64,000 bases of DNA from Calditrichota bacterium (GTDB lineage: Bacteria; Electryoneota; AABM5-125-24; Hatepunaeales; Hatepunaeaceae). Under the pieces are notes generated by a model. The model saw only the letters and a list, made by a program, of their open reading frames with translations. It was not told the origin of the DNA and did not search any database. The translations under genes and the position numbers were made by a program. The first letter of the stretch is position 1. Every line of letters starts with the position of its first letter. Positions 1 through 64,000 of the stretch are shown one piece after another. The DNA lies in NCBI GenBank assembly GCA_018644935.1, contig JABGPL010000003.1:19639-83638 (forward strand), given 5' to 3'.

Positions 1-1445
1 TCACTACCTGGTTTCAACACCACCGCAGCTGCAACAATCTCTCCCCAGAGTTCATCTGGTTTGCCGAAGACCGCAGCTTCCAGCACATCCGGATGTTGGT
101 ATAGAACATTTTCAACCTCGACGCAGTAGATATTCTCACCTCCGCAGATAATCATATCTTTGAGGCGATCTACTATATTTACATACCCCTCACTATCCAT
201 TGTCGCCAGATCACCGGTTTTCAGCCAACCATTCTGAAAAGCTTCGTCAGTTTCATTTGGAAGATTCCAATACCCTGGAGTTACTGTTTCTCCTTTGACA
301 ATTATCTCTCCTACTTCTTTATCGTCCGTTTCAATGTGTGAGCCATCGACTCGGACAACTTGCAGCTCCACTGTGATAAATGGTTTCCCGGTCTTAGCCT
401 TGTAATGAAACTGTTTTTCTGGTGACAAGTTCTTCAAGTGGTCTTTGAGAATGCTAAAGGTCAGGTATGGGGAGGTCTCTGTCATCCCATATGTTTGAAT
501 ATAATCACATTTGAAGATTTCCATAATACTGCGAACAACCGCAGGCGCGATTGGAGCACCACCACTGAGAATAACCCTGAGACTTGAATAGTCATGTTTT
601 GTCACCTCAGGGTGTTTAACCATCAGGTTCAACATAGTCGGGATCAGGTTACTGATGGTAATGTCACTTGTTTCTATCAGATTGAGAGTTGCTTCTGCAT
701 CGAATTGCGGCTGTATGACATGCTGTCCACCAACTTGAGTGATTGCAAAAACCGCCCATGCATCCGCCAGATGAAACATTGGTGCAATATGCCCCCAACG
801 GTCGGCATTAGTCAGCTTTAGTTCAGTTATGGCACCAAGAGCGTGCTGGCATACATTTCGATGTGTCAGTATTACACCTTTTGGTTTTCCGGTTGTACCA
901 CTGGTGTAATATAGATGGACATAATCTTCCGGTTTGACATCAACATTTATCTCACTTCCTGAAAACTTAACCGCATCGTCGTAACTGTAGCAATCAACAG
1001 ATGTTTCTATTTCTGGTTCCTCACCTATCCAGATAACCCGCTCTATTGAATTCACCTTTTTAAGTAGTTGATTTACATTTTCATTGAAATGAGAATTAAC
1101 GATCAGCACCCGTGAACCTGCATCACTGATTATGTAACATAATTCTTCAACAGAGAGCCTGTAGTTGAGTGGATTAAGAACCGCGCCAACCACTGATGCC
1201 GCAAAGTAGGTTTCAAGATACTCCATAGAATTGAAATCGAGGATAGAGACCCTGTCACCGGAAGATATTTGCAAATGTGCTAAAAATTTACTCAGACCAT
1301 GAACTCTTCTACCCGTTTCTTCATACGACATGCAATGTTCCCCGCAAACCACGGAAGTTCTTTCCTGGAAGCATTTTATGGCATGACTAAAAATGTCTTT
1401 AATGGTCAAGTTGTTTTCTTTCTTTTTTGATGATGCCCGTATCAC
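1..1445 (-). CDS. AMP-dependent synthetase/ligase (acyl-CoA synthetase family), partial: 3' end lies beyond the window start
   Basis: The minus-strand frame is open to position 1, which is why it is absent from the ORF track. My reverse-complement translation gives LYYTSGTTGKPKGV (about 911-870) and QTYGMTET (about 497-474) in one frame, plus an N-terminus LTIKDIFSHAIKCFQERTSVVCGEHCMSYEETGRRVHGLSKFL. The start is ambiguous: TTG 1496 (overlapping the upstream stop), GTG 1445 or TTG 1409. Confidence 0.8.
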   Translation of the reverse strand, partial: MIRASSKKKENNLTIKDIFSHAIKCFQERTSVVCGEHCMSYEETGRRVHGLSKFLAHLQISSGDRVSILDFNSMEYLETYFAASVVGAVLNPLNYRLSVEELCYIISDAGSRVLIVNSHFNENVNQLLKKVNSIERVIWIGEEPEIETSVDCYSYDDAVKFSGSEINVDVKPEDYVHLYYTSGTTGKPKGVILTHRNVCQHALGAITELKLTNADRWGHIAPMFHLADAWAVFAITQVGGQHVIQPQFDAEATLNLIETSDITISNLIPTMLNLMVKHPEVTKHDYSSLRVILSGGAPIAPAVVRSIMEIFKCDYIQTYGMTETSPYLTFSILKDHLKNLSPEKQFHYKAKTGKPFITVELQVVRVDGSHIETDDKEVGEIIVKGETVTPGYWNLPNETDEAFQNGWLKTGDLATMDSEGYVNIVDRLKDMIICGGENIYCVEVENVLYQHPDVLEAAVFGKPDELWGEIVAAAVVLKPGS

Positions 1446-1492
1446 TATACTTCTAACGAGAGTAATAGTCAGGTTGTCAGTTACAAAAGTTT

Positions 1493-1825
1493 TCAATCCT
1501 GAGGAGTATTCAGAACCTGCTGAATGCGGTCTCTGTACGCCCGAAACTCAATCCTGCCTGTTTCGGTTAGTCTTAGTAAAGTACGAGGGATCTTCTTAAC
1601 AAACTCTTTGCTGATTTCAACATATCCGATGGTTTCAAGCCGGGTTAAGTGAGATGATAAATTACCTTTAGTCAATCCCGTCTGACTCATTAGAAATAGG
1701 AAGTCAGCACTCTCTACCGCATGAAGATATGCCAGGATTAACAACCTTGCCGGCTCGTGAATTGTTCTGTTGAAGCTATCTATCGGTTTTGTGTTGTCTG
1801 TTTCTTGCTTTTTGTTTCCCATCAC
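1493..1825 (-). CDS. winged-helix transcriptional regulator (ArsR/MarR-like HTH)
   Basis: 110-aa ORF. HEPARLLILAYLHAVESADFLFLMSQTGLTKGNLSSHLTRLETIGYVEISKEF fits a winged-helix HTH pattern. It overlaps the upstream membrane-protein ORF by 4 nt. Confidence 0.7.
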   Translation of the reverse strand: MMGNKKQETDNTKPIDSFNRTIHEPARLLILAYLHAVESADFLFLMSQTGLTKGNLSSHLTRLETIGYVEISKEFVKKIPRTLLRLTETGRIEFRAYRDRIQQVLNTPQD

Positions 1826-2430
1826 ACACCCTCTTCGACCGGAAGAGGTGGGTACTTGTTTAGAAAACCGATAAATCTGATTAATCCCATTGTCATAATC
1901 GCACCTCCCGCAGCTCTCGTTGAAGCTGATAGTGGGTAGCCATAATGTTGAAACAATATAATCGCAACGGCAATAAAAACTCCAAAGATAATAAACCGAT
2001 TATATTTGAAAACAACCCCCGTTAACGCTAAAACACCACCCCATACAATGGCGGGGACAATGTAAAAGTGTTGTTGAACAAACTCTACAACGGGATTATT
2101 ACTTGTACCTGTATAAAAAAAGAAAATAGATGCAATAATGCCAAGAATAAAAGAAACTGATAAAATCAACATTGCTTTTCTTTTCTGCACGATCCGCTTC
2201 TCTCCAAAATTTGCATATCCCAGACGTTTTGATGTGAAGATCTTTTTTCCGAAAAATGGAAAAACAAGGGGAAGCATCATTAATACTCCTGCCCACACAT
2301 CGTTGTCCAGCAAAGAGTACAAACCCATCGATAAGAATACTCCCCCAACATACATATCCCAGAGCCCATCTATGAAGGTTGTGTTTTGAGCTTTGCGCTC
2401 AATACTCTGCAGGTTTAAATCGGAATTCAT
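1822..2430 (-). CDS. multi-pass membrane protein, family not recognised
   Basis: 202-aa ORF with several hydrophobic helices (VWAGVLMMLPLVFPFF, MLILSVSFILGIIASIFFFY, IIFGVFIAVAIILF). Its stop overlaps the wHTH gene start, so the two are probably one operon. Confidence 0.55.
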   Translation of the reverse strand: MNSDLNLQSIERKAQNTTFIDGLWDMYVGGVFLSMGLYSLLDNDVWAGVLMMLPLVFPFFGKKIFTSKRLGYANFGEKRIVQKRKAMLILSVSFILGIIASIFFFYTGTSNNPVVEFVQQHFYIVPAIVWGGVLALTGVVFKYNRFIIFGVFIAVAIILFQHYGYPLSASTRAAGGAIMTMGLIRFIGFLNKYPPLPVEEGV

Positions 2431-2565
2431 TTTTACGGCCTCAAACTTAGTTGTTTATGTAAACTTGTTTGTCGCACAAACCAGTTTACATAAACATACA
2501 CTTCAAATATCAAAATGTCAACTACTCTCTCGAGAGAAATTATTGAAACAAAAAAATCACTCTTA

Positions 2566-3825
2566 TCACAAATAACCTTTCAAACGTTTCTGATCATCTG
2601 CGAGTTCATGGTACAGGCGAGTTTCATGCAAATCAACATGATCAATCAGACATTCCTGACAAAATTTATGTGCTTCTTGATATTGTGCAATATCAGTGAA
2701 ATAGCGTCGAATCCAAGCGGCGATGTTCAGTGTCAAAAGGCGTGATGTGATCTTTCCATTTATGAGTTTATGATAGCGTTCAATTTCATTCTCACCGATA
2801 TCATCCCCGGACAAAAACCGACGCACAACATCTGAATGTAATTTCTTACCTTCGATAAGCCCCTTGTCCCATTCAATTAGCTGCGGAATTCCCTTCTTGA
2901 AAAATTGACGGTATAAGTCAAAGGAAAGTTTCAATTTCGTGTCCCAATCATCCGCTCGAGGTGAGTTGATATCATCCGGGTGGTGCAGTATATCAGTAAT
3001 GTATCCGTGATAATGGATATGCCCGGATAAACAGAGCTTATCCGGAGTGTTCTTTTTAATTTTACTTAAATCCTCTAATGAACTCCGATGCAACTCCTTG
3101 ATCAACTCATATGAACTGTCAACTGATTCCAGATGCAGTGCTTTGATGTAATTTATATATGCGCCCAAAACCCTACGCTCATAAATTGATTTGATGTCTG
3201 AAACAAGTTTTTCCGCCACACCAAGGGCCTCAACATAATCTAAGGTCTGGTCAAACTTCAAATACTCCATCCACGCGATATGAATGTGGGCTAACGGTGG
3301 TTGATAGTTTGGCACACGACTATCAGCGACATTGAGAAATGTCTGTGTAATTTGAGTACTGCTGCGAAGTTCATATTTGTCAAGGGTTAAACGCGCCGCC
3401 TGCCACAAGGACTGGCAATCCTGTTGTTCGGGAAAGGGGCTCAAATTTATTATAGTGATATATCTCTCTAACCTTGGGAGGTCAGTAATTATTTGTTTAG
3501 GTGCTACCTTAAAGATGAAGGGACCCTTCGTGTTAACATCTATAGCAGTGTTGATGAATTTTGTTATCTCAAGTTGAAGGTCATATAAACTTGAAACTAA
3601 GTACTTGCCTATTGTATCTGATTTTGCATGGTTAAAGGCGGATAGTCCGGATAACTCCTTAAGGTTAACCCAACCTTCTTCAAGACCGGTTAACCTTCGG
3701 TAACTCAGGAATGTTACAAATTGTATCCAGCGTTCGCGTTTAATCTCGTAATGCTTATCTGAAATTTCGACAAACACTCGAGGTTTAATTGGATTATCTC
3801 GTGAAAAAATGATTTTGAGAAGCAT
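2566..3825 (-). CDS. hypothetical protein, paralog family copy 1 (possible wHTH N-terminus plus helical C-terminal domain)
   Basis: 419-aa ORF. It shares ordered motif blocks with ORF 11808-13022: RWIQF, YRRLTGL..GW, IGKY..SS..DLQ.E, SLW and a C-terminal QECLI.H..L.ET..Y..L...QK.LK. It is divergently arranged to the secreted beta-helix gene at 3970. Confidence 0.6.
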   Translation of the reverse strand: MLLKIIFSRDNPIKPRVFVEISDKHYEIKRERWIQFVTFLSYRRLTGLEEGWVNLKELSGLSAFNHAKSDTIGKYLVSSLYDLQLEITKFINTAIDVNTKGPFIFKVAPKQIITDLPRLERYITIINLSPFPEQQDCQSLWQAARLTLDKYELRSSTQITQTFLNVADSRVPNYQPPLAHIHIAWMEYLKFDQTLDYVEALGVAEKLVSDIKSIYERRVLGAYINYIKALHLESVDSSYELIKELHRSSLEDLSKIKKNTPDKLCLSGHIHYHGYITDILHHPDDINSPRADDWDTKLKLSFDLYRQFFKKGIPQLIEWDKGLIEGKKLHSDVVRRFLSGDDIGENEIERYHKLINGKITSRLLTLNIAAWIRRYFTDIAQYQEAHKFCQECLIDHVDLHETRLYHELADDQKRLKGYL

Positions 3826-3969
3826 TGCCAGATTTCTTGGGATTAGAGAGCTTTTTGCATTTGTAACCTAATACTCATTTTAAGACTTGTTAAAACTGAG
3901 CTTCAATGATGTTGATCTAATATTTGAATATACGAAATTTATTTTGTAAATTATATATACACATATCGA

Positions 3970-5613
3970 ATGATGTTTTCAAAAGAGAGCATAATCATGA
4001 TCCGGAACCTGCTTTATACATGTTTAGTTTTTGCAATTACAACAATGACGTTTGCCGAAATCATCAATATCCCTGAAGACTTCGAAACCATTCAAGCTGG
4101 AATTGAGGCTTCAGAAGATGGGGATGTTGTCCTCGTTGAACCCGGTGTATACGTTGAAAATATCGACTTCATCGGCAGAGCTATTATTGTAGCCAGTCTC
4201 ATCCACACTACTGACAATCCTGCATACATTTACTCGACCATCATTGATGGCAACGGCGAAGAGTGTGTCGTTTCCTTTGACACTGATGAAGACTCCAGCT
4301 CCGTTCTAAAAGGATTCACCATCCGGAATGGCTATCAGCTTTTTGGTGGAGGAATTGATTGTCAGGCAGGTACAAGCCCCTTACTTTTAGACCTTTACAT
4401 AACAGAAAATGCTGCAACTCATTTTGGCGGGGGAGTGTATTTTGCCATTCATAGTGTTCTGTATCTACGACGTTCCATAGTCTCCGATAACCGAGCCTCC
4501 TATGGTGGAGGAATCGCCTCAGGAGATGCTCCTGAAGCTTTTCTGCACGATGTGATTATCAGAAATAATGAAGCAATTCGAAATGGCGGAGGGATTTATG
4601 CTGAATCCGCAACTTACAATCTGGTAAATGTCTCAATAACTGATAATCGTGCCCAAAAAGGCGGCGGCTTTTTGGGAGTTAGTTCACACGGAAATATAAT
4701 GCAGAACGTGACTGTTTCTAGAAATACAGCTGACGAAGTAGGCGGTTTGTACTTTTGGGCTCGTGTAGAAAGAGACCGGGATGTTATGGCTGCAACCATC
4801 TCTAACAGTATTATTCGCGATAACGGAGTGCAAATATTTCACGGCCGTACAGAGCACAGACGCGACTATCACCTGTCAATAGAGTACACAGACCTCGAGG
4901 GAGGAAGAGACGGTATTCAGACGGAAAATGAGCCTGAGTTACAATGGGGTGAAGGTAATTTCGATGAAGATCCCCTATTCAGAAATCCGGATGCCGGGGA
5001 ATACCAACTGACATCACAGAGTCCATGTATTGATACTGGTAATCCTGAAAGTCCTGAGGACCCGGATGAAACAAGAGCAGACCTGGGTGCATTCTTTTTT
5101 GATCAACGATTTGAAGAACAGGCTTTTGAAATCCGGGAAGGATGGAGTATTATGTCTCTTGCAGTTCAGTTGGAAAATAATGAAATCCTGAACGTAATGT
5201 CTCAACTACTTGAAAGAGGGTGTTTATCAATGTTAAAAAACCACAGGGGAAGGTTCTTTTCTCCGGAATTTAATTTTTGCAATATACCTTTTTGGGATAT
5301 TAATAACGGATATCTGATTAAACTCAGCGAAGCAGCTGAATTTTACATTCTTGGCTTAGCAATTCCAGATGAAAATGAAATCCCTTTACGGGAAGGATGG
5401 AATATTATTGCATATCATCCTGAAGGTGAAATGGCTCCAGAAACGGCACTCGAGTCAATTGATAACCAACTTCAGACAGTGAAAGATCAGGATGGTAATT
5501 TCTGGAACATTCCGAACGAATTTAACAACCTCCCTGATCTCACGAGAAATCAGGGGTATCAGGTTCAGGTCAATAGGGATTGCACACTAATATTTCCAGA
5601 TGATGATGAATAG
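3970..5613 (+). CDS. secreted right-handed beta-helix repeat protein with C-terminal tandem GW-type module
   Basis: 547-aa ORF with a signal-like N-terminus (LLYTCLVFAITTMTFAE; ATG 3997 is an alternative start). It has repeated glycine turns (FGGGID, HFGGGVYF, YGGGIA, NGGGIY, KGGGF) and a PCIDTG...RADLGAF cap. The C-terminal ~155 aa are two copies of an EGWN...G.F(W/Y).P..FNN...GY.V module. No T9SS C-terminal domain is present. Confidence 0.65.
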   Translation: MMFSKESIIMIRNLLYTCLVFAITTMTFAEIINIPEDFETIQAGIEASEDGDVVLVEPGVYVENIDFIGRAIIVASLIHTTDNPAYIYSTIIDGNGEECVVSFDTDEDSSSVLKGFTIRNGYQLFGGGIDCQAGTSPLLLDLYITENAATHFGGGVYFAIHSVLYLRRSIVSDNRASYGGGIASGDAPEAFLHDVIIRNNEAIRNGGGIYAESATYNLVNVSITDNRAQKGGGFLGVSSHGNIMQNVTVSRNTADEVGGLYFWARVERDRDVMAATISNSIIRDNGVQIFHGRTEHRRDYHLSIEYTDLEGGRDGIQTENEPELQWGEGNFDEDPLFRNPDAGEYQLTSQSPCIDTGNPESPEDPDETRADLGAFFFDQRFEEQAFEIREGWSIMSLAVQLENNEILNVMSQLLERGCLSMLKNHRGRFFSPEFNFCNIPFWDINNGYLIKLSEAAEFYILGLAIPDENEIPLREGWNIIAYHPEGEMAPETALESIDNQLQTVKDQDGNFWNIPNEFNNLPDLTRNQGYQVQVNRDCTLIFPDDDE

Positions 5614-5778
5614 AGTTAATTATATGGTAACTCCGTATGTTACAAGCTGAATTATAAAATCCAAGCACTATTTATTATTTAATCGTTTGGTAATCGGTTT
5701 TTTTGTTATATATTCTACTAAGATTGGAACTCCTCCCGAATTAAATTCGGGAATAACTGTCACTTCAGGATATCTTGG

Positions 5779-7914
5779 ATGTTTAGAGCCTGTATTGTTG
5801 GAATTCTAGTCATATTCTTTTCCTGTCTTGAATCCCATGCACGTATATGGCTTGTTCCAGAAGAGCGTGAATCTGTCGAGCAAGCATGTAATATTGCCGC
5901 AGACAACGACACGATTCTCATCAGTCCCGGTACATATCGCGAAAACCTCTCATTAGACAAGAACCTTGTCATAGGCAGTCTCTATCTAACAAGCAACGAT
6001 ACCGCATACCTTGATTCAACAATACTCGAAGGAAATGGCGACGGATGTGTTGTTGAAATTTTTGGCAGAACATCTCCAACTTTTTCCGGATTAACAATCA
6101 CAAATGGCAGGCAGGATTCTGGTGGTGGATTCCGCATTCGAAACAACTCAAATCCATCAATATTGTCGTGTCGAATTTTTGGAAACTCCGGCGGAGTTTA
6201 TTGCACTGAAGGTAGCGATGCTATTATCGCCGATTGTCGAATTTTTGATAATCATTCCGAATTTGGTGGGGAGGGAATTCGATTCCGTGATTGCCCGGAG
6301 CCACAAATAATTCGTACTTACATCAGCAATAATTCAGGGGCCGGTATTTTTTGTCAGGGAAATAGTGATGCACAGATAGTAGATTGCATTATTGAACAAA
6401 ATCAAAAGAAAGGAATTAGCCTTTCGAACTCCAGCCCAACAATTCAGAACTGCATCATTAATGGGAACGTGGGGGAGATTGTAGGTGGAGTTGGATTTCT
6501 TCAAGAGAGTAATGCAATAGTTACTAACTGCACTATCACTGGTAATAGTGGCGAAGCAACTGGCGGAATAGCTTGTTACAATTCTGATCCCCAAATTTCA
6601 GAAACAACAATCTCTGGAAATTTTGGTGGTTCTGTTGGTGGTGTAAAATGCGCTTTCAACGCAGCTCCTATTTTCAACAATTGCATAATAAACGATAACC
6701 TCAGCACTGGTCTTTGGGGTGCAATTCTCTGTTTTGAATGTTCTCCCCGCTTCAACTATTGCACCATCAGTGGCAATAGTTCTTCCGAGGGGTGTGCCGG
6801 TATATCTCTTCGAAGAAGCTCGGCAGAATTTTTCCGGTGCCTAATCGTTGATCACAACTCCATTGGTAATGGCGGAGCCATTTACTCGTCAGAATCCAGC
6901 CCAACTTTCACTCACTGTACTATTGCCAAAAACATATCAATTGCAAACGGTGGTGCTTTCTATATTGAAGGTGGGGGGACTCCTGTTGTAGTTAACTCTA
7001 TTTTGTGGGCAAATACACCCCCATCCATTTATCTTCAAAGCTGGGGAGAAGTCGAAGAAGACAGAGCTGGTCTTGTTATGTCATACTGTGATCTGGAGTT
7101 GGCAGATGAGGGCATCGTTACTCGCGGGAGAGTTGAATTAGATTTTGGCAAAGGATGCATTGATGCCAACCCATGCTTCGATCCTTCAGAAGAGAGGAAT
7201 TATCATTTACGCTTGGATAGCCCCTGTATTGATGCATGTAGTGAACTCTACCAAAGAGATCCGGATAGAACTATAGCAGATATGGGAGCCTTCTATCTAC
7301 CTCAACCAAATCTATATCTTTCCAGACATGAATTTTCATTTAACGGGATTCACATTGGAGAACGGGACAGCGTTGACATTATCATAAGAAATGTCGGCTT
7401 AGGTTCGCTGAATATCGATTCTTTAAGTATACGTTCTAATGACAATGCTTTTGAAATTGCCACGAACTCCCGTCCATTTACACTGGAGCCGGACGAAAGA
7501 TACACCGTTCGCATCAGCTTTGCGCCATCTAATTCCGGCGAGAACAGGGGAGTCTTATTTATCGATTCCAATGACCGTGATCGACCACGAGAATTCGTTC
7601 ATTTAAGAGGAAATGTGCTTGAAGTTGATGAACCTGGATACTTAACTCCGGCTGCATTTGAGATAACAGATATTTACCCAAATCCTTTCAATAACGAGGC
7701 TGTTATCAACTTCACTCTCCCCGTCTACAGTCAAGTAAATTTCAAAGTAATGGATATCACCGGTCGTGCGATAATGTCCATCAATTCAGATTTCTATCCT
7801 GCCGGTAACAATACAATCAGTACCGGTATGAAATCTCTCGAAACCGGAACCTATTTTTTACAGGCTGAAAACAACAATATTCTTTGGACTCGGAAGGTTA
7901 TTAAGATTCAGTAA
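5779..7914 (+). CDS. secreted right-handed beta-helix repeat protein with Ig-like domain and T9SS C-terminal sorting domain
   Basis: 711-aa ORF with a signal-like N-terminus (ACIVGILVIFFSCLES). It has many ~23-aa repeats (ISNNSGAGIFC, ITGNSGEATGGIAC, ISGNFGGSVGGV, ISGNSSSEGCAG) and PCIDA...ADMGAF. The C-terminus YPNPFNNEAVINFTLP...GTYFLQAENN...KVIKIQ matches the Por/T9SS sorting-domain pattern. Confidence 0.75.
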   Translation: MFRACIVGILVIFFSCLESHARIWLVPEERESVEQACNIAADNDTILISPGTYRENLSLDKNLVIGSLYLTSNDTAYLDSTILEGNGDGCVVEIFGRTSPTFSGLTITNGRQDSGGGFRIRNNSNPSILSCRIFGNSGGVYCTEGSDAIIADCRIFDNHSEFGGEGIRFRDCPEPQIIRTYISNNSGAGIFCQGNSDAQIVDCIIEQNQKKGISLSNSSPTIQNCIINGNVGEIVGGVGFLQESNAIVTNCTITGNSGEATGGIACYNSDPQISETTISGNFGGSVGGVKCAFNAAPIFNNCIINDNLSTGLWGAILCFECSPRFNYCTISGNSSSEGCAGISLRRSSAEFFRCLIVDHNSIGNGGAIYSSESSPTFTHCTIAKNISIANGGAFYIEGGGTPVVVNSILWANTPPSIYLQSWGEVEEDRAGLVMSYCDLELADEGIVTRGRVELDFGKGCIDANPCFDPSEERNYHLRLDSPCIDACSELYQRDPDRTIADMGAFYLPQPNLYLSRHEFSFNGIHIGERDSVDIIIRNVGLGSLNIDSLSIRSNDNAFEIATNSRPFTLEPDERYTVRISFAPSNSGENRGVLFIDSNDRDRPREFVHLRGNVLEVDEPGYLTPAAFEITDIYPNPFNNEAVINFTLPVYSQVNFKVMDITGRAIMSINSDFYPAGNNTISTGMKSLETGTYFLQAENNNILWTRKVIKIQ

Positions 7915-7934
7915 AACTTTTGTCCCATGGTACT

Positions 7935-8351
7935 TTACAACGGGCAATAAACATCAATACGAACCCCAAATGGATCATCCACGCAGCAGAACCTCATTTT
8001 ATCATACATAACAGTGTCCTGTGGGATCATGCAGTTCTTACATCCAGCCTCGAGTAATGTTTGATAAAGAACATCTACTTCCTCAGGCGTTGAAACTTGA
8101 ACAGCAAATTCTGTGTTGCATGGATTGTTATTCTTTTCTGTCCCGATTTCACTCGGGAATATTGTCAACCAGGTCGAGCCCATTTTTATTCCGTAGAGCT
8201 TTTCTCCCTCTTCTTTATAGAACTCTGATTTCCCGAATATTCCAGTATAGAATTCAACTGCTTTGTCATAGTCTTTGAAGTAAAGGCTGACAAAGTTTAA
8301 GCCAACGATGTTAAACTTTTGGGCAGGAATTTCATTCGATTCTGTGGACAT
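7935..8351 (-). CDS. VOC (glyoxalase/bleomycin-resistance/dioxygenase) family protein
   Basis: FNIVGLNFVSLYFKDYDKAVEFYTGIFG is a typical VOC N-terminal beta-alpha-beta pattern. The track ORF starts at GTG 8378 inside a palindromic repeat, so I prefer ATG 8351 (MSTESNEIPAQKF...). Confidence 0.7.
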   Translation of the reverse strand: MSTESNEIPAQKFNIVGLNFVSLYFKDYDKAVEFYTGIFGKSEFYKEEGEKLYGIKMGSTWLTIFPSEIGTEKNNNPCNTEFAVQVSTPEEVDVLYQTLLEAGCKNCMIPQDTVMYDKMRFCCVDDPFGVRIDVYCPL

Positions 8352-8368
8352 GCGATTACCTATGAGTT

Positions 8369-8396
8369 TAGTTCCCACGCTGGAGCGTGGGAACTA
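8369..8396. repeat. REP-like perfect hairpin TAGTTCCCACGC-TGGA-GCGTGGGAACTA
   Basis: 12-bp perfect inverted arms with a 4-nt loop, read directly from the sequence. It lies in the gap between the VOC and tmk genes. Confidence 0.8.
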
Positions 8397-8439
8397 GTTT
8401 AGCGCGGCTTGAAAGTTGCACACTCCGGATAAGGCTTGA

Positions 8440-9051
8440 TTACGGCAGGTTACTCAGCACCTGTTCGAACACTTCTTCAATTCCCGATGCTCCATCAATA
8501 AGCGAGATGACACAAGAACCGCTGTTGGCTACCTTCAAATATCCCTGTCGCACTTTCTCGAAGAAATCAAGTCCTTTTTGCTCAATTCTGTCTGAGGAGC
8601 CTTCGAAGCGGGACATTCCTATTTTGGGGTCGATGTCGAGCAGGAAGATTTTATCGGGGTGAGTTCCTGCGGTTACAGTGTGATTGACCATTTTGATAAA
8701 TTCTATGTCTACACCTCTTGCGAAACCCTGATAAACAATGGATGACAATGCAAATCTGTCCAGAATGACTGTCGTCCCCTGTTCAAGTTGAGGTTTTAGT
8801 ATCAATCTTGCAAGCTCCGCCCGTGCTGCTGCAAACAACAAAAACTCGGCATGAGCACCTAACCCACCCTGAAAATCTTTTTTAGCAAGCAGGATGTTTC
8901 GAATTTCCTCACCAACCTGCGTTGCTCCGGGCTCTCTGTAAAGTGTTGCTTGAACACCCTTAGCTTGAAAATGGGCGAGGAGTTTTTTTGCCTGTGTGGT
9001 TTTCCCGCAACCATCTATTCCCTCAAATACTATTAGTTTTCCCTTGCTCAC
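8440..9051 (-). CDS. tmk: thymidylate kinase
   Basis: N-terminal P-loop LIVFEGIDGCGKTTQAKKL and DRF...S..YQG motifs. The GTG start overlaps the lgt stop (GTGA). Confidence 0.9.
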   Translation of the reverse strand: MSKGKLIVFEGIDGCGKTTQAKKLLAHFQAKGVQATLYREPGATQVGEEIRNILLAKKDFQGGLGAHAEFLLFAAARAELARLILKPQLEQGTTVILDRFALSSIVYQGFARGVDIEFIKMVNHTVTAGTHPDKIFLLDIDPKIGMSRFEGSSDRIEQKGLDFFEKVRQGYLKVANSGSCVISLIDGASGIEEVFEQVLSNLP

Positions 9052-9803
9052 GTCTTTCCCTGTTGTGTTTTATATCCGTGTAGTAAAAGCATCAATCCGA
9101 TTAATATCATAGACAGCGTTCCAAGCATGCTGACCGTGATATCTGTAGATCCAATTTGAAATGGGACCATACTCGATTGATAATGACGAATTGTCTCGTT
9201 AAAAAATCTGGCTATTCCGTACAAAACCAAAAATAGATAGAAGAGCTCTCCTGTAAATTTGCGGTGTGGGGAACGCAGAAGAAGCACTCCCATAATGACT
9301 AAGCCGTAGAGAGATTCATAAACCTGAGTTGGATGGAGATGTTCACCAGGATATACCGATCCTGCCAGACATGTCGTTGGAAATACTATTCCCCATCCGA
9401 TGCCTGTTGGAATCCCAAAGCAACAACCATTAAGCAAACATCCGATACGCCCGATTGCCATTCCCAGTGTAAGTGAAGGTACCAGTATATCGAGCATTTT
9501 TAGTGTGGGGATGTCCCGCTTTTTCAGAAAATAAACAGCCACCGGAATAGCTAGTGCAACTCCACCAAGAACCACCAATCCAGCAATTCCAACAGTCCCA
9601 TCGCTCTGAATCGGACTGATGACATCAAGCCATCGTCCGCGAAATTCACTCAGATGAAAAACCACATAGGTGAGCCTTGCACCGAGAAGTGAGGATATCA
9701 GAATCCAGACGACCATATCCATGACAACGTCGGATTTTATCCCATTCGCTTTCGCGCGGTGAATAGCCAGCAAAGTTGATGCTGCAAAGGCGAGAAATAT
9801 CAT
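9048..9803 (-). CDS. lgt: prolipoprotein diacylglyceryl transferase (the true start is probably upstream of the ATG)
   Basis: It has a GRIGCLLNGCCFG signature and multiple TM helices. The 22 codons upstream of ATG 9803 are open and encode THPVLIDLGRIKLHSYGL. This matches the conserved Lgt N-terminus (E. coli DPVIFSIGPVALHWYGL), but the stretch contains no ATG/GTG/TTG. Confidence 0.85.
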   Translation of the reverse strand: MIFLAFAASTLLAIHRAKANGIKSDVVMDMVVWILISSLLGARLTYVVFHLSEFRGRWLDVISPIQSDGTVGIAGLVVLGGVALAIPVAVYFLKKRDIPTLKMLDILVPSLTLGMAIGRIGCLLNGCCFGIPTGIGWGIVFPTTCLAGSVYPGEHLHPTQVYESLYGLVIMGVLLLRSPHRKFTGELFYLFLVLYGIARFFNETIRHYQSSMVPFQIGSTDITVSMLGTLSMILIGLMLLLHGYKTQQGKT

Positions 9804-9940
9804 TAGACCGTAACTGTGCAGCTTTATTCTGCCTAAATCAATAAGTACCGGGTGCGTGATTCCTCCTCAGGAATTGTTGGTTTCGCAATTAGTAAGTACC
9901 GGGATTTATAACATCTTTGAAATGTTCGGATTATTGAGAG

Positions 9941-9974
9941 AATTGTCATTCCCGCCTGCACGGGAATGACAATT
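9941..9974. repeat. REP-like perfect hairpin AATTGTCATTCCCG-CCTGCA-CGGGAATGACAATT
   Basis: 14-bp perfect inverted arms with a 6-nt loop, in the lgt-htrA intergenic region. Confidence 0.8.
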
Positions 9975-10009
9975 GTTTCTAGATTCTGAATATCTCAAAG
10001 AGCTTATTA

Positions 10010-10049
10010 TACCCATTTAAAATAGGTCGTCGAAATAAGATTCCGACCT
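10010..10049 (-). terminator. possible intrinsic terminator downstream of htrA-like gene
   Basis: On the minus strand: AGGTCG...CGACCT stem followed by ATTTTAAA, about 15 nt after the stop at 10064. The stem is short. Confidence 0.4.
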
Positions 10050-10063
10050 ACATAGCTCTATGT

Positions 10064-11548
10064 TTATGGCCTGATCGGGATGAACATTCGTCGTCCTTCC
10101 CGGATGACCCAGAATGGAATTGCTTTCTTTCTGTCCTTCAATTTCTTAGCTATCTGTTCAAAATCTTTAGTGTCCCGAATCTCTTCACCCCCAAGTTCGA
10201 CGATTACATCACCGTCAGAGAGGAGACCTTGAGCGGGTGAATCGACTGCTATTTTCAGAACCACAACACCCTTAATCTCCTGAACTCCAAATCGCATCCC
10301 CTCACGACTGTTCGTTTCAGCGACTTCTATACCAAGCCAACTTTGAGGTTGTTTTACAATTTTGGCAGCTTTGTCAATATACTCACTTCTTTCGCCAAGT
10401 TTAAATTTGAGAGATTTTATTTTATCCCTCCTCCAGACAGTCATTTCAACCTTGGAGTCCGGAGCAAATCCAGCAATCTTAAACCTGAAATCAGTTAGAT
10501 TCAGAACTTTCTCATTGTTAATTTCAATGACAACATCACCACTCTCCATTCCACCTTTCTCAGCTGGTGTATTCGACTCGACGCTTTCGATGAAAACACC
10601 TTTTATATCTTCATCGACACCAAGTGCTTCTCGCTTAACAGGCGTTAACTCGGATGGGTAAACACCAAGGTACCCGCGATGAACTTCTCCGCTAGTTTGC
10701 AGTTGCTCAATTACGCTTCTTGCCTGATTAATTGGGATTGCAAAACCAATTCCCTGCCCCTGAGCATTAATGGCTGTGTTTATCCCAATGACTTCGCCTC
10801 GGATATTTACCAGAGGTCCGCCTGAATTTCCATAATTAATCGAAGCATCGGTCTGAATGAAGTTCTGAAAGCTGGGTCCATCACCACCTCCGATAAAGAG
10901 GTTCGATCTACCACGAGCACTTATTACCCCAACGGTCAATGTCCAATCCAAACCAAATGGATTGCCGATTGCAATAGCCCATTCACCAATTCTGATTTTA
11001 TCGCTATCACCAAGTTTTGCAACCATTTGAGGCGGAATAACACCATCCACCTTAATCAAGGCGACATCAGTTTCGGGATCAGTTCCTATAATTTCTGCCT
11101 GACGCTCTGACCCGTCAGCGAATTTAACAGTAATGTTGGTTGCTTCAGAAATAACGTGGTTATTCGTGATTATTAACCCATCCTCACCGATAATTATGCC
11201 GGAACCTCCACTCGTAACTTTTGGCATCGGTGACGATCCCTGAGACCTGGGTGGTTCACCGAAGAATGGTCCAAAGTCAAACATATCAAACGGCAGGTTC
11301 TTGTGACCTGCAATCTCTTTTTCTGCTTGTATATTAACCACAACTGGCTGCACTTTTTCAGCAACGAGCACAAATGGGCTATTCCCTTCGTCATCAACAA
11401 GTGGCACAGACGCTGCCGGGACAGCTATAGACTGTGTATTAAACGGCTGAGCTGAAATGGCCGTAGGCGTTTCCCAGCCGGTCGCGAGCATAAATCCTGC
11501 TGCAATGCAGGTTAATGCAAATAGTCCTGTGAAGAAAATTCTTTTCAT
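10064..11548 (-). CDS. htrA: HtrA/DegP/DegQ-family periplasmic serine protease with two PDZ domains
   Basis: Signal-like N-terminus. The catalytic triad contexts are TNNHVI, DVALIKV and GNSGGPLVN. Two PDZ-like segments follow (GVFIESV...GDVVIEINN and GVVVLKI...GDVIVELGG). Confidence 0.9.
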   Translation of the reverse strand: MKRIFFTGLFALTCIAAGFMLATGWETPTAISAQPFNTQSIAVPAASVPLVDDEGNSPFVLVAEKVQPVVVNIQAEKEIAGHKNLPFDMFDFGPFFGEPPRSQGSSPMPKVTSGGSGIIIGEDGLIITNNHVISEATNITVKFADGSERQAEIIGTDPETDVALIKVDGVIPPQMVAKLGDSDKIRIGEWAIAIGNPFGLDWTLTVGVISARGRSNLFIGGGDGPSFQNFIQTDASINYGNSGGPLVNIRGEVIGINTAINAQGQGIGFAIPINQARSVIEQLQTSGEVHRGYLGVYPSELTPVKREALGVDEDIKGVFIESVESNTPAEKGGMESGDVVIEINNEKVLNLTDFRFKIAGFAPDSKVEMTVWRRDKIKSLKFKLGERSEYIDKAAKIVKQPQSWLGIEVAETNSREGMRFGVQEIKGVVVLKIAVDSPAQGLLSDGDVIVELGGEEIRDTKDFEQIAKKLKDRKKAIPFWVIREGRRMFIPIRP

Positions 11549-11807
11549 GTTCTCTTGAATTTAGTTTTAGTCATGAGTCGTAAAACGGTTGTTTTCTAAA
11601 TTACACTTGGGAAATCGTCTGGATGTTCCCCGGTATAAATCACGATAATTTCCGACCTGTCCCAAATAGCCACATAGTTTACCTGAATTCCAGCCGTAAA
11701 CATTTCTCTCTTCTTAATATACGAGACAAAAGCCGTGGAGCATTGACTAATCATATGATTTTACCAATTACAAGGAAATGAAAGTAAAGCCCGAGGGGTG
11801 AGAATTG

Positions 11808-13022
11808 TCAACCGAGGATGTTTTTTAGCTTTTTCTGGTTTGTAGTCAGTTGCCTGTAACGAGCAGTTTCGAATAGCTCAGCGTGGTGAATGAGACATTC
11901 CTGACCAAAATAATATGCCTCTTCAAATCTCCTTGCATTTACCAGACTGCGCCAAATCATATTACCGTGATCGAATGTTTTAAGTGTGGAAATAGAGTCC
12001 TCTCTGAGCAGCTCCTCGTAGCAGCCAATTTCACTTGCGCTGGCACCCTCTTTAGAGTTAAACCTCTGGATCAGAATACTCTTTAGTTCAAAGTGTTTCA
12101 TAAAGACATGCGCCTGGAGGTGACGACTTAATTCAAGAGTTTTATTGAACAATTTTCTATTGAAGTGTCCAGATGTATAAAGCTCCACATAGAAAGCATT
12201 TGAGTAAGGTTTTACAAGTACATTCAACTTGCTGTTATTCGATTCTGGTAAAGATTGAAGCAGATTAATGGACTCAGAGTTTAACTTTGTGAACTGCCGG
12301 ACAGATCGTGTGCTTCCATCAATGTTTATTGACTCGATATCATTTGCATCTGCGTAAAGAATTTTACGCCAACTCTCCTTTTCCAGATCCGAAGAAAACC
12401 TTTTTGCGTTGAGTATTGCAGATTTGAAATCAACAACGTTACTACGACAGATAATTTCCGTATCTGCGAGCCGAATAAAAGCATAGGGGACGCACCAATC
12501 AGGAAGCCGTCTATCATTGATTGCGGCTTTAATGAAGTTTTTAAGGATGTTCTGATAACTTGAGTAATTGTGTTTCCTGTACATTGATTTCGCAATTTCC
12601 CACAATGATTCAACATCCGTTTTCTCATTTACCGGGATTGCTGTTATCCATTTCAGGTACTGAGTTAACAGCTTAAGATCAGTGTGAATGCTCTCATTGT
12701 CCAACATTAATGTATATGGACCAGTTGTAGACAGGTATAGATAGTTTTTAAAAAAATCTCCGACTTCAGGTTGGAGATCAAAGTAACTGGAAGTAATATA
12801 TTTACCAATCGCAGTTTGCTTCGTTTTCTGGAAAGCAAGCAAACGTTGGATGTCTTCGAGAGTAGCCCAGCCATTATCAAGACCTGTGAGGCGACGATAG
12901 ATCAGCAGTGCAAGGAATTGTATCCAGCGGGTTCGGGTAATTTCTACCTGAATACCCTGAGCTTGAATAATCAAGCTGGGTTTGAAAGCATCGTCATCTG
13001 TAAATGTCAGGCGTAAAATCAC
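11808..13022 (-). CDS. hypothetical protein, paralog family copy 2
   Basis: 404-aa ORF with the same motif order as 2566-3825: EITRTRWIQF, YRRLTGLDNGW, AIGKYITSSYFDLQPE, ESLWEIA and a C-terminal FGQECLIHHAELFETARYRQLTTNQKKLKNILG. Confidence 0.6.
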   Translation of the reverse strand: MILRLTFTDDDAFKPSLIIQAQGIQVEITRTRWIQFLALLIYRRLTGLDNGWATLEDIQRLLAFQKTKQTAIGKYITSSYFDLQPEVGDFFKNYLYLSTTGPYTLMLDNESIHTDLKLLTQYLKWITAIPVNEKTDVESLWEIAKSMYRKHNYSSYQNILKNFIKAAINDRRLPDWCVPYAFIRLADTEIICRSNVVDFKSAILNAKRFSSDLEKESWRKILYADANDIESINIDGSTRSVRQFTKLNSESINLLQSLPESNNSKLNVLVKPYSNAFYVELYTSGHFNRKLFNKTLELSRHLQAHVFMKHFELKSILIQRFNSKEGASASEIGCYEELLREDSISTLKTFDHGNMIWRSLVNARRFEEAYYFGQECLIHHAELFETARYRQLTTNQKKLKNILG

Positions 13023-13257
13023 TATCAGAATCTACGTGATAATCAGGAAATGCGATTTATATCAACAAACACTAAATGGTACAACGTAATAATATAGACC
13101 AACCTGACGCGGAAATCAAGTCCAATTCAGAATTTCAAGGTCAACATTAATGGAGTAGGTATCCAAATATCACATATTGGAAACGTCGATATACCCATTC
13201 TATATTGGGGAGTGTGGATATTGCTAACATTGAACTCCTGAACAATCTACATAGGAA

Positions 13258-15348
13258 TTACTTCAGCAACGTAATTTTAGCTGTTTTTGTAAGTTGCCCG
13301 GCTTTTAATCTGACTAAATACACTCCGCTTGGGAGGTCATCTGCTTTAAATGAAAACTGATATGATCCTGCAAGAAGCTGCTGTTTTATCAAACTGATTG
13401 TTTCCCTACCTGAAATATCCAATATGCTAAGCGAAGTTTGCTGTTGCTCAGGTATCGAGAAGCTTATGTTTGTCGAACTGTTAAACGGGTTGGGGTAAGG
13501 TGAGTCAAGCATGAACTTGTTTGGCACCGTTCTGCCTGAAATCGTTAACAGCTCAAATCCATCAGTTGTATATTTGATAGAAGGATTGTCCAATTCGGGA
13601 TCAAACACCAGGCATGTCGCACTATCCCTAACCTTAAAGGTAATAGTTTCTCCCTCAATAGCTCCTTCAATTATTGATGTAGTTGGATCATCTCCCCAAA
13701 CTGCCATTCCGGAAGGCGAATCATCATTTAGAATAGCTGAACCAACACATTTCCCATCTGGAGTAAAAGCACCAATTTCACTCCCGATCCCAAAAAGTAA
13801 TCCTGCTTTGTCAGCTGTAATGAGAATGCTCATGTTGTTTCCGGTGGGCATGGGTGCCAATAAATGGGTAGGAATGGAATAAGTCATGTCTTCCACGTTT
13901 CTTATTCCATCTTCAGGGACGTTCCAAACCAGAACGGCTTCTGCGTTCATTTTAACATAATAACCCTGAGACCGCCTGAGAGCTCCCATGTTGGAAAATC
14001 CGAAATCCGGTCTGTAGAAACGACCATAGAAATCTTTGATCAATATGAGTTCGTCAACAATACCGGCGACCGCATCCGGAGCTGCCACACGCTGTTCAGG
14101 GAGATAAGGAACCAGTGTCCAGCCTTCACGAAGATCAATTGGAGTATCCTCTGGAGCAAATTGACCTGAAACTACCAATTCATCCACATCAGTCATCTTC
14201 GCTTGAAAGGCCCGTGTGACAACCCAATCACCCATATTATTGAATCCCGGTCCCGGAGCGTAAAATTGCCCCTGATCATTTTTTGTTAGACGCAAATTAT
14301 TTCGGTCTACCACATCAGCCCAGACACTTTCCATATCCGCAGGTATAGGTTGGATAGGTGAAGAAATCATGTTCCATCCGGCATGAAGTCTTATTGTAAA
14401 TTCACCAATTTCTGTTGGAACATATGAAATATCCATATAAACCGGCAGGTGATCACTGGCATCGTGAAGTGCTTGAGCGACCTCCTCCGGCACCGCCTGA
14501 TTTTCTCCCTCAGTGATAGCCTGATTGAGATGATTACCATCATTCCCATATGCAGTGTAACTATCAGCGACATACATCCAGCCTTCTTCATCGTCAAAGG
14601 TTGAAGTTATAAATATGAAATCAAAACGGTCATCAAGACCACCGGGTGCTCCTCCACCGAACTGATCGGTTCGAGTGCTCTGCGTGTGCACCGCCACAAA
14701 TTCTTCACCATCATGCCAATCACCGGGAGTTTCAATTGGGTCTTTGAACAATTCGTTCTCGTGCAGAGCTGCCCAAACAGGCTCGTCACTGTCATACAAG
14801 TTAAAAACACCTCCGAACAGGATGTTTTCAGCATTAAGCCCTTCAGCATCGATATAGTTCAGAAATTCATTGACTTCCCCGAGCCTTCGCTGTTCATTTG
14901 CTCCGCCAGAACTTCCTTTGAGGTAGGTTGTAGCAACATACAATACAGGTAGAAAAGGCTCATTAATTCGACTTAGAGGATATACCGTCACATCTCGCAG
15001 ATCAGTTTCTATTGCAACCGGATTCCCACATGTAAACAAGTCGCTACGAAAAAAACACATGTTATCGTTTTGACCTTCACGGTCGATATAAACCGCCCTG
15101 TCAAACACTTCTGCGTCAAGGACTTCGTTCAGGAAAAAGTCCGCCCCATCCTCGCTGATAATATCCTGACAAATCAAGATATCCGGAGTAACGCCATTTA
15201 CAACCGACTGAAAAGCAGCGACCCTTGCTTCATCATCACTGTCAAAGCGGAGTAGACTATATGTCGCAACGCGGATTGTTTCCTGCTGCGCAAAACAGGA
15301 TGCCGCTGCCACGAGTAGTGAGATTAAAACTAAAAGAAGATGTTTCAC
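13258..15348 (-). CDS. secreted endonuclease/exonuclease/phosphatase (EEP) family protein with tandem GW-type module and T9SS C-terminal domain
   Basis: I prefer GTG 15348 (VKHLLLVLISLLVAAASCFAQQ signal peptide, AGAGAGG 8 nt upstream) to the track start at 15459. The EEP pattern is IRVATYSL...DILICQDI...SDHLPVYMDI. The tandem module spans aa 353-513 of the track ORF. The C-terminus YPNPFNSSTNISFSIP...GVYLVRLKAG...ITLLK is T9SS-like. Confidence 0.75.
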   Translation of the reverse strand: MKHLLLVLISLLVAAASCFAQQETIRVATYSLLRFDSDDEARVAAFQSVVNGVTPDILICQDIISEDGADFFLNEVLDAEVFDRAVYIDREGQNDNMCFFRSDLFTCGNPVAIETDLRDVTVYPLSRINEPFLPVLYVATTYLKGSSGGANEQRRLGEVNEFLNYIDAEGLNAENILFGGVFNLYDSDEPVWAALHENELFKDPIETPGDWHDGEEFVAVHTQSTRTDQFGGGAPGGLDDRFDFIFITSTFDDEEGWMYVADSYTAYGNDGNHLNQAITEGENQAVPEEVAQALHDASDHLPVYMDISYVPTEIGEFTIRLHAGWNMISSPIQPIPADMESVWADVVDRNNLRLTKNDQGQFYAPGPGFNNMGDWVVTRAFQAKMTDVDELVVSGQFAPEDTPIDLREGWTLVPYLPEQRVAAPDAVAGIVDELILIKDFYGRFYRPDFGFSNMGALRRSQGYYVKMNAEAVLVWNVPEDGIRNVEDMTYSIPTHLLAPMPTGNNMSILITADKAGLLFGIGSEIGAFTPDGKCVGSAILNDDSPSGMAVWGDDPTTSIIEGAIEGETITFKVRDSATCLVFDPELDNPSIKYTTDGFELLTISGRTVPNKFMLDSPYPNPFNSSTNISFSIPEQQQTSLSILDISGRETISLIKQQLLAGSYQFSFKADDLPSGVYLVRLKAGQLTKTAKITLLK

Positions 15349-15789
15349 AGGATTGACCTCTCTTAAATAACAACATGGAATTGCAGAAAAGGAGAATGTA
15401 CTAGGAACTGAATATCGGACTGCAACTAAAAAATATAAATACACAATGGGACGAATCAAAGTCTTCTTTTATTATCGAGATAGGAATGTGTTATTCAGCT
15501 TGCGCTAAAGTGAGCGGGGAGGAAGGACATTCATCTCCTACATTACCCGAAGGCAACCCGCATGAATTGAAAGGGGAAACAACCCGAGGCTGATGTGACG
15601 TGAAGGAATGTACATCCTCCTGAAGCATTGTTCCTTTATAACATGAATGAATTGAAGTTGTTCCTTAGCCTTCACAGCAGAATGAGTTGTAATAAACCTA
15701 CATAAACTTTATATTTAATGAGTATTTGCATTTTTCGATCAAATTTAGACAAAATACAACATTAAACCTTTTGAAGATAAGGAGTAAAC

Positions 15790-17277
15790 ATGGCGAAGGA
15801 ATATCTTAATTATATTGCTGGTGAATGGGTCCCAGCCGATTCAGGAGAGTGGTTTGAAAACCGCAATCCGGCTCATTGGGATGAACTGGTGGGGTTGTTC
15901 CCAAAATCTGGAACAGCCGAGGTTGATCGGGCAGTCGCTGCTGCTAAAGAGGCATGGAAAACCTGGCGTCTCGTACCCGCACCTGAGCGTGGCGCGATTC
16001 TAAAAACCGCCGGTGACATTATGGTTGAGCGCAAGGAAGAAATTGCGACCCTGATGACTCGTGAAATGGGAAAGGTCCTCACCGAAACCCGCGGAGATAC
16101 ACAGGAAGGGATAGACACATTTTATTATGCAGCCGTTGAAGGTCGCAGATTGTTTTCACACACTGCTCCCTCAGAAATGCGTAACAAAATGAACATGTCA
16201 TTCCGCATTCCTATTGGTGTTGCAGGGCTTATCACCCCTTGGAATTTCCCAATGGCAATTCCCTGCTGGAAGTCATTGCCAGCATTGGTTTGCGGCAACA
16301 CAGTTGTCTTCAAACCAGCGTCTGATACACCCGCAACTGCAACAGTTCTCGTTGAGATCCTGCTCGAAGCCGGAATTCCCCCAGGTGTAATCAACATCGT
16401 TCATGGCGGTGGTGGTGTTGTCGGAAACCGAATTGTAAACCATCCTGATGTCAGTCTCATCAGCTTTACCGGATCCTCGGAAATCGGCAAACAGATAAAC
16501 AGCCTCGCCGGCGCTGATCTGAAGCGTGTTTCTCTCGAACTCGGCGGCAAGAACGCCCAAATCGTTATGGACGACGCAGACCTTGACCTCGCATTAGAAG
16601 GTGTCCTTTGGGGAGCTTTCGGTACAACCGGACAACGTTGCACAGCGACCAGTCGCCTTATTCTGCATGAAAAAATTCATGATAAATTTGTTAAAATGCT
16701 GGTTAAAGCCGCCGACAAACTCGTTGTTGGCGATGGTCTTGACGAGAAAAACAAGGTCGGGCCCTGCATCAATGAAGGTCAGCGAAATATCGTTGATGAA
16801 TATGTGCAGATTGGTAAAGCCGAAGGCGCAAAACTGCGTTGTGGCGGTGAACCATCAACCGAAGGTAAAAATTCAGAAGGCTGGTTCTACAAACCTACGG
16901 TGTTCACAGGCGTAACTCCAAAAATGCGGATATTCAAAGAAGAGATATTCGGGCCGGTATTGTCAGTGATCAAGGTGAAAGACTTTGACGACGCAGTTAA
17001 AGTTCATAATGATTGCCTCTATGGACTATCATCATCGATTTACACACGAGATGTAAATAATTCATTCCGTGCAATCCGCGACCTCGAAGCGGGAATCACT
17101 TATGTAAACGGACCAACAATCGGAGCTGAGTGCCACATGCCATTTGGTGGTGTCAAGCAAACCGGTAACGGTCACCGCGAAGGTGGTTGGCCTGTCTATG
17201 AATTCTACAGTGAGATTAAGACAGTCTATGTTGATTATTCAGGACAGCTTCAAAGAGCACAGATAGATAATTACTAA
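15790..17277 (+). CDS. NAD(P)-dependent aldehyde dehydrogenase family protein
   Basis: 495-aa ORF with ALDH signatures FTGSSEIG, LELGGKNA and GQRCTATSR (catalytic Cys context). AAGGAG lies upstream of the ATG. Confidence 0.9.
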   Translation: MAKEYLNYIAGEWVPADSGEWFENRNPAHWDELVGLFPKSGTAEVDRAVAAAKEAWKTWRLVPAPERGAILKTAGDIMVERKEEIATLMTREMGKVLTETRGDTQEGIDTFYYAAVEGRRLFSHTAPSEMRNKMNMSFRIPIGVAGLITPWNFPMAIPCWKSLPALVCGNTVVFKPASDTPATATVLVEILLEAGIPPGVINIVHGGGGVVGNRIVNHPDVSLISFTGSSEIGKQINSLAGADLKRVSLELGGKNAQIVMDDADLDLALEGVLWGAFGTTGQRCTATSRLILHEKIHDKFVKMLVKAADKLVVGDGLDEKNKVGPCINEGQRNIVDEYVQIGKAEGAKLRCGGEPSTEGKNSEGWFYKPTVFTGVTPKMRIFKEEIFGPVLSVIKVKDFDDAVKVHNDCLYGLSSSIYTRDVNNSFRAIRDLEAGITYVNGPTIGAECHMPFGGVKQTGNGHREGGWPVYEFYSEIKTVYVDYSGQLQRAQIDNY

Positions 17278-17286
17278 TGACAGTTC

Positions 17287-17321
17287 AGAAAGCCGGGCAA
17301 TGCCCGGCTTTCTGGTTTTTG
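17287..17321 (+). terminator. rho-independent terminator of the aldehyde dehydrogenase gene
   Basis: AGAAAGCCGGGC-AA-TGCCCGGCTTTCT stem followed by GGTTTTT, 10 nt after the stop. Confidence 0.85.
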
Positions 17322-17331
17322 GAAGTCGGAA

Positions 17332-17435
17332 GTAGCGTAGGCGTCCCTGCCTGCGATTTTGGCAAGCGTCCCTGCCTGCGCATTTTGCTTGCATTATTGC
17401 TTTTTTTAAGACGCAGGCAGGGACGCCTACGCTAC
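17332..17435. repeat. inverted-repeat element, copy 1 (GTAGCGTAGGCGTCCCTGCCTGCG ... CGCAGGCAGGGACGCCTACGCTAC)
   Basis: 24-bp perfect terminal inverted repeats enclose about 56 bp. The interior carries an extra half-copy, GCGTCCCTGCCTGCG (17366-17380). The same arms recur at 32836-32920. Confidence 0.85.
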
Positions 17436-17461
17436 TGAATATGTAAAACAACGAGCCAAAC

Positions 17462-17920
17462 ATGCCACAATATGATGACAAGCAAGATAAAGCGCGGAAA
17501 CAATATGAACAGAGCATCCACGACATCAACACCGACGATGTAAAAGATGCATATACTCGGGCGAGTCGCAGAATAAGCGATTTTGGATCGGATATCCCCG
17601 GTACTCTCGTCGAAATCTGGGAAGATATCAAACTCATGACTTCGATGATCAAGGATTATTACAACGGAACATACCGACAGGTACCCTGGTCAACCATTGC
17701 CGCAACCGCCGCTGCAATCCTCTACTTTGTAAATCCACTCGATATAATACCGGACTTCATACCGATTATCGGATATATTGACGATCTGGCTGTGTTCGCC
17801 GTTGCCTTGAAATTTATTGGAAAAGATCTGGATAAGTACAGTGCATGGCGAGAGGAGCAGCAGGAAACGGAAATCCGAAATTCGGATGTTGAAGACGCAG
17901 ATTTCGAAAATGTCGACTGA
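17462..17920 (+). CDS. DUF1232 (YkvA-like) domain membrane protein
   Basis: AAAILYFVNPLDIIPDFIPIIGYIDDLAVFAVALKFI is the characteristic DUF1232 pattern. Confidence 0.7.
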   Translation: MPQYDDKQDKARKQYEQSIHDINTDDVKDAYTRASRRISDFGSDIPGTLVEIWEDIKLMTSMIKDYYNGTYRQVPWSTIAATAAAILYFVNPLDIIPDFIPIIGYIDDLAVFAVALKFIGKDLDKYSAWREEQQETEIRNSDVEDADFENVD

Positions 17921-17951
17921 AAAGATTTCACAATAACACAGGATTACGATT

Positions 17952-19445
17952 TTGGAAAAGACAACAGTTAAGACAGCACCCTTTGCCAATGCAACACTAA
18001 TCTCCGGAGTACTTGCATTCATTTTGTCGCTATTCCCCTGGATTGTAGAATCACTTGTCATAATTCCCTTTATGATTGTCTATTTTATAGTTCCGATTTT
18101 CGCGTTCACTGTCGGAGTTCTTGCCGTTATATTTTCATTTCTTGCAAAGAATAAGCTGAACAAAGCCTGGAACAAAACTGATCATACTCTTGAGAAAATG
18201 AGCGGCCGATGGAAAGTAGTGGTGGGAATGATTCTGGGGTTCATTTCAATACTTGTGGGCGGTTTTATCGCTGCGGTGTTTTTCTATTTTACTCAAGAAA
18301 TGAAAGCAACACCAACAGAACCGATCGGTGAGTCGCAAATGTATTTCTACGGTGAGGAAGAGTACAATGAGATTAGCACTCAGACAATACTCCTGCCGGA
18401 TTCGACCTTACTAACCAAGGGACACCGATATATCCGACATCTCACCGGAAGCCGATCAAGCGTACTTTTAAAAACGGATCTTAATGGTAAGGAAATCTGG
18501 TTTAGACCTTTTAGCGGTAAAAACGGAATTATTGCGAAGGCAGCCGATAATACACTGCTTTTTGCTTATATGATGGAAAACATAAACGTCACCTCAGACA
18601 ATGTAATAAGAATCCAGAAACTCTCTCTTGAGGGTGATAGTCTGGACTCCCGTAACTACAAATTCAATTGCGACCGCACAACAATCCAACTCTTTAAAGC
18701 TGTTGATCAGAAAATGTGTCTTATGGGAGTGGGTATTGCCCCTGATTCAGGAGAATTTACAGAGTATTCCCTTATCGCTATTGACTCGGCAGGTGACTCA
18801 TTGTGGTCGAAAACCTATTCAAAAGAGTTGACCGGAAACATGCAGGATATAGTCGTTGTTGATGACGGATATGTAATTACAGGATGGATAGGAAAAGAGT
18901 TTGCTAACGATTATAGTTATCATTATTTGCACATTGACAAAGACGGAAATATCCTTGCGGATAATAGAGATGATGAACCGTTTAATTTTCAAATCATAGA
19001 AACTCTCGTGAATGAAGATGGAACAATAATGGTGCTCGGGAATCAGGTGAATGAAGCGGGATCTCTTAACGGGCTAATGAGGAAGATGAAACCCAATGGT
19101 GAGATAATTTGGTCGAAACCTTTTAGTGGGGACGGATACCACTTCACCACTGGCTTTATTCCCTGGAAAGGTGGCTGGTTGGTTACTGGCTGGACTCCAC
19201 GTCAAACCTCTATGATGACAATGAAAACACAAAAAGTCGAAGCCTGGGACACATGGTATATTGCGATACTTAATGCTGATGGCGAATTAATTCATGGGTT
19301 CAATGGAGAGAAGGAATCTTTTGCAGCATGGGATATCACCGCAATTTCCGAAGATCGCTGTGTGATGACCGGATTTGGCGGAGACAAAACAAATGCGAAT
19401 CACAAATATTCAGCAAATGATATCGGATTGTTGTTTTACAAGTGA
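17952..19445 (+). CDS. membrane-anchored repeat protein (beta-propeller-like), function unknown
   Basis: 497-aa ORF with a TTG start. It has three or four N-terminal TM helices, then recurring blocks GKEIWFRPFSG, GDSLWSKTYS and GEIIWSKPFSG, each followed by GW/TGW strands. Confidence 0.35.
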   Translation: MEKTTVKTAPFANATLISGVLAFILSLFPWIVESLVIIPFMIVYFIVPIFAFTVGVLAVIFSFLAKNKLNKAWNKTDHTLEKMSGRWKVVVGMILGFISILVGGFIAAVFFYFTQEMKATPTEPIGESQMYFYGEEEYNEISTQTILLPDSTLLTKGHRYIRHLTGSRSSVLLKTDLNGKEIWFRPFSGKNGIIAKAADNTLLFAYMMENINVTSDNVIRIQKLSLEGDSLDSRNYKFNCDRTTIQLFKAVDQKMCLMGVGIAPDSGEFTEYSLIAIDSAGDSLWSKTYSKELTGNMQDIVVVDDGYVITGWIGKEFANDYSYHYLHIDKDGNILADNRDDEPFNFQIIETLVNEDGTIMVLGNQVNEAGSLNGLMRKMKPNGEIIWSKPFSGDGYHFTTGFIPWKGGWLVTGWTPRQTSMMTMKTQKVEAWDTWYIAILNADGELIHGFNGEKESFAAWDITAISEDRCVMTGFGGDKTNANHKYSANDIGLLFYK

Positions 19446-19483
19446 GAATTTTGTAATAAACTGGAATCAAATTAGGAAACATT

Positions 19484-20956
19484 TTGAGATCAAAGGCAGA
19501 AAAATGGGGATCTGGGATATTTGTAGGGTTATGTATTCTCTACATGATACTAATGGTTCCTGCGCCTGATCCCCCGGAATATCCGGCAGGAGAGAAAAAT
19601 CCTTTCGCCTGGAACAGCGACAAGTACTGGGCATATCTGGAATCCGAGTTTTTTAAAGCGAGATCAACGGAAACGGACAGTATCGACCTCCAAATTTCAG
19701 AAGGATTTGCTGAGATAGAGGAGCTGTTGATTTCAATGTCATCAGACTCACTACCTCCCGCCTCAGAAATATTTTCCAGCATCGAAGACAAGTTTTTCAA
19801 TCTCGCATCTCTGGTTGCAGCAAATCCAACCAGATTCGAGTTTTTCCTTGCACTATACAAGATGCTGAGAATACAGGTAAAAGAGCAATCCCGACATTGG
19901 GATATGAATTCTCAACAGAGTCGGGATACCGTGTATCGAATCCTGTTTGGGGGACGGATGGCGGTTGAAGAGGTGATTATGCAGTCACCACCTCAAATAG
20001 TCAACAACGTTACTGTCGATTTCAACGAACAATCGGTCACCCCATTTGTAGAAGTCTATGGAGTTCGAGTACATAGTGGTGACATTCTCGTTTCTCGGGG
20101 TGGAGCACCAACGTCGGCTCTGATAGCTCGCGGGAATGACTACCCGGGAAATTTCTCGCACGCTGCGTTAGTGTATGTCAGCGAAACTACTGGTGAGGCT
20201 TCGGTAATTGAATCGCTGATTGAACACGGAGTTAAAATATCGACTGTTGACGATTACCTGCATGATACTAAGCTGAGGATAATGCTGTTGCGGGTCCGCT
20301 CAGATATACCGTCAATGATAACTGATCCATGGATACCTCACAAAGCGGCTGGATATATCTATCAGAAAACGCGCGAGGAACACATCCCATACGATTTTGC
20401 CATGGACACCCGTGATGGAGAAAAACAGTTTTGTTCAGAGGTAGTATCACAGTCTTTCAGGGAGTGGGGAGTTCAATTGTGGAGTGCGGTTTCAAACATC
20501 TCAGGAAGTGGAATCAAAAACTGGTTGTCGGCGTTCGGGGTGAGGAACTTTAAAACTCAACAACCTTCAGACCTTGAATATGACCCCAAACTGAGAGTGG
20601 TGGTGGAATGGCGTGATTTCAAAACCCTCACTAAGGATCGAATAGACAACGCCATTGTCGATGTGATGCTCGAGGATGCTGAAGCCGGCAAGCGATTGCA
20701 ATATGACATTTACATGCTTCCGATTGCTCGGATAGTTAAGGCTTACAGCTTCATCCTGAACCTGTTCGGTGGAACAGGACCGGTTCCAGAAGGGATGAAT
20801 TCTTCTACTGCCTTGCGTAACAAGCGGTTCAGCAAAGATCACAATGAGATTAAAGAAAATCTGCAGCCATTGATTAAACAGTTTGAACATGACAAAGGTT
20901 ATTCGCCTCCGTATTGGGAATTAGTCAGGCTTGCAAGAGAGGCAAAAAATGGTTAG
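19484..20956 (+). CDS. membrane-anchored protein with YiiX-like permuted papain/NlpC-P60-type domain
   Basis: N-terminal TM helix (GIFVGLCILYMILMV). The central GDILVSRGGAPTSALIARG...FSHAALVYV...VIESL...YDFAMD...FCSEVVSQSF resembles the His-then-Cys order of YiiX/YaeF-type permuted cysteine hydrolases. Confidence 0.45.
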   Translation: MRSKAEKWGSGIFVGLCILYMILMVPAPDPPEYPAGEKNPFAWNSDKYWAYLESEFFKARSTETDSIDLQISEGFAEIEELLISMSSDSLPPASEIFSSIEDKFFNLASLVAANPTRFEFFLALYKMLRIQVKEQSRHWDMNSQQSRDTVYRILFGGRMAVEEVIMQSPPQIVNNVTVDFNEQSVTPFVEVYGVRVHSGDILVSRGGAPTSALIARGNDYPGNFSHAALVYVSETTGEASVIESLIEHGVKISTVDDYLHDTKLRIMLLRVRSDIPSMITDPWIPHKAAGYIYQKTREEHIPYDFAMDTRDGEKQFCSEVVSQSFREWGVQLWSAVSNISGSGIKNWLSAFGVRNFKTQQPSDLEYDPKLRVVVEWRDFKTLTKDRIDNAIVDVMLEDAEAGKRLQYDIYMLPIARIVKAYSFILNLFGGTGPVPEGMNSSTALRNKRFSKDHNEIKENLQPLIKQFEHDKGYSPPYWELVRLAREAKNG

Positions 20957-20987
20957 GATAAAGGAAAACAATCTTTAAGGAGATAAT

Positions 20988-21365
20988 ATGGAATCTACAG
21001 AGATAAAAGGAATTGCGTTTGTGTCAATTTACACTGATGACTTTGAAAAGAGTTACAAATTCTATTCAGAGGTGCTGGGCCTGAAAAAACAATTTGACAT
21101 GGGTGACCAGGCATGTTTTTTTGAGGTTCCGGAAAATACGGGATTATATCTACAGGGTGGAAACAAAACAGTTGAGTTTGATGATCAGATGATGCGAGCC
21201 GCTTTTGTATTCTCCGTGGAATCAGCATCTGCAATGTGGGAAAAGCTCAAAGCCGAGGGACTTAAGCTCATACAGGACGAACCGATGGATATGGGAGCCG
21301 GAGATTTCTTTTTCCAGTTCTACGACCCGACAGGTAATATCCTCGAAATTTTGGGTGGGAAGTAG
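20988..21365 (+). CDS. VOC (glyoxalase) family protein
   Basis: IKGIAFVSIYTDDFEKSYKFYSEVLGL and a C-terminal FFQFYDPTGNILEI fit the VOC fold. AAGGAG lies upstream. Confidence 0.75.
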   Translation: MESTEIKGIAFVSIYTDDFEKSYKFYSEVLGLKKQFDMGDQACFFEVPENTGLYLQGGNKTVEFDDQMMRAAFVFSVESASAMWEKLKAEGLKLIQDEPMDMGAGDFFFQFYDPTGNILEILGGK

Positions 21366-21381
21366 GAAAACCTTTTTCGTA

Positions 21382-21444
21382 AGGGTTGAGTATTTTCAAC
21401 CCTTGTCCGATGTGTTGTGAAAGGGCTGAAAATATTCAGCCCCT
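21382..21444. repeat. double-hairpin REP-like module, copy 1
   Basis: AGGGTTGA-GTATTT-TCAACCCT, then TGTCCGATGTGTTGTGAA, then AGGGCTGAA-AATA-TTCAGCCCC. It is similar in order and sequence to 22040-22098. Confidence 0.75.
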
Positions 21445-21477
21445 ACAACCACACCACCATATCCATGAAAAGGTATT

Positions 21478-21924
21478 ATGAGCAGAGCACCACTCCAAAT
21501 CCTCGCTATACCATTTCACCGCAAACAGGACGATTCCCTCGAATACGCAATTTTCAAGCGGTCAATAGGTGAATTCTGGCAATTCATTTCAGGTGGCGGA
21601 GAGGACGACGAAAAACCAATTGAAACGGCCAGACGTGAAGGTTTCGAAGAAGCTCAGATCCCACCCGAGTCTAATTATTCCTATCTCGATACACTAAATA
21701 CAATCCCGGTAGTTGGAATTACTGGTAAATTTACATGGGGTGAGGATGTTTTTGTAGTTCCTGAACATACATTTTCAGTAGAAATTCACGACCCAAACCT
21801 TACAATATCCGACGAACACACAGAATACAGATGGGTAGATTACGACACTGCCGTTAAAATGCTCAAGTGGGACAGCAACCGAAATGCATTATGGGAATTG
21901 AGGGAACGCCTCCGCAGGGGCTGA
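21478..21924 (+). CDS. NUDIX hydrolase
   Basis: Nudix box GGGEDDEKPIETARREGFEEAQI (G-x5-E-x7-REUxEExGU) in a 148-aa ORF. Confidence 0.85.
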   Translation: MSRAPLQILAIPFHRKQDDSLEYAIFKRSIGEFWQFISGGGEDDEKPIETARREGFEEAQIPPESNYSYLDTLNTIPVVGITGKFTWGEDVFVVPEHTFSVEIHDPNLTISDEHTEYRWVDYDTAVKMLKWDSNRNALWELRERLRRG

Positions 21925-21956
21925 ATGTTTTCAGTGCAGACCGTGGATGCACTGCC

Positions 21957-21992
21957 GTGTGGCTTGGGCTACTTGTTGCCCAAGTTTCTTTA
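21957..21992 (+). repeat. 36-bp hairpin repeat GTGTGGCTTGGGCTACTTGTTGCCCAAGTTTCTTTA, copy 1
   Basis: Identical 36-mer at 27376-27411. CTTGGGC/GCCCAAG stem followed by TTTCTTT. It could act as the NUDIX gene terminator. Confidence 0.8.
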
Positions 21993-22039
21993 CAATTCGA
22001 CAAATTCGGATCAGCACAAATTGAATTTAAAAATCCTGT

Positions 22040-22098
22040 AGGGGTTGAATGTTTTCAACCCCTGTCCGCTGTGTTGTTGGCCTGAATATATTCAGGCC
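22040..22098. repeat. double-hairpin REP-like module, copy 2
   Basis: AGGGGTTGAA-TGTT-TTCAACCCCT, then GTCCGCTGTGTTGTT, then GGCCTGAA-TATA-TTCAGGCC (the stem extends to GTGTTGTTGG.../...CCAACAACA). Confidence 0.75.
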
Positions 22099-22126
22099 AA
22101 CAACATCCAAAATAAAGGAGCTGAAA

Positions 22127-24925
22127 ATGAGATTATATCAGACAAAAATCAAATCTATACAACTTTGTTTCATAACTTTGATTCTCTTTTCCTTTATGGC
22201 ACCCGTAAACGGTGCACTCCGTGACATCATCCCCTTCCCACAACAGGCAACGCAAATGGGTGGCGACCCTCTGCGAATGGACATGGAAACAGCAATCGTC
22301 ATTTCAGACGATCCATCACAAGCTACGCTTAGCGGTGCTGATTCGCTCGTCGCTGCCGTTGAACGTTCAATGGGTTATGTCCTGCGAATTGTTAACCTGG
22401 CGGACTGGAACAGTCAATATCCCGTGATCCTGCTTGGGCTTTCGGGCGAGCTTCCTGAATTTGAGTTTATCGTTTCCGAAGCCGTTCCATTTACGTCTGA
22501 TCTGGTATTCCAACCTGAGGGTTATGTGCTATTGTCAGATATATCCCGCCTGACTTTGATCTCGACAGATTTGCGGGGTATGACATATGGCATTAACACA
22601 GTAGAACAATTACTGACATTCGGCAATGCTGCCTTTTTTGCTGAACAGGTTCTAATCTTTGACTATCCCGATTTTCAGGATCGGATGCTGAATTTGCAGA
22701 CGAATTTCATGACAAATGATAATGTCCCAGCGGTTTTTGATCTTCTGCACCGGATGTATAGCGTCCGGATGAACACGGTTGCACTACGCGATTTCAAGTT
22801 CAACCTGCTACAAGAAATGCCGGATCGATATCTTAACAACGCCGAAACGGCAAGGGCAGAGATGGAGCGTCTTGATATGTATATTGTCCCACAGGTCGCA
22901 CCGTTTGGTTACTCCGAGGGATTGCTGCGTGAAAATCCTAATAATGCCGAAGGTGTGCCTGTTGTGGATGCGAGGTTCATTGTTGAGGACGGATTTGCAT
23001 CTCTTGACCCAGATCCGGGAATGATTCTCGTCAACGGCAATTTCGAGGATGTGGAGGACGACGCGTTCGGTGGCTGGAGGTCTCAGGAGAACGTCGGTGT
23101 CAGCGTATTCGACGAAACCAATATCGTATTTGAGGGTGAGCACTCCGTCCGAATGGAGAACTTCCGGCAGGGCAACGAAGCCGGGAATTGCAGATTCACA
23201 GCCGAGCTCGACTGCGAGCCCTGGCGTAATTACCACTTCAGCGTAATGTGCCGGACCGATGGACTGCAAGCCGGGTGGGGAGTTCAGGTTCAGGCTTATG
23301 GAATGGTTGAGAATGGAGATAACCGCCGACTCGTATTTCCGGAGTTCAATATCGGCAACAACGCAGATTGGACAAAGCTCGAAGTCAATCTGAACTCACT
23401 TGATCATAACCGAATCCGGTTCTATTTCGGAGTCTGGGGAGGCGAGGGTGGAAGGGCTTACTTCGACGATGCACGTTTGACCGAGATCGGACTGGTTAAT
23501 CTTCTCCGGCGGGAGGGCTGTCCGTTTACGGTTACTTCCGAGGATGGTGAAACCGAATATGTCGAGGGCGAGGATTTCGCAACTGTCATCGATACACTAA
23601 CTGGCATGGTGCCATATGCGGGAAACTACGACATCTACCATACCCCCCCAGAAATTGAAGTCATCGGTAATCGCATCAACGATGGTGACGCACTGCTGGT
23701 CGACTTTTACCACCCAATAGTAATTCACAACTATCAGGTGATGTGCTGCCCATCCGAGGAAGCTGTCTATGATTTAGTGACTCAGGACGCGGAAACAGTG
23801 ACCGAGCTACTCCAACCCGACGCCTATTTCCTCAGCCATGATGAAATTCGCGTATTGAACTGGGATGCGGCATGCCAGCAGCGCGGGATGACTCCGGCAG
23901 AGATTCTTGCCGATAATGTACAACGGGTAATGGATATTTACAGAGGTGTGACCGAAGATGCGGAGCTCTTCATCTGGTCGGATATGTTCGATCCATTCCA
24001 TAACGCAAATGACAACTACTACCTCGTCAACGGCGATCTGACCGGAAGCGCTGAGCTAATCCCCAACGACCTGATAATAGTGGATTGGAACACGGGCGAG
24101 ATGAACAACTCCCTCGGTTACTTCAAAGAGCTCGGTTTCGAAGTAGCAGGTTCGGTCGATTGTTCATCTTCCATGCAAGCTGCTCGCCCGTGGGCGGAAG
24201 CTCTGCGATGTCACGACGGCAGAGGCATGATATACACCACCTGGAACCGCCGCTACGACTTCATTGAGGATGTCGGACCGTACATGTGGTCGATTGCACC
24301 GCATATTGTCCACCACTATTCGGACGATATATTAGAGAGAAACCAATTGTTTGTGAGTGCCGAGCTGTTCATTGATGATGATCCCGGATCGGCAGGTGTT
24401 GAAATTGACCAAGCCTTTCTATATGTCGTTACCAATCCGGACAGCGCATTTGAACAGGTAGAAATGTACACTTTGGATAACAATGTTTACACGTCCCGCG
24501 GATTAATCTTAGACCAGGGACATACCGGCATAAAATATTACATCGAAGCCACCGACACCCGTGGCAACACAACCTACAGCCCCGTAGGTGCTCCGGAGGT
24601 ACAATACTTAGTAGGCGAAGACTGGGCAATGTCCACACCCAACAATCCCGAACCCCCTATCCCCACCGATTTCAGCGTCTCCACCCACCCCAACCCCTTC
24701 AACAACACCCTGACCATAACCTTCACCCTCCCTGAGCCCGGTGAGACAACAGTTACAATTTGGGATACACGGGGCAGGCAGGTGGCGCAGGTGTTGTCTG
24801 GTGATTTGAAGAGAGGGAAGCATGTTGTTAGTTGGGAGGCAAGTGGGATAGGGACGGGGGTGTATTTTTGTAAGGTCGGGTGCGGGGAAGATGAAAGGAT
24901 TTCCAGAGTGGTTTTGGTGCGGTAG
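22127..24925 (+). CDS. secreted GH20/GH84-like glycoside hydrolase candidate with CBM-like insertion and T9SS C-terminal domain
   Basis: I prefer ATG 22127 (AAGGAG upstream; signal peptide IQLCFITLILFSFMAPVNG). IPFPQQ...EGYVLLSD...DLRGMTYGINTVEQLL...FDYPDFQDR resembles the GH20/GH84 N-terminal domain and the start of the barrel. NGNFEDVEDDAFGGW...AYFDDARLTEIG is CBM4/9-like. The C-terminus HPNPFNNTLTITFTLP...GVYFCKV...VVLVR is T9SS-like. Confidence 0.5.
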   Translation: MRLYQTKIKSIQLCFITLILFSFMAPVNGALRDIIPFPQQATQMGGDPLRMDMETAIVISDDPSQATLSGADSLVAAVERSMGYVLRIVNLADWNSQYPVILLGLSGELPEFEFIVSEAVPFTSDLVFQPEGYVLLSDISRLTLISTDLRGMTYGINTVEQLLTFGNAAFFAEQVLIFDYPDFQDRMLNLQTNFMTNDNVPAVFDLLHRMYSVRMNTVALRDFKFNLLQEMPDRYLNNAETARAEMERLDMYIVPQVAPFGYSEGLLRENPNNAEGVPVVDARFIVEDGFASLDPDPGMILVNGNFEDVEDDAFGGWRSQENVGVSVFDETNIVFEGEHSVRMENFRQGNEAGNCRFTAELDCEPWRNYHFSVMCRTDGLQAGWGVQVQAYGMVENGDNRRLVFPEFNIGNNADWTKLEVNLNSLDHNRIRFYFGVWGGEGGRAYFDDARLTEIGLVNLLRREGCPFTVTSEDGETEYVEGEDFATVIDTLTGMVPYAGNYDIYHTPPEIEVIGNRINDGDALLVDFYHPIVIHNYQVMCCPSEEAVYDLVTQDAETVTELLQPDAYFLSHDEIRVLNWDAACQQRGMTPAEILADNVQRVMDIYRGVTEDAELFIWSDMFDPFHNANDNYYLVNGDLTGSAELIPNDLIIVDWNTGEMNNSLGYFKELGFEVAGSVDCSSSMQAARPWAEALRCHDGRGMIYTTWNRRYDFIEDVGPYMWSIAPHIVHHYSDDILERNQLFVSAELFIDDDPGSAGVEIDQAFLYVVTNPDSAFEQVEMYTLDNNVYTSRGLILDQGHTGIKYYIEATDTRGNTTYSPVGAPEVQYLVGEDWAMSTPNNPEPPIPTDFSVSTHPNPFNNTLTITFTLPEPGETTVTIWDTRGRQVAQVLSGDLKRGKHVVSWEASGIGTGVYFCKVGCGEDERISRVVLVR

Positions 24926-24987
24926 AAATGTAAGTTTTGTAGTCTGGGATCATGCCATCCAGGAGAATTTTGTTTATGGAGAGATTT

Positions 24988-25009
24988 CCCCCCTTCTATT
25001 GAAGGGGGG
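24988..25009. terminator. hairpin between convergent genes (possible bidirectional terminator)
   Basis: CCCCCCTTC-TATT-GAAGGGGGG between the stops at 24925 (+) and 25032 (-). There is no clear U-tract on either strand. Confidence 0.35.
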
Positions 25010-25031
25010 TGTATAGACCGGAGAGATCTGT

Positions 25032-27344
25032 CTACTTAAAATCTATCTCATCACGCCAGTACCTTGCCTTGCCAATCCCATATTCACTGGAACTGCCATC
25101 AAATGCCAGACCAAATTGAGAGGGGAGTTGAGCGAAGAGTTCTTTGCCGTCGTAGTATGCTTTGGAGACGTTTACTACGGTGAAAGATAACTTCTTTTTG
25201 GTTTTTTCTGTATAGAAAAAGTCGGCGTTGGTTTCTACTTTTCCGCAATTGTATTTTCCAGACTCGTAGGTATATTTAGGACGGCGGTAGTCGCGCACCA
25301 TGTCCATGCGCATGTCCCGTTTCATTCCTACTTGAATCGTCTGTTTGTCTAGTTTGATTTCGACCGACATTCCGTCGCCGGGATTGTCTGAATCTATGAA
25401 GCTGATCCTGTCAATCCAAGGGCGGGGGTCTTCGTCCAATCCCTGCGGGATGAGAGCAGTCACGAAGCCGATGTGCTCGCCGAGCTCGAAATGCTGTCCC
25501 GTGTATTGGGAAATTACTATTTCGTTCTGGTAGTTGCGCTTTTCCGGTTCAACAGATTCGAGACGGTAATGGGTCTCGGGGAAATAGATCAGCAGGTTGG
25601 ATTCGGGATCATACTTTTTGTTCGTCAGCGAATCGTACTGAGTGAGGTACCAGTGATCCCCCTGATCTAGTATTTTCCGTGTGTGCCAGAGGTTAGCTGC
25701 TGTCATCCACTCTTCTTCGGTGGCTTTCATGACGTCAAACACAATGTAGATTCCTGGGTCTTTCACCCATGTTACGACCCTGTCCCACTGGTACCCCAGT
25801 TTATCGTCGATCAGCTTGGTACGGCAATAGTCGAAATCGTCAAAGGTCAGGAAGTCTATTTTCTGGGTACGGACAAATCTGTAAGATCCAGCGTTATGCA
25901 GGTAATCTATGATGGATTGCCCCTCGATTTTCGGATGATCCGTCGGACTGTAGCGCCACTCTCCGGCTTCCTGCCCCATCCAGATCTTGCCCTGCCGGAC
26001 ACAGAGGCGATTGTGAAAATAGTCCTGCCGGAATGCACCGTACATACCACTCGGCATGTAATCTCGGTAGCCACCATCAACGAGCAGGATCGTCCCATCA
26101 TGCATCAATCGGCAAATACCACCTTCATCGGCGTGACCATGCGTCATCTTTTCCTCTTCTACGGGGATAGCATCACGCAGATAATCGCGGAAAATCACTC
26201 CGCCATCGCCTTCATCGCGGTAATTGAGCATCATATATGACGATTTCGAGTCCCAGCCATCTCGGAAGACGATCTTCTTTCCCTGTACATCTTCCATCAC
26301 TTCTTCACTGAGGATTGTCGGCTGAGCCGGGTTGAGGTCGTCTGTTCCGAATCGGTAGCAGTCGAGTAACAGATACGCAAGGCCGATGCTCTGCACCTTG
26401 CTGAAATCGACAAATTTGCGTCCAATTGTCGCGGCTGCCCATTTGAGTTCGGGGTCATCGTAAGCTTTAGCTGCTGCTTCAAAGAAAACGAGGAAGCGGC
26501 TCCAGTTGGGCTGAATCCGGTGTGAATCTCCGAAATCCGGGATCATCCCGTCCGGGCACATCAGGTGAAGGAAGTACTGCGCGTAATAATACATTTCCGG
26601 GGTATGAAACAGCTCCTTCGATTCATTCTTAGCATCCGCATACCCAAGCAGCGCATAGAGCCAGACACCATGATAAATCGTCGCATCCTCAATTTCCCAG
26701 TTGCCCCAGTTGTCAAACCCGAGCGCGCGTTCATAGCTCTTCCAGTACTTCGTGTGTGGGTGATCCGGGACAGCGCGAACAGCCCACGCCAGAGCTTCAG
26801 CACGAAGGCAAGATCTGTTCATCGCCCCCCATTCTTGAGATTGAAGGACATAGTCGATGCTGTGTGCAATGACTTTCTCAATTTCTTTCTTCTCAGAATC
26901 GGATAAGAATCCCTTTCTTTTCAAAACTTCATAGGGGCGGATGTAACGCATGTTAGTAAAGAAATCCGGAAGAGCGGGAACTCCATTAGTGTAGTCGGGA
27001 CGACGCTTCTCTTCTTTTTTGGGGTACATCTTTTTATATTCACTATAATCAAGCAGCACCTGTTTAGCTCGATTGGCGTACTCGATATTTCCCTCATAAT
27101 CATAGAGAGTCGCATAAATCGTCGCCATCTCGAGGAAGCGGGGTGGAGGACGGTAGCCGAAAATTGACTTTTCGTCAAAATTGTCGCGCCAAAGGGTTAA
27201 AAGAGAGTCCCTATTATCCCATGTCCAATCCGCAGATGCCCTTGCGAATTCGAGGTATTCGACTCGCGGGATCGGGATAACATCGTCTGCTCCCTGTGCA
27301 AACAGGGGTAGCAACAGTAAAATGACGATCCATAATTTCTTCAT
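25032..27344 (-). CDS. secreted heparinase II/III-like polysaccharide lyase candidate
   Basis: 770-aa ORF with a signal peptide (LWIVILLLLPLFAQG). An N-terminal helical (alpha/alpha toroid-like) region is followed by HGHADEGGICRLMHDGTILLVDGGY, which resembles the heparinase II/III HGHAD...LVD.G motif. Confidence 0.5.
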   Translation of the reverse strand: MKKLWIVILLLLPLFAQGADDVIPIPRVEYLEFARASADWTWDNRDSLLTLWRDNFDEKSIFGYRPPPRFLEMATIYATLYDYEGNIEYANRAKQVLLDYSEYKKMYPKKEEKRRPDYTNGVPALPDFFTNMRYIRPYEVLKRKGFLSDSEKKEIEKVIAHSIDYVLQSQEWGAMNRSCLRAEALAWAVRAVPDHPHTKYWKSYERALGFDNWGNWEIEDATIYHGVWLYALLGYADAKNESKELFHTPEMYYYAQYFLHLMCPDGMIPDFGDSHRIQPNWSRFLVFFEAAAKAYDDPELKWAAATIGRKFVDFSKVQSIGLAYLLLDCYRFGTDDLNPAQPTILSEEVMEDVQGKKIVFRDGWDSKSSYMMLNYRDEGDGGVIFRDYLRDAIPVEEEKMTHGHADEGGICRLMHDGTILLVDGGYRDYMPSGMYGAFRQDYFHNRLCVRQGKIWMGQEAGEWRYSPTDHPKIEGQSIIDYLHNAGSYRFVRTQKIDFLTFDDFDYCRTKLIDDKLGYQWDRVVTWVKDPGIYIVFDVMKATEEEWMTAANLWHTRKILDQGDHWYLTQYDSLTNKKYDPESNLLIYFPETHYRLESVEPEKRNYQNEIVISQYTGQHFELGEHIGFVTALIPQGLDEDPRPWIDRISFIDSDNPGDGMSVEIKLDKQTIQVGMKRDMRMDMVRDYRRPKYTYESGKYNCGKVETNADFFYTEKTKKKLSFTVVNVSKAYYDGKELFAQLPSQFGLAFDGSSSEYGIGKARYWRDEIDFK

Positions 27345-27375
27345 TTATTTTCCTTTGAAAAAGTGTCTTCTCCGA

Positions 27376-27411
27376 GTGTGGCTTGGGCTACTTGTTGCCC
27401 AAGTTTCTTTA
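27376..27411 (+). repeat. 36-bp hairpin repeat, copy 2
   Basis: Identical to 21957-21992. It lies between the lyase-like gene start (27344) and the ROK kinase stop (27504). Confidence 0.8.
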
Positions 27412-27503
27412 TTAAATTGAAAACCCCTAACAGGTATTGTGTAACCTTCTGATAATATCACTTGTAAGGTAACCAGGGAAATAGTAACACGGACCATACA
27501 TGA

Positions 27504-28430
27504 TTAAAACTTCAGAACTCCTTTTTCACGCAGTGCAAGATACGCCGCTCCGAATACTCCGGCAGAATCGCCCATCTTTGCTTTGATTATTGGAATTTCT
27601 CCTCGAGGTATTCCAAAAAGTGATTTCTTTAGAAATTCGGGTACTTGCTCGTACCAGATTGGGAGGTTTGAGACTCCACCGCCTAATATTATCGCTTCAA
27701 GGTCGAAGGCAACAACGGCATTGGCAAAAATCTCACCCATCATATGGCAACTTTCATCGAACAACTTTATCGCGAACTGATCTCCCTCGAGATAGAGTTT
27801 ATATATATCTTCCGCACCAATTTTATTGCAACCCATCTCTTCGAAACGCCTGCTCAAACTCGACCCTGATAGATACGCTTCCGCACAACCACGCCGCCCG
27901 CACTCGCACAATCGGCCCATGTAGTCAATTGTAGTGTGGCCGATTTCACCAGCACCACCGTGAGCTCCGCGATAGAGCTTATTATCGAGAATCAATCCGT
28001 AGCCCATCCCGGTACCGATAATCACTGCCAATACATAGCTGTACTTGTCCGAGCAGGATGCAAAATATTCTGCTAAACCCAGGCAATTCGCATCATTTTC
28101 TATGATCAACGGAACTTTCAACTTGTCTCGGAGTTTGCTCATAAAACCGGGTGTTTCATAGATAGGTGTATGTGGAACACCGTAAATTGTGTCCTTTTCA
28201 TCGATATATGTGCCAGGAGCCCCCATGCCGACTGCGGAATATGATTTGCCACCCGCAGCGGCATTTATGACATACAAAATGTTATCAACTACCCTGTCAA
28301 GCCCTCCCTCAGGCTCAACTAAAACCCGCTCACGTCCTTGCAATTCGCGGTTAGCATCCAGCATACAGGCTTCAACTTTGGTGCCACCGAGGTCGACACC
28401 TATTACGTTATCACTCATTTTGTTCCACAT
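27504..28430 (-). CDS. ROK-family sugar kinase (glucokinase/N-acetylglucosamine kinase-like)
   Basis: IGVDLGGTKVEA ATP-binding N-terminus, GAGEIGH, and the ROK zinc motif CECGRRGCAEAY. ATG 28418 is an alternative start. Confidence 0.85.
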   Translation of the reverse strand: MWNKMSDNVIGVDLGGTKVEACMLDANRELQGRERVLVEPEGGLDRVVDNILYVINAAAGGKSYSAVGMGAPGTYIDEKDTIYGVPHTPIYETPGFMSKLRDKLKVPLIIENDANCLGLAEYFASCSDKYSYVLAVIIGTGMGYGLILDNKLYRGAHGGAGEIGHTTIDYMGRLCECGRRGCAEAYLSGSSLSRRFEEMGCNKIGAEDIYKLYLEGDQFAIKLFDESCHMMGEIFANAVVAFDLEAIILGGGVSNLPIWYEQVPEFLKKSLFGIPRGEIPIIKAKMGDSAGVFGAAYLALREKGVLKF

Positions 28431-28566
28431 TTATCGCCGAACTGACCTGCATTACCCCATTCGGGGGTAAAACTACCTCAATGTACTTTTATTATAACCT
28501 GTAAATTTGTTTTGTGCAAAAGAAAATCACTTGGCAGGACATACCATGAAAAATACTCCCGATTTA

Positions 28567-29997
28567 TCAACAAATTGAGCGGAGTATTTCTTCATATGTA
28601 ACCATCGTTTCAGCTTTTGATAACCGGGAGTTATGACAGAGTAGTGTGAAGTCTCCGTGATACTTGCGAACTATATCCGCAAAGCGGATAGCCTCATCTT
28701 TTATTTGACTCCAATTGCCCCTCATGTAGTCCAGCACTGAAGCATCCATAACCAAGAGCGGTCTTTCACGAAGCTTGAGTTTTTTCCGGGTTTGAAGATT
28801 AAAGACAGGGTGTTCATAACATACACCACTCCTGAAGCCCGGTCGCTCCGCAAATCCGATTGAACTGTCATAGGTAAGACCAACATCCTCATAATTCTGC
28901 CATGTCTCTGGATTTGACCAACGCAGATAATGTTGCCTTCCTCCCCTATTTGCCTGCTGAATTCCCGCCAAATTGCAAGAGTTTTTTAATGCCTCAATCT
29001 CTCGTTTTGTCTGTTCCGGATCTTTGTAAGTTTTGTAGCTGGGATGTATCCCTATTTCCTGGTTTTTCAAATTAAGATTTTTTAAAATATCCAGTATCCA
29101 TTCCCAGCTTAACTGATAAAAACCATCGTATTTGACTTCGGTCCGCCCAGCTAAAAAATTGAAACATCCACTTAACCCGTATTTGCTGTTTATCCCTGCA
29201 ATCTCACCGAGATTGTTAAACGGATCTTTTTGCAAGATAAACTCCTTGCCTTTCTTCACCATCCCCAAACGGGAGGAAGTGTTTACAATAGCCCTGTTGG
29301 CTGCGTTAGAGATGCTTCGGTCTTTGACAACATCAACCACGAGCGAACGGAGGAATTGGGGAAATGGTTGCCATGCATATTCGAGTAAGTCATCCACATC
29401 ATGGCTGACAAGAACCTGAAACTTGCGCCCTTTCCGCTTTAATTCTGGCCATAGTTTAGATAGAGCCCACCAGAGCAGCTCAAGATAACAGTTCACAATG
29501 GGAATGTCGGTAAATCGCTCCCGATAAGCAAGTGATGACTCCATTGGAAAGCGATCATGTGAGTCACGTTCCGCCATGACGAGCTCCTCATACCGCGTAA
29601 GCATAAAAAATGCACTGCCAAAGACATCTATCCCGATTTCTATCTCTTTCTCAGTCAGCTTGATAAAACCACCCTTTTGATTTGGTTTCCCAAATATAAC
29701 GGGAACTGATTGTGGTAATTCTTCGAGGTGTAGGTTGTCTTTAGCGGGTATCCAAACAGGTAGTGGAGATGTCGGCAGAGATACTTCCTGCAACCAATCT
29801 GAATCCGGTGTCTTGAATAGTCCATCGTGGAATATTAACTTTCTGTTGTCGGAAGCATTTTGTGAGGTTATGGTCAGCTGGCTTGAGTCTTTTTCTACAA
29901 TTTCATAGTCCACCCCGAGAAATTCTTTTAACAAGACATCCAGAATATACTTCTTCTCGGGGAGATAGGTGTTGCTTGTGGATATTTGCAGCTTCAT
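28567..29997 (-). CDS. hypothetical protein, possible polysaccharide deacetylase-like (CE4-superfamily) fold
   Basis: 476-aa ORF. VLVSHDVDD, IGIHPSY and RQHYLRW blocks are reminiscent of divergent deacetylase-type metal-binding sites. This is a weak by-eye call. Confidence 0.3.
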   Translation of the reverse strand: MKLQISTSNTYLPEKKYILDVLLKEFLGVDYEIVEKDSSQLTITSQNASDNRKLIFHDGLFKTPDSDWLQEVSLPTSPLPVWIPAKDNLHLEELPQSVPVIFGKPNQKGGFIKLTEKEIEIGIDVFGSAFFMLTRYEELVMAERDSHDRFPMESSLAYRERFTDIPIVNCYLELLWWALSKLWPELKRKGRKFQVLVSHDVDDLLEYAWQPFPQFLRSLVVDVVKDRSISNAANRAIVNTSSRLGMVKKGKEFILQKDPFNNLGEIAGINSKYGLSGCFNFLAGRTEVKYDGFYQLSWEWILDILKNLNLKNQEIGIHPSYKTYKDPEQTKREIEALKNSCNLAGIQQANRGGRQHYLRWSNPETWQNYEDVGLTYDSSIGFAERPGFRSGVCYEHPVFNLQTRKKLKLRERPLLVMDASVLDYMRGNWSQIKDEAIRFADIVRKYHGDFTLLCHNSRLSKAETMVTYEEILRSIC

Positions 29998-30020
29998 TGA
30001 ATTTGGTGTGAGTTCGATCC

Positions 30021-30605
30021 TTAACCCTTCAGCGCTAATTTGACCAGGTCCTCAACCGGAGCATCTGAACCGAGTTTTTTTCGAGCTGCCCGGATTGCAT
30101 CATCTGCCTTGGCAATTGGGTAGCCCAGAACCTCCAGGGCTCTAACGGCTTCAGTGGTCGCTGATGCTTCACCTCCGGGGATGTCCTCAACATCTGCATG
30201 CTTGACTTTTAACCTGGATTTTAAATCGACAAGCAGCTTTTCAGCAGTCCTTTTACCAATCCCGGAAACTGTTGTTAACATCTTTACATCTTGATCTGCA
30301 ACAACCCTGACAAGTTGATTTGGACCAAACCGTGAGAGAATGGCGAGCGCGAGTTTCGGACCGACGCCACTGATTTTTAACAGCGTTATAAACAAATCCC
30401 GCTCCGAAGAACTCTCGAAACCATAAAGGTCGAGAATATCCTCACGGACGTGGAGATATGTGATCAGTGTGACAGTTTCACCGAGTTTGCCGAGGTTTTC
30501 ATAAGTTCCAAGTGTTACCGTCAGAGCAAATCCAACTCCTCCTACATCAACAACAGCTTCCGAAACCGTTTTCTTGATCAGCTTGCCACTAATTCTATCT
30601 ATCAT
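30021..30605 (-). CDS. ruvA: Holliday junction branch migration complex subunit RuvA
   Basis: MIDRISGKL...VDVGGVGF...LLKISGVGPKLALAILS...VSGIGKRTAEKL gives the OB fold plus two HhH motifs and the C-terminal domain III. Confidence 0.9.
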   Translation of the reverse strand: MIDRISGKLIKKTVSEAVVDVGGVGFALTVTLGTYENLGKLGETVTLITYLHVREDILDLYGFESSSERDLFITLLKISGVGPKLALAILSRFGPNQLVRVVADQDVKMLTTVSGIGKRTAEKLLVDLKSRLKVKHADVEDIPGGEASATTEAVRALEVLGYPIAKADDAIRAARKKLGSDAPVEDLVKLALKG

Positions 30606-30622
30606 TTGGTTGTATGTCTTTT

Positions 30623-30641
30623 GTTAGTGTACGGGCACGAC
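30623..30641. repeat. REP-like hairpin GGGCACGA-CGC-TCGTGCCC
   Basis: 8-bp perfect stem. A related GGCAC-AGGCGCG-GTGCC hairpin lies at 30709-30725. The GGGCACG core recurs at 55624-55644 and 55940-55948. Confidence 0.6.
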
Positions 30642-30737
30642 GCTCGTGCCCCTGTCTGAATATCTGGAGCATTTGCGTTTTAGTGATACATTATCGCAGA
30701 ATGAACACGGCACAGGCGCGGTGCCCAAAAAAACATC

Positions 30738-32684
30738 TTAGCCTTTTTTACTCGTTACAACTCTCCACAGCAGGAAAGTCATTATCGAGAACATCAACAC
30801 TGAAACTGCTCCAGAGAATGGCAGCTCATTAAACAGTGGTGATTTGATTGCAGCAAGCCATTCTACCTTTTCACGCCCGTAAACGAAAAGCGCGATTAAC
30901 ACTCCTATTGTCGCATCACCCGCAACCAATCCTGATCCAAACAACACGCCGCGTTCGCGTGCTTCTTTTACATTATTGCCACTACGACTTCTTTCGAGCA
31001 TGCCGCGCAAGAAACCGCCGACCATAATCGGAACGGATAAACTTACCGGTAAGTATAAACCAACCGCGAAGGGTAATGACGGTATCTTCATAAACTCTAC
31101 AATAGCAGCGAGACCCATTCCTGTGAATACGAACATCCACGGCAGGTTACGGTCCATAACCCCTTCGACGACCAATTTCATCAGTGTGGCCTGTGGAGCA
31201 GGCAATTTATCTGAGCCAATTGTGAAGGCTGCATCAAGCAAAAGAACAACAGAACCAACAACTGTCGCTGATGTCAGCACCCCAATAAACTGACCAGTCT
31301 GCTGTCTGAAAGGAGTCGCTCCAATAAGGAACCCGGTTTTTAGGTCTTGGGAAATATCTCCGGCAGCGGAAATTCCAACACATACTACCGCTCCGACGAT
31401 TAGGGCCATAAACTTACCTTCAGATCCTGTCCAGCCAAATGCTGAAAACATCAATGCCGTCCCAAGCAGAGCTGCAATTGTCATTCCTGACACAGGCAGC
31501 GACGAACCCCCGACAAGTCCAACGACCCTTGAAGCAACTGAGGCAAAGAAAAAAGTAAATAAGACTACCAGAACCGCACCGATCAGATTCAGTTTGAGTG
31601 AGGGCATCAACCAGATCAATATTGCAATCACAACCGCGCCACCGATCACAAAACTACCCGGAAGATCTCGGGACGTTCGAGGTTCGTTCTTGTTGACTTT
31701 GAAGTTGAATCCCTCAAGCGATGCTTTGAAAGAACTGGCAATTGTCGGTATTGCTCTTACCAGAGAGACAATCCCACCGAGCGCAACAGCTCCAGCACCA
31801 ATGTAGCGGATGTACCTGTTCCAAATATCACCTGGTTCCATATCCGTAATCAACACAGTAGAAGGATATAGCGGTGTTGACATCCCTTCACCGATATAAG
31901 CAATTAACGGTATCAATACTATCCATGCCAGAGCACCTCCACTCATCATCATGGCAGCAATTCGAGGTCCGACGATGAACCCGACACCAAGCAGAGCGGG
32001 ATAACTGTCCATTCCGACCTGACATTTCTTTATGAATGGAATATTTATATGCGGAACCTCTTTCCATAACCCCGCCATGTTCGCATCCATGAGGAATTTA
32101 TAAAGTGCCCCAAGACCTAATCCTGCGAAGACTATTTTAAATTTTGAGCCCCCTTCCTCGCCAGCAACCAGAACCTCACCACAACCTGTACCCTCCGGGT
32201 AAGGGAGTTTTCCATGTTCCTTGACAATTAGGTAACGACGTAATGGGATCATCATCAGGATACCGAGCATGCCGCCCAATGCCGCAACGGAAAACAGGGT
32301 GATCAATGCTGGTTTCATTCCCATCAATATTAGAGCTGGTACTGTAAAAATGACACCTGCAGCAATTGATTCACCGGCAGAGCCGATTGTCTGAACAATA
32401 TTGTTTTCGAGGACATTTCCGGTTTTGAAAAGCCCTCGTAAGATACCCATTGAAATCACAGATACCGGAATTGAAGCCGTAACCGTCAAGCCGACCTTCA
32501 AACCGAGGTAAGCATTCGCTGCGGCAAAGACAATTCCCAGAATTGAACCGAGGATTACTGCACGAATTGTGAATTCTTTTAATGTTTTTTCAGGTGGAAC
32601 ATATGGCTGGTAATCTTTACCATCCATGATCTTGTACGCGTCAGGGCTTAGACCCTTTTGCCTGGGTGACTTGTTCTCGGACAC
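30738..32684 (-). CDS. OPT-family oligopeptide transporter
   Basis: 648-aa polytopic membrane protein. The N-terminus (EFTIRAVILGSILGIVFAAANAYLGLKVGLTVTASIP) and overall glycine-rich TM pattern are typical of bacterial OPT transporters. Confidence 0.8.
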   Translation of the reverse strand: MSENKSPRQKGLSPDAYKIMDGKDYQPYVPPEKTLKEFTIRAVILGSILGIVFAAANAYLGLKVGLTVTASIPVSVISMGILRGLFKTGNVLENNIVQTIGSAGESIAAGVIFTVPALILMGMKPALITLFSVAALGGMLGILMMIPLRRYLIVKEHGKLPYPEGTGCGEVLVAGEEGGSKFKIVFAGLGLGALYKFLMDANMAGLWKEVPHINIPFIKKCQVGMDSYPALLGVGFIVGPRIAAMMMSGGALAWIVLIPLIAYIGEGMSTPLYPSTVLITDMEPGDIWNRYIRYIGAGAVALGGIVSLVRAIPTIASSFKASLEGFNFKVNKNEPRTSRDLPGSFVIGGAVVIAILIWLMPSLKLNLIGAVLVVLFTFFFASVASRVVGLVGGSSLPVSGMTIAALLGTALMFSAFGWTGSEGKFMALIVGAVVCVGISAAGDISQDLKTGFLIGATPFRQQTGQFIGVLTSATVVGSVVLLLDAAFTIGSDKLPAPQATLMKLVVEGVMDRNLPWMFVFTGMGLAAIVEFMKIPSLPFAVGLYLPVSLSVPIMVGGFLRGMLERSRSGNNVKEARERGVLFGSGLVAGDATIGVLIALFVYGREKVEWLAAIKSPLFNELPFSGAVSVLMFSIMTFLLWRVVTSKKG

Positions 32685-32835
32685 GATACCTCACTGGTTG
32701 AATTCATGAAAGGAGTGACTGATTATTGAATATAAAGAAAATAGTACTTAAACAACTTTAGATGATCATTGTTTTATACATATAACAAAATAATTATATT
32801 AACATGACGAGAATTTGTGGGATTTGTGACATTTG

Positions 32836-32920
32836 GTAGCGTAGGCGTCCCTGCCTGCGTTACCAATTCAGACTTAATTATGATTTTCGAGAACATTGCA
32901 GGCGGGGACGCCTATGCTAC
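32836..32920. repeat. inverted-repeat element, copy 2
   Basis: Left arm GTAGCGTAGGCGTCCCTGCCTGCG is identical to 17332-17355. Right arm TGCAGGCGGGGACGCCTATGCTAC differs from copy 1 at a few positions. The interior is unrelated. Confidence 0.8.
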
Positions 32921-32960
32921 ATCCAATAAGGTTTAAAACATCCGCCTTCCAACTCCATTA

Positions 32961-33866
32961 ATGCTCTGGATTGAACCCTCCGGAGCCTGTAATCTTAAAT
33001 GCCCTGGATGCCCTACTGGCACAGGGACTGGCAGTGGCGTAATGCACTACAAAGATTTTGTGAAGGTAATAGATCAAGTCCCTTTTGTAAAGCTGCTTAA
33101 TCTCTGGCATCGCGGTGAACCTCTGATGGCTCCAGGTTTCGCTGATATCGTTTCTGAAGCGACCAGACGTGGTATCAGATCTCAGACACATACAAACGGA
33201 ACACTTCTCGCTCGTAAAGATACAGCAGAAAGAATTGTCGAATCTGGATTAACTCGAATTGGTATTGGAATCGATGGATCTGACGAGGAAACGTACCATA
33301 GTTTTCGTAGTGGCGGGAAGCTGGAACAAGTTGAAGCTGGAGTTCGGGCATTAGTTGAAGCTCGAAAAAAACTAAAATCCAGGAAACCCAGAATTATTGC
33401 TGAATGTCTCGTATCAAATCAAAATCAGGCACAATTCAGTGCCGTAGAAAAGATGGCTATTTCCTGGGGATGTGATGCAGTTAAGTTCAAGACATATTAT
33501 ATTGATGACTTAACTAATACTGAAAATGCTTTGAAAAAACTTCCGAACGACAGAAGACTCTGGCGATATATTATCAACGATAACTGCCTTGAAATGAAAA
33601 GGACTCGCTTGAAATGCCGTCGGTTGGCATTTTCAGCGGTGATCGCATGGAACGGAGATGTTCTGCCCTGTTGCTTCGACAGTGACGCGCGGTATGTTTT
33701 GGGCAATGCGTTTCGGGAACCATGGCGGGAAATTTGGAAGGGTGAAAAGATCAAAGATTTCAATCGTAAGGTTAATAAAAACAACAGGAATGATACTGCC
33801 ATGTGCAGAAACTGTACAGAGGGTCTAAGCCGCCTGTATATCCCTAACCGACAGGTTACACGATGA
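32961..33866 (+). CDS. radical SAM enzyme with SPASM/twitch C-terminal domain
   Basis: CNLKCPGCP (CxxxCxxC) at residues 10-18. The C-terminal Cys cluster is CRRLAFSAVIAWNGDVLPCCFD...CRNCTEG. Confidence 0.8.
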   Translation: MLWIEPSGACNLKCPGCPTGTGTGSGVMHYKDFVKVIDQVPFVKLLNLWHRGEPLMAPGFADIVSEATRRGIRSQTHTNGTLLARKDTAERIVESGLTRIGIGIDGSDEETYHSFRSGGKLEQVEAGVRALVEARKKLKSRKPRIIAECLVSNQNQAQFSAVEKMAISWGCDAVKFKTYYIDDLTNTENALKKLPNDRRLWRYIINDNCLEMKRTRLKCRRLAFSAVIAWNGDVLPCCFDSDARYVLGNAFREPWREIWKGEKIKDFNRKVNKNNRNDTAMCRNCTEGLSRLYIPNRQVTR

Positions 33867-34816
33867 GCCAGAGGGTTTTCTTTTTCATTAAAGTTGCTGT
33901 CGCGTTAATTCTGCTCAGTTTGATATTTTTCACCGTTGAGCTCGGAGATATCTGGGAGGCTCTGAAAACGGCCCGTTTCAGCCTCATAATTTTCGGCGTA
34001 GCCTTAATGCCAGTTAATCTATTCCTGCAAATTTTCAAATGGCGATATTTGGTAGGCCTTGTACACCCCAAAGTCACATGGAATGAAACATATGGCTCGC
34101 TGCTTGCAGGTATTTCCTTTGGAATAATAACTCCGGGGCGGATAGGTGAATATAGTCGATCACTATTTATTAAAGATGTTCCACCTCTGAAATTAGTCGG
34201 GTTAACTGTTATAGACAAGTTTTACAACCTTGGGTGTACAGTCGCATTTGGTTTGCCGGCCCTAATGACTCTTCCCTGGGCAAATCAGTTAATATCTGGC
34301 TATATGTTCGTCTCGATGATGATTCTGATTTTTATTATTAACGGAATCCTACTTTGGGCAGCAATCGATCCCAGACCGGTTCGAAGTCTTATATATGCCC
34401 TGCAAATGATGTTCCCTCGAAAAGATCACATCGCCCGGCTACTAGGTGGACTGGACAGGTTCAGTGCTCCACAGGCTCGAAAAACACTTGTACTTTCCCT
34501 GTTGCATTATACTGTTTTCCATTTGCAGTATTTTTTTCTGATTAGCGGATTTGCTAAAATCGATTTTTTCTCGAGCCTCCGCGCCGCTGCAGCCATTCTA
34601 TTTACTAAATCAGCATTACCAATAGCAATTGGTGATCTGGGGCTCGATCAACATATCTCCATGCAGTTCTTCGGTGAATTTGGTGTGGCAGATTCTGCGG
34701 CATTTAATGCATCGATTCTCATGTTTACTGCTAATATATTAATACCAGCTCTTATTGGAGTATTATTTGTCAGTCGACTCCAGCAAAGGGAGAAATATCA
34801 GGAAAAAATCCAGTGA
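33863..34816 (+). CDS. flippase-like membrane protein (UPF0104 / LPG-synthase TM-region family)
   Basis: 317-aa polytopic protein. The segment KWRYL...GSLLAGISFGIITPGRIGEYSR fits the family pattern. It overlaps both neighbours by 4 nt. Confidence 0.6.
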   Translation: MSQRVFFFIKVAVALILLSLIFFTVELGDIWEALKTARFSLIIFGVALMPVNLFLQIFKWRYLVGLVHPKVTWNETYGSLLAGISFGIITPGRIGEYSRSLFIKDVPPLKLVGLTVIDKFYNLGCTVAFGLPALMTLPWANQLISGYMFVSMMILIFIINGILLWAAIDPRPVRSLIYALQMMFPRKDHIARLLGGLDRFSAPQARKTLVLSLLHYTVFHLQYFFLISGFAKIDFFSSLRAAAAILFTKSALPIAIGDLGLDQHISMQFFGEFGVADSAAFNASILMFTANILIPALIGVLFVSRLQQREKYQEKIQ

Positions 34817-35961
34817 TGGAAATATGGGCGATATGTTTAATTCTTGGTGGTGGTGTCTATCTGATTTTTGTCAGCAAAATAATCAGTGGTCTTATTAGAC
34901 TACAATCCGAAACCGCTATAAACAGCGACTACACTCCACGGGTTTCCATTGTCATTGCCGCCAGAAATGAAGAAAAAGATATTGAAAATACACTTCAACA
35001 TGTTCTCGCTCAGGATTATTCAGAGGAAATGTATGAAGTAATTGTCGTGGATGACAGATCTGAAGATGATACCTCCAAAATTGTTAAGACACTCAGTGAA
35101 ACAGATCCACGAGTTCAGCATATTCGACAAACTGAAATAGAAGAACATCTCAGCCCCAAAAAACAAGCACTCGAACGAGGCATCCAAACCGCAATCGGCG
35201 AGATAATTATCACAACTGATGCCGACTGCATCCCTGCGAAAGGATGGATCCGTGCACTAGTGTCCCGGTTCAAGCCGGACACTGGTATGGTGCTCGGACA
35301 GGCTCGATTTGAAATAGGAGAGTCACCACCCCTCTGGCAGAGATTACAGTCTCTTGATTTCCGGTCGCAGGGATATGCAGCTGCTGGCTTAGCAGTGTCC
35401 GGAATGCCTTTCAGTTGCACGGGAGCTAGTCTCGCATTCAGAAAACAAGCCTATGAAGATGTCAACGGATATGATGGTGTAACAAAACTCATCTCCGGAG
35501 ACGATGAGTTACTGCTTGCAAAAATCTGTCAGTCAAAATGGAAGGTCAACGTAAGTCGCGAAACAGATGTCGTTGTGCCAACACGTCCACCTCTTTCGCT
35601 TCATGAACTGTGGTTTCAGAGAATTCGCTGGGGATCCAAGGCCCTGTTTATTCAAACTTCCAGAAAGCTTTTTCTGATGGGAGTTTTTCTATTTCTTCTT
35701 TCATTATCTATCGGTCCAATTGTATCCATTCTTTTCTCTTCATGGTGGTTGTTGATAGGGATGTTTACACTTAAGTGTGTCCTCGACTTGTTATCAGTCG
35801 CGATTGGAAAAACCGTCTACCGGGAGAAAGTTAACTGGATTGATTTCTTCTTACTTGAGCTCATTCATGCACCAGCATTGGTTCTATTGACAACTGCCGG
35901 TCACATTTTCAGCTTTGAATGGAAGGGACAGACATTTCACAGCCAGGGATCTGCAAAATGA
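34813..35961 (+). CDS. processive family-2 glycosyltransferase (NodC/IcaA/PgaC-like)
   Basis: VSIVIAARNEE, VVDDRSEDDT, TTDADC, SGDDELLL and QRIRWGSK (QxxRW), with N- and C-terminal TM helices. Confidence 0.8.
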   Translation: MMEIWAICLILGGGVYLIFVSKIISGLIRLQSETAINSDYTPRVSIVIAARNEEKDIENTLQHVLAQDYSEEMYEVIVVDDRSEDDTSKIVKTLSETDPRVQHIRQTEIEEHLSPKKQALERGIQTAIGEIIITTDADCIPAKGWIRALVSRFKPDTGMVLGQARFEIGESPPLWQRLQSLDFRSQGYAAAGLAVSGMPFSCTGASLAFRKQAYEDVNGYDGVTKLISGDDELLLAKICQSKWKVNVSRETDVVVPTRPPLSLHELWFQRIRWGSKALFIQTSRKLFLMGVFLFLLSLSIGPIVSILFSSWWLLIGMFTLKCVLDLLSVAIGKTVYREKVNWIDFFLLELIHAPALVLLTTAGHIFSFEWKGQTFHSQGSAK

Positions 35962-36590
35962 ACATGAACTTCTTACCCAATTTTGCAGGAATGATCTTCA
36001 GGGATGTTGTGTCACAGGGGGACAGGAGTGGCGTATATCTGACCTTTGATGATGGTCCGGATCCTGACTCAACTCCCGAAATCATCCGTATTCTAAATCA
36101 GACGAAATGCCCAGCAACATTCTTTGTAACTGGATATCAAGCAGAAAAGCATCCGTCCATCGTCGAGCGAATTCATAGAGAGGGAAACTCTATCGGGTCA
36201 CATGGATATCATCATAAATCACTCCTTTTCCGAACAGCAAACCAGGTCCTCCATGAAATCCGTAGGACTAAAGATGTGATCTCCAAAATCACCGGTGAAT
36301 CGACTCGTCTCTTCAGACCTCCTTACGGCAGGTTTGGTCTTTCTCATTTGGATGTCGTTCGTAATCAGAAGTCAAAAATGGTTTTATGGTCTTTATCCGG
36401 ACTCGATTGGAAATCACAGGAAAGTAATGAGATTGTACGACGGGTAACCAAAAGAATTAAATCAGGAGATATTGTTTTGCTGCATGATCGTGGTCAGGGA
36501 GTCAGAGCAACGATCTCCGCATTACCACTTGTTATTGATGGGATCCGAAGCAGGGGATTTGAGCTTAAAAAACTTGGTGGTAATATATGA
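35958..36590 (+). CDS. polysaccharide deacetylase (CE4 / NodB homology domain)
   Basis: CE4 motifs YLTFDDGPDP, GSHGYHH and LFRPPYGRF. ATG 35958 overlaps the GT2 stop (ATGA). The track start at 35919 is probably an over-extension. Confidence 0.85.
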   Translation: MNMNFLPNFAGMIFRDVVSQGDRSGVYLTFDDGPDPDSTPEIIRILNQTKCPATFFVTGYQAEKHPSIVERIHREGNSIGSHGYHHKSLLFRTANQVLHEIRRTKDVISKITGESTRLFRPPYGRFGLSHLDVVRNQKSKMVLWSLSGLDWKSQESNEIVRRVTKRIKSGDIVLLHDRGQGVRATISALPLVIDGIRSRGFELKKLGGNI

Positions 36591-36606
36591 TAATCATCTA
36601 TTTAGC

Positions 36607-38247
36607 ATGATAAATTTTAATGATTTTTTAGAGCTGCTTCCATTAACAGCCCTGTATGCTGAAACGCATTACCGGTTCCGCTTTTTCCCATTCAGCAGAT
36701 ATTTCAGACGGGAGGCTGAAGTTGTATTCGACACTCCCATCCGACTCGAACCCGGTGTGTCATTGCCCGTCAGCCTAATTATAAAGGACAGCAAGAAGTT
36801 TCCACTGAGAATCATCAATGTTCACCTCCAGGCTACTTCAAAAGGAGTTACCTCCGAGGAGAAGATTCCATTAAACACAGATATCAGTTCATCTTTCTGG
36901 CACAGGATATTTAATCTCGACATCTCTTCATTACCTGATGGAGAAGTTGCAGTTGAAGCAACGGCAGAAGTATCTGATGGAAGGCATACCTGGACAGTTC
37001 AGCAAGACAACCACCCATTACTGTCTCATGCACCTTTTAATGTTTATAAATCAGCAGATCCTATGCCTGCTTTCCCTGAGTGGTCCGCAGGTGAATTACA
37101 CTGTCATAGCGAATTTGGGTTTGATCAGGTTGAATTTGGAGCACCTCTGGAGGTTTACCAGAAATCAGCCCCATCAATGGGGATTGACTGGGTCGCTATA
37201 ACCGATCATTCCTATAATCTGGATGACATGCCAGACGATTATCTGACCGATGATCCAATGTTGCGAAAATGGAAAAATTTTTTAGAAAAAGTCGAGACAC
37301 TTAATCAAACCCGAGTCGGGGCTTTACTGATTCCTGGAGAAGAACTTACATGCAGATCCGCTCTGGGAAAAAATATTCACCTTCTTGTATTAGATAACCT
37401 TGAATTTCTGCATGGAACAGGAGATGGTGCTCAAAAGTGGCTTCATACCCGCAGCGAGAACTCTGTTGCTGAAGCTCTGTCAAAGATCACAGATTCCGCA
37501 TTTACCGCTGCAGCACATCCACTCGTACCGATAAACTGGCTGCAACGATTACTCGTCAGGCGCGGGAGGTGGGAAGACCAAGACCTCAGGCAGGATAAAC
37601 TTATGGGCTGGCAAATATGCAACGGAATGTGGGATAAAGGATTTTATTCTGGGCTAAAAAAATGGATAGAAGAGATTAACAGAGGAAAACGGGTATATAT
37701 TTTTGCCGGTAATGATGCTCACGGAAATTTCAATCGATTTAGACAGATAAAGATTCCAATGTGGACGATGCATGAAAATCAAGACCATCTTTTTGGAAAA
37801 GTAACGACAAGAGTGAGAAGTCGAGGTAGAGTTCGCAAAAATGAAATTATTGAAAACATGAAAGATGGAAAATCCTATATAAGCGATGGTCCGGCGATAG
37901 AATTATCTATTATTCAGAATAACAAAATTTTATTCAGCGGTGATACTGCTGATTCAAACTCAACCGGATCCGTCCGGGTAAGATATAAGTCGTCTCCGGA
38001 ATTCGGTCAACTTCATTTCCTCAAAATCTTAGGTGACGATCAAAACAGAGAAAGCTTGATTAGACAATACACTCCAGAATCGGATCCTTTTTGTAAATCA
38101 TTTAAGGGAGAAATATTACTTCCATTGACAGGTTCAAAATATATCCGGGCAGAAATTGAGACAGAAAACAGCAATGGCAAAAGATACAAGGCTTTTACTA
38201 ATCCAATCTGGATATCAGATGTTGTGTCAACTCATAAATTAGTATAA
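36607..38247 (+). CDS. PHP-domain (CehA/McbA-like) metallo-phosphoesterase family protein
   Basis: GELHCHSEFG and WVAITDHS resemble PHP metal-binding motifs. I prefer ATG 36607, because the track ORF overlaps the deacetylase for 119 nt. Confidence 0.5.
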   Translation: MINFNDFLELLPLTALYAETHYRFRFFPFSRYFRREAEVVFDTPIRLEPGVSLPVSLIIKDSKKFPLRIINVHLQATSKGVTSEEKIPLNTDISSSFWHRIFNLDISSLPDGEVAVEATAEVSDGRHTWTVQQDNHPLLSHAPFNVYKSADPMPAFPEWSAGELHCHSEFGFDQVEFGAPLEVYQKSAPSMGIDWVAITDHSYNLDDMPDDYLTDDPMLRKWKNFLEKVETLNQTRVGALLIPGEELTCRSALGKNIHLLVLDNLEFLHGTGDGAQKWLHTRSENSVAEALSKITDSAFTAAAHPLVPINWLQRLLVRRGRWEDQDLRQDKLMGWQICNGMWDKGFYSGLKKWIEEINRGKRVYIFAGNDAHGNFNRFRQIKIPMWTMHENQDHLFGKVTTRVRSRGRVRKNEIIENMKDGKSYISDGPAIELSIIQNNKILFSGDTADSNSTGSVRVRYKSSPEFGQLHFLKILGDDQNRESLIRQYTPESDPFCKSFKGEILLPLTGSKYIRAEIETENSNGKRYKAFTNPIWISDVVSTHKLV

Positions 38248-38304
38248 ACCATGTGTTAAATATATTTAATATTATTAATTAATTTTAATTATAGCATTCA
38301 GTGC

Positions 38305-38333
38305 TTGACAATTGTGCTGTGTAAAGGTAAATT
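38305..38333 (+). promoter_or_regulatory. candidate sigma70-type dnaA promoter TTGACA-17-TAAATT
   Basis: TTGACA at 38305-38310, a 17-nt spacer, TAAATT at 38328-38333, about 55 nt upstream of the dnaA ATG. It is preceded by an AT-only stretch (38256-38295). Pattern match only. Confidence 0.35.
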
Positions 38334-38389
38334 CATGTGTTCTTCATTTACAATGTCACATCCACCATAATAACAACAGGTTAACTTTA

Positions 38390-39778
38390 ATGCTGAATCC
38401 TGTTTCTCGGCTCGAATCAAGCCCGGAAAACATTTGGAAAAATATTTGCGACCAACTTCAGAAAAAACTTCAACCAAGATGTTTTTTGACCTGGTTTAAT
38501 CCAATCGAAGCTATTTCTTTCGAGGATAATCTTTTAAAACTGCGTGTTCCAAGTCGATTTTATTGTGACTGGATCGAGGCACACTACAGCGAAAATTTGC
38601 GAGATGCTGTTTCCGCAGCTTTTGGTGATGTTCTCCAGCTTAAATACATTATCGCCAAAAAAGGCGATAAACAAAAGCAGCAGTATGAAGAGGAGATCGT
38701 TGAAGAAAAATCAAGCGTAGCGACTAGAAAAATATCTGTTTCCTTCAAGACGAACCTAAATCCTCATTACACCTTCGATAGTTTTATTGAGGGAGATTGC
38801 AACCGTTTTGCATACGCGGCAGCAACCTCAATAGCAAATAATCCCAGCAACTCTACCTTTAACCCTCATTTGATTTATGGTGGTTCTGGATTGGGCAAGA
38901 CACACCTTATACAAGGTATCGGCAATTTCATCACAAAAGATAAGCCGCACCTTCGGGTACTGTATGTAACTGGCGAACAATTTACTATTGATTTTGTTCA
39001 ATCGTTAAGAAAAAGCAAAATAGACTCTTTCAATCATCTATATAGAACAGTGGATGTGCTGTTACTCGATGATGTCCAGTTTTTTATGGCAAAAGAAAGA
39101 ACACAAGAAGAATTCTTTCACACCTTTAATACCCTCCACCAGGCTGGAAAGCAACTTGTGTTTTCTTCGGACAGACCTCCAAGGGAGTTAAAGGAATTCG
39201 ATGAACGTTTGATAAGCAGACTTCAATGGGGTCTGATCAGTGAAGTTCATATTCCTGATTATGAAACGCGATTGGCTATATTGAAAGATTTGATGGAAAA
39301 AAACAGCTTTGAATTTCCAGAAAACATCGTTCAGTTTTTGGCAATAAATGTAACAGACAACGTAAGAACATTACATGGTGTTTTTACACATTTATTGGCA
39401 CAAACCTCTTTCATTGGACAGGAAATTACAATAGATCTGGCTAAAAAAGTCGTTTCAAATTTCGTCACCAAACCTCAACATCAATTGTCAATTCATCGCA
39501 TTCAAGAAATTATTGCAGATGAAATGAATGTTCCATGTGACCTGTTAATCTCTAAAACAAGAAAGAAAGAAATAGTTCAGGCCAGACAGATTGCAATGTT
39601 CTTTTGTACTGAATTCACATCTCAGACATTGAAAACAATCGGTTTGCAATTTGGAGGAAGAGATCATACAACAGTTATATACGCTCGAGAAAAAATTCAG
39701 GAACTAATGAACGCTCAAAAACGTTTTTTAGAGACTATGAATGAAATGCGACAACAAATCGAGCTTGCATCTGTTTAG
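38390..39778 (+). CDS. dnaA: chromosomal replication initiator protein DnaA
   Basis: Walker A GGSGLGKTHL, LLLDDVQF, SSDRPP, and the C-terminal DNA-binding RQIAMFF...GGRDHTTV. I prefer ATG 38390 (MLNPVSRLESSPENIWKNI) to the track start. Confidence 0.95.
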   Translation: MLNPVSRLESSPENIWKNICDQLQKKLQPRCFLTWFNPIEAISFEDNLLKLRVPSRFYCDWIEAHYSENLRDAVSAAFGDVLQLKYIIAKKGDKQKQQYEEEIVEEKSSVATRKISVSFKTNLNPHYTFDSFIEGDCNRFAYAAATSIANNPSNSTFNPHLIYGGSGLGKTHLIQGIGNFITKDKPHLRVLYVTGEQFTIDFVQSLRKSKIDSFNHLYRTVDVLLLDDVQFFMAKERTQEEFFHTFNTLHQAGKQLVFSSDRPPRELKEFDERLISRLQWGLISEVHIPDYETRLAILKDLMEKNSFEFPENIVQFLAINVTDNVRTLHGVFTHLLAQTSFIGQEITIDLAKKVVSNFVTKPQHQLSIHRIQEIIADEMNVPCDLLISKTRKKEIVQARQIAMFFCTEFTSQTLKTIGLQFGGRDHTTVIYAREKIQELMNAQKRFLETMNEMRQQIELASV

Positions 39779-40141
39779 AATATAATTTATTTACATTTTA
39801 AACAGGATTATTATTACTTATTTGTTTTATATTCAAATACTTGTATACTGAGTTTAGAGTTATACACATATTAACAAGCTTGTTGTTAATATGTGTTACT
39901 GCCTTGTTGGTAAATGAACGATTTGGAAATGTTGTGAATACTGACAACATTTTATACACAGATAAATGGAGAAATTCACTCTCTCGCCAACAATTTTGAA
40001 CTACGACTTGTTTGCATACAAGCGTTTAATTATTATGATATAGTCGGAACGCCAGCAGATGTTATTAACATTTCAACAGGCCTTACAAAGTACTACAAAA
40101 TTTTTAAATATCTTTCTTTTTTAAGATTGAAAGGATAAAAG
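39779..40141. other. candidate oriC segment (DnaA boxes plus AT-rich region) between dnaA and dnaN
   Basis: 363-bp non-coding gap. TTATACACA occurs at 39860-39868 and 39952-39960 (one mismatch to TTATCCACA). A weaker inverted box TGTGAATAC lies at 39933-39941, and TTATTAACA at 40062-40070. A 14-bp inverted repeat ACACATATTAACAA/TTGTTAATATGTGT lies at about 39864-39896. 39781-39850 is almost pure A/T. Confidence 0.6.
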
Positions 40142-41260
40142 ATGAGATTCACCTTCTCACAAGTTTCAATGATGAAAGGACTCCAAAGAGTCATGGGGGC
40201 AATTGCCACTCGAGTGCCAATGCCTTCACTGAGTAACCTGCAAATGAAACTTGAAGGAAAGAAATTAGAAATAACAGCGACAGATCTTGATACTACAATT
40301 ACAGCTCAGGTGGAATTGATAGACGCAGAAGGTTCAGGTGGTGTCCTGGTTCAAGCAAAACGATTTCAGGAATTGATCAGAGAATTGCCTGATGTACCAC
40401 TGGAAGTTAATGTTCCAGAAGACGGAAAAGTTTTATTAGGAGGCGAAGGTGTAGGTAATTACATTCTTCCCGGTGGAGATCCCGTTGAATTTCCTGAGTT
40501 GCCTGCAGTTGATGCGAAGGTCACATTTACTATTAAGGCTGAAGACATCAGACGGATGGTTTCAAAGACAATATTTGCTGTTTCAAATGATGAAATGAGA
40601 CCTGTACTGACTGGTATTCTTTTACAGGTTAGATCTGAAGAAATGAGAATGGTAGCAACGGATGGGCACAGACTTTCCAAGATTATCCATAGAAACATTG
40701 GATATAGTGGCGAACCGATTGACGTTATCGTTCCCATGAAAGCGTTAAATTTAGTGATGAGAAATCTACAGGACGACGATGAACCTGAAATAGCCCTTGC
40801 AGAATCGAGAGCTTCGTTTACCACAAAAAGTCAGCGATTGGTAACAAGATTAATTGATGGTCATTATCCTCGATATGAGAGTGTAATTCCTGAAGCAAAT
40901 CCGGGACGAATGAACCTTAGAACATCTGATCTGATGTCAGCTGTCAGAAGGGTATCAATATTTGCAAGCCAGATTTCGCGACAGATAAGGTTAAAAATTG
41001 ATACAACATCAATCAGGCTTGAATCGGAAGATCAGGAACTAGGTGGAAAAGCAGATGAGTTAGTTTCTGTATCTTACGATGCGGAACCGATGGAAATAGC
41101 TTATAATGCCGCGTACCTGATGGATGTATTGAAGCAGATTGATACGGAAGATGCTGTTTTTGAAATGGGCGCAGATGATGATGCTGCTATTGTTAAGCCA
41201 ACGACCCAGGAAGAAAATGAAGAATTTATTATGCTTTTAATGCCGATAAGATTAAAGTGA
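40142..41260 (+). CDS. dnaN: DNA polymerase III beta sliding clamp
   Basis: 372-aa ORF directly after dnaA. ATDGHRL, the three-domain length and the C-terminal LLMPIRL are typical. Confidence 0.95.
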   Translation: MRFTFSQVSMMKGLQRVMGAIATRVPMPSLSNLQMKLEGKKLEITATDLDTTITAQVELIDAEGSGGVLVQAKRFQELIRELPDVPLEVNVPEDGKVLLGGEGVGNYILPGGDPVEFPELPAVDAKVTFTIKAEDIRRMVSKTIFAVSNDEMRPVLTGILLQVRSEEMRMVATDGHRLSKIIHRNIGYSGEPIDVIVPMKALNLVMRNLQDDDEPEIALAESRASFTTKSQRLVTRLIDGHYPRYESVIPEANPGRMNLRTSDLMSAVRRVSIFASQISRQIRLKIDTTSIRLESEDQELGGKADELVSVSYDAEPMEIAYNAAYLMDVLKQIDTEDAVFEMGADDDAAIVKPTTQEENEEFIMLLMPIRLK

Positions 41261-41285
41261 CAAATCATTATACTCTAGATAAATT

Positions 41286-41319
41286 CGACCCGTTCAGTTC
41301 TGGACGGGTCGTTCTTTTT
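41286..41319 (+). terminator. rho-independent terminator after dnaN
   Basis: CGACCCGT-TCAGTTCTGG-ACGGGTCG followed by TTCTTTTT. Confidence 0.7.
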
Positions 41320-41365
41320 AGTCCCACACGTACTGGAATAATCACATTTCCCTCCACTAAGAAAT

Positions 41366-41758
41366 ATGAAAAAAGATACTTCAAAATCGCTTTTTAGATT
41401 TTCAAAAGAAGAAAAACAAGAGAAAACTAAAAAACGATATGGTTATATAACATGGGAAAAAGAAGCACCTCGAATTTCAAATACAAGAACAATTGGATCT
41501 ACTTTTTCAAAGTTGTTTCAACATATGGGAATGTCGGAGAGAATTGTTGAACAACAGGCGGTAATTATTTGGCCGGAGGTGGTTGGAAAGCACATAGCAA
41601 ACGCATCTGAAGCAATTTCGATAAAGGATGGAATATTAACGATATCCGTAAAAAATCCTTCCTGGAAAACTGAGCTGAAATATATGAAAAAGGATATATG
41701 TAAAAAGCTCAATAAAACTCTTGGCAGATTAGTTGTTTCAGATATCAAAATTAAGTAA
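41366..41758 (+). CDS. DUF721 / DciA-like protein
   Basis: 130-aa ORF between dnaN and gyrB. WPEVVGKHIANASEAISIKDGILTISVKNPSWKTELKYMKKDICKKLN matches the DUF721 pattern and its typical location. Confidence 0.7.
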   Translation: MKKDTSKSLFRFSKEEKQEKTKKRYGYITWEKEAPRISNTRTIGSTFSKLFQHMGMSERIVEQQAVIIWPEVVGKHIANASEAISIKDGILTISVKNPSWKTELKYMKKDICKKLNKTLGRLVVSDIKIK

Positions 41759-41798
41759 TTTGACTAAGTTACGCGGTTAATTTTCAAAATCAGGTTAG

Positions 41799-44216
<2,418 letters not shown>

Positions 44217-44277
44217 ACCTTTACGGGTAGAACCGTATGGGGATTTAAGTAATTGTATGGTTTGAAAGCAATAGTTG

Positions 44278-44312
44278 ACAGGCAGACACATTTTGTCTGC
44301 CTGTTGAGTTTC
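44278..44312 (+). terminator. probable terminator after gyrB
   Basis: ACAGGCAGACA-CATTT-TGTCTGCCTGT followed by TGAGTTTCT. The U-tract is weak. Confidence 0.5.
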
Positions 44313-44435
44313 TGGGCATAAAAGGCTGCACGGGATAACTTAATTAATGTTGGAAGACGCCCTCGTTTGCCAGTATAGATCTTCACAAATACACCTTTTC
44401 GAAAACCGCCCATAAAAAACAAACGAAAAACTAGA

Positions 44436-45146
44436 ATGCCTGAACCAGAACCACTAATTTTATCAATTGAAACCGCAACTTCCGCTTGCTCAGTTGCTTT
44501 GATCCGGGATGGATACATAATAGGATCAGAGTCTGTTGATATTTGGCAACGTCACAATGAGGTTCTTCCGCTTATTGTTGAACGGTTATTGAAAGCCTGT
44601 GAATCCTCATATCCTGAAATCAATGCCGTTGCTGTTTCGATAGGACCGGGATCATTTACTGGCTTAAGGGTCGGCCTATCCTATGCGAAGGGCATTGCCG
44701 TAGGGGCTGGAATTGGGGTAATCCCTGTAAACACGCTCGATGCGCTTGCGTTGACAATTTCCAGTGAAAAAGGCAATGGAAGCTTTTTGCCGATGGTCAC
44801 CGCGAGACGTGATGAGGTCTTTGGTTGTCTTTATGAAAAAGTGGACAATGACAATTTTCCGGCTGCTAAAGGTGACGTTTTTATGGGGGGTATTGAAAAA
44901 GTAGTCGGTATAAGTGGAAATCAAATCCAGCTTTGTGGACCCGGTTGTGATGCACTGGGCGAGAGCCTTTCGCAGCAAATACCCGGAAATATGTCAATCA
45001 TCAATGGGGTGACAGCGCAGGCTGATTCGGTAGGTCTAATTGGTTACCGAAAGTGGACGACTAATCCTAAGGAGTTTTCAGATTTTCAGGACCTAGAACC
45101 ACAGTACCTGAAAGAATTCACCGTTAAAACCAAAAAAAGTCAATGA
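44436..45146 (+). CDS. tsaB: tRNA threonylcarbamoyladenosine (t6A) biosynthesis protein TsaB
   Basis: ILSIETATSACSVAL...AVAVSIGPGSFTGLRVGLSYAKG is the TsaB/YeaZ signature. Confidence 0.85.
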   Translation: MPEPEPLILSIETATSACSVALIRDGYIIGSESVDIWQRHNEVLPLIVERLLKACESSYPEINAVAVSIGPGSFTGLRVGLSYAKGIAVGAGIGVIPVNTLDALALTISSEKGNGSFLPMVTARRDEVFGCLYEKVDNDNFPAAKGDVFMGGIEKVVGISGNQIQLCGPGCDALGESLSQQIPGNMSIINGVTAQADSVGLIGYRKWTTNPKEFSDFQDLEPQYLKEFTVKTKKSQ

Positions 45147-45844
45147 GAAATAGAATAAAAGTTCTTGTGATTTTTGCATTCCTATTTTCTCTTTTTAATC
45201 ATACTACAGCTCAACCCAATAAAATGATTCAACTACCAGCACCTGATCAGGAAAGCTCTAATTCCCTCGAAAAATTGATTTCACAGCGACGTAGCTTTCG
45301 AGATTTTTCAGCAGGATCTTTATCACTATCGGAAATTTCACAAGTACTCTGGGCAGCTCAGGGTATCACTTCAAAGGTCGTGATTCCTGAACGTGAAATA
45401 ATGCTGCGGTCCATACCTTCAGCCGGAGCATTATATCCCCTCGAGGTATTTGCAGTTGTTAAAAGAGTCGATGATCTTGATCCGGGAATTTACCGGTACG
45501 TTCCCGGCCCTGGCATCAGGGAACATTCTCTCGCTCAGATCCTGAGCGGAGATATGAACGAAAATCTCGCCGATGCGACCCTTGGTCAAGATTGTATTAA
45601 GAATTGCGCAGTTGCAATAATAATCAGCTCAGTTGATAATCGAGTTGCGGTGAAATACGGGGAGAGAGCGCACATGTACTGCCTGATTGAGACCGGGCAT
45701 GCCGGGCAGAACATCTGTTTGCAGTCTAATTCCCTCGGATTGGGAGCTGTGACGGTTGGTGCCTTTAATGATAAAAGGCTCAAAAGACTGATTGGACACG
45801 AGGCGGAACCGTATTATATTGTTTGTATCGGAAAAAAAGATTAA
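45143..45844 (+). CDS. SagB/ThcOx-type nitroreductase-fold dehydrogenase with N-terminal signal-like peptide
   Basis: RRSFRDFS...LSLSEISQVLWAAQG...PSAGALYPLEVF...GHAGQN. The N-terminus VLVIFAFLFSLFNHTTAQ looks like a signal peptide. ATGA overlap with tsaB. Confidence 0.65.
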   Translation: MRNRIKVLVIFAFLFSLFNHTTAQPNKMIQLPAPDQESSNSLEKLISQRRSFRDFSAGSLSLSEISQVLWAAQGITSKVVIPEREIMLRSIPSAGALYPLEVFAVVKRVDDLDPGIYRYVPGPGIREHSLAQILSGDMNENLADATLGQDCIKNCAVAIIISSVDNRVAVKYGERAHMYCLIETGHAGQNICLQSNSLGLGAVTVGAFNDKRLKRLIGHEAEPYYIVCIGKKD

Positions 45845-45857
45845 TCACGCTAACTGA

Positions 45858-46703
45858 ATGGAAATCTTCCACATTGGTTTCTTGTCCGTGGGAATCATCG
45901 ATATGCTCGATGTTTTTGCGGTTACAGTTGTTTTTTATCAGGTCTACCGGATAGTCCGCGGGACACGTGCGACGCAAATGTTCGCCGGACTGTTGATACT
46001 CCTCGCTGCCGGATCCATCGCACAGGTCGTTGGCATGAGTGGTATGACATGGTTAATTCAATCCATTGGTGCTGTCTGGGTGATTGCATTTGTGATCTTG
46101 TTCCAACCGGAACTCAGAAGAACTCTGATGCGAATTGGTCAGATCGGAGTTCTGCGTTCTCTTTTCCAAACCAGTGGTGAACGAGTTCTCCTTGCGGTAA
46201 CTAAGGCTTCAATGGACCTTTCTCGCCGTCGATTCGGTGGGTTGCTGGTTCTCCAGCGGACAACGGGTATCAGGGGTATTTTGGAGACAGGGGTTCAGCT
46301 TCAGGCGGAAGTCAGTGCTGATTTGCTGGTTTCCCTTTTTTACCCCCGTTCCCCACTACATGATGGCGCGGTAATAATTTTTGGGGATACTATTGTCGCA
46401 GCAAGGTGCATTCTCCCGCTATCAACCAGCATCATCGAAGACGAATCACTAGGAACTCGTCACAGAGCTGCAATTGGTGTCACGGAAGAAGTTGATGCTG
46501 TTGCAGTTGTCGTTTCTGAGGAAACGGGAGCGGTCTCAATTGTTTGCAATGGATCTTTTGTCGGTAGAGATTTAGATAGCCAGACGCTCCAGGCAGAATT
46601 GACCAAGCTGATGTATCCAAAAATCACTGCAGCAAAGACGGAAACGGTTAATCCACCGGAAATGGAGCAAACTGCACAGGCAAATCCTCATGCAGGGAGT
46701 TAA
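45858..46703 (+). CDS. cdaA: diadenylate cyclase CdaA (c-di-AMP synthase)
   Basis: Three N-terminal TM helices, then DAC-domain motifs GGLLVLQ, PLHDGAVII, GTRHRAA and VVVSEETGAVS. Confidence 0.9.
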   Translation: MEIFHIGFLSVGIIDMLDVFAVTVVFYQVYRIVRGTRATQMFAGLLILLAAGSIAQVVGMSGMTWLIQSIGAVWVIAFVILFQPELRRTLMRIGQIGVLRSLFQTSGERVLLAVTKASMDLSRRRFGGLLVLQRTTGIRGILETGVQLQAEVSADLLVSLFYPRSPLHDGAVIIFGDTIVAARCILPLSTSIIEDESLGTRHRAAIGVTEEVDAVAVVVSEETGAVSIVCNGSFVGRDLDSQTLQAELTKLMYPKITAAKTETVNPPEMEQTAQANPHAGS

Positions 46704-46712
46704 AATAGCCAA

Positions 46713-48026
46713 TTGAATCTTGCTCACCATTTCAAGCTGGTTAGCTGGGCGGCGGCATCAAAAATCCCACCCGTAATATACGGTTTTGTTTTTCTCTTTG
46801 TTTTAATGACCTCGCTTTCTCCCTCCGAGCATGGTCAATATGCAACAGTTTACTACTTCTTCACAATAATCACACTTCTCGTAAAATTCCTGATTTTCCA
46901 CCCAATGATACACTTTGCCTCTGCGCCCGGTAGATTTGAGAGAGTAACAAGGATCGGCTTCCAGTTAAGTGGGTTGTTTTATATTCTTTTCGGGTTGATA
47001 ATCTGGTTTTCGGCTCCAGTAATCTCGGAGATGTGGAGGATTCCAGTTAACCTTGTCAGGATTGCGCCTCTATTGATGGCTGCAATTTTTTTCAGAGAGC
47101 TTGGTTATTGCATTCAGCAAACACGTTTTAATACAAAAAATCTATTTATCATTGAATCGGTGTATTTCCTGGGTTCTGCTTCCGGGTTCGTTGTTTTAGC
47201 ATCGATGGGAAAATTGACAACAGCCTATTCGGCTTTAGCGGTACACCTCTACGCAGCGATCGCTTCGACAATGGTTGTATTGATTACCGGATTTCGGGGT
47301 ACGAAATTGTTTGGCAGGATTTACCTGTCCGAGATAAAAGAATTGCTACAGTACGGATGGACGACGCTTGGAATAGGCTTTTCTGGATTCATTATGAGCG
47401 CTGGAGCTGATGTTTTATTGTTCGGTGCAATTTTCACACAAAAAGAGGTTGGCTTTTATAACGGAGCCAAGCATGCGTACAGAATGCTGTCGAATATCTC
47501 ACAGGCAGTGGCTCTTGTGATTATGCCCTACGCATCCCAGTTGATTGCACAAAAACGTTTTAGTGAATTGAAAGCGACCTATGAAAAGGTCATAGGATAT
47601 ATTGTTGCAATTGCTCTAACGATCTGTTCTGTGGGGTGGCTGATTGCAGGATGGGTTTACGGTAGTTTATTTAAAGGTGAATATGTTGAATCCACGCCGA
47701 TATTGAGGTTATTACTTGTTGGTGCAACGTTTGAGGCAATTTATACGATATCAGCGAATATACTCTACGGGGCGGGTTATGCAGGATCGGTGGCAATGAT
47801 ATCTCTAATAACTGTTGCGATCTGGCTCGTAGTTTCAATACCGGGGATATATTTCTGGGGTGGAATGGGAGCAGCTCTGGGATTGACCGTCGCGATGATA
47901 TTTGCAGGAATTATGCAGCACAAAATCGCAGCCGAAAGATTTGACACTAACTTCGAAAATATTGCGGGACGTTTGGGCAGAAACATATCATCGATTTTCA
48001 AGATTTTAAAATCCAGAAATCACTGA
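46713..48026 (+). CDS. MOP-superfamily polysaccharide/oligosaccharide flippase (Wzx-like)
   Basis: 437-aa ORF with a TTG start and about 12 or more TM helices. It lies next to a GT2 gene. The family call rests on topology and context. Confidence 0.55.
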   Translation: MNLAHHFKLVSWAAASKIPPVIYGFVFLFVLMTSLSPSEHGQYATVYYFFTIITLLVKFLIFHPMIHFASAPGRFERVTRIGFQLSGLFYILFGLIIWFSAPVISEMWRIPVNLVRIAPLLMAAIFFRELGYCIQQTRFNTKNLFIIESVYFLGSASGFVVLASMGKLTTAYSALAVHLYAAIASTMVVLITGFRGTKLFGRIYLSEIKELLQYGWTTLGIGFSGFIMSAGADVLLFGAIFTQKEVGFYNGAKHAYRMLSNISQAVALVIMPYASQLIAQKRFSELKATYEKVIGYIVAIALTICSVGWLIAGWVYGSLFKGEYVESTPILRLLLVGATFEAIYTISANILYGAGYAGSVAMISLITVAIWLVVSIPGIYFWGGMGAALGLTVAMIFAGIMQHKIAAERFDTNFENIAGRLGRNISSIFKILKSRNH

Positions 48027-49069
48027 TGAAAACAGAAAAGAAACAAGATCACATAAGCGTCTCTGCAGTTGTCGTTACCTGGAACTCAATACGGGATATT
48101 GAGTTTTGTCTTAATAGTTTACTGACCCAAACAGTCAAACTAAAAACAATTCTGATTATCGACAACGCGTCTCAAGATGGGACACCAGATTTAATCAGAC
48201 AAAAATTTCCGACAGTTGAACTTGAAGAGCGGGAGAATAACGAGGGATTTGCTCGAGGGAATAACATCGGTTTCGCCAAATCTGACACAAACTGGATTCT
48301 GACATTAAATCCCGATGCATGTATATCCCCGGACTTCGTTTCAGTTCTGCTTGAAGCAGCGGAAAGCAATCCAAAATTGGGAATGATCGGCGGGAAACTG
48401 CTCCGTGTCAATGATCTGGATGCAGGCTCCAATGGAACTCACAAATCTAAAATCATCGACTCAACCGGAATTGAGATTTTCAAGAGCCGACGTGTCCGCG
48501 ACCGTGGCATGGGTGAGGAAGATCACGGTCAGTATGACAGTGACGAAAGGGTATTCGGAATTTGCGCAGGTGCAGCATTGTACAAACGGGAAATGCTTCG
48601 GGATGTTGCAATTTCAGGTGAAATCTTCCCTGAGCGATTTTTCGCATACTACGAAGATGCCGATCTCGCATGGCGCGCATGGCGACGAGGTTGGGAGGCG
48701 TGGTTTATCCCAAAGGCTGTTGGATGGCATCGTCGTGGAGGATCCTCCACGGGGAGTAGATATTCACGCGAACTGACCCATCGCAATCGACTGTGGATGA
48801 TAACCAGAAATGAACCCTTGAGCCAGACTCTATCCAATTTTCCAACATTTATCCTCCACGAAATCCTGATGTTCCTGCGAATGCTTCGTTTTCCGTATTT
48901 ATTCCAAGCAAGCTTCAAGGCTTTTAGTGGCTGGGCAGGATCTGTTCAGGAGCGGATGAAATTGATGGATACGAGTTCTGATAGTCCTCCGTTTAAGTCA
49001 GGAATCGGATTTGAAGCAGGCAAGATCAAGCAATCTGTAGCGAACAGTTTATCAAAGTTCAGCGGGTAG
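48026..49069 (+). CDS. family-2 glycosyltransferase
   Basis: VSAVVVTWNS...IIDNASQDGT...NEGFARGNN...LNPDA are typical soluble GT2 (rhamnosyltransferase-like) motifs. Confidence 0.8.
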   Translation: MKTEKKQDHISVSAVVVTWNSIRDIEFCLNSLLTQTVKLKTILIIDNASQDGTPDLIRQKFPTVELEERENNEGFARGNNIGFAKSDTNWILTLNPDACISPDFVSVLLEAAESNPKLGMIGGKLLRVNDLDAGSNGTHKSKIIDSTGIEIFKSRRVRDRGMGEEDHGQYDSDERVFGICAGAALYKREMLRDVAISGEIFPERFFAYYEDADLAWRAWRRGWEAWFIPKAVGWHRRGGSSTGSRYSRELTHRNRLWMITRNEPLSQTLSNFPTFILHEILMFLRMLRFPYLFQASFKAFSGWAGSVQERMKLMDTSSDSPPFKSGIGFEAGKIKQSVANSLSKFSG

Positions 49070-49280
49070 ATTGTAGCATGTTCTGAATGAAATGGTTACT
49101 TTAGTTTGTATTGTGTAGCAGGCGGCGGTTCGGAAAAACAGCTTATTGGGTCGTTATCTCGAGTTATACTTAGTACGAGCGCTGTGCCCTTACATAGCTG
49201 GTACTATTCCCTCACGATACGAAAACAGTAACAGGCAAACAACTTTTCAAAAACATAAACCCGAAAACAGCATTAGAGAA

Positions 49281-50357
49281 ATGTCCAAACTTAATAAAAC
49301 TTCTGAACGAAATGCTGGCAATGGCGGAGTCGGCAGTTCAATGATAGTTCCCCCGCCAACGGTAGAATTTACTCGTGGATCGATAGTTGAATCAGTGCAT
49401 CGGGCTCATGTCGCGATTGTTGACAGCCATGGTGAATTGGTTTACTCGCTGGGCGACCCCGATTTTGTAACATTCATGCGCTCTTCGGCAAAACCACTGC
49501 AAACGTTATCAGCAGTTATGTCGGGCGCAGTCGATGAATATAAACTCACTGATGCCGAGACATCGATGTTAAGCGGATCCCATGGTGGAGAACCTTATCA
49601 GGTTGAAACCGTCGAATCGATCCTTAACAAAGGCGGGCTTGATCCGTCGTACCTGCAATGCGGGACGCATCCTCCGCTGGACGCAAAAGCCAAAATGGAT
49701 CTTATTCATGCAGGGAAAAAGCCTCAGCCGATTCACCATAATTGCTCCGGCAAGCATGCCGGGATGTTGATTACAACGAAATTCATGGGTGAACCGCTCG
49801 ATAAATATCTCGATATGGACAGCAAGGTTCAGCAGCAAATTTCCGGATATATCGGGACGCTGGCGGATATTCCTCCTGATAGTTTCGAAATGGGGCTAGA
49901 TGGATGTTCGGCACCTGTACATGGATTCTCGCTAAGGGCAGCAGCCTATGCTTTTGCGCGGTTGCTGGATCCATCTGACCTTGACTCTGACCTCGCTACA
50001 GCTTCACGTAGGGTAACGCGGACGATGCGAGCATATCCTGAGATGATCGGAGCTCAGAATGACAGAATTTGTACGGAATTATTGCGCGCCGGTCGAATAT
50101 TTGAATTAACCGCCAAGGGTGGTGCAGAGGGGTACTATTCTGCTGCCTGGCGGGATACAAAAACCGGACGCGCCTTAGGGCTCGCTGTGAAGCTTGAGGA
50201 CGGAATTGAACGAGCACGCAGCCCACTTGTAATCGCATTGCTGCAAAAATTTGGTGTTTTGCCGAATGAACTCAGCCAAAGCCTCAAACCATTCGCTCCA
50301 GGTATAATTCACAACAGCCGGAGAGAGGAAATCGGATATATTAAAATCAGGATTTAA
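49281..50357 (+). CDS. asparaginase-II (PF06089-type) family protein
   Basis: MRSSAKPLQ, SGSHGGE and NCSGKHAGML blocks. I prefer ATG 49281 (MSKLNKTSE) to the track start at 49146. Confidence 0.7.
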   Translation: MSKLNKTSERNAGNGGVGSSMIVPPPTVEFTRGSIVESVHRAHVAIVDSHGELVYSLGDPDFVTFMRSSAKPLQTLSAVMSGAVDEYKLTDAETSMLSGSHGGEPYQVETVESILNKGGLDPSYLQCGTHPPLDAKAKMDLIHAGKKPQPIHHNCSGKHAGMLITTKFMGEPLDKYLDMDSKVQQQISGYIGTLADIPPDSFEMGLDGCSAPVHGFSLRAAAYAFARLLDPSDLDSDLATASRRVTRTMRAYPEMIGAQNDRICTELLRAGRIFELTAKGGAEGYYSAAWRDTKTGRALGLAVKLEDGIERARSPLVIALLQKFGVLPNELSQSLKPFAPGIIHNSRREEIGYIKIRI

Positions 50358-50358
50358 G

Positions 50359-51243
50359 ATGGAAACAACCAGCATGCATTGTGGTTCAAATGAAGATAAC
50401 AAACCATACATCAGGCATCCTGCGGTCGCCGGACCTTATGGTTTTTATCCCTCGAAACCTGATGTGCTTCTAAATGATATTCGGAGCTATATTGACGGAG
50501 CCGAGAAATATGGTGAATCCAAGCCGTTTGGTTTGGTCTCACCTCATGCCGGATATGTATACTCCGGTCCGGTTGCAGGTTGGGCATACCGTCAGATAGT
50601 TGACTTCAGTTACAAAACGGTCATAGTCATTTCACCCAGTCATTTTGTCCGATTGCAAAAGGTTTCCGTCATGCCTGCCGGTGCTTATCAAACTCCACTG
50701 GGAAATGTTGAAATTGATTCCGAACTTGCCTCGCGACTTGTTGAACTGGGTGGAGAAGGCATGGAGCTTTCACTAAATGGGCACTTAAACTCCGGAATGG
50801 GATCTGTTGAACATGCCCTTGAAGTGCAATTACCTTTCCTTCAGGTTGTTCTGGGTGACTTCAAACTCGTCCCGATTATTATTGGGAACACTGGCTGGGA
50901 TCTTTGTCGGCAACTAGGCAGAGCGTTAGCTGAGGTTGTTGATGATGACATATTAATAGTTGCCTCAAGCGATTTATCGCATTTTCATCCATACAAGCAG
51001 GCTATGACCATTGACCAGAATGTTATTAATGCTATTCAAGCTGGAGATGGTGCGACAATAGCAGAGGGCTGCCGAGCAGGAGCTCTTGAAGCTTGCGGAG
51101 GGACTCCAATCGCGTCACTGCTTGCTGCTGCTAAGGAAAATGAAAAAACTCAAATTGAAATTCTTCGGCACGCCAATTCCGGGGATGTACCCGGAGGATC
51201 AAAAGATCAGGTCGTGGGATATCTTGCCGCAGCGGTGTATTAA
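50359..51243 (+). CDS. AmmeMemoRadiSam system protein B (MEMO1-like)
   Basis: RHPAVAGPYGFYP...VSPHAGYVYSGPVAGWAY...SSDLSHF. Confidence 0.85.
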   Translation: METTSMHCGSNEDNKPYIRHPAVAGPYGFYPSKPDVLLNDIRSYIDGAEKYGESKPFGLVSPHAGYVYSGPVAGWAYRQIVDFSYKTVIVISPSHFVRLQKVSVMPAGAYQTPLGNVEIDSELASRLVELGGEGMELSLNGHLNSGMGSVEHALEVQLPFLQVVLGDFKLVPIIIGNTGWDLCRQLGRALAEVVDDDILIVASSDLSHFHPYKQAMTIDQNVINAIQAGDGATIAEGCRAGALEACGGTPIASLLAAAKENEKTQIEILRHANSGDVPGGSKDQVVGYLAAAVY

Positions 51244-51254
51244 TTGGGAGTACA

Positions 51255-51833
51255 TTGGAAAACGACAAAAACCATAAAGGACCGGGAGTTGAGCTGACCG
51301 AAAAAGAGCAGGAGATACTGCTGGAACTTGCCCGGAACGCCATAGTACAGAAGCTCCAGCCAGACTCAGCGGGTGTAACGCTATCAGAAGATTATCCAGT
51401 CCTGAAAGAAGAGCGAGGGTTGTTTGTTACTTTGCACAAGAACTCAGCACTGCGTGGCTGCATTGGTCACCTGAAACCGATGGCACCATTATTAGATGAA
51501 GTTCAGAACCTTGCAAAATTAGCAGCGTTCGAAGATCCTCGATTTCCTTCAGTATCTATAAATGAGGTGGCCGATCTCCACCTTGAGATAACTATCCTGA
51601 GTCCGATGTATAGAATTGACGACCCGGAAACAGTAATTCCTGGAAAACATGGATTGTTGATTAGTCGTGGATATTATCAGGGAATACTGTTGCCGCAGGT
51701 TGCTTCAGAACGCGGATGGGATAGAGAAACATTTCTGGAGCAAACTTGCATTAAGGCGGGTCTCAGACCAGATGACTGGAGAAAAAGCGACACAGAAATC
51801 AGCGTTTTTACAGCTTATATCTTTTCCGAATAA
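51255..51833 (+). CDS. AmmeMemoRadiSam system protein A (AMMECR1 domain)
   Basis: GLFVTLHKNSALRGCIGHL...FEDPRFP...LEITILSP...GLLISRGYYQGILLPQVA. Confidence 0.85.
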   Translation: MENDKNHKGPGVELTEKEQEILLELARNAIVQKLQPDSAGVTLSEDYPVLKEERGLFVTLHKNSALRGCIGHLKPMAPLLDEVQNLAKLAAFEDPRFPSVSINEVADLHLEITILSPMYRIDDPETVIPGKHGLLISRGYYQGILLPQVASERGWDRETFLEQTCIKAGLRPDDWRKSDTEISVFTAYIFSE

Positions 51834-51904
51834 AATTTCATTCAAAAACACAAGAAATGTGTGCTGCTTTCCCCGATATTGGAGCTTAAGCGGGAGGCCG
51901 GAAC

Positions 51905-51933
51905 TTGACTTGTAATTGACTTGAAGCTATATT
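51905..51933 (+). promoter_or_regulatory. candidate promoter TTGACT-17-TATATT with adjacent palindrome
   Basis: TTGACTTG is duplicated (51905-51912, 51916-51923). The palindrome AGCTATA-TTT-TATAGCT (51925-51941) overlaps the -10 candidate. It lies about 60 nt upstream of the B12-binding gene. Pattern match only. Confidence 0.35.
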
Positions 51934-51991
51934 TTATAGCTGTAAGCTAAAAGTAGGTTCAAAAAAACGCAGTATAAAGCTGCTGTTATCC

Positions 51992-52432
51992 TTGGAGGAT
52001 AGAGTTATCGGCTCAGAACGAAAAATCAGGGTAATCATCGCAAAGCCAGGTCTTGATGGTCATGATCGCGGTGCAAAGGTAATGGCTTCTGCTTTCCGTG
52101 ACGCAGGTATGGAGGTCATCTATCTCGGACTAAGGCAGACTCCGGAAATGATTGTCGAAGCAGCACTACAGGAAGATGCGGATGTCATTGCACTTTCGAT
52201 TCTCTCCGGGGCACATATGACAATTTTCCCTCGGGTTAAAAAGATAATGGATGAAAAGGGGCTCAGAGATGTCCTCTTGACTGGTGGTGGTATTATTCCC
52301 CAGGAAGAGATGGATGAACTTTCCAGTATTGGTGTCGGAAAACTCTTCGGACCCGGAACTTCAGTTAGCGAACCGATTGATTATGTGACACAATGGGTCA
52401 CAGACAATCGGTTTTCCACAATAGATAATTAA
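51992..52432 (+). CDS. cobalamin (B12)-binding domain protein (methylmalonyl-CoA mutase small subunit-like)
   Basis: [19 protein letters not shown] (DxHxxG)...[11 protein letters not shown]...[12 protein letters not shown] start. Confidence 0.85.
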
Positions 52433-52444
52433 TCGGGAGTTATT

Positions 52445-53191
52445 ATGTCCGGTCATTCTAAATGGGCTACGATTAAGCGCAAGAAGGGGAAAACCGATGC
52501 CGCGCGCGGTAAGGTTTTCTCAAAGTTGATTAAAGAAATTACCATCGCCGCTCGGATGGGGGGAGGAGACGAAAGCAGCAATCCTCGCTTGCGGACAGCG
52601 ATCCTTCTTGCAAAGGGCTCCAACATGCCCGCCACAAACATCGAACGCGCTATTAAAAAGGGCACTGGTGATCTTCCTGGCGTAAATTATGAAGAAGTTA
52701 CTTACGAGGCATATGGTCCGGGGGGAACTGCGTTTCTGTTGGAAGTTTTTACTGACAGTCGGAATCGAACAGTCAGTGAGGTACGTCACCTGATAGGTAA
52801 AAACAACGGTAATATGGCAGAGGCTGGTGCCGTTAGCTGGATGTTCAGCCGAGTTGGGCAAATAGGAATACCAGCTGAAGGTATTGATGAAGATGAAGTA
52901 ATGATGGCTGCGCTTGAAGCCGGTGCTGACGACGTTAAGCATGAAGAAGATTATTTCGTGGTTACAATGGCCCCTGAACTACTTGAAGATGTTCGAGAGG
53001 GTATAACCAAAGAAGGTTTTACCATTGAAACTGCTGAAATTGCCATGGTTCCTCAAACCGAAGTCAGAGTTGAGGGTTCACTGGGCAAGCAGAACATCAG
53101 GTTGTTTGACCTTCTCGAGGACCATGACGATATTCAACAGGTCTGGACGAACGCTGATATTGACGAAGCTTTGTACGAAGAAGAAGAGTGA
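52445..53191 (+). CDS. YebC/PmpR-family DNA-binding transcriptional regulator
   Basis: MSGHSKWATIKRKKGKTDAARGKVFSKLIKEITIAAR is the family N-terminus. Confidence 0.9.
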   Translation: MSGHSKWATIKRKKGKTDAARGKVFSKLIKEITIAARMGGGDESSNPRLRTAILLAKGSNMPATNIERAIKKGTGDLPGVNYEEVTYEAYGPGGTAFLLEVFTDSRNRTVSEVRHLIGKNNGNMAEAGAVSWMFSRVGQIGIPAEGIDEDEVMMAALEAGADDVKHEEDYFVVTMAPELLEDVREGITKEGFTIETAEIAMVPQTEVRVEGSLGKQNIRLFDLLEDHDDIQQVWTNADIDEALYEEEE

Positions 53192-53667
53192 TAATAGCTG
53201 GTGTCGATCCGGGTCTGGCTGCTACAGGTTATGGAGTTATCGAACAAATCGGTAATAGAATCACCCCCCTCGAATGGGGGGTGATACGCTCTGGCGAAGG
53301 AACACTTGCCGACCGACTACAGAAAATCCACAATCGACTAGTTGACGTCTTCGAAAATCACAATCCGGACTTGATAGGTGTAGAAGATATTTTTATCGGT
53401 CAGAATCCTCGAAGTGCCCTGATGCTTGGTCATGCGAGAGGTGTAATACTTCTGGCAGCGGCTTCAAGGGAATGCCGGGTTTATGAATATCCAGCAAGAT
53501 CGGTGAAACAATCTGTTGTCGGTAATGGTGGTGCCAGAAAGGAGCAGGTCAGGTTTATGGTTAGTCGTCTCCTTGGAACCGGAGAAAAAAAAATCGCGAT
53601 GGATGCCTCCGATGCTCTTGCCGTTGCGATATGCTGCTCTATGCGAAATGGTACAAATAAAGTTTAG
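53188..53667 (+). CDS. ruvC: crossover junction endodeoxyribonuclease RuvC
   Basis: IIAGVDPGLAATGYGVIE...VEDIFIGQNPRSALMLGHARGV...DASDALAVAIC. The GTG start overlaps the yebC-like stop. Confidence 0.9.
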   Translation: MIIAGVDPGLAATGYGVIEQIGNRITPLEWGVIRSGEGTLADRLQKIHNRLVDVFENHNPDLIGVEDIFIGQNPRSALMLGHARGVILLAAASRECRVYEYPARSVKQSVVGNGGARKEQVRFMVSRLLGTGEKKIAMDASDALAVAICCSMRNGTNKV

Positions 53668-53712
53668 TGTATGCGATGCAAATCCAATTCACTCCATTTG
53701 TCCATAGATAAT

Positions 53713-54792
53713 ATGCGATTGCCAATCTACATTTTATTGATTCTAATCTCTGCTCAAATTCTATTTGCTGCAAACCCACGATGTTATCAATGCAACTTAA
53801 AAATCCAGCAAACGTACATTGAATATAATGACAATGTTTATCATCCAGCGTGCTATGAAGCAACGGCAGATAGATGTGCTGTGTGCAATGTAATACTGAG
53901 CGGTTCAGTGATTGCAATCGAAGGAAAACAATATCATAAAAGTTGTTATGAGGATTCGGTTGCAGAGCATTGTGGTGTATGCGAAAAGCCAATACTGAGC
54001 GCGATTATTGAGTATGAGGGGGGACATTATCACGAGGAATGTTATATAAACTCCGTCTTACCACGTTGTGCTGTTTGTGATGAGCCATTGCGAGAAGAGT
54101 ATCGTGTGGATTACTGGGGAAACAACACACACAAGCGTCATGAGGATGAATATTCTCCTTGCGAATCTTGTGGAAGGTTAATCTCAGATAGATTAACCGG
54201 AGGTGGAGTCACTATTGATGACGACCGAAGAATCTGCGGAATATGTTTTAGCACTGCGATATTTGATGATGTTGAAACCAAGGTGCTGGCAAAAAAAGTA
54301 AGTTACGACCTCGCCTACTACGGTATAAAAATAGACATGAATGATATACCTGTTATCCTTACAGATCCACAAGAGCTTGCAAGATTAACCGGGCGTATAG
54401 GTGAATCGAATGAACTTGGATTAGCGAAGAGTGAAAAGATAACTCGCGCTGGTAATGTGATTAATCGCAGTGATTCCGTTTATGCTATTTATGGCCTGCC
54501 TGAAAGAGTTCTTGAGGGCGTTCTAGCTCATGAAATGATGCACGTCTGGATGGCACATAACGCCAAAGAAAAGCCCTCACAAGCTGTCGTCGAGGGTGTT
54601 TCTAACTACGCATCATTTTTAATCTACAATTCCAGAAACGATTCTATGGCGAGAATGCTAATCGACAACCTGCAGGCGGATCCAGATTCAATCTACGGAG
54701 ATGGGTACAGACAGGTGTCGAAATTTGTAGAGCAAAGTGGACTAAAAGAGTTGCTGGATGGGTTGAGGCATGGTACTTTAGATCTCAAGTAG
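53713..54792 (+). CDS. LIM-type zinc-finger repeat protein with DA1-like zinc metallopeptidase domain
   Basis: Three C-x2-C...YH-x2-CY half-LIM units (CYQC..YHPACY, CAVC..YHKSCY, CGVC..YHEECY) are followed by CAVC...HKRHEDEYSPCESC...ICGICF and then YGLPERVLEGVLAHEMMHVWM. I prefer ATG 53713 with the hydrophobic N-terminus MRLPIYILLILISAQILFA. Confidence 0.7.
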   Translation: MRLPIYILLILISAQILFAANPRCYQCNLKIQQTYIEYNDNVYHPACYEATADRCAVCNVILSGSVIAIEGKQYHKSCYEDSVAEHCGVCEKPILSAIIEYEGGHYHEECYINSVLPRCAVCDEPLREEYRVDYWGNNTHKRHEDEYSPCESCGRLISDRLTGGGVTIDDDRRICGICFSTAIFDDVETKVLAKKVSYDLAYYGIKIDMNDIPVILTDPQELARLTGRIGESNELGLAKSEKITRAGNVINRSDSVYAIYGLPERVLEGVLAHEMMHVWMAHNAKEKPSQAVVEGVSNYASFLIYNSRNDSMARMLIDNLQADPDSIYGDGYRQVSKFVEQSGLKELLDGLRHGTLDLK

Positions 54793-54828
54793 GTTTATTT
54801 TAAAACAAAAATATATTGGAGTAAAACA

Positions 54829-55572
54829 ATGGCACTAAAAGACAGAGTAGTCCTTGTCACCGGGGCGGGGCGAGGCATTGGTGCAACAACAGCAAAGATG
54901 TTCGCCGAAGCTGGAGCAAAGGTCGTATGTGCTGACATTAATGTTGATTTCGTTGATGAAGTAGTAGAAGAACTGAAAACCTCTGATCTGAAGGCGAGCG
55001 CAGCTCAGGTTGATGTAGCACATAAGGATCAGGTTGCCACTTTGGTCGGACAGATCCTGAAAAAATATGACAGGCTCGATATCCTCATCAATAATGCCGG
55101 GATAACTCGAGATGCATTGGCGATGAAGATGAGCGAGGAACATTGGGATTCTGTCGTTCAGGTTAACCTGAAGGGAACCTGGATTCCCTGTCAGGCGGTA
55201 ATTCGTCCCATGCGCAAGAACCGCTGGGGTCGCATCATTAATACTGCTTCGATTGCTGCACGGGGAAACCCCGGGCAAGCAAACTATTCAGCAACCAAAG
55301 GGGCAGTAATCTCCCTGACACGCACATTGGCACTCGAGCTTGCAACTTCAGGAATCACAGTCAACTGCGTAGCACCGGGCGCAATAATGACCCCAATGCT
55401 GGAAAAAGTCCCGGAAAAGACCCGGGAAGTGTTCATAAACCGAATCCCGGTAAAACGATTCGGGACTCCGGAAGACATAGCCAGCACCCACCTCTTCCTA
55501 TGCAGCGAAGGTGCAGCATATATAACAGGTCAGGTAATTCCGGTAGACGGTGGGATGAGTATCGGAATGTAG
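54829..55572 (+). CDS. fabG: 3-oxoacyl-[ACP] reductase / SDR family oxidoreductase
   Basis: VTGAGRGIG, NNAG, and YSATKGAV (YxxxK). 247 aa. Confidence 0.85.
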   Translation: MALKDRVVLVTGAGRGIGATTAKMFAEAGAKVVCADINVDFVDEVVEELKTSDLKASAAQVDVAHKDQVATLVGQILKKYDRLDILINNAGITRDALAMKMSEEHWDSVVQVNLKGTWIPCQAVIRPMRKNRWGRIINTASIAARGNPGQANYSATKGAVISLTRTLALELATSGITVNCVAPGAIMTPMLEKVPEKTREVFINRIPVKRFGTPEDIASTHLFLCSEGAAYITGQVIPVDGGMSIGM

Positions 55573-55616
55573 GTGGAGAGAAGTATTGTAGGGAACAAAT
55601 TATCGAAATAACGACG

Positions 55617-55919
55617 AACCGTAGGGGCACGTCGCCACGTGCCCTTCACCCTAACAAACCAAAATTAGAACAATTCGGAAAACCAACATCAGACTCAATA
55701 CCAACTATAATCAGGCTGTTCAAATCGGCATGTACTTTACAAATAAATGCATTTCGCAATATGCCTCGTTTTCCCGTTTGGCAAAGAGGATATTATGAAC
55801 ATGTGATTCGAGACGAAAGGGAATTAGAGAAAACCAGAGAATATATTGTGAATAATCCCCTAAAATGGGATTTGGATCGGTTTAATCCGGATAAAATTTC
55901 ACATCCAAACAAGAGGTGA
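55617..55919 (+). pseudogene. 5'-truncated RAYT / IS200-like (Y1) transposase remnant
   Basis: The frame of track ORF 55500-55919 encodes EQFGKPTSDSIPTIIRLFKSACTLQINAFRNMPRFPVWQRGYYEHVIRDERELEKTREYIVNNPLKWDLD. This is the conserved C-terminal part of REP-associated tyrosine transposase-like proteins. The N-terminal HUH-motif half is absent, and the upstream part of the ORF merely overlaps the fabG 3' end out of frame. Confidence 0.65.
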
Positions 55920-55967
55920 GATTGTAGGCAGTCGGAATAGGGCACGTGGAACGAGCCCCTACAATTA

Positions 55968-56816
55968 TTAGCATTTCCCCCTTTTTTCCAAATCCTTCGC
56001 CTCATCCCAAAATACATCCATCTCTTCCAATGTTGCTTCGTCAGTTGTTCTTCCTGTTTCGGCTAATCTTTTTTCGATGTGTTTGAATCTGCGGATGAAT
56101 TTTTCGTTGGCTCCTGTCAGGGCTACTTCGGGGCAATGCTTTACGTATCGGGCGACATTAACTACGACAAAAAGTAAATCACCCAACTCTTCACCGATTT
56201 TTTCGGGATCACCAATCTCAATTGCTTCTTTTAACTCGGCTAACTCTTCATCAACCTTCTCCATAGCACCGTCTATCTCTGGCCATTCAAATCCGACACG
56301 AGCGACCTTTTCCTGGATTTTTCTTGCTCGGACAAGTGCTGGCATTGACATCGGGATTGCATCGAGGCTGTGTTTTTCTTTGCCTTCAGTTCCCTTGGCG
56401 TCGTTCCAGCTTTTCAGGGCTTCTTCCTGATTATTCGCAACTCGCTCGCCGAAGACGTGCTGGTGACGACGTATCAGTTTATCAGCAAGGTCAGAAGCAA
56501 CATCTCCAAGATCAAAAGCACTTCTCTCAGCTGCAATTTCGGCATGGAATATCACCTGCATAAACAGATCACCGAGCTCTTCACGCATTAAATTGTCATC
56601 AGCTAATTTAACGGTGTCGATAAACTCATAGGATTCTTCAAGGAGGTTTTTGAGCAGTGATTCATGTGTCTGCACTTTATCCCAGGGACATCCCCCCGGA
56701 GCACGCAATTGCGACATGATACGAATCACAGTTGATATCTTTTCAAGCATCCCCTCTGGGAGCTCGAATTTGTTTTTCAGGTTGTCAATTATCTGTTGTT
56801 TTGTTTTTGTTAGCAA
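55968..56816 (-). CDS. mazG: nucleoside triphosphate pyrophosphohydrolase MazG
   Basis: GGCPWDKVQTHESL...EESYEF...EELGDLFMQVIFHAEIA...RRHQHVFG, plus a second MazG repeat EELGDLLFVVVNVARY. Confidence 0.9.
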   Translation of the reverse strand: MLTKTKQQIIDNLKNKFELPEGMLEKISTVIRIMSQLRAPGGCPWDKVQTHESLLKNLLEESYEFIDTVKLADDNLMREELGDLFMQVIFHAEIAAERSAFDLGDVASDLADKLIRRHQHVFGERVANNQEEALKSWNDAKGTEGKEKHSLDAIPMSMPALVRARKIQEKVARVGFEWPEIDGAMEKVDEELAELKEAIEIGDPEKIGEELGDLLFVVVNVARYVKHCPEVALTGANEKFIRRFKHIEKRLAETGRTTDEATLEEMDVFWDEAKDLEKRGKC

Positions 56817-56974
56817 AGTTGTCTCGTGTCAAATTTGTTGAAAAGCCAAGCATGCTGGCTTTAGTCGATGAAGGACGGAGTTTCGTAACAGCATTAAAGA
56901 ATATAAAGAAAAGCCCTACCATCTTGCAAAGCGGCAGGGATAAAAGACAACGAAAACAAATGGGATACTTATCC

Positions 56975-57424
56975 TTAGTTATTCTTTTCTTCTTTTAGAA
57001 GTTTTTTCTGCTTTTTCTTGAGAAGTTCAATTATGTTGACAACTGGTAGAAAATATGGTCCTTGTGGAAATAATCCTGTTGCTTGAGCAATGATTCCCCT
57101 GGCAGACCCATACAAGTTAGCTAAACAAAGTGAAGGAACATAACTCCTAAGTTCTTCTTCTTCCAAAGTATCCGGGAATGAAATTTCAGCAGAAACTTTA
57201 ATACTGATAAAATCAATCATTATTTCTTTATTTCGAGGAGGTTTATAAGTAATATTTAGGGTTATAACAAATTCGTTATGATTGTCATGTTTAGCAACAA
57301 AAAAGTCTATATCAATATCTTCAGGATATTCTTTTTCTTTATCCTGATTAAAAGGTTTTTCAAGTGGTATTACCTTAATCTCCCAAACCCAAATTCTTTT
57401 TAGAGTCATATCAAGATTCAACAA
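56975..57424 (-). CDS. SecB-like chaperone (third gene of a TAC module)
   Basis: 149-aa ORF. The order LKRIWVWEIKV.., DIDIDFFVAKHDNHNEFVITLNITYKP.., ISIKVSAEISF...YVPSLCLANLYGSARGIIAQATGLFPQGPYFLPVVNIIELL parallels E. coli SecB (FQIQRIYTKDISFE / YEVVLRVTVTA / [36 protein letters not shown]). TTG 57424 overlaps hicB by 7 nt. ATG 57409 is an alternative start. Confidence 0.6.
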   Translation of the reverse strand: MLNLDMTLKRIWVWEIKVIPLEKPFNQDKEKEYPEDIDIDFFVAKHDNHNEFVITLNITYKPPRNKEIMIDFISIKVSAEISFPDTLEEEELRSYVPSLCLANLYGSARGIIAQATGLFPQGPYFLPVVNIIELLKKKQKKLLKEEKNN

Positions 57425-57951
57425 CTTAAGTTACCTCTGTTGGATTTTGGTATTATTGACCATTTATCATCACTTCTTTTCTGTGAATTATATAACATCA
57501 CTGGCGAATCTTGATTCGCCAGTGATTGGGGTAGCATCAAGTAATTCGAGCTTGTAACTTCTAAAATTCGATGCAGAAGTTCATCTTCGGTTGAACGTCG
57601 GGTTAGCAATTCATTGCAATAAGAATTAAGACTGACGCCTTCCTCCTTAGCTTGTTTTGCCAATTGAGCATGTAGCCCAGATGAAGTTCTTAGAACAAAT
57701 TGACCGCTATATTTCTTTACATCCTCATCTTCATCACTTGGCATCGGGATAGGCATGTTTTTTTCAAACAGATATTCAAATGTTGCTTTTCGTGCTTCAT
57801 TAAGTTCATCAATCGCTTCTTCAAGCGTTTCACCAAATCCAAACACAGAACCACTGCCTAAATCAGGATGCCAAACCCAAAACCCTCCTTCTTTCTCAAT
57901 GAAGGTTGTTGGGTATTTTAAATCCAGATAGTATTGAATTTCGTGTTTCAT
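57418..57951 (-). CDS. hicB: HicB-family antitoxin with RHH-like DNA-binding segment and extended C-terminal tail
   Basis: N-terminal HicB fold pattern YPTTFIEKEGGFWVWHPDLGSGSVFGFGETLEEAIDELNEA. The RHH-type segment is SGQFVLRTSSGLHAQLAKQAKEEGVSLNSYCNELL. About 55 extra residues follow it. Confidence 0.75.
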   Translation of the reverse strand: MKHEIQYYLDLKYPTTFIEKEGGFWVWHPDLGSGSVFGFGETLEEAIDELNEARKATFEYLFEKNMPIPMPSDEDEDVKKYSGQFVLRTSSGLHAQLAKQAKEEGVSLNSYCNELLTRRSTEDELLHRILEVTSSNYLMLPQSLANQDSPVMLYNSQKRSDDKWSIIPKSNRGNLSC

Positions 57952-57961
57952 AGTACTCCCT

Positions 57962-58270
57962 CTAAATGAGTTTGTTGAACTCTAAATATGTAATCGCGTT
58001 GCAAATCTTGTTCAAATAGATGCCCTTAACCATCCTTTTGTCTTTTCCTCCTGTAGAAACGGGAATGGTAATTCTGCCATCTCGAAACTGTAGATTTGTG
58101 TGTAAATCCGGGTGCAGAGCTATCCAATGTGATCCTCTCGGGCTTGGTTCAACCGTAAATCCAATTGATTCAAGCATTTTCTTAATATCTTTGAATTCAA
58201 CTGTAGGTGGTGTTTTACCTTTCGAGCAAAGTTTATCACGTAGTTTTACAAAACATTTTGGACGGCTCAT
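57962..58270 (-). CDS. hicA: HicA-like mRNA interferase toxin
   Basis: 102-aa ORF. FKDIKKMLESIGFTVEPSPRGSHWIALHPD...ITIPVS...VKGIYLNKI fits the HicA dsRBD-like pattern, with a conserved GSH histidine. AAGGGAG lies 4 nt upstream of the ATG. Confidence 0.7.
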   Translation of the reverse strand: MSRPKCFVKLRDKLCSKGKTPPTVEFKDIKKMLESIGFTVEPSPRGSHWIALHPDLHTNLQFRDGRITIPVSTGGKDKRMVKGIYLNKICNAITYLEFNKLI

Positions 58271-58290
58271 ATTCTCCCTTATTTTGATTA

Positions 58291-58329
58291 CATAGTACTA
58301 AATATAGTACTATGATCAGAATATTGCAA
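58291..58329 (-). promoter_or_regulatory. candidate hicA promoter (TTGCAA-17-TATATT) overlapping a perfect 10-bp palindromic operator
   Basis: CATAGTACTA-AATA-TAGTACTATG lies at 58291-58314. On the minus strand, TTGCAA (58329-58324), a 17-nt spacer and TATATT (58306-58301) place the -10 box inside the palindrome, 20-45 nt upstream of the hicA ATG. Confidence 0.5.
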
Positions 58330-58398
58330 CTTCAGATGGGTTTATATTCAAGAACTGATATTTATGACACAAATTAGATGTGACCTTTCTCACATTAG

Positions 58399-58471
58399 AG
58401 CCACCGACTGGAATCGAACCAGCGACCTGATCATTACGAATGACCTGCTCTACCGACTGAGCTACGGTGGC
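58399..58471 (-). tRNA. tRNA-Thr (anticodon CGU)
   Basis: The reverse complement folds as a cloverleaf: acceptor GCCACCG/CGGTGGC, D stem GCTC/GAGC, anticodon stem GGTCA/TGATC with loop TTCGTAA (anticodon CGT), T stem GCTGG/CCAGT with loop TTCGATT. 73 nt, with no encoded CCA. Confidence 0.9.
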
Positions 58472-58585
58472 TTGATAGAAAATACTCTCAAAAAAGAGTA
58501 ATCCTAAATATATCCGTCAGGGAAATGGAATGTCAATGAAATTGTAGATTGATTTGGGCTGATCCCAATTTCAGTTGCGACAATT

Positions 58586-59059
58586 CTATTCATTACCGTG
58601 GAGTTTGGATTGTACATGCAGCGTGTCGACAGCTCGATCCAGACCTTCGATCTTAAAGCGAGCTGTTATCAGAGCAATTCCCTCTTTTCTGGCTACGAAT
58701 GTAACTTGTTCCCTAAAACCAGCTGGATCAGCTGGATTTGTAAATGCTCCCAGATTTGGAGAAATGCTTCCAACAGAATCGGGTTGAACATAAAAGATGA
58801 CCTTCTCACCTGAAAGTTTGTTTCCATCCCGATCTGTGAGCTCACCAGCAAACTGAACGCTCTCTCCAACAAACATTTCTGGAGCAACGTTATTGTGGAG
58901 ACTAATGTTCAGAGTATATGCTGGTCGTGTAACCGGTGGATCTGTGACCCCATCATCACAAGCATCGCAGCCAATTATTAGCATGATCCCACAAATCGTA
59001 GTAAAAAAAATCTGAGCTAATCGTTGAGTTTTTTTAATCCTCATGATGCTTCTCCTCAA
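58586..59059 (-). CDS. lipoprotein with Ig-like domain
   Basis: Signal peptide plus lipobox MLIIGC. The remainder (VGESVQFAGELTDRDGNKLSGEKVIFYV...VTFVARKEGIALITARF) looks like a bacterial Ig-like (Big) domain. Confidence 0.55.
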   Translation of the reverse strand: MRRSIMRIKKTQRLAQIFFTTICGIMLIIGCDACDDGVTDPPVTRPAYTLNISLHNNVAPEMFVGESVQFAGELTDRDGNKLSGEKVIFYVQPDSVGSISPNLGAFTNPADPAGFREQVTFVARKEGIALITARFKIEGLDRAVDTLHVQSKLHGNE

Positions 59060-59142
59060 TCGTGTAGGTTTTTTTTAATCTGTAAAATTGACTTGATGTC
59101 AAATCCAGCAGAAGAGGTGAATAATTATTCGCCCTCATAAAT

Positions 59143-60201
59143 CTATCTCCTTACCAGCCGTGGGTCCATTGCATCACGCAAACCTTCACCAACCAGATTT
59201 AGGACTGTAACGGTTAAAAAGATAGCAAGACCCGGGAAAGTGGTGATCCACCAACCCGCAGGTAACAATTCCCTTGCTTTTGCGAGAATTGAACCCCAGG
59301 ATGCAACGTTTGGCGGCACTCCGAAACCGAGGAAAGAGAGACTCGATTCGGTTAGAATGGCTACAGCGACTCCAAATGTTGCTGAGACGAATACAGGTGC
59401 CATCGCATTTGGCAGCACATGCCGAAATATGATTCGGGGTGTCCGAAAACCGAGTGCTTGAGATGCAGAGACATAATCTATATTCCTGATCCGGAGGAAC
59501 TCTCCGCGGACAAGTCGCGCTACACGAGCCCATCCGGTCAAGCCAATTACAATCATGATATTGTAAATGCTTTGTGGCAGATAAGCGACGATAGCGATAA
59601 TCAGGAAAAAGACCGGGAAACACATCATTAATTCGATCATTCTCGAAATGCCAATATCAATCCATCCTCCGAAATATCCTGCCAGAGCACCGAAAAATAT
59701 CCCGATAGTCATATAGATAGAAACCGCAACCAATCCAATCGAAAGGGAAATGCGAGTTCCGTATATCATCCGACTCAAGACGTCTCGCCCGGTATCATCA
59801 GTTCCAAGCCAATGCTGCCATGTGGGTGGGGTGATAACGTAATCCAGATCATAATCATTCGGTGAAAAGGGAATAATTGGGAAGACTACCCAGTCGATTT
59901 TTCTCTCTGATTCGGGTTTTCTGCCATCCATTTCGACAAGAAGCTTAAACTTCTTATTGCGGAAATCTGCTGGCCAGCGTGACAATCCAAGATCGGTCAA
60001 ATAACCGCGAATAACCGGGCTGTAGACCTTTCCATCATATTTCATCAGCAATGGTCTGTCATTGGCAAGAAAATCTGCGCCAATTGCGATCACCACCAGC
60101 ACAACAACGGTCCACAATCCTGCCATCGCCAGACCATTGCGTCGGAATTGCCGGGCAACAAGAGCGAAATAGGAATTGTTTTTTTGTTTAGTTTCGGACA
60201 T
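59143..60201 (-). CDS. ABC transporter permease (OppC/DppC-type)
   Basis: WLGTDDTGRDVLSRMIYGTRISL, the EAA-loop-like SASQALGFRTPRIIFRHVLPN, and six TM segments. Confidence 0.85.
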   Translation of the reverse strand: MSETKQKNNSYFALVARQFRRNGLAMAGLWTVVVLVVIAIGADFLANDRPLLMKYDGKVYSPVIRGYLTDLGLSRWPADFRNKKFKLLVEMDGRKPESERKIDWVVFPIIPFSPNDYDLDYVITPPTWQHWLGTDDTGRDVLSRMIYGTRISLSIGLVAVSIYMTIGIFFGALAGYFGGWIDIGISRMIELMMCFPVFFLIIAIVAYLPQSIYNIMIVIGLTGWARVARLVRGEFLRIRNIDYVSASQALGFRTPRIIFRHVLPNAMAPVFVSATFGVAVAILTESSLSFLGFGVPPNVASWGSILAKARELLPAGWWITTFPGLAIFLTVTVLNLVGEGLRDAMDPRLVRR

Positions 60202-60540
60202 TATCTATCTGATTTATGGTTTTGACAGTATTTTGTAATTGTGAAATCCTGTTGACAGATCCATTCAGCTTTTTCAAAAATTTCTAATGAGTGATGTCAG
60301 GTGTTATCACCTGACACTTAAGCCGTTGTTTATCCATCAGGTGATGACACCCGACAGACACTCATTGGATATAATCGGGCAGACAACATGAATCTGTCCG
60401 AAATAGGCACTATACTATAATATACATGAATTTATCGTCGGAACAAACCAAATTGCAGGTGATAGCAAGTGTTGAGAAGCTTGCATTGCCATTAACCGCC
60501 AATTGATAAAGCAATGCAAGGCTTTGCCTATCTTGACATA

Positions 60541-60581
60541 ACAACAAAAAACACACTGGGGCACAGAAGTGTGTGCCCCAG
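60541..60581 (-). terminator. rho-independent terminator of the TonB-dependent receptor gene
   Basis: On the minus strand: CTGGGGCACA-CACTTC-TGTGCCCCAG followed by TGTGTTTTTTGTTGT, about 40 nt after the stop at 60624. Confidence 0.7.
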
Positions 60582-60623
60582 CATGATATATTTGTATAAA
60601 ACATCCTTCAGAAAAGGGGCTTA

Positions 60624-63386
60624 TCAGAACCAGTAAGAAACTCTGGCAATAACTAACCGACCCATTTCAGGTGCACCAATGAATTCGAGGTGTTCTTCGT
60701 TGAGCAGATTTTGAATCGTTACATTTAGTCTGGTCTGATTGATGCTCGGGATTGGTAAATCGTAACCGATGTTTAGGTCAGCGACAGTGTAAGAATCAAC
60801 AGTGCCCATACCAATCACTGACAGTGACTGGAATTCACCGACGTGCCGGATTCGAAGCTTCGCATCCAGACCACACCTGGCATTGTTATATCCCAAACGG
60901 AAAGCAAACTTGCTCTTTGGGGCATTCAGAGAGACATCAGCGATACCGTCAAGTTGTTCAAACATGTTTTTGTCAGTATATGAATATGTTCCACCAATTC
61001 GCCATTCGCTATTGAGGATATAGGTGAACCCAAATTCACCACCGGTCAGGGTTATACTGTCTTCAAAGTTACGGTAGGTCACGACGACGTCCGTTGCATT
61101 CTGTTGTTCCTGAGGGGATATCAAACCTATTGGCAGAGGACCAAACTTTTCCGCAATACCAGTAGCAATTGCTATTGCTTGAGCTTCAGCCTGTTCAGCA
61201 GGAATGCCCATTGCCATAAGCTTTGGTGTCATATCGGCTGCAAGAACACCTACAAGTGATGCTGCGTTAATAAAAACATGGGGAGTTTCAACACTTAGCG
61301 GACCGACATAATCGTCGATTCGAGATTGGTAAATTGCTGCGCTGACTAAGAGTTTGTCTGTGATCAGCCCTTTATACCCAATCTCCATGGTCGAGGTAGT
61401 TGTTTCTTTAATCGGTTTGATATCTGCAACGGCTCTCTGTGGATTAATAAATGGCATATTATCCGGTCCCATAGGCATATCTGAATCATAATCGGTATTC
61501 AAAACTTGCAACACGCCAGGGATTATTTGACCCAGAGCATCCGGCAGTAACTGACCTAACAATGCTTGCTCACCAGGATCAGTAGTACCAGCAATTGCCA
61601 TACCACGAATTGCGGGCCAAACAGAATTCACATCCGGAGGTAGGTATGCATTACCAATACCCATTACGCTACCGTACAGCGAAACCATCTGAGCTCTGCC
61701 ATCAAGGAATTTGAAGCTGAAGCCGTCCTCAGGAACGCCTCGACCCCAGACATCAAACATGGTAGATCCTAAACCTAAAGCTGGATCAAGTGGTTGTGAA
61801 GAGGCAATCAGGTCGAGAAAGAGGTTGTTTGAAGTTGGGGTACTATATGCACGGTTGTATGTCAAACGGAAATTATCATTCTCTGTTGGTTTATAGACTA
61901 TGGCTGCCCGAGGAGATAACACAGGATCTTCGAGACGATTGTGCTGGTCATACCTGCCTGCGGCTACGAAATCGATCTTTTTAGTAATTGCGGTTTCTGA
62001 TTGCAGATAAACACCTATTTCGTCGATGTCATCGTCATCTTCGTTTCCGCCGTTAATTGTCCCTTCTGTCTCTGGACGGGTCATCAGGATATCGACACCA
62101 TATGTAAACTGCTGCCGCATACCGAGTTTAGTTGCATTTTGAACCTGAGCAACGAGCAAACTGGATTTGTCAACGAGGAGGCTGAGAGTGTCAGGGCGCA
62201 GGAGTCTACTGTCTCCAGCATCGCTCATATTGTAAAAGATCTGGGCAAAAAAGTCTTTATACAGTATTCTTCCCTGTACAAAACTGTAATTCCATTTGTC
62301 ACTCTGAGCCCAGCCTAACCCGGTTGCTTCAAGGTTGGTTGCCTGGTTGAAACCGCCATTTGCGATAATCGTCAGATCTTCTGAAACACGGTAATCAACT
62401 CGTGCATCTGCGGAAATTTTTTCAATATCAAAATTCCGCTCATTTGAAATCATTTCGTTGCCAGAACCAATGGAATCGGGTTCAGCAAGATCATAAGATC
62501 TCCAATCATCTGCCTGCTGGTACTGCGCTGAAACCTTGTATGCGACTTTATCATTTATTATTCCAGCATGACGAGCTGTGCCCATAAAGATACTGCGCTC
62601 ACCCCCACCAAGCGAGACCATTGTTCCGGGAGAATCGAAAGGTGATTTGGTGATAATATGAAAAACACCATTCGCGCTGTTAGGTCCATAAAGAGCTGAT
62701 CCTGGTCCGAGAACAACCTCAATTCGATCTATGTCTTCGTTAACCATCGTGTAAAAATTGTGAGCATTTATCCGCAAAGAAGGGACACGGGCAATGCGGT
62801 TGTCGGTCAATGAAAGCAGAGTTCCGGAAAAGATATTATTGAAACCGCGAACGACCACGTTTCTCTGGCTGACGCCATTCTTAACAACATCAACTGCAGG
62901 TAAACCCTCAAGATGTTCAGCTGGAGTCATCGTCGGTTGTGCCTTGACCTCTTCACTGCTTACAACTGAAACAGCCGCAGGGGCTTCAAGTATCTTTTCC
63001 TGTCGTTTGGAAATGGAAACAACCACTTCCTGACCGAGGAGTGCAACTGGCTTGAGGGAGAACTCAACCGTCAGAACAGCATTTTCTTCAATTGTGAGAA
63101 TGGCGTTATTGGTTTTATAACCGATACATGAGGTTTCCACCTCAATGTTACCCTCAGGTATATCTTTTATAACAAAACCGCCGTTTAAGTCTGATGCGGT
63201 TCCCAGTGGTTCTTTCAGAGTCTCAACCACAACGACAACATGAGCTCCGGCAATTCCGTCGCCGGTTTTCTCATCAATAACACGACCATTGAGTGTAGCC
63301 GTCTGCGCTATTAATGTTAGTGGTAACAGCCCGAATAATAATCCGGTAATAAGAGTTAAAAAAAGAATGGAAGGCTTCTTGCCCAT
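60624..63386 (-). CDS. TonB-dependent outer-membrane receptor with N-terminal carboxypeptidase-regulatory-like domain
   Basis: Signal peptide. LNGRVIDEKTGDGIAGAHVVV is CarbopepD_reg-like. The plug region is GVSQRNVVVRGFNN...RIEVVLGPGSALYGPNSANGV. The C-terminus ARVSYWF is a typical terminal beta strand ending in an aromatic residue. Confidence 0.85.
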   Translation of the reverse strand: MGKKPSILFLTLITGLLFGLLPLTLIAQTATLNGRVIDEKTGDGIAGAHVVVVVETLKEPLGTASDLNGGFVIKDIPEGNIEVETSCIGYKTNNAILTIEENAVLTVEFSLKPVALLGQEVVVSISKRQEKILEAPAAVSVVSSEEVKAQPTMTPAEHLEGLPAVDVVKNGVSQRNVVVRGFNNIFSGTLLSLTDNRIARVPSLRINAHNFYTMVNEDIDRIEVVLGPGSALYGPNSANGVFHIITKSPFDSPGTMVSLGGGERSIFMGTARHAGIINDKVAYKVSAQYQQADDWRSYDLAEPDSIGSGNEMISNERNFDIEKISADARVDYRVSEDLTIIANGGFNQATNLEATGLGWAQSDKWNYSFVQGRILYKDFFAQIFYNMSDAGDSRLLRPDTLSLLVDKSSLLVAQVQNATKLGMRQQFTYGVDILMTRPETEGTINGGNEDDDDIDEIGVYLQSETAITKKIDFVAAGRYDQHNRLEDPVLSPRAAIVYKPTENDNFRLTYNRAYSTPTSNNLFLDLIASSQPLDPALGLGSTMFDVWGRGVPEDGFSFKFLDGRAQMVSLYGSVMGIGNAYLPPDVNSVWPAIRGMAIAGTTDPGEQALLGQLLPDALGQIIPGVLQVLNTDYDSDMPMGPDNMPFINPQRAVADIKPIKETTTSTMEIGYKGLITDKLLVSAAIYQSRIDDYVGPLSVETPHVFINAASLVGVLAADMTPKLMAMGIPAEQAEAQAIAIATGIAEKFGPLPIGLISPQEQQNATDVVVTYRNFEDSITLTGGEFGFTYILNSEWRIGGTYSYTDKNMFEQLDGIADVSLNAPKSKFAFRLGYNNARCGLDAKLRIRHVGEFQSLSVIGMGTVDSYTVADLNIGYDLPIPSINQTRLNVTIQNLLNEEHLEFIGAPEMGRLVIARVSYWF

Positions 63387-63589
63387 TTTGTTTCTCCCAG
63401 AGAAGAATTATCTGTAGCACCTGCAAGCAAGTAATGATGGTTCCCGGCTGAGTTGGTAAGTTGGAAAGTACTTGGGCAAAACAACCTTACTTGCGTCAGG
63501 TTATAAATTTCAGGCAAACAAGAATCTGCAGAAGTCCCTGAAGATTCTTGCGGGGTAATATAACTCAATATCTTACTAAATGCAATACC

Positions 63590-63628
63590 AATAAAAAAAA
63601 CAGGGACACGATATCTCGTGTCCCTGTT
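63590..63628 (-). terminator. rho-independent terminator of ackA
   Basis: On the minus strand: ACAGGGACACGA-GATA-TCGTGTCCCTGT followed by TTTTTTTT, about 50 nt after the stop at 63681. Confidence 0.85.
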
Positions 63629-63680
63629 GTAAAGCCTGTTTACATGATCACAATCAATATAAAACAGTTGCTTCCATAGA

Positions 63681-64000
63681 TCAGCCCTGAATTAACTCGA
63701 TGGAATCTCGCGCAATTACCAATTCTTCATTGGTAGGAATAACCATTGTGCGGACACCTCTACCAAAGTCGATGAACCGTTCTGATGTGTCACGATTTTT
63801 GTTTTTTTCCGGGTCGAGTTCTATATTAAGGAGTTTTAGCTCATTCAATGTCCGGGTTCTGACTTCGTATGAATTTTCACCGATTCCACCGGTAAACACG
63901 ATTCCGTCTACACCACCCATTGCAAATGCATAGGCTCCGATATATTTTCTGATTCTGTAGCAGAACATATCAAGTGCCACTTCAGCCCGACTGTTTCCGG
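63681..64000 (-). CDS. ackA: acetate kinase, partial (5' end beyond window end)
   Basis: The C-terminal sequence [32 protein letters not shown]...[13 protein letters not shown] is the acetate/propionate kinase signature. The frame is open to position 64000. Confidence 0.9.

Follow-up and report, generated by a model that had tools for sequence, protein, structure and literature searches.

A cassette of three genes on the minus strand of a Calditrichota contig is very likely a type II toxin-antitoxin-chaperone (TAC) operon of the HicAB class, sitting on a low-GC islet directly downstream of a tRNA-Thr gene and working through the steps proposed below. Its products are a HicA-like protein, a HicB antitoxin with a long C-terminal tail and a SecB-like chaperone, and we infer chaperone addiction, toxicity and autoregulation at this locus. 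The HicAB-SecB TAC of Methylomonas methanica has been validated experimentally, including swaps of its chaperone-addiction (ChAD) tail (Bordes et al. 2016, PMC5105189). Thus HicAB-type TACs are already established, and the Calditrichota cassette is an ordinary further example of a described type. An earlier note on this DNA, which held that few of the SecB-like genes beside other TA families, HicAB among them, had been tested, understated that prior work.

The stretch analysed, here called the window, is 64,000 nucleotides long. The hicA-like gene (57962-58270, minus strand, 102 aa) is followed after a 10-nt gap by hicB (57418-57951, minus strand, 177 aa). The gene for the SecB-like chaperone, of the SecB-TA type (56975-57424, minus strand), then either overlaps hicB by 7 nt, if it starts at the TTG at 57424 (149 aa), or follows it after 8 nt, if it starts at the ATG at 57409 (144 aa), where public gene calls begin it. 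The open reading frames bear out this close co-directional packing, which the earlier note had described. A Shine-Dalgarno-like motif (GGGAG/GAGG) stands in front of hicA, of hicB and of the TTG start of the chaperone gene; none was found upstream of the ATG at 57409. The genes stand in the order of a TAC operon (toxin, antitoxin, SecB-like chaperone), with one promoter-like site on the 5' side and one terminator-like hairpin on the 3' side. The latter (56913-56932, minus strand) is followed by a T-rich tail, lies 43 nt past the chaperone stop codon and is the probable end of the operon.

The islet lies between tRNA-Thr and mazG. The immediate neighbours of the cassette are housekeeping genes (MazG, SDR, Opp permease) and show no defence island. 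No convincing att-like direct repeats of the 3' end of tRNA-Thr were found around the low-GC module, so we claim no integration boundary, and an Rfam scan of 56700-58700 returned the tRNA as its only real match. Five other contigs of the same species are 100% identical over the three genes and the operator, an identity from which neither selection nor covariation can be judged.

By family profile and predicted structure, the product of the third gene is a SecB-fold protein. Searched by itself, the protein had no match in Pfam, a weak match to the NCBIfam SecB model (E 0.01) and nothing in the PDB by phmmer even at E 10, and a word-index homologue search found only itself. Its best PADLOC match was PD-T4-9_C, the model of the CmdTAC chaperone (E 1.5e-9). 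An exhaustive HMMER search gave 226 homologues. PF02556 was matched by 48 of the 96 aligned sequences of the family, and the family profile, run against the PDB, found SecB only, aligned end to end. The AF2 model (pLDDT 93.3) comprises beta1-4, alpha1 and alpha2, and the top 19 PDB matches that Foldseek returned for it were all SecB or Rv1957, the latter with ChAD peptide (TM 0.64-0.74). The proposed likeness to SecB therefore stands on the family profile, the Pfam matches of homologues and the structure search; since the protein alone has no Pfam SecB match, the link needs one of the first or the last of these.

Relatives of the chaperone are found beside antitoxins. A five-sequence alignment used as query returned three genome loci and five metagenome loci. 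For all 14 relatives examined (30-48% identity) the gene just upstream is of antitoxin type, and the two genes often overlap. In ten cases it encodes an XRE/HigA-type antitoxin, mostly with a Gp49/HigB-type toxin gene before it; three relatives follow long HicBs (L004, L023/24 and L028), and the last follows a DUF4258 toxin and a 213-aa protein. The nearest metagenomic relatives are mostly in Gp49/HigB-HTH-SecB operons. One relative (L014) adjoins phage portal and Mu-F genes, and another (L011) adjoins a restriction-modification gene and a second toxin-antitoxin pair. Searches by tblastn of plasmid and phage collections with the chaperone gave no match.

The second gene, on its profile match, encodes a true HicB. 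As had been claimed, it carries a ribbon-helix-helix (RHH) segment: PF05534 (HicB) passes its curated cut-off with 47 bits against 21 (E 2.4e-12), which places the DNA-binding domain at about residues 75-118 (57598-57729, minus strand). There are also weak matches to Arc and FitA RHH domains, and PHROG matches to HicB-like and Arc-like repressors. The putative N-terminal toxin-binding domain (about residues 1-73; 57733-57951, minus strand) gives weak matches, sub-threshold to PF15919 (23 bits, cut-off 27, E 9e-5) and, by sequence comparison, to the PDB HicBs 6u0i and 6hpb over residues 11-73 (E 4e-4 to 6e-4).

Beyond the RHH domain, HicB continues into a C-terminal extension that is a putative ChAD tail (residues 125-177; 57421-57579, minus strand). 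The extension begins at about residue 119-125 and runs to residue 177, and is thus about 52-59 residues long. The tail of about 55 residues that the earlier note had quoted corresponds to residues 126-177, and is indeed missing from ordinary HicBs. Two-component homologues (116-129 aa) cover 64-73% of the protein and stop at about residue 118-125. Four SecB-linked HicBs (that of the window and those of L004, L023 and L028) carry the long tail and all six two-component homologues that were compared lack it, as expected of a ChAD-type extension. The tails of the SecB-linked HicBs can barely be aligned with one another, so that their homology rests on position and composition; published ChAD tails likewise lack significant sequence similarity to each other (PMC5105189). 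Three aromatic residues of the tail, Y137, Y154 and W164, lie within short hydrophobic patches. On inspection of the sequence, such patches agree with the published description of ChADs as characterised by aromatic residues in hydrophobic patches (preprint 10.1101/2024.02.24.581848; PMC5105189).

The product of the first gene is, judged from its sequence, a divergent HicA-like protein. The HicA pattern earlier seen in it stands in part: the histidine of the Gly-Ser-His motif aligns with that of a bona fide HicA, whereas Pfam HicA_toxin (PF07927) scores 23.5 bits (E 6e-5, profile positions 1-40 of 58) under a curated cut-off of 27, and for that reason we file the protein as divergent with sub-threshold profile support. 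Thus, among the three products, HicB passes its Pfam cut-off, the HicA-like protein falls below its own and the chaperone lacks a direct match. A PHROG family named toxin (phrog_353) matches the HicA-like protein at E 5.7e-5. BLASTP pairs its residues 24-52 with a Pfam-annotated HicA that lies beside a two-component HicB in L021 (E 3e-5), setting RGSHWIAL, which holds the motif G46-S47-H48, opposite GGSSHITF. Where an aligned Pfam-annotated HicA has P-R-H our protein has P-V-S, so its activity could be altered or lost. NCBIfam and PDB sequence searches with the protein gave no match, and the word-index homologue search returned only a copy 99% identical. Homologues lie upstream of the long HicBs in L004 and L023, the latter scoring 18.7 bits (E 0.0019) against PF07927. 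The motif histidine is invariant in the three TAC-linked HicA-like homologues, which keep the pattern G[ST]H-x-[IV]A-x-HPDL...G-x-I-[TV]-I; a profile built from three such sequences gave only chance WD40/coatomer matches in the PDB.

Upstream of hicA lies the perfect palindrome with 10-bp arms that had been noted there, a putative HicB operator at 58291-58314 (CATAGTACTA-TATT-TAGTACTATG, 10-4-10), which ends 20 nt 5' of the hicA ATG. Written out it is CA-TAGTACTA-TATT-TAGTACTA-TG, with 10-bp arms and a 4-bp spacer. It can also be read as two 8-bp palindromes, TAGTACTA, placed 12 bp apart from centre to centre. The window holds no other copy of TAGTACTA, and the core TACTA-N4-TAGTA occurs once in the 64 kb against 0.02 occurrences expected. 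A sigma-70-like promoter candidate (58301-58329, minus strand) consists of TTGCAA (58329-58324), a 17-nt spacer and TATATT (58306-58301), with the candidate -10 hexamer at the centre of the inverted repeat. This promoter, also proposed earlier, is present and scores 9/12 on a sigma-70-like pattern that may not be Calditrichota's own, but the region is not enriched in promoter-like sites (8 observed vs 6.1 +/- 2.3 in shuffles). In the independent L023/L024 module, whose HicB is 37% identical to ours, an equivalent repeat (GCTGATACTA-CATT-TAGTATCAGC) occupies the same position, 23 nt 5' of the hicA-like start, and GTTGC-17-TAyATT is conserved when the sequence upstream of hicA is aligned without gaps to that of L023. 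Both the operator core and the promoter geometry therefore recur there.

The proposed mechanism would run as follows. HicA would be a small RNase toxin that uses the histidine of its Gly-Ser-His motif, as its sub-threshold homology suggests, and the N-terminal domain of HicB, by homology, would bind and block it. The RHH domain of HicB would bind the two TAGTACTA sites, one on either side of the -10 hexamer, and so repress the operon, a step to which the conservation of the site in the independent module points; HicB proteins repress via palindromic operators (PMC10865869). The tail of about 52-59 residues would serve as the chaperone-addiction segment and leave HicB prone to aggregation or degradation unless a tetramer of the SecB-like protein held the tail by its hydrophobic and aromatic patches. 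This step is modelled on the tested systems of M. tuberculosis (HigBA1-SecB-TA) and M. methanica (HicAB-SecB-TA). If unfolded clients or phage structural proteins titrated the chaperone, HicB would be lost and HicA would cleave mRNA, leading to growth stop or aborted infection, as in the E. coli HigBAC and CmdTAC systems from which this step is drawn.

Of the known systems, the TAC of M. methanica MC09 (Metme_2813/2812 and chaperone) resembles the cassette in gene order, in the HicAB family and in the SecB-like gene downstream. As described in the literature, the RHH domain of its HicB continues into an extension of about 40 aa (119-159 of 159 residues), to which the ChAD has been mapped (residues 119-159; PMC5105189); ours has 177 aa and a tail from about residue 119-125. 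The two differ in host (Gammaproteobacteria there, Calditrichota here), in the tail, which is longer here (about 52-59 aa), and in the toxin, which here belongs to a divergent and longer HicA subfamily (102 aa) under the Pfam cut-off. M. tuberculosis HigB1-HigA1-SecB-TA (Rv1955-1957) likewise couples a tailed antitoxin to a dedicated SecB. Our chaperone model superposes on chains of 5MTW, the M. tuberculosis chaperone with ChAD peptide (Foldseek E ~1e-6, TM 0.53-0.62), whereas the two chaperones are only 16-18% identical and that system pairs HigBA with an XRE-HTH antitoxin, unlike the HicAB with RHH antitoxin here. E. coli CmdTAC (PD-T4-9) shares the chaperone match to PD-T4-9_C. CmdTAC and HigBAC differ in the toxin, a CmdT ADP-ribosyltransferase or a HigB RNase in place of the HicA-like protein here. 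Identity with CmdTAC was rejected, since PD-T4-9_C is the only PD-T4-9 model matched; models A and B gave no match to genes 1 and 2. Classical hicAB loci (E. coli, B. pseudomallei, S. pneumoniae) share the hicA-hicB order, the N-terminal and C-terminal DNA-binding domains of HicB and a palindromic operator in the promoter (PMC10865869), here as a putative site. In contrast, the closest two-component HicBs, 37-45% identical to ours, end right after the RHH domain (116-129 aa) with no chaperone gene downstream.

The SecB-like gene could instead encode a general export or holdase chaperone that merely stands beside an ordinary two-component hicAB, with the HicB tail unrelated to it. Such a role is suggested by the end-to-end alignment of the family profile with export SecB and by the lack of another SecB in the 64 kb checked. 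SecB-TA chaperones can moreover replace E. coli SecB (PMC5105189, Supplementary Fig. 5d), so export and TAC roles are not exclusive. We consider this reading highly improbable: an antitoxin-type gene immediately precedes each of the 14 relatives examined, the model that PADLOC matches best is that of the CmdTAC chaperone, the long tail follows SecB linkage (four SecB-linked HicBs against none of six two-component ones) and the chaperone start overlaps or abuts the hicB stop codon. In addition, SecB is mainly proteobacterial, and its sporadic non-proteobacterial copies are often in TAC or antitoxin-chaperone (AC) systems (PMC3581621). The cassette might also be a decayed or domesticated remnant, in which the HicA-like protein has ceased to be a toxin, leaving HicB and the chaperone as an AC-like regulator-chaperone pair. 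Antitoxin-chaperone pairs without a toxin do exist (PMC3581621; L003), and the HicA-like protein scores under the Pfam cut-off and lacks other database support. Against this, the three reading frames are intact with ribosome-binding sites and the HicA-like protein retains the Gly-Ser-His histidine. Members of this divergent subfamily, with the shared motif, also occur beside long HicBs on two unrelated contigs, and this speaks for purifying selection. Decay of the toxin thus seems unlikely.

A different question is whether a TAC operon working by the proposed mechanism serves abortive-infection phage defence, the chaperone sensing a phage structural protein, rather than addiction or a general response to stress. 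Protection against phage is known for E. coli HigBAC and CmdTAC, whose SecB-like chaperone recognises gpV or the capsid protein (preprint 10.1101/2024.02.24.581848; PMC11618068), and our chaperone matches PD-T4-9_C. A case for defence has been made from the contexts of HicA (PMC10865869), the cassette occupies a low-GC islet next to a tRNA, and the neighbours of the L014 and L011 relatives agree with such a role. The housekeeping neighbours of the cassette and the chaperone's lack of homologues in the phage and plasmid collections searched speak against it, and we regard a dedicated defence role as possible, with somewhat less than an even chance. In a more elaborate proposal, the TAC-linked HicA-like proteins (window, L004 and L023) would make up a distinct toxin subfamily. 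They share an insertion of some 10 residues, and two of them, those of the window and L004, are missing the usual P-x-H. The subfamily would have evolved together with long-tailed HicBs, a SecB-like sensor and an operator fixed as TACTA-N4-TAGTA. In this lineage, a 13-bp hairpin in the ChAD-coding region would tune the chaperone:antitoxin ratio and so set the point at which a switch that senses phage or stress is triggered. As a whole we think this proposal doubtful, and would expect it to fail.

As a TAC operon of the HicAB class, the cassette leaves the current picture of TAC systems unchanged. It adds Calditrichota, a phylum in which experimental genetics is scarce, to the known range of the HicAB branch of chaperone-addicted toxin-antitoxin systems. 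With it comes a small comparative set, namely the long-tailed HicBs of three more SecB-linked loci, the divergent subfamily of HicA-like proteins and a conserved operator/promoter layout, which could help to define general features of ChAD tails and operators. The cassette is also of value for annotation, because standard pipelines name only HicB among the three proteins, and is a candidate for testing chaperone-based sensing beyond Proteobacteria and Actinobacteria.

The tail-coding region of hicB contains a perfect 14-nt inverted repeat (57497-57526, minus strand). We rejected it as a conserved feature of TAC operons, as it is absent from seven relatives, and as a repeated (REP/MITE-like) element, as the window holds no further copies. 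As RNA the repeat would form a hairpin with a 13-bp stem and a 4-nt loop, and the region has a dG of -26.4 kcal/mol (z -4.6).

Minus-strand ORF calls reproduced the coordinates and spacing of the three co-directional genes reported in the earlier note: hicA-like gene 1 (57962-58270, 102 aa), hicB as gene 2 (57418-57951, 177 aa) and a SecB-like chaperone gene 3 (56975-57424, 149 aa from a TTG start). Genes 1 and 2 are separated by a 10-nt gap, and genes 2 and 3 by a 7-nt overlap, or by an 8-nt gap if gene 3 starts at ATG 57409 (144 aa), as in public gene calls. GGGAG lies upstream of the hicA and hicB ATGs and GAGG 9 nt upstream of TTG 57424, while no motif of either type was found upstream of ATG 57409. 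Alignment of gene 3 homologues mildly favours TTG 57424 as the true start, because they extend about five residues N-terminal to the position equivalent to M6. A terminator-like hairpin (56932-56913, minus strand) lies downstream. Homology and the architecture of the three genes support the earlier interpretation, and the locus is very probably a HicAB-type toxin-antitoxin-chaperone (TAC) cassette.

Direct searches with the gene 3 protein gave no match in Pfam or the PDB, and NCBIfam SecB reached only E 0.01; the PADLOC model PD-T4-9_C matched at E 1.5e-9. PD-T4-9 is the former name of CmdTAC, whose C component is a chaperone resembling SecB (PMC9519451, PMC11618068). An exhaustive HMMER search yielded 226 relatives (~40% identity for the best), and PF02556 (SecB) was matched by 48 of 96 aligned family sequences (best E 5.5e-12). 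Searched against the PDB, the family profile matched nothing but the SecB proteins of H. influenzae and E. coli, aligned end to end. The alignment-based AlphaFold model (pLDDT 93.3, pTM 0.85) has four strands and two helices, and each of its 19 nearest PDB neighbours is either SecB or M. tuberculosis Rv1957 in complex with a peptide of the antitoxin's chaperone-addiction segment (ChAD), at E values near 1e-6 and a TM of at most 0.74; a single-sequence model ranked its neighbours identically with lower confidence. By family profile, Pfam matches of its relatives and predicted structure, gene 3 encodes a chaperone with the SecB fold, of the type associated with TA systems. There is no second SecB-like ORF in the 64-kb window.

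All 14 relatives of gene 3 examined lie directly downstream of an antitoxin-type gene. Three follow long-tailed HicBs (L004, L023/L024, L028). In ten cases the antitoxin is of the XRE/HTH HigA type (139-172 aa for complete genes), and most of these have a Gp49/HigB-type toxin gene upstream. This marks the chaperone clade as TA-dedicated and as having been joined to several TA families, in agreement with Sala et al. 2013 (PMC3581621). The remaining relative, P0053 at locus L027 (1090-2504), lies behind a gene of the DUF4258 toxin family and one for a 213-aa protein that has a long C-terminal region and no Pfam match; it may represent a TAC whose TA part is none of HigBA, MqsRA and HicAB.

Gene 2 was recognized by PF05534 (HicB) at 47 bits (cut-off 21), with weak Arc/RHH matches over residues 84-118, a sub-threshold PF15919 match over residues 23-78, and PDB matches of residues 11-73 to HicB chains 6u0i and 6hpb (E about 4e-4), bearing out a HicB with an RHH-like segment. 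The extra tail, said to be absent from ordinary HicBs, was likewise confirmed: six database homologues of 116-129 aa span just 64-73% of the protein and end at or shortly past the RHH domain, whereas the window HicB extends more than 50 residues further. HicBs tied to a SecB-like gene are also long (L004, 173 aa; L023/L024, 183 aa; L028, partial). Their tails barely align with one another, matching the published absence of significant similarity among ChADs (PMC5105189), and all contain scattered aromatic residues (Y137, Y154 and W164 in the window). By analogy with characterised relatives, chaperone addiction would act through this tail. Within the tail-coding region, minus-strand RNA contains a perfect 14-nt inverted repeat, AAUCACUGGCGAAUC-AA-GAUUCGCCAGUGAU (57497-57526, residues about PQSLANQDSPVM), folding into a 13-bp stem with a 4-nt loop (region dG -26.4 kcal/mol, z -4.6). 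This hairpin has no U-run after the stem and no second copy within the 64 kb, and seven related operons lack it; it might affect how the mRNA is processed or how stable it is, or cause pausing before the chaperone gene is reached.

HicAB was one of three TA families first reported beside SecB-like genes (PMC3581621). Bordes et al. validated the HicAB-SecB TAC of Methylomonas methanica experimentally, placing its ChAD at HicB residues 119-159 and exchanging it for ChADs from other systems; a supplementary figure of theirs shows another two long HicBs, of 160-162 aa (PMC5105189). The window locus, another member of these already described HicAB-type TACs, has the same architecture as the M. methanica system, but its tail is somewhat longer and its toxin more divergent.

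The HicA pattern claimed for gene 1 held in part: the Gly-Ser-His motif aligned with an annotated HicA, but the Pfam HicA_toxin match (E 6e-5, 23.5 bits) fell below the cut-off of 27. PHROG 353 ('toxin') matched at E 5.7e-5, and NCBIfam, PADLOC and the PDB gave no match. In BLASTP, residues 24-52, including Gly-Ser-His, aligned at E 3e-5 to a Pfam-annotated HicA that adjoins a two-component HicB homologue. L004 and L023 encode homologues upstream of their long HicBs, a partial one in L004 and one of 111 aa in L023 that matches Pfam HicA at E 0.0019; G[ST]H-x-[IV]A-x-HPDL...G-x-I-[TV]-I is the shared motif. On these grounds we call the product a divergent HicA-like putative toxin, its toxicity being expected from characterised relatives.

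Upstream of gene 1, the inverted-repeat search recovered the perfect 10-bp palindrome of the earlier note, CATAGTACTA-TATT-TAGTACTATG (10-4-10, 58291-58314), 20 nt from the start codon. Each arm holds a self-complementary octamer, TAGTACTA, with no other copy in the 64-kb window, and the core TACTA-N4-TAGTA occurs once there (0.02 expected). TATATT lies at the dyad with TTGCAA 17 nt upstream, a match that by itself is no better than chance for the region. The layout recurs in L023/L024, an independent module (37% HicB identity), where a perfect 10-4-10 repeat, GCTGATACTA-CATT-TAGTATCAGC, lies 23 nt upstream of the hicA-like ATG and ungapped alignment retains GTTGC-17 nt-TAyATT. Because position, core and GTTGC-17-TAyATT recur there, the palindrome and overlapping promoter appear to be functional elements. 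Among the fetched loci, the core was found only in L023/L024 and in L015, from the window's own species. HicB proteins are known to repress via palindromic operators (PMC10865869), which the candidate operator would fit; autorepression is likewise predicted from characterised relatives. A sequence identical to the right operator arm at 11 of 12 positions (AGTACTATGAAA vs AGTACTATGTAA, 57946-57957) overlaps the ribosome-binding site and start codon of hicB. It may be an additional HicB half-site or a chance match; by estimate, roughly 0.1-0.2 matches with one mismatch or fewer are expected within the module.

A tRNA-Thr(CGT) gene (58398-58471) lies just upstream on the same strand. Its own sigma-70-like site (58536-58507, 11/12) is stronger than that of the module, so read-through into hicA is possible. 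GC content drops to 31-39% across the module (low-GC stretch within 56750-58500) from about 42-47% either side, which suggests horizontal acquisition; no att-like direct repeats or integrase were found around it. The module is flanked by an Opp-type permease/small lipoprotein-like ORF and by mazG.

Newer studies show that TACs can serve in phage defence, the chaperone sensing phage structural proteins (PMC11618068; 10.1101/2024.02.24.581848). Such a role is possible for the window module by analogy, although its neighbours are housekeeping genes. Two HigBA-type relatives occupy prophage or defence-island contexts: one adjoins phage portal and Mu-F/ADP-ribosyltransferase genes (L014, 1938-4198), the other has an Eco57I-type restriction-modification gene beside it, together with a second HigB-like TA pair (L011, 157-5386).

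The source organism is a Calditrichota MAG, a lineage we take to belong to the FCB superphylum. The searched literature contained no characterised TAC from that lineage.

An ORF at 55500-55919 (plus strand) has a C-terminus (...WQRGYYEHVIRDERELEKTREYIVNNPLKWDL...) that resembles tyrosine transposases of the REP-associated or IS200-like type. Lacking a Pfam match at E 0.001 and overlapping the end of the SDR gene with its N-terminal part, it may be a truncated remnant. About ten further loci in the window (8369, 9943, 17286, 22040-22079, 39866, 44278, 53260, 60556, 63599) carry perfect inverted repeats (at least 10 bp, spacer at most 10 nt; 36 overlapping matches in total, where block shuffles average 0.67); most likely these are terminators or elements of REP-like type.
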